Shown here one piece after another: positions 1-34,767 of a DNA stretch of 34,767 bases. The stretch is from Octopus bimaculoides. Its lineage: Eukaryota. How positions within the stretch are numbered: the first letter of the stretch is position 1; every line of letters begins with the position of its first letter. A program made the position numbers and the translations under genes. The stretch is from positions 183,537-218,303 of the forward strand of contig NC_068999.1 of NCBI RefSeq assembly GCF_001194135.2, in the 5' to 3' direction. Below the pieces are notes generated by a model that saw only the letters and a program-made list of their open reading frames with translations, was not told the origin of the DNA and searched no databases.

Positions 1-36
<36 letters not shown>

Positions 37-56
37 GCATACATACACATACACAC

Positions 57-91
<35 letters not shown>

Positions 92-200
92 TAATTATAA
101 TACGTATATGAATATACGAATAGGTGTATGTACGTATGTGTATATAAGCATTATATGTGTGTGTGTGTTTGCGTGTATGCATGTGTGTATGTATACCTAT
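1..200. repeat. Compound (TA)n/(CA)n/(TG)n microsatellite
   Basis: Direct. Confidence 0.95.
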
Positions 201-701
201 AAATATGCATATGAATATATTTGCTGGTTTGTTAAGCAAAAATTAATGCAAACACAAGATGCAATCATCGATTAGTTATGTAGAGTTAGAGCTGCAGAGG
301 TAAATGATTAAAAGATCTAATGAGTCAGATGATGATGAAAGCCTAATAATGAAAAAAAAAATATCAGAAATATAGACAAAAACAAAAATACACTCCCCCC
401 TCTAAAACAACCCACAAACACACTAAGACACATACAAAAAATATAAAAAGAAACAGAATTACCAAAAACGAAACAACAATACCAAGTAAAAATAAATGTT
501 TGTTCAGTAGGCAAGGAATTGATTAACAAAAGATTTAATTACAGATATAGACTGCATAACAGCAAAGCAATAGCTTTTTATTAGAAGTTCGCCTCTGTTG
601 TATTTCTTTTCGTTGTCTTCATGAGGGTGACAAGTGTCTTGCACGCAAAGTAAATAATTAGTTGCTATATTATTCATAGAAGGAAGCAGAAAAATAACCG
701 C

Positions 702-709
702 ATATATAT

Positions 710-748
<39 letters not shown>

Positions 749-935
749 CGTGCGCGCGTGTGTGTACACACATATATATACACATATACAAATCTATTTG
801 TCTATCTATCTATATATTTATGCGTGCGTGTGTGTGCGCGCGCACAGAAATATATATATTTGTATGCATATATGTATATGCATATATTTTAATCTACGTA
901 TATATAGTCTAATATGCATTATCTACATTAGTATA

Positions 936-991
<56 letters not shown>

Positions 992-1135
992 TACACACAC
1001 ACACACATGCACATGTACACGTATATAAAATGCACCAATATTCGTAGAGATACATATCTGATTTCTGAATAAATATGGATGAGTCACTCTCTCTCCCTCC
1101 TCTCTCTCTCTCTCTCCCTCTCTCTCTCATATATA
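702..1135. repeat. Compound (TA)n/(TG)n/(CA)n/(CT)n microsatellite cluster
   Basis: Direct. Confidence 0.95.
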
Positions 1136-1993
1136 CATAATAGATATATAGATATATATTTATATATAAAAAGTAAAGGCATATACATGTAAATAAATAT
1201 GGATAGATATCAGCACAGACACACATATTTTACACAGGTAGATAGATATATGAGAGGAATATATCAGTAAATATGATACAAGTGAACGCATTAATGAATA
1301 CTGGGAAGGTACAAAAAGTAGGAAAGTATTGTAACTACAAAATGGAAGGTAAAACAACAAAAAAATTATTTGGAAACGGTGAGAAAATAAAATCGCTGAA
1401 CGGTGTATCAAATTGTGCTGTGATATTGTAGAGGCGAGAATTTGCCTGAATTCTTACAATTTCTGTGTATATATATGTATATATGTATAAATATATATAA
1501 AAACATATATAAATATGTATATGTATATATATACATACATGCATATATATATCTACGTGTGGTGTGTGTCTGTGTGTGTATGTATAAATTGCAAGAATGT
1601 AGGCAATTTTGTAACATTATCTTCAACATCAGAACACAATTTCATATCCCGTTTGTCTTTTTTCTACAAAAGTAAAGTCGATAAGTTGGCGAGCCACGTA
1701 TAAGGTTTGAAGGCTCCACGCCACACGCAATCAACTGGAAAATAGGAAAGCAATCCAAGACACATGTTAAGCTGCCTCCACCACCGCCTCCGCCGTCATC
1801 GCTGCGGCCGATGCAGCCGCCGCTGCCGATGAAGGCGATCGTTTATTCTAATGTCCGTGCGCCTTTGTTTCATTTAATAATTTATGTAAATTGAATCTTT
1901 GTTTAATCTCGCGTGTGCTGACCAAGGTGCCCACCCCCGATTCCGAGAAATCAATAACCCGCGAAAGGCTTCGGAAGCATAGGTTCCGAAAAA

Positions 1994-2027
<34 letters not shown>

Positions 2028-2684
2028 TCTATGAATGTGTAGTTCTTGGAATTATGACTCGATGATGTTATTTCCTAAAAACATTCTTTTTTCTGAAAAG
2101 AGAACGAATTGCTCAAATCTAGAAATCATCCTACTCGAATCAAGGACCAAAAAAGCCATCCTCGCCTGTGGCGTGAATTGAACTTGCATCCCCAAGTGCA
2201 GGAAGAAATACAGCGAAATATACTGACCGACACTCCTACGTCGCCTACATTAAGTGAAAAGAGGTTTTTGTACAGAAACAAGAAAAACGAAATCATGATT
2301 TAGTGATATTAAACGTTTAAATTTGAGTCACAAATGCAAAACATGTACCTATAGGGATTAGCGCTGCTCTATGTGCGGATTAAAGGATTATTGCGTAACA
2401 AGTAAATGTAAGGTGATGAGAAAATAATATATTCTGCTTCATAAAATTAATTTGTTAGCTGCCTTGTATTGTTGTAGTGTGACATTCTGATCAATCTTTG
2501 TGGCTAGGAAAGAAACAACAACAACAACAACAACAGTGTGCTTGTGTGGATGAATATATATGTGCATATATTCATATGAAATGTATGTATGCATAAATGT
2601 ATAAATATATGTACACACATTCACACACATACATTTCATATGAACATGTATATGTATGAACGTGTATGTGCGTGAATATATAGA

Positions 2685-2717
<33 letters not shown>

Positions 2718-3244
2718 TTCCCATTTTCATAATTAAAAAAAAAAATTAGGCGTCATTTTCTTGGAGAGGTACGTTTCTAAAGAAGCGCCATATATATAAG
2801 TATGTATATACAAATCCATGTGTATATACATACATACGTACATACATATACGCACACACGTATATACACATTCATGTATATACATATATATACATTCACA
2901 CACACACACACACAAGCAAGGATATAAACATGTATGTATGTGTGTTCGTGATCATGTGCGTGTGCGAATATGTGTGAGTGTGTGCGCGCGTGCGTGTGTT
3001 TATCTGTCTCTCTTCTGTTTATGCATCTATCCGGTTCTCCGTCTGTCAGCCTGCCTCTGCTTCTCCCTCTCTCCTTATATCTGTCTGTCTGTCTGTCTGT
3101 CTGTTTTTCACTGTTGTTTATCCAATGAGAAATGCCATCACACGCGGCCTGATAAAGCCAGGTACCAGAGTTGTGACAAACACAAAGGAAAGGCGTAAAT
3201 ACCACAAGGTATATCGTCTGATCACTAGCCGTTCCATCAGTCCA

Positions 3245-3450
3245 CTGCCCAAGATTGGTACGGTTATATAATTTTTAATCCAACCCTAAAAGTTGATAAA
3301 ATGCAAAGGTAACGTCGGCGGGACTTGAAATCCGAACGTAGAGTCGGAACAAATAGTTGCCGAATTACCTTTTGGTATCACTGATTTTATTTCATCGATC
3401 CTTGAGAGATAAATAGTACATTTACTCCACCCATGATTTGAGCACAGAAA
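3245..3450 (-). mobile_element. Two degraded SINE family A fragments
   Basis: ttggtac..gataaaatgcaaaggtaacgtcggcgggacttgaaatccgaacgt and tttatttcatcgatccttgagagat, resembling the body of the 12317 copy. Confidence 0.6.
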
Positions 3451-4424
3451 GTAAAGAAACATCTATCACAGAAACATCCTAACATTTCTTTTAAGCGTTT
3501 AATCGGAGCCCTTGTGAATTGTAGCCGTTACGACCCATCTCAGGGTCTCCGTCGCTGCTGGAAGGAAGAGAGAAACTTAGTACCCTTAAATCAGAGTTCT
3601 AATCTAAAAGTCAGCAAATTAACGGCATTCAAGCGCCATCTCGTGATGATTGAAAAAACAAGAGACAATTTGAATTTACGAAGTTACCGCCCTTCCTAAT
3701 CTGAGCTAAAATCCTATTTACTCTGGTTCACTTCGCTTTTTATCTTTATAGAGTCGATAGAATAAAGTACTAGCAAAGTTGTGGAGTTCGTTTAATCAAA
3801 CAAATCTTCCCCACAAATTTTTAGCATTGTACTTATGTCAAAAATTAATATTTATAAAATTTTAAATACATTTTATCAATAAAAGTAGCGCACATAATTT
3901 ACAAGGGAAGCAACTCTGTGACATCTATCTATTATAATTGGATTTTCATAAATAATTTTATACAAGCAAAATTTAGAATGAAAAGAAATGATTTTGGAAC
4001 ATGTTATTCAATGAAATGGTACTTTTATATTTTAACCAATTAATACAAATGTTTAAAAGTACTTTAAATATAATAAATTTGCTGAATATTTACTTCTTTG
4101 TTGAATAAATTAGATAAAATTACTAAGACTTTATATTCAATATTGCAGTCTTATTTTTTTTCTTTTCACATTCCTTTGAAAATATTTCATACAAACTTTG
4201 CGACGCACGTAACCACATCTGTGGGTATTTCAGCGTAAACTGCTATTGAGTTGTTTTGACTCTTATTTCTAGCAATGCTGGTGCTGAATAGTACCCTTTG
4301 TTCACTTTAGTGTCATATATATTTCTGCCGTTGGGTTGTAAAATTGCGAATTAACCACCCATGTTACACACACACACAATCATCAACTTTACGTGCATAT
4401 GTCAGTGTGTATGAGTGTATCAGA

Positions 4425-4426
4425 CA

Positions 4427-4477
<51 letters not shown>

Positions 4478-4759
4478 GCAAGTATGTATGTGTGTGTGTA
4501 TATATATGTATATTTATATATATATATATATATGCAAGTAAGTGTGTATATATGTGCATACACATATGTATGTGAATATATGTATATATGTATGTATATA
4601 TTTCTGTGTGTTTGAGAGTTATATATATATATATATATACATACACACATCATATATAACTCTTACACACATAAATACATATATAGAAACTTATACATGA
4701 ATATATACATACATATATACATAGACAGTTGTGCCTACATAAAGACATACATACATGCC

Positions 4760-4797
<38 letters not shown>

Positions 4798-4800
4798 CAC
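4425..4800. repeat. (TA)n-dominated microsatellite cluster
   Basis: Direct. Confidence 0.95.
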
Positions 4801-5308
4801 ACACAAGCTACAACCCGAAACGCAGACTTTCTCTCCGCCCCCCTCTCTTCTTTCCTCTATTCTTTATAGAGAAATATTGCTTTCAGTCGTGAGTTGCATT
4901 TCTACTCGGTGACTTTCATCAGAGTTTCGCCAACACAGGAAATAAATGACTAAATATCCTACAAGAGTGGAATGTTGTTAATGGAAATATAGAATGTCAG
5001 AGGGCTTCCGTGCTTTGCTCTATGATTTGTGCATTGTGATGGCGGCTTTAGTGTCCATGTCACAGAGAGAATAAAATTTATGCCAACATCTACTGACGGT
5101 TGCTCGCTTCTGTGGAAATGGTCAGGAGAATTGATAATAATTCTTTAATACATACACGCATACACACACCACGCACACACACGCACAGTCATGTATGTAC
5201 ATACAAATATGTATATGTATATATGCGTGTGTTTTTGTGTGACTATGAATGAGTGTTTATATGTATGAATAGAAATCTATTTCTACGTGTGTAACATACA
5301 TATAGACA

Positions 5309-5347
<39 letters not shown>

Positions 5348-5513
5348 TCATTTACCTGTATATGTACATATGGTTATATATACATATATGCATTTATCTG
5401 TATATTTAACCTTATATACAAACATATATACATATATATAATATGTAATATATGTAATGCATATACAACCATGCATACATGCATACCTACGTACATACAT
5501 ACATATATGTATG

Positions 5514-5549
<36 letters not shown>

Positions 5550-6104
5550 TATATATACACATATGTATGTATGAATGTATGTATGTATTGTATGCACGTG
5601 CACATTTAATATGAATACGAATTTGTGGGTTCGTGTGTGTGTGTGTGTGTGTGTGAGAGCGAGCGTAGGTGTGAGTGTGCGTGGATCGTTGTAAAGTCAG
5701 CTTCTCTGATCCTGTTTGAATTTTACTTCGCCATTTCTGACAGAGGAAAAATACATTATCAACTGTGGACTTGTCAAATCTGAAAATTAAATGTAATGTG
5801 CAACTAACGCACAAATACACAGATTCGCATGAATATGTCCAAACACACTTACACTCACATAAACACATACATACGTTCACATATTCACACATTCACATGC
5901 ATATATACACACACATAAATATTCACACATTCTCACATACGGGTATTCATGCATGCAAGGTATGCAGACAGACAGACAGACAGATACACACACACACACA
6001 GACACAATACGCTTAGCGTTCGGGTAAGGTCTCCTGTGCCGAAAACTTGTTCTCATTTCCTCTAATTAAATTGATTAGTTAATAGCAATATTATCTGGGT
6101 TAAA

Positions 6105-6210
6105 TGTTAGAACTGAAAGAATGGCAGACGCAATAAGATGTGGTAGTAATTCTTTATACTCTGAGTTCAAATCCTGCTAAAGTCAACTTTCATCCATCGA
6201 GTTTCCAGCG
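6105..6210 (+). mobile_element. Degraded SINE family A fragment
   Basis: ctctgagttcaaatcctgctaaagtcaactttcatcc (B-box plus start of body). Confidence 0.6.
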
Positions 6211-6754
6211 AATAATTTTCCAATCAATTCTCCGCTTTGATATAATCGATAATTCTCTCTATCAATATTTTTTAACCCTGCGCATATCTTACGCCAAGCA
6301 ACAATAATTATTCTTCTTTAAACCTATTTTAATCAATATTTCTCCGCGAAACTCATAACTTTACATATGTTCATTCGTTTGTGCTACCCAAAGAAAGCTT
6401 CCTTCTCTTAGGTTTTCGTCACTTTTGCTGAGGATTCAGTTTTTGTGGTAGTGTTTCTCTCTCGTTTTCTTTTTGTTGTCTGTCTCTGATGCTTAGCAAC
6501 AGTTTCAGCCTTTTTGCTTCTCTGCTGTCTGATCTCCCTGGTCACAAGACGATGGTGTGGTGCTTTTAGTTTTTATGGCAGACGGATGAGATATCGCGTT
6601 ATTAGTCCTTAAGGATCAGGCTGGAGCAAGGGGGCATCATTAGTCACTTCCGAAGCTGTTACCTACAGCAACCAAATGAATCTAATCTCCAATAAAACCA
6701 AATCCACGGCCCATTTTCTCTGCGATCTATTACAGTTAAAAATAATTCTGTCAA

Positions 6755-6872
6755 GCATCGGACAAAATGCTTAACGACATTTCTTCCGGGTTTGTACCTT
6801 CAAAATCCCAATACTACCGAGGTCAGCTTTACCTTTCATCATTTCGTGGTCGATGAAATAAACTTCCGGTCA
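6755..6872 (+). mobile_element. Degraded SINE family A fragment
   Basis: gcatcggacaaaatgcttaacgacatttctt..ccgaggtcagctttacctttcatcatttcgtggtcgatgaaataa. Confidence 0.65.
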
Positions 6873-7744
6873 AAAACTGGTTTACCTTGCTGGCCTTGAG
6901 GCAAAAGTAGAAAGAATTTCAAGATAAAAGATATTTTTGTGTAAGCATCACGACATTTGATCGTGGGTAAGTTAGGTTGCCTGATCTTAGCTTAGGTGAC
7001 AGAGACATATTTCCAAAGTTATCCATCATACGACAAGTATTACTCTAGGGTAGAAAATTGTCATATGACGGGTATCACGCTAGTTGCTTGATAGTAATTT
7101 TATTGACAACAAAGCGTACAGGAGTTTCTGGAATCAGGTGTGTCATGAATTCTTGGAAGTTAATGCGTTGGCAAAAAAATGTCAAAATGAAACAATACCC
7201 TCTCAGCGCCCCCGTGACCTCCTTTTAAGTATGAAAGAACAACAAATTAACTTGACCTGTTACTCTATTGACTTTTGACCTCTAAGGTCATTACGTACGT
7301 TCGACATAACTATTTGGTATCGATTATTGATAGAAACTTAAAAGTTGACAGGTTCAAATTAACATTTAAATGCTTGAAAACTTTTACAATTAATAAAATT
7401 TGAACATAAACAAAATATAATTAATTAACGTAGTAATTAATTTTCTTTTCTCTGAGATTGGTTTATTAATTTAAATTTAATTATTTTTGAAAGAATCTAA
7501 CTTATTAAAGATAGCAAAAATTAAAATTAAGATTGAAATTAAAATGTCTGCTTCTGTCTGTTTTTATCATTAATTTATTCTTTTAATTTAAATTTGAACT
7601 CGAAAATTGAATCTTGCACAAATATTAGAGAAGTGATGTTCACGAGGTTAAGAAGAAGATCACAGGTTCATATCACATCCAAGACTTTATGCTGCGACAT
7701 AACGCAGCCTCCTGCTTACTTTTTCCATTCCCCTTTGTCAATCT

Positions 7745-7980
7745 AATCGTCGAAATATGTTCGTAATATTTTAACTGTTCCCAACAAGCAAACTCTTTAA
7801 AATGTGTGTGTGTGTGTGTGTGTGTGTGGATCGTTGTAAAGTCTGCTTCTAGCTTCTCTATCCATCGTGCAATGTACTCCTTCACGGTTCCAAATGCCTC
7901 TACGATTACTCGTATGGTAGTTACCTTCATCGTTGTCCATAGCATACTGTGATTTCATACTTCAACCTGTTATAATTACG
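7745..7980 (-). mobile_element. Extreme C-terminus of R4/Dong-type REL endonuclease, split by a (CA)n
   Basis: YNRLKYEIT / LWTTMKVTTIRVIVEAFGTVKEYIARWIEKLE / [microsatellite 7803-7828] / RVCLLGTVKILRTYFD, matching the recalled LKxEI..LW.MK.V.VIP..GALGTV..K.CLLGT.RILR pattern. Confidence 0.8.
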
Positions 7981-8654
7981 TTGGTTGACAGGAGCTTCTA
8001 CAGATTAATTTCAGACAGCCTACCTGATATTAATGATGTTAAAAAGTGACCACATCATGACGAAAATGAATTGAGGCGAGGGATGATGGAATGATTATCT
8101 TTTCTATAAATAACAAAGATAATCTTTAATTCGTTTGACGTCATAAAATTTAAATCCAGAACTCACGATACTCTTTAGACCCAAGGAATCATATAAATGC
8201 TTAATGTTATATGCAAGAGAAGTAGAATTAGCTTAAAATAGCAAGCTATGAATCATACTTAATGTAAACACATCTCGGAAAAGCAAATTTATAGCAGTTT
8301 TGACCTGGAGATAATCTCTTATGAACGTACTGCGTTTAGAAACAGAATATATATCAGAGGCAGACGCCAACCGTCCCAACAGTGGATGGTGAAAAAGCCA
8401 GATGTGCGTTCCTGCCTCATTGGGATTTATTAGTAGCATGTATTCACGGCCAACCGTATGCTAAGTCGAAATCTCTCGTCACTGATTTAGGGAAACAGTG
8501 AAATAGAAAAGCCCTGTTGTTACAAATAATGTATAACAGCGTAAACGACCGGAGATTCCTCGGAAAATTGTACCATCAAAGTACTTCTTAGGGAACTACA
8601 GTGAGTACCAGTGTAGAACAGAAGCTGGACAATTTAATTACTGGTATTCACAAG

Positions 8655-8815
8655 ACCGTGAGTTTCACTTGGGATTCCTTTCACCGTTATTTAACTCACA
8701 AAGTTTGAGTAGATGCGTGACCGGTAAAATACATTCGTCCAAGATGGAACTCTGGAGAGGGATCGAACCAGAATTCGTGGTTGATGAGTGAATTTCTTAA
8801 CCATTCATTGATGGC
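8655..8815 (-). mobile_element. SINE family B head (degraded)
   Basis: Minus strand tggttaagaaattcactcatcaaccacgaattctggttcgatccc; tRNA-like spacing between TGGTTA and GGTTCGA. Confidence 0.65.
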
Positions 8816-8879
8816 TACGACCATTTTACTTATCCTAACTTCTTAAGTTGCATAAATCAGCACATAATAGACACACATA

Positions 8880-8898
8880 CATTCATGTATGTATGTAT

Positions 8899-8953
<55 letters not shown>

Positions 8954-8999
8954 TTATATGTATGTATATATATAAATACACACACACACATATACGCAC

Positions 9000-9049
<50 letters not shown>

Positions 9050-9180
9050 ATGTATATTTATACATATACATATAGCGCATTAAATCTGCAAAATAAAAGC
9101 GTCCGTGTGTGTATGTATGTATATGTATGTATGTTTGTATACACATATACACACTCACACAGCTACTCACATACGTATAC
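8880..9180. repeat. (TA)n/(TG)n microsatellite cluster
   Basis: Direct. Confidence 0.95.
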
Positions 9181-9731
9181 ATGACATATGCTGACTCCTT
9201 TCTTTACGCGCATTAAAATGACATTAGAGGTATTTGAGGATTGAAGAGAGAATTAAATTATACGTCACGGGGAGAAATGGCGGCTAAACGCGTAAAAAAG
9301 AAACGAAAAACCATCTCAAGAATACAAAAATAACTGCCCAACATGACAGAGAAGAAATGCTAAAAGATGTGATGCAATGAGTATAGTTAAAAGAGTATAA
9401 AATATATTCCTACGAATAAATAACGTTCTTTGGTTTATTTGGTGCCTTTTTATATTTTGGGGAAATTTTATTGAAATTTCTCTAGTTTTATTCCTGTAGT
9501 TTATCTTCAACGTTAAATCTGATGATTCTAATTCGCTAACTGGCGCCTTGCAATAGATATACATTTATCTGCACTCCCCACAAGATATCGATACCACGAC
9601 GACCACCACCAGCAACATCAGCAGCAACAACAACAATAGCAATAATAATAGTAAAAATCACCACCACAAGAAGAGCAAAATTAGTAAGGAAAGGAAGCAA
9701 ATTTCTTGGAATATGTGCTTTAGTGTGTGTG

Positions 9732-10031
<300 letters not shown>

Positions 10032-10876
10032 ATGTTTATATGTATATCGACTGATGACGTTCTTATATATACAAACAGTGCTGAATATTTCCAGCTTATA
10101 AATTTTATTCAGAATATAGTTTCTTGGATGGAACTGTTAAACTCAAAGTATGGCGGCAGCGTTTATTCAAACGATAGGAATCGCCAAGTAGCGTGAACAT
10201 TTATATGAAAAAATATTCACAGATACATTGAAATATCATTAACTAAATTCATATCATTTCATTATTTGAATTTTCCAGCGATAAACTTGTGGTATTTTCA
10301 TTTATTCACGAACAAAATCCCTTGTTGTTTTAATGTCTTTACTATCATATGTATAAATCATATATCATTCGTTAGGGCATGGCAAACAAATTATGAATGT
10401 CAGATGCATGTTCTAATGTATTCTTTAGCTACAATCAATTCTCTATGTAATATTTACAAATATGTATATGCGTATGTATTTATAAGTATGTATATAATTT
10501 AAGGTATGTACTGCCTAGCTTTGAGCAATTAACAATAATGTCCCGGCTGTGGTTGGACCCAGAGGTGGGCTCCACGGGGTTTAAGCCACTCAAGAAGAGA
10601 CACGCTGCATGTCAAGATGGCGGCTCTATCAAAATTGAGGGACCGTGCTAGGGCATGTCATGGAATGGTTTGACAAATCAAACCCTAAAATATAAATCTT
10701 TAGATATATAAAATACGTTGTTTGTGTGTGTGTCCTCTATGCACGGTCAAACCTCTAGATCAATCTGTACCATACTTGGGGTACATGAATAACTTGACCT
10801 TGGAAATAATAATACAGCTTTAATTTATTTTTTATTAAAAATAAATAATTTTGCTTTATATATAATAAAGATCCAC

Positions 10877-10911
10877 TTCTTCAAACCGTTTTGTCAAAAC
10901 GGTTTGAAGAA
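10877..10911. repeat. Perfect 17-1-17 palindrome
   Basis: ttcttcaaaccgttttg-t-caaaacggtttgaagaa. Confidence 0.95.
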
Positions 10912-10950
10912 TATTGACAATTGAAAGTGATTGCAAAAACAAAGAACTAC

Positions 10951-11125
10951 CTGCTTTTTTAAACAATTTTAACAGTGAGAACATCGGACAAAGCATGTTA
11001 TTGACATATACATTTGCTGCCTGAGCTGTTGAGAACTGCATAAGCCATGTTTCATGGTAGTTAGAGATCTCAAAGGCAATTTTAAATTTCATTATTTTCT
11101 TTAACCATGGGAAAGCCGGGTATTT
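10951..11125 (-). CDS. Candidate internal coding exon (175 nt; KYPAFPWLKKIMKFKIAFEISNYHETWLMQFSTAQAANVYVNNMLCPMFSLLKLFKKA)
   Basis: On the minus strand a T-rich tract ends in caccAGcAG (NAGNAG acceptor, exon start 11128 or 11125), and the exon ends at gcag|GTAGTT (GT at 10950-10949). Only one of three frames is open across it. Weak resemblance to the Mab-21/cGAS W-x-x-x-F-S motif, from memory only. Confidence 0.4.
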
Positions 11126-11733
11126 CTGCTGGTGATAAATAAAAATATTAAAAGACAAACGAAATGTAACAGTAACAACAATAATAAACCAAAGAAGAAT
11201 TAAGGCACGTTTTATAGAGACTCTCCATTTAGCTCCTTCTTTTACCAATAAGATATCAAGTGGTTATAAGTACTGTTGCACTGAAAGTAGCAGTTGTTAT
11301 TATGCTATCATTGCAGTGGAGCTTGTAAATATGAAGAAGAAGAAGAAGAAAGACGAGGTGAGAAGGAAATCATTATCTTCTTATAATAGCGTCTTCTGTA
11401 TGACTCTGGTCGATAAGAGGGGAAAAGCATCGGCTTTGCTTAATATCTAGATTATTATAGATTCGGTTTGGTTCAGCTTTAGCCAATGTCCATTCTAGCG
11501 AATATATCGATCTACGAGTCACATTGCGACAGCATTAGCGGTTTACCAATGCCTGTGTGATATCGAACACTTACTTTTCCTTATTGCTTTGTGTGTGTTT
11601 ATGTGGGTGTATATGTATCAACGTGTGCATGTGTATACATTCACATAAAGATATGATGTGTATGTGTACATGTAAACTGGTAGATAAGTACATATTTATA
11701 TGTGAATATGTGTATATATGTACGTGTATATGA

Positions 11734-11783
<50 letters not shown>

Positions 11784-11793
11784 NNNNNNNNNN

Positions 11794-11824
<31 letters not shown>

Positions 11825-11866
11825 TATTTACTTTGCTGATAATCCTCTTTACTCTTGGCATGTCAC

Positions 11867-11967
11867 ACTTTTGCCGCCGTTCCATTTCCATCGATCCGCT
11901 GCACTTTGGTAAAGCGCTACTTCTGCAACTGCAGTCGGTGTTATCGAAGAAAAACTCCGCAGACATT
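11867..11967 (-). CDS. Candidate upstream exon (CLRSFSSITPTAVAEVALYQSAADRWKWNGGKS)
   Basis: GC-richer unique island between microsatellites. Acceptor tctcttAG at 11969-11968. Donor is either a weak GTGACA (11866, phase 0, compatible with the 11125 exon) or GTAAAG (11852, phase 2). Other frames and the + strand are also open, so the call is ambiguous. Confidence 0.25.
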
Positions 11968-12312
11968 CTAAGAGATTTATTTTCTGAAGCGTTGACATTG
12001 TTCACACCGTCTACTGGTGTTTATCATCATCATCATCATCATCATCATCATCTTCTTTATCATCATCATCATGATTATTATTATTATTATTGTTTATCTT
12101 TTTGCAGTTTTCGAGGTAGATGGAGTTCAAAAGATTATCCGATAGTTTTAGCACTGGATAATGATAAAACGGTAAGTGTTCCGGAATGGTAAAAAAAAAA
12201 AAAAAAAAAAAAAGCAGCAAATTCTTTGCCAATGGGGATTCTATCTCATATAACTTAACTGGATAAAACAGATAAGTGGATAAATGGGAAAATGGTTGAA
12301 TGACTCAGTGCA

Positions 12313-12316
<4 letters not shown>

Positions 12317-12358
<42 letters not shown>

Positions 12359-12578
12359 TAATAATAATAATAATTTCCATTTTTGGCACAAGGCCGACAA
12401 TTTCAACGGAAGGGCAAGTCGATTACATCGATCCTAATGATCAATTGGTGCTTATTTTATCGACTCCGAGGGGATGAAAGCAAAGGCGGCCTCGGCAGCA
12501 TTTTGAACTCAGAACAGACGGACGAGATGCGACTCAACACTTTACCCGGCTCGCTAACCATTCTGACAGCTCACCGCA
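12317..12578 (-). mobile_element. Full-length tRNA-derived SINE (family A) with (ATT)n tail
   Basis: Minus-strand head gcggtgagctgtcagaatggttagcgagccggg, B-box-like gagttcaaa, body gcctttgctttcatcc..gtcgataaaataagcacca..ggccttgtgccaaaa, tail (ATT)n at 12317-12374. Similar to copies at 13065 and 34022. Confidence 0.85.
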
Positions 12579-12599
12579 TTAATGAAAACAATAAAGACA

Positions 12600-12715
12600 A
12601 ACCGTTTTGTCATAGGCACAAGTCCTTAAATTTTGGAGGAGGTGGGTGGCTGATTGCATCACCCCTAGGAGTTGACTGGTACCTATTATTTCATCGACTC
12701 CGAAAGTATGGGAAG
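12600..12715 (-). mobile_element. Partial SINE family A (3' half)
   Basis: ggcacaag..gactggtacctattatttcatcgactccgaaag parallels 12385-12480. Confidence 0.7.
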
Positions 12716-12724
12716 CAAAGTCGA

Positions 12725-13001
12725 GTGCTGCATCTCCAGACAAAAGAGGGAATCATAAAAACTAAATCCATCCCCATTAGAAGAGGAACATTCCAAGGAA
12801 ACTCGCTCTCTCCACTCCTTTTTCTGACATACTACAAACAACTGGATGTGAATACAACTGCTTTAGTAAAACAATAACCACCCCTTGTTTATCGATGATC
12901 TAAAACTGTTTGCTGCAAAGGATTAACTACTGGAAATATTAGAGACAGTGCATGGATTTACCAAAGAAATAAACAGGAATCTCAGTTTAGAAAAGTGTGC
13001 C
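12725..13001 (+). mobile_element. RT-domain fragment of R4/Dong-type non-LTR retrotransposon
   Basis: VLHLQTKEGIIKTKSIPIRRGTFQGNSLSPLLF (cf. RGIFQGDSLSPLLF). After a frameshift, NHPLFIDDLKLFAAKD*..VHGFTKEI..LSLEKCA from 12876 (cf. HLLYMDDLKLFA..FGLDKCA). Confidence 0.9.
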
Positions 13002-13064
13002 TAGATAAAGAAAAAAAAAATGAATAAGATAATTAGACCAAAGCCAGGGTTACTTAAGAATGAA

Positions 13065-26294: not shown

Positions 26295-26487
26295 TTGTTT
26301 AGCCCTGAGACTACCTTTGCCGCGTAGAAATATAATCAAAGATCCTAGCAGTTTATATCAACCAGGTTTTATGGTTTATTTTTATATTTTGTATAAGTAC
26401 TGTGCCTTATCTAAAATATCATCTACTTAAGAGAGTAGCGCATCATTTGACAGTAATCTGGCTACTATTTCCAGCAAGTTGAGCTAC
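26295..26487 (+). mobile_element. Interspersed repeat family C copy
   Basis: ttgtttagccc..atcaaagatcctagc..catttgacagtaatctggctactatttccagcaagttgagc, collinear with the 17824 copy. Confidence 0.5.
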
Positions 26488-28310
26488 TTCTTAAACACAC
26501 TTTTATTTGTTCTTTGCCTTCAGACATTCCTTGAAGATAGTCGTTCTCTTGACATAAGGCAGGTCCGCTATATTTGTCTAAAGGTTTTGCGACGCAATCA
26601 TCGTTTTCCGATAAAGCCGAGCTTCTAGTTTCACACACAACTCTCAAATACCTGCAACTTCATAACGTTTTATTGTTAGCAATTAAACAATATTCATAAA
26701 GTTCATATAACTCTAGACGTAAATTTAACTGGTTGTTTAAGTTATATAATAATTTATGGTTTAACGATCGTCATGGCAATGCATGGCTTCTGTATAGTAC
26801 GCATATATATATATATATATATACACGTATGTATGTGTGTATGCATAGCTGTACATTGTACGTGTGTGTATATGTATGCCTATGTGTATGCATATATATA
26901 TATTTATATAATATATAGTCGTAAAACAGGAGAAAAACTATATAATTGAGTGCTCTCTATCGATAAGTCGAGCGAATGTTGTTAATAAATAAGTTTTATT
27001 TAATATATGGACGTTAAAACGAAATGGGTTGCTTTTAAATGACCGTATGCATATACACACACAAATGCAAACATACACACACCCTTATATACATTTGCAC
27101 GCATATACTTTCACGCACCCACATTCAGAGAAATATACGAACGCAGGCAAGCCTACATACACAAATTTTCTCGTTCAATCTTACACATATACCTCATAAA
27201 TTCAATTTATTTCCATTTTGATACTGAGGTTTTCATGAATTATATGTGTCTGTGTGTGTATGTGTGTGTCTATAACGAAACACACCGGAACACACATGAT
27301 ATATACATGTACAGACAAACACACACATTTATATAAGAATACATTTATATGCGTATGTTTGATAAACATGTTTTCAACATAGCCTAAACCTTGTAATGTT
27401 TAAAGATCGTGTCGTCAAACCACAAACCTGTGTCTCTCTGTCTAGCAAAAAGCTTCTTGCCTTGTCAATATCTGCTTATTAGGACAGTCTTCATCCATAT
27501 TTAAGAGAGGCACAATAGGTTAGAACATAGGTTTTCAGTCCACGGTTGGAGTACTATGAGCGAGTACGTATGAGAAATCGCGGGATGCGTCATGTTTGTA
27601 GAAACCGGGAATTTTAAAGTATTTCCCGTTAACTGAACGTAACTCATGTTTATCTGAAATGCATGGAGTATCTTTCTAAACAAGTGTCTTCAATAATATC
27701 TTTTATCTTTTAGTTGCTCCAGTCAGTGGACTGCGGCCGAGTTAGGACACACCCCACAAAAACAGATATGCACACACATAAACACTCACCGTCACACATA
27801 CACGCACATATATACTCTTTACAAAAATGTATGTATGCATGTCTAAGCAATCGAAAGATAATTTGTTTATACTCTAGCCGGACCAAATATATTTGGCTTT
27901 CGAATTATTATCAATCGTAAAGTTTTTAAAAAATTGCTGATTCTCCGTAGAATTCATAAAACTGCTAACGTTCATCTCATCTTAGTAATATGTGAATAAT
28001 TTAAATAAGAGAGAAAAAGAACGAACAGAAAAGCAGCCTGAATCATTATTGTTGTTGTTGTTGCTGTTATCATTATCATCGTATCATCACTGATGTAGTA
28101 ATCACATAATCCTAGAAATGATATCTAAGATTTCATACAATTTTCGTCTCTACTGCTTATCCGATGTACTACACGGAAATTAAATGTAAAGTATTTATAC
28201 AACACACTTACTATTTCCCCCCACGCAAGCACGCACACACATACACGTGTATATATGTATGTATGTATGTATACATATAAAAGAATATATATAAAGCAAT
28301 ATATATATAA

Positions 28311-28597
28311 ATATATAATTTATATAAGGGCATTAACTATATAGTAATGCCTCACGCTCAGAGGGACTAAATAAGTCAAAAACTACAAAAAAATAAGCAA
28401 CATATTTACTGAAAGCGAGGAAATGCAGCTTTCAAAATTAATCTCTTAAAAAGAGATTTTAAGAGATTAATTTTGAAAGCTGCATTTCCTCGCTTTCGGT
28501 AAATATGTTGCTTATTTTTTGGTAGATTTTGACTTATTTAGTCCCCCTGAGCGTGAGGCATTACTATATAGTTAATGCCCTTATATAAATTATATAT
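28311..28597. repeat. Long palindrome / fold-back: 141-bp arms, 5-nt spacer
   Basis: Arms 28311-28451 and 28457-28597 checked manually: 4 mismatches (28362/28546, 28382/28526, 28387/28521, 28410/28498). Spacer agaga. TA-rich flanks. Confidence 0.97.
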
Positions 28598-29114
28598 ATT
28601 TATGGAAAAAAATGATGAGTTTTTTCATTATGAGGTTTTTTCACGCTGACTACTTGATAAATTCTTATAAAGATTTTATCCTATATTATATTATATATAA
28701 ATATATACATATATGTTTACATACACACACATATATATATACACACACACACATATACATGTATATAAATATATATGTATACGTATATATATGTATATAA
28801 CTTTTACTAAAAGAAGTCCCAAGCGCATAAATAATACGGCTTATGTCATTTATGCTGTACATTGAACAAATTGACTACGACTGAGGTACGCAATAAGACA
28901 AGGTGCTTAAACATCTGTCATAAAATGCCTGTTGTTTCACTAATGTCGTTGAGTGTTGGTCGTCAGAACATTGTGAACAGAGGCATGTCAATCGATAAAC
29001 GGTCCCTGATGAGTTTATAAGCGGATATCCTGTGCTATATGCAAGCGTCCGACAATGAGCAGCAGTTGTGGGTAGGTTTGTGCGTGTTATTATATATCTG
29101 TCATTCTTTAGACC

Positions 29115-29136
29115 TATCTATCTATCTATCTATCTA

Positions 29137-29203
<67 letters not shown>
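29115..29203. repeat. (CTAT)n then (CA)n
   Basis: Direct. Confidence 0.97.
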
Positions 29204-29206
<3 letters not shown>

Positions 29207-29361
29207 AAATATTGATGGAGCCATCCGTTAGTCACGTGAGACCACGGTTCCGAATCTGGAAAGTTTTGCCTCGGTCTTAGCTGGAAAAGCAGCGTGTGTT
29301 GCGAGCAAAGAGAGTCACATGTGTGAAAGTCGACTCGAAGAGGCTGTATATACGGACATAT

Positions 29362-29501
29362 ACTCCGAGTTTCGGATGTCAGGCCGGAAACCCACGCCGG
29401 CATCTCTTCAGTTATCGGGCCATCATAGCATTTTTTTCGATGGCCCGTTAACTGAAGAGATGCCGGCGTGGGTTTCCGTCCCGACATCCGAAACTCGGAG
29501 T
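29362..29501. repeat. 63-bp inverted repeat with 14-nt spacer
   Basis: Arms 29362-29424 and 29439-29501 checked base by base: 3 mismatches. Spacer atagcatttttttc. CpG-rich. It explains the shared peptide MSGRKPTPASLQL in opposite-strand ORFs of the track. Confidence 0.97.
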
Positions 29502-29519
29502 TTTATCATGGCTATCGAA
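29436..29519 (+). ncRNA. Type I hammerhead-ribozyme-like motif (Penelope-like/retrozyme type)
   Basis: CTGAAGA core at 29452-29458. Stem II GATG 29459-62 / CATC 29485-88, plus one extra C at 29489. GAAA at 29490-93. Minimal stem III C-TCGGA-G, then NUH triplet GTT at 29500-02. Stem I: 29503-07 pairs with 29447-51 (one T-T mismatch), then an internal loop, then 29510-19 pairs with 29436-45. Confidence 0.6.
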
Positions 29520-29559
29520 TAATTGTCACATATTATATTAAGATAAATCCCACTATTCA

Positions 29560-30650
29560 CATAATATCGAGGTCTCTTTCACATCAACACTCCTGTGTGT
29601 AGCGTTGTCCCGGCTGTTGGCCCATTTGGTGTATGAGGGAGTTTGACTACTCTGCCATCGTCTGTAGCTAATGCCGGACCGTTGGTTCATCCGGTATTGT
29701 AGAGAGGAGAATCTCTAGTTCCCTTCTGAAGACATTTACACCGACATTATGTAGGCTTCTTAATTTTTGTGGCAGGACATTGAAGGACTGTAGACCTTTG
29801 AACTAATGCAGTATCTGGTCCTTAATTTCGAAGGAGCTGAAAGATATATTTGGCACAATACAACGGCGTCAAGTTTGTATAACGCTCAATGACGAAATTA
29901 GTTACTAGCCCCTGTAGAATTCTAAATATGCAGATTATTACTTATCTGTCTCATCTTCACTCCAGGTAGTAAAGCCGTAGCTTTTTCAGTATCTACCTGT
30001 AGCTAATCTGCTGCATTGCTTCAATCTTTTGAGGACTTCTTCAGCTCCGCTTTCAGTTTGGCGCTCGGTGGTGAACATAGCTGAGAGCAGTAGTCCAGGC
30101 GGCTGAGAACAAAGGTCCTCCAGAGGGTCAACATTAGTTAGGACCTTGGTATCCATCCTAACAGTTGTCTGCGCATTGCTGCCATCTTGGTAATGTGCAT
30201 ATGAAATGACGGATCATTGTACATGCTGATCTCCAAGTGTCTCGCTGCTGTGCGTCTGGGATTGCAGCACCTTCAGGTCCTGTACATGCAGGATTGTGCA
30301 CTGCTTGAAATTTTCCCGCATTAAACTGCATGTTGTTTAAGTCAACCCGCTTGTATACTGCATTCAGGTCCTGCTATATAAATTGCAACGATATCTGCAT
30401 TTTTCATTGCCTGTCATAATCTTGTATCATCGGCGTAGCTAGTGAGAGTGGCTGTATGAGTGGACATGGGCATGTTTTAAGAGGGCTATCATAAACAATA
30501 ATGAATGAGGGACAGCTTCCTGGGGGGACGCCATTCAGAAATTGAGTTACCTCACAAAGGGCACCATTGTCTGCAACTGCCTGACTTCTGTCTTTAAGGA
30601 AGCCATGCAGCTACTCTCTCAGTTTACCAGCAATGCCAAGGTCTTGCAGC
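29560..30650 (-). mobile_element. 5'-truncated, decayed APE-type LINE (CR1/L2 group), RT domain to ORF2 C-terminus
   Basis: Minus-strand translations: LQDLGIAGKLRE*LHGFLKDRSQAV..NGVPPG / SLLFMIAL / TSYADDT (YADD at 30437-30426) / QDLNAVYK..NNMQFNAGKFQA / FKGLQSFNVLPQKLRSLHNVGVNVFRRELEILLSTIPDEP. Multiple stops and frameshifts. The 3' boundary is approximate. Confidence 0.9.
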
Positions 30651-30789
30651 TATGTATGTATATATGTATATATGTATGTATGTATATGTATGTGTAAAAT
30701 AGGAAGAGATTTTTATCAAAAGATTCAGTTATTTAATTTAATGGTTCATACATAAAAAAATGCCGGGCGTTAAATTTTGAATACATTAT

Positions 30790-30975
30790 TAGTGTTATCA
30801 TCATCATTGTCATCATCGACACCACCACCGTCGCTACTGCCACAGCCGCCGCCACCACCACCACCACCATCATCAAATTCATCCTCCTCGTTATTATCAT
30901 TGTTGTTGTTATTATTATTATTATCATTATTGTTATTATCCTTATTATCATTATTATTATTATTATTATTATTAT
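30790..30975. repeat. Compound CAT/CCA/TTA trinucleotide tract
   Basis: Direct. Confidence 0.9.
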
Positions 30976-31167
30976 TCGGAACAAACAACCGTAATCTTCT
31001 TTTGGACATAAAACAAATTAAGAATATAATGGATTACACTTAATGGTATCGATTAGTTGTTAGTTTTTAAAGCAACTTAGAATGAAAAAAAATTAACAAA
31101 CATAAAAAAAAATGCAAAACAAAACAAATCAATGTGAAACTAAAGAGAATTACTTTAAAAGAAAAGA

Positions 31168-31209
<42 letters not shown>

Positions 31210-31627
31210 TTTATACAATAGAAGCAATTGAAGTATATATATTATATTCATTGGAATGGTTTAAACGGATAAAAAGAATTATAGATCTGTGAGTCTGATT
31301 ACAATTTAACGGTGGTGTCTGTTTAGATAATTAAAATAGATTTATCCAGTAACTAACATTATTAAATTATTTCTATAAAAGGATTGTTGTGTTCATATAT
31401 ATAAAAATAACAAAACTAATAAATATATGTATAAGCTATTATCTTTTGCTGCGCATGTCAAATGAATTTTCCGCTTTTTTTTCCCTTTCAATTCACTTCA
31501 CAGACATAACTATAAATTTTTCATTCATCCTTTCCTTTGTTTTCCTTCCATTCTTCTTCTTTTACTCATGTATCTTTTTGTTTGTTTATCTGTTTGTGTT
31601 TGCTGTAATTCCTATTCGCCATGTTTG

Positions 31628-32458
31628 TTATCGTATTGAGCAATCGTTCGCCTCCGTCATCCTTTTCCTAAAAGCTGACAGGGCCTTGTCTTTAACATAT
31701 TTTGATATCACTTTATTTTGTATTTTCTCATAATCTAGCGTCATTTTCGACATTTTCACCATCAGCTTGTAATTTTCGAAAATCCTTTTCGAAATTTTAT
31801 CCATCTCTCGACATAGCTGAAAATATCTGTCGACATCTGCATTCCTAATAGCAAGTCCTCGGAGAAACCCATCAAGATGATTCGGAATAGAAGAACGATA
31901 CAAAGACTTGTGTAATTTGCGGTACAGGTTTCGGAATTCGATTTTCGTTTGGTTAAACATAACATCCATTTCAGTATAGAGATTAGTTATTCGTTTTTTC
32001 AATTCGTAATAATCATATGACATGTCGGATAATCTACTCATATTAATATCATGATTAAAATCTGTGATAATCGTCAGATCACAAAGATTATCTCCCTCCT
32101 GTGTTTTCCCTCCATTTTCTACGAACGAAGTAGGGTTCGCAATCTTAACATTATTACGTTCACAATCAACCTGAAAGCTTTTCACTTCTGATTCACGCGC
32201 TAAAATTTCGTTCGATACTGTAGAAATGGAATGTTCCAAATTTTGGTTTGATAGAGGAGAGAAATATTTTTGTTTATCGCTTGAAGAATCATTCTCTTCA
32301 ATTATATCCACTAATGGTTTTTCCCAATCATTTCTGTCCACTTCTGAAGAACCTAACCTGATAAAGCCGCAAAATCTTCTTGATTTCGTGTATTCTTTCT
32401 TCAATTTTGATAAAAGACTTTTATGTTTCTTTAAATTACCATGTTTTATAATGTTCAT
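31628..32458 (-). CDS. Intact single-exon-like ORF, 276 aa from first ATG (MNIIKHGNLKK...EANDCSIR), unknown function
   Basis: Stop-free for 286 codons (32488-31631) in non-repetitive AT-rich sequence. First ATG at 32458-32456 with A at -3 (aagATGa); TAA at 31630-31628. Basic N-terminus, S/N/D/E-rich middle, helical-looking C-terminal ~125 aa. No family motif recognised. The track's TTG start at 32470 is a bacterial-code artefact. Confidence 0.75.
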   Translation of the reverse strand: MNIIKHGNLKKHKSLLSKLKKEYTKSRRFCGFIRLGSSEVDRNDWEKPLVDIIEENDSSSDKQKYFSPLSNQNLEHSISTVSNEILARESEVKSFQVDCERNNVKIANPTSFVENGGKTQEGDNLCDLTIITDFNHDINMSRLSDMSYDYYELKKRITNLYTEMDVMFNQTKIEFRNLYRKLHKSLYRSSIPNHLDGFLRGLAIRNADVDRYFQLCREMDKISKRIFENYKLMVKMSKMTLDYEKIQNKVISKYVKDKALSAFRKRMTEANDCSIR

Positions 32459-33294
32459 CTTCCAACACAATTCTTCAGATTCTTCTGTTTACCTTTTGGA
32501 TCATTCTCACCGTATTCCCACCAATTCTATTAACAAACTTTCTGGTTTTTGACGTCACAAAAGTTAGATGACAAATTTAATCAGAGATTTCAACGTAGAC
32601 ATTGATTGAGAAGAAAAGCAAAGCTGAGGTTTTTCAAAACATTTATCTTTTATTTTCCCATTGAAGAAAACAACTCCATTCAACATCGTCGAACTCTTGT
32701 TGTTGTTGTTGTTTATTCCCAGATCAAACTAACTATAAGCAGATATTGAATCATAGACTCTTCTGTCATTACAATTAGATTTTCTTTGTTTTGTCATAGT
32801 TTATCTAGGCTCACATTATCCATTCTGTTCATCTATTTCTATGATAATGCTATAAGTTTCGCTACGGGTTATAGTATACAAAATTCTGTTGGTTGCAAGC
32901 TGGTTCTTCCTGCAGTTGTTTAGTTTCAAATCAGCTCTGAGTCAGAAGAGCTATACTTAAAAGCGTTCCATCCATGATAACATCATCTATTTTTTTTTAT
33001 AAGTCATAGAATGTATAGGACAATGTTATTTAACTTTCTTCCATTTTAAAAATATTGTAGATCGAGTAATACCATGGTGGATCATACGTTATTAGAACGA
33101 CAGGTGTTGCTGTTTAACTCTAGGTCAAGCCGGAGAAAGTAGAACGACGATGAAAAGGCTTTCCAACTGGGACCACACTGTTGTTTTTGTTTCTCAGATA
33201 CAGTGTTTAGAGGATTTTATCCAACGTCATTCATTTTAGTAATACTTTAGGATATAATTTTTGGAGAGATGGCTGCTATTTCAAGCAAGATGTG

Positions 33295-33575
33295 TAACCA
33301 TCGTCACCACCACAAGCGGCAACAACGTCGTCGACGTCATCATCATTATCGTCATCATCGTAATCGTCGTCATTGGCATCGACGTTGTTATTATCAGCGT
33401 CATCATCAACGTTGTCGTCCTTATCGTCATCGTCGTCATTGTCATCGACATCATTGTCATTGCCATCGTCATCATCAATATCGTCGACGTCGTCATCATC
33501 ATCATCCTTGTTGTTGCCATCATAATTATCATCGTTATTGCTGTCATTATCATGATCATCATCATCATCATCAGT
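33295..33575. repeat. Degenerate CAT/CGT/CAA trinucleotide tract
   Basis: Direct; produces five overlapping low-complexity ORFs. Confidence 0.92.
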
Positions 33576-34021
33576 AGCAGTATGTATCATTTGCCGTCAG
33601 TAGGTTACAAAATACCATGGGCCATTTCAAGTCAGAACATAAAGAGCCAAAAGTAATGCCAATAAGCATTTTGTCCAACGTGTTAGTCACTCTGTCAGCT
33701 CGTCGCCTTCATTAGTGTACGTTATGTGTTGTGGTATACTGCAATCTTTGCTTCATATGAGCCGGCGAAAGACTGTTTTGATTTTGTGACCTATGTAACT
33801 GCCGGAGTCGTGAAGTTTACAACTTTCACATTTACGATCAAACTTTTAACGCCTGTTGACCATTGGTGTTTACTATTGATAAAAAACTTTAAATATAGAA
33901 TATTTTTGTCGTGTATAATTAATGCTAATTTATGGTTTGGTATGATGCATTTTATGCCCAGTTTTATAGTTTTAATACATTCATCTATTTTATATTTAGG
34001 TATGTATTTGATAAACAACGC

Positions 34022-34218
34022 TTTCTAATTTTGGCACAAGACCAACAGTCGTAGGAAAGGGGCCAGTCGATTACAATTGGTACGTATTTTATCGACCCCA
34101 AAAGGATGAATGACAAAGTTGACTCAGGGTGGAATTTCGACGCAAAACGTAAGGATCCGGAAGAAATGCCATATAGCATTTTGTTCGAATGGCCATCAAT
34201 TTGGCCGGCTCACTACCT
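34022..34218 (-). mobile_element. Near full-length SINE family A
   Basis: ttttggcacaagacc..gtcgattac..tacgtattttatcgaccccaaaaggatgaatgacaaagttgac..ggaatttcga..agcattttgttcg..ggctcactacc, collinear with 12380-12575. Confidence 0.8.
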
Positions 34219-34767
34219 TCTTTGATAAACATAAAATGTCTTATGTGTCGTAGGTCTATTACAATAGGTACGGGATCTAGTAGAGGTGCTTTAATGTATT
34301 CTATTCTTAGAACAGCCGCTGTTCATGCTGTTTCATTCTATTTTATCTCTGTTTTATTCGCGATGTTAAACGTGGCTACAAAATTGCAACAAGGCATAAA
34401 TGCATTCAGTATATATCAGTAATGTGATCGATATACTTGTGTGATGGTTTATGCCGGATGACGTTGAGAAATTGAAAGAAGAATAAGACAAGTCAGTAGT
34501 AAAAGGCAACGTTCAGAACAGTGCATTATCACTCCTAACAATACGACGACTTTATATCCAAGCGTAAATACTGAGATAGAAAAGAACAAATGTAACGCAA
34601 CCGTTGACACCAAAGAAACAGATATACGTATATACTTATATGAAGACGGCGAATGTTCTCACAAATGCAAGATGTCACTGGAAACAAGAATATCCTTACT
34701 CAGAAGAGTATTTAGAACCGAATATGGCTAGCAGTTGTTGGATTACAACCGGGTCCTTATATATATA

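What the first reader, a model, noticed from the sequence alone, without database searches (positions are those of the whole stretch)
31628..32458. Intact 276-aa ORF with no recognisable domain in a repeat desert
This is the only long non-repeat ORF in 35 kb: 286 stop-free codons. In sequence this AT-rich a stop is expected roughly every 14 codons (my rough estimate), so chance is very unlikely. Layout: K/R-rich N-terminus (possible NLS, KKHKSLLSKLKKEYTKSRR), S/N/D/E-rich probably disordered middle, amphipathic helical C-terminus (YELKKRITNLYTEM..FRNLYRKLHKSLY..YFQLCREMDKISKRIF). No obvious signal peptide or transmembrane segment. Candidate explanations are a lineage-specific gene or retrogene, the terminal exon of a larger gene, or an ORF from a transposon or endogenous virus.
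Basis: partly seen in the sequence, partly recalled or inferred. Interest (0 to 1): 0.7.

Follow-up and report, generated by a model that had tools for sequence, protein, structure and literature searches.

The report
Octopod-only intronless coiled-coil protein gene
The open reading frame is a real, single-exon protein-coding gene. It is kept intact under purifying selection in at least four octopod genomes but has no detectable relative anywhere else. That makes it an ordinary lineage-restricted "orphan" gene, whose one notable feature is a deeply conserved cAMP-response element just upstream.

Summary
Observation confirmed. On the minus strand there are 286 stop-free codons (32488..31631), with ATG at 32458 and TAA at 31628-31630, giving 276 aa. 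In 200 composition-matched simulations the longest run never exceeded 187 codons.

It is a genuine gene.
- Intact orthologues exist in Octopus vulgaris (97.5% aa identity, syntenic), in an unnamed octopus from SRA assemblies (96%) and in Argonauta hians (65%).
- All six internal indels are in frame. dN/dS is 0.13-0.32, and the neutrality test against Argonauta gives P = 7e-12.
- An in-frame stop lies 2-10 codons upstream of the ATG in every species, so it is not a terminal exon.
- It is single-copy with no terminal repeats. No transposon, viral or paralogous relative turned up in 1.84 billion protein representatives, Pfam, PDB, BFVD or IMG/VR. A transposon, endogenous-virus or recent-retrogene origin is therefore unsupported.

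The predicted protein has three parts: a basic N-terminal helix (net +10), an acidic disordered linker (net -12), and a basic C-terminal hairpin of two long helices (net +12, pLDDT 75). No specific fold match was found.

A 32-nt block, 30-31 of 32 nt identical in the three other octopod sequences, holds a perfect CRE (TGACGTCA, 32550-32557) 92 nt upstream of the ATG. This suggests regulation by CREB-family factors.

Expression and molecular function remain untested. The finding is of modest interest.

The parts
31628..32458 (-). Complete single-exon coding sequence: 276 codons plus TAA stop (31628-31630).
   Evidence: ORF list and sequence. Intact orthologues in 3 other octopod sequences. dN/dS 0.13-0.32, all indels in frame. 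98.2% nt identity to O. vulgaris with no indel, against ~90% in the outer flanks.
32351..32458 (-). Codons 1-36: basic N-terminal segment (net +10), predicted amphipathic helix at residues 7-34, with a bipartite-NLS-like spacing of K/R clusters.
   Evidence: AlphaFold2 helix 7-34, pLDDT ~65. Charge and heptad analysis: 62% hydrophobic at a/d positions against 15% elsewhere. Only 4 of 36 residues differ from Argonauta, pN/pS 0.15. The nuclear-localisation role is inferred only.
32048..32350 (-). Codons 37-137: acidic, S/T/N/Q-rich, probably disordered linker (net -12). It carries short conserved islands (LVDIIE followed by an acidic/Ser run, QKYFSP, QNL.HSIS, TSF).
   Evidence: pLDDT below 50 through 34-143. 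Composition. Five of the six internal in-frame indels against Argonauta and the highest pN/pS (0.57) fall here. Conserved islands are listed. The match to the SUMO-interaction-motif pattern is a regular-expression hit only.
31631..32047 (-). Codons 138-276: basic C-terminal helical domain (net +12), predicted as an antiparallel hairpin of two long helices (about residues 141-187 and 206-273).
   Evidence: AlphaFold2 on the domain alone: pLDDT 74.6, helices 4-50 and 69-136 of the fragment. 78% identical to Argonauta, pN/pS 0.22. Foldseek finds only generic long alpha-hairpins, with no hit at E <= 0.001.
32545..32576 (-). Proximal upstream block conserved across octopod genera. It contains a perfect palindromic cAMP-response element, TGACGTCA, at 32550-32557, 92 nt upstream of the ATG.
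   Evidence: Four-species alignment: the window differs from each other sequence at only 1-2 of the 32 positions, while sequence further upstream does not align with Argonauta. There are only 2 such octamers in the window. The identity step against O. vulgaris, from ~91% to 98%, falls at ~32600. Its function as a promoter element is inferred.
32593..32601 (-). Second small upstream block (TGTCTACGT), invariant in all four species. It marks the distal edge of cross-genus conservation.
   Evidence: Function unknown.
32525..32533 (-). A/T-rich TATA-like element (TTAATAGAA), 17 nt downstream of the CRE. Argonauta has a different A/T-rich string at the corresponding place.
   Evidence: Weak: it is not a consensus TATA box and the transcription start is not mapped.
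32475..32504 (-). Possible upstream ORF of 9 codons (MIQKVNRRI*), starting 46 nt before the main ATG and out of frame with it.
   Evidence: An upstream ATG and a 9-codon length are present in all four species. Whether it lies inside the transcript is unknown.
31207..31627 (-). Probable 3' untranslated region: sequence downstream of the stop that is better conserved against O. vulgaris than the outer flanks, ending at a (TA)n array (31167-31206).
   Evidence: 96-99% identity per 100-nt bin for 31200-31599, against ~90% further out. There is no canonical AATAAA on this strand in the interval. The extent is inferred, not mapped.

Best explanation
This is a taxonomically restricted ('orphan'), intronless, single-copy protein-coding gene of octopods.

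Shown:
- The reading frame is maintained by purifying selection across a divergence deep enough to nearly saturate synonymous sites (Octopus against Argonauta).
- The gene sits alone in a repeat-rich, gene-poor interval that is collinear between two Octopus species.
- Its product has no detectable homologue outside octopods.

Predicted: a non-enzymatic, all-helical protein with a basic-acidic-basic charge layout. It has an N-terminal basic amphipathic helix, an acidic disordered linker carrying short conserved motifs, and a C-terminal basic hairpin of two long helices.

Inferred, mechanism proposed at low confidence:
- The protein acts as a binding or scaffolding module. The two basic helical parts would contact a polyanionic or coiled-coil partner (nucleic acid or chromatin, cytoskeleton, or another helical protein). 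The acidic Ser-rich linker, with an LVDIIE-plus-acidic/Ser motif that fits the SUMO-interaction pattern, would be the regulated or partner-recruiting part.
- Transcription is driven from a compact proximal promoter whose key element is the conserved full-site CRE. That would place the gene under CREB/CREM/ATF-family control, either signal-induced or germ-cell-specific.

The confidence of 0.8 applies to the gene's status as a selected, octopod-restricted, single-exon coding gene. I would put CRE-driven regulation at about 0.5 and the specific molecular role at about 0.2.
For: ORF statistics: 286 stop-free codons, against a maximum of 187 in 200 simulations.

Orthologues: O. vulgaris CAI9736787.1 (276 aa), an unnamed octopus in five SRA assemblies (276 aa) and Argonauta hians GAB1605434.1 (286 aa).

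Selection:
- dN/dS is 0.13-0.32 in all pairs.
- The binomial test against neutrality gives P = 7e-12 (window against Argonauta) and 3e-7 (O. vulgaris against the SRA species).
- All six internal indels are multiples of three.
- Only the sense frame is open in all four species.

Orthology: the O. vulgaris locus is collinear with window 34399..25451. Identity is 98% in the CDS, 97.5% in the 118 nt upstream, ~96.5% downstream to ~31000, and ~90% outside.

Gene model: there are in-frame stops just upstream of the ATG and a purine at -3 in all species. No other gene is called within 10 kb in O. vulgaris or Argonauta.

No relatives:
- An exhaustive HMMER profile search of 1.84e9 representatives returns only its own cluster.
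- The PDB sequence search finds nothing meaningful.
- Pfam hits are all below threshold.
- IMG/VR and JGI metagenome scans find nothing.

Structure. Charge and heptad analysis.

Promoter: the CRE sits inside a block that the other three octopod sequences match at 30-31 of 32 positions. Proximal full CRE sites close to a TATA box are the signature of efficiently induced CREB targets in mammals (PMC5740062). CREM and CREB also occupy such sites in male germ cells (PMC3091680).
Against: - No expression evidence could be obtained here. The five SRA-derived contigs are collinear with the genome for 560 nt upstream of the CRE and may be genomic DNA rather than RNA.
- The window's own protein is absent from the 15-billion-protein collection. 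The gene was therefore apparently not called in the source assembly's annotation, which could reflect low expression.
- The transcription start is unmapped, the TATA-like element is weak, and the CRE could serve another bZIP factor or another function.
- The functional proposal rests on composition, a medium-confidence model built from only 3-4 sequences, and pattern matches. Such motif patterns occur often by chance.
- 'No homologue' is limited to predicted proteins. Unannotated copies in squid, cuttlefish, vampire squid or nautilus genomes could not be searched.
Confidence: 0.8

Rival explanations
1. It is a highly diverged member of an existing helical-domain family, for example a protein with an occludin/ELL-type coiled-coil domain. 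Its sequence would have drifted beyond detection, so it is not a truly new gene.
For: Pfam Occludin_ELL (PF07303) gives a weak hit to residues 207-266 in all three orthologues scanned, best E 0.0014. The C-terminal domain is a long helical hairpin, the general shape of many coiled-coil interaction domains. Divergence beyond recognition is a common origin of orphans (PMC12904771).
Against: The score is 18.5 bits against a gathering cut-off of 31.2. Three unrelated helical families (a Mu Gam-like domain, an oxidoreductase C-terminal domain and COG5_N) score equally on overlapping residues, which is typical of coiled-coil composition noise. Profile searches of PDB at E <= 10 recover no occludin or ELL chain. 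None appears in the top 50 Foldseek hits. There is no ELL N-terminal domain and no MARVEL membrane domain.
Confidence: 0.2
2. It is an old processed retrogene: an intronless, reverse-transcribed copy of a multi-exon parent gene.
For: The coding sequence is intronless, and the gene sits alone among retroelement debris and microsatellites.
Against: No paralogue or parent is detectable in the O. vulgaris or A. hians proteomes or anywhere else. No poly(A) tract or flanking direct repeats remain. The copy carries its own conserved promoter block immediately upstream. A processed copy would not bring such a block with it, although one could evolve later.
Confidence: 0.07
3. It is a domesticated or resident ORF of a transposon or endogenous virus.
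For: The window is rich in repeat debris, including a fragment shared with the Argonauta locus. Degenerate trinucleotide-type arrays flank the gene on both sides in the same orientation.
Against: There is one copy in each locus and each annotated proteome, and only two 90% clusters in 5.8e9. The position is syntenic in O. vulgaris. There are no terminal inverted or long terminal repeats. There is no similarity to any transposase, reverse transcriptase, integrase, capsid or other viral protein by sequence or fold. The flanking arrays are low-complexity and evolve fast (70-78% identity against O. vulgaris).
Confidence: 0.04
4. It is the last coding exon of a larger, unannotated multi-exon gene.
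For: In the window the frame stays open for 10 codons upstream of the ATG. Cephalopod genes can have very long introns.
Against: In O. vulgaris and the SRA species a stop lies 2 codons upstream of the ATG, and in Argonauta 7 codons upstream. The sequence just upstream is purine-rich, with no polypyrimidine tract and acceptor. The Met and a -3 purine are conserved. Two independent annotations model a single exon.
Confidence: 0.03

Closest known systems
Taxonomically restricted (orphan) genes of coleoid cephalopods
   Same: It is restricted, as far as can be searched, to one clade. It has no Pfam domain and is short, mostly helical or disordered, and annotated only as 'hypothetical predicted protein' in O. 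vulgaris and A. hians.
   Different: Unlike many orphan calls, it has strong evidence of constraint: dN/dS ~0.2 across genera, and a promoter block conserved to within 1-2 nt of 32. It is therefore neither a young nor a doubtful ORF.
Proximal CRE/TATA promoters of CREB/CREM target genes (mammalian c-fos, Nr4a1 and Nr4a2; spermatid CREM targets)
   Same: There is a full palindromic TGACGTCA within ~100 nt of the coding start, conserved between species, followed by an A/T-rich element. The transcription unit is compact and intronless (PMC5740062, PMC3091680).
   Different: The start site, factor occupancy and inducibility are all unknown here. The TATA-like element is not a consensus box. The comparison is to vertebrate promoters.
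Occludin/ELL homology domain (Pfam PF07303)
   Same: It is a roughly 100-140-residue helical coiled-coil domain at the C-terminus of the protein, with a weak Pfam alignment in all orthologues.
   Different: The hit is below the Pfam threshold. There is no support from PDB sequence or fold searches, and no accompanying ELL or MARVEL domain.
Long alpha-helical hairpin proteins (Vipp1/PspA/ESCRT-III core, YscO, PI3K p85 inter-SH2 coiled coil, sperm microtubule inner proteins)
   Same: The predicted C-terminal domain superposes on these hairpins with a query TM-score up to 0.67.
   Different: E-values are 0.1-1 and identity 9-21%. The resemblance is the generic two-helix hairpin shape, not evidence of homology or shared function.

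Membership tests
Protein-coding gene under selection (as opposed to a chance or decaying ORF) | The frame is intact in independent lineages, and indels are multiples of three. | tested here: met
   Four octopod sequences are intact. All six internal indels against Argonauta are in frame. Only the sense frame is open in all four.
Protein-coding gene under selection (as opposed to a chance or decaying ORF) | dN/dS is significantly below 1. | tested here: met
   Values are 0.13-0.32. The binomial P is 7e-12 against Argonauta.
Protein-coding gene under selection (as opposed to a chance or decaying ORF) | Transcription and translation are demonstrated. | not testable with these tools
   No expression data are available. 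The origin of the SRA contigs, DNA or RNA, is unknown.
Taxonomically restricted (orphan) gene | No homologue outside the clade in sensitive searches. | tested here: met
   Only its own cluster is found among 1.84e9 representatives, and 2 clusters among 5.8e9. This is limited to predicted proteins; unannotated genomes were not searchable.
Occludin/ELL homology domain (PF07303) | A match to the family model at or above Pfam's gathering score. | tested here: not met
   The score is 18.5 bits against a cut-off of 31.2. Unrelated helical families give equally weak hits on overlapping residues.
Occludin/ELL homology domain (PF07303) | Sequence or fold similarity to solved occludin or ELL2 domains. 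| tested here: not met
   No such chain appears in PDB profile searches at E <= 10 or in the top 50 Foldseek hits.
Processed retrogene | An intronless coding sequence. | tested here: met
   The CDS is a single exon in the window and in two annotated genomes.
Processed retrogene | An identifiable intron-containing parent or paralogue. | tested here: not met
   No paralogue appears in any search.
Processed retrogene | A poly(A) remnant and target-site duplications. | tested here: inconclusive
   None were seen, but they would have decayed in an insertion older than the Octopus-Argonauta split.
Transposon or endogenous viral ORF | Many dispersed copies. | tested here: not met
   There is one copy per locus and per annotated proteome, in a syntenic position. 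A genome-wide nucleotide copy count was not possible.
Transposon or endogenous viral ORF | Terminal repeats, or similarity to mobile-element or viral proteins. | tested here: not met
   No inverted or long terminal repeats. No Pfam, IMG/VR or BFVD similarity.
CREB/CREM-type CRE promoter | A full-site CRE close to the gene start and conserved between species. | tested here: met
   TGACGTCA at 32550-32557 lies 92 nt from the ATG, within a block that the other three octopod sequences match at 30-31 of 32 positions.
CREB/CREM-type CRE promoter | A TATA box shortly downstream, and a mapped start site within a few hundred nt. | tested here: inconclusive
   Only an A/T-rich TTAATAGAA is present at 32525-32533, and it is not conserved in sequence in Argonauta. 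The start site is unmapped.
CREB/CREM-type CRE promoter | Factor occupancy and signal-dependent expression. | not testable with these tools
   This needs occupancy and expression data.

The most novel reading that the evidence does not exclude
An octopod-specific, compact, intronless gene whose transcription is switched on through a deeply conserved CRE. It would be the lineage's own activity- or signal-induced (immediate-early-like) gene, or alternatively a spermatid CREM-type gene. It would encode a new helical adaptor that binds SUMO-modified or polyanionic nuclear partners, making it a clade-restricted component of cAMP/CREB-dependent plasticity in the octopus nervous system.
Probability: 0.08. 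Interest if true: 0.6.

Novelty: new member of a known kind. Interest (0 to 1): 0.3.

Why it matters
Cephalopod genomes hold many clade-restricted genes whose reality and roles are mostly unknown. This one is a clean, well-bounded example with unusually good comparative support: an intact frame, dN/dS of about 0.2, and a footprinted promoter element.

It appears to be missing from the annotation of the genome the window comes from, so it is a small annotation gain. The conserved CRE gives a concrete regulatory hypothesis that can be checked against existing octopus expression atlases.

It does not reveal a new mechanism or system. Without expression data it remains one uncharacterised orphan gene among many.

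Tried and rejected
1. Pfam on the ORF and on all orthologues gave only sub-threshold helical-family hits: Occludin_ELL, a Mu Gam-like domain, an oxidoreductase C-terminal domain and COG5_N. I rejected them as coiled-coil noise.
2. PDB sequence searches with full-length and C-domain profiles gave only chance-level hits, to TrwK and to NADH dehydrogenase subunit 9.
3. Foldseek of the full-length model (pLDDT 50) and the C-domain model (pLDDT 75) against PDB, and of the full-length model against BFVD, gave nothing at E <= 0.001.
4. IMG/VR and JGI metagenome scans found no relatives.
5. Rfam on 30500-33800 gave only sub-threshold hits inside microsatellites. The bacterial promoter/terminator scan does not apply to this eukaryotic sequence.
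6. I tested whether the N-terminal codons carry extra synonymous-site constraint. Identical codons make up 25 of 31 there against about 70% elsewhere, which is not distinctive, so I dropped the idea.
7. Literature searches for the SRA run numbers and the protein accessions found no papers. The two argonaut genome papers give no usable divergence date in their text.
8. I could not establish whether the SRA contigs are RNA or DNA.

Full report
**1. The observation**

The ORF is real and lies at the stated coordinates, on the minus strand. The ATG is at 32458 and the stop TAA at 31628-31630, giving 276 codons. An upstream TTG at 32470 would give 280 codons. The stop-free stretch is 286 codons, 32488..31631.

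From base composition a stop is expected every 13.4-14.1 codons, or every 11.5 with local composition. The expected number of stretches this long in six frames of the window is about 1e-6 to 3e-8. In 200 first-order Markov simulations the longest stop-free run averaged 126 codons and never exceeded 187.

Every other ORF of 110 aa or more falls into one of three groups: microsatellite or low-complexity translation, an ORF run through assembly gaps, or a short ORF (up to 164 aa) with no Pfam match. TRF covers 8.2% of the window but only 35 nt of 31000-32600.

**2. It is a conserved gene**

A search of 5.8 billion protein clusters found two relatives.
- One is a 276-aa protein, 96% identical, assembled from five SRA runs. 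Its 90% cluster also holds Octopus vulgaris CAI9736787.1, annotated 'hypothetical predicted protein'.
- The other is Argonauta hians GAB1605434.1, 286 aa and 65% identical.

The O. vulgaris locus is collinear with the window over about 9 kb (window 34399..25451), so the two are orthologous loci.

Against O. vulgaris, nucleotide identity varies by region:

| Region | Identity |
|---|---|
| CDS | 98.2%, no indel |
| 118 nt upstream of the ATG | 97.5% |
| ~600 nt downstream of the stop | ~96.5% |
| Outer flanks | ~90% |

The upstream step falls sharply at about 32600.

Against Argonauta only the gene aligns (window 32576..31660, 74% nt), apart from two repeat fragments elsewhere.

dN/dS is 0.13-0.32 in all six pairs. 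A binomial test of non-synonymous against synonymous differences rejects neutrality, with P = 7e-12 for window against Argonauta and P = 3e-7 for O. vulgaris against the SRA species.

Constraint is uneven along the protein. pN/pS is 0.15 for residues 1-36, 0.57 for the linker and 0.22 for the C-terminal domain. All six internal indels against Argonauta are whole codons. Only the sense frame stays open in all four species.

**3. Gene model**

In-frame stops sit upstream of the ATG in every species: 2 codons in O. vulgaris and the SRA species, 7 in Argonauta, and 10 in the window. A purine at -3 is conserved. The sequence before the ATG is purine-rich, with no acceptor-like tract.

Both annotated genomes model a single exon, and no other gene is called within 10 kb on either side. 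This excludes the 'terminal exon' reading for practical purposes.

The window's own protein sequence is not in the 15-billion-protein collection. The gene therefore appears to be unannotated in the assembly the window comes from.

**4. Not mobile, not viral, no parent**

- tBLASTN of the protein against all fetched loci and the window finds one copy each.
- No terminal inverted or long terminal repeats flank the gene. The only flanking repeats are degenerate trinucleotide-type arrays at 30770-31010 and 33260-33660, which evolve fast.
- An exhaustive HMMER profile search of 1.84 billion representatives returned only the gene's own cluster. No paralogue that could be a retrogene parent is detectable.
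- IMG/VR and JGI metagenome scans, and Foldseek against predicted viral structures, found nothing.

**5. The protein**

AlphaFold2 with the three-sequence alignment gives pLDDT 50 overall. It predicts a helix at residues 7-34, low confidence (pLDDT below 50, taken as disorder) at 34-143, and long helices at 138-187 and 206-273.

The C-terminal 139 residues alone give pLDDT 74.6, as an antiparallel hairpin of two long helices.

The charge layout is +10, -12 and +12 for residues 1-36, 37-137 and 138-276. The N-terminal helix and the first C-terminal helix show heptad-like hydrophobic stripes.

Foldseek against PDB gives only generic long hairpins at E of 0.1 or more: Vipp1/PspA, YscO, the p85 inter-SH2 coiled coil, the LSD1 tower and sperm microtubule inner proteins.

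The one lead from Pfam was the occludin/ELL homology domain, hit in all three orthologues scanned. I do not accept it, for these reasons:
- It stays at 18.5 bits against a cut-off of 31.2.
- Three unrelated helical families give equally weak hits on overlapping residues.
- Neither PDB sequence searches nor fold searches support it.

Within the variable linker, short islands are conserved from Octopus to Argonauta: LVDIIE followed by an acidic/Ser run, QKYFSP, QNL.HSIS and TSF. The first fits the pattern of a SUMO-interaction motif with flanking casein-kinase-type serines. The N-terminus fits a loose bipartite nuclear-localisation pattern. Both are pattern matches interpreted from general knowledge, not tests.

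**6. The upstream region**

The most informative non-coding feature is a 32-nt block at 32545-32576. Each of the other three octopod sequences matches the window at 30-31 of its 32 positions, and it contains the perfect palindromic cAMP-response element TGACGTCA (32550-32557), 92 nt upstream of the ATG. Only two such octamers occur in the window.

Upstream of a second small invariant block (TGTCTACGT, 32593-32601), Argonauta no longer aligns. Given near-saturated synonymous divergence (dS 0.75-1.0), this is a phylogenetic footprint.

An A/T-rich TTAATAGAA lies 17 nt downstream of the CRE. Argonauta has a different A/T-rich string there.

In mammals, conserved proximal full CREs close to TATA boxes mark the efficiently induced CREB/CRTC targets (PMC5740062). 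CREM and CREB occupy such sites in male germ cells (PMC3091680). I therefore infer, but have not shown, that the gene is under CREB-family control.

**7. Most likely account**

Firmly supported: this is an octopod-restricted, intronless, single-copy gene encoding a helical, non-enzymatic protein under purifying selection.

The following remain hypotheses:
- that the protein acts as a binding or scaffold protein through its two basic helical parts;
- that its acidic linker is the regulated part;
- that transcription is CRE-driven.

Expression is the main gap. The five SRA contigs share one 5' end, differ at their 3' ends by 48 nt, and are collinear with the genome for 560 nt upstream of the CRE. 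They may be genomic DNA.

**8. Novelty and score**

The gene is already present as an unnamed 'hypothetical predicted protein' in two annotated genomes, and I found no literature on it. Orphan genes are common in cephalopods, so a specialist would not be surprised.

The added value here is a demonstration of constraint, a refined gene model, a candidate regulatory element, and an apparent annotation gap in the source genome. Interest is 0.3. The kind is known, and this is a new, uncharacterised member.

Noticed in passing
window 32475-32504 (- strand): A 9-codon upstream ORF (MIQKVNRRI*) starts 46 nt before the main ATG, out of frame with it. An upstream ATG and the 9-codon length are conserved in O. 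vulgaris, the SRA species and Argonauta (MIQIKNRRN*, 49 nt upstream). Whether it lies in the mRNA depends on the unmapped start site.
   Followed up: partly
window 30770-31010 and 33260-33660: Degenerate trinucleotide-type arrays (ATC/ATT/GTC-rich on the + strand, reading as poly-Asp/Asn on the - strand) flank the gene on both sides in the same orientation, about 2.4 kb apart. They are only 70-78% identical to O. vulgaris, so they look like fast-evolving low-complexity DNA rather than exons or terminal repeats.
   Followed up: partly
window 32565-32570 (- strand): Inside the conserved promoter block the window reads CATCTA. O. vulgaris, the SRA species and Argonauta all read CATCTG, an E-box-like hexamer. 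This is a change specific to the window's species in an otherwise invariant element.
   Followed up: no
window 20478-20878; L001 20370-20740: A 400-nt stretch matches the Argonauta locus at 66% identity, in a different relative position and orientation. It is a dispersed repeat shared between genera. The overlapping 132-aa ORF (20499-20897) has no Pfam match.
   Followed up: partly
window 12383-12877 (+): This 164-aa ORF is the second-longest ORF that is not low-complexity. It has no Pfam hit at E <= 0.01. By eye its C-terminal part resembles retroelement debris, but I did not verify this.
   Followed up: partly
window 11784-11793, 16690-16773, 18106-18176, 22113-22541, 25320-25329: Five runs of N (10-429 nt) are assembly gaps. 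At least three of them (11784-11793, 18106-18176, 22113-22541) sit inside TA/CA-type dinucleotide arrays. These three create the long 'X-filled' ORFs in the ORF list, and the 22113-22541 gap explains the GC dip to 0.11 at 22-23 kb.
   Followed up: yes
window 8136-8143: This is the second and only other exact TGACGTCA in the window. Its context and conservation were not examined.
   Followed up: no
window 31628-32458 (protein): The exact 276-aa product is absent from the 15-billion-protein collection, although the O. vulgaris and A. hians orthologues are present. The gene seems not to be annotated in the assembly the window comes from.
   Followed up: partly
L002-L006 (SRA runs SRR11869384, -85, -90, -91, -94): Five independent assemblies give near-identical 1.7-kb contigs (0-1 differences). 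They share the same 5' end, and their 3' ends are spread over 48 nt just before or inside a (TA)n array. The first ~85-92 nt match neither the window nor O. vulgaris. The species and library type are unknown.
   Followed up: partly
window 30644-30707: A sub-threshold Rfam mir-297 hit (30.9 bits against a gathering score of 90) falls on a (TATG)n microsatellite. It is an artefact of repeat composition.
   Followed up: yes
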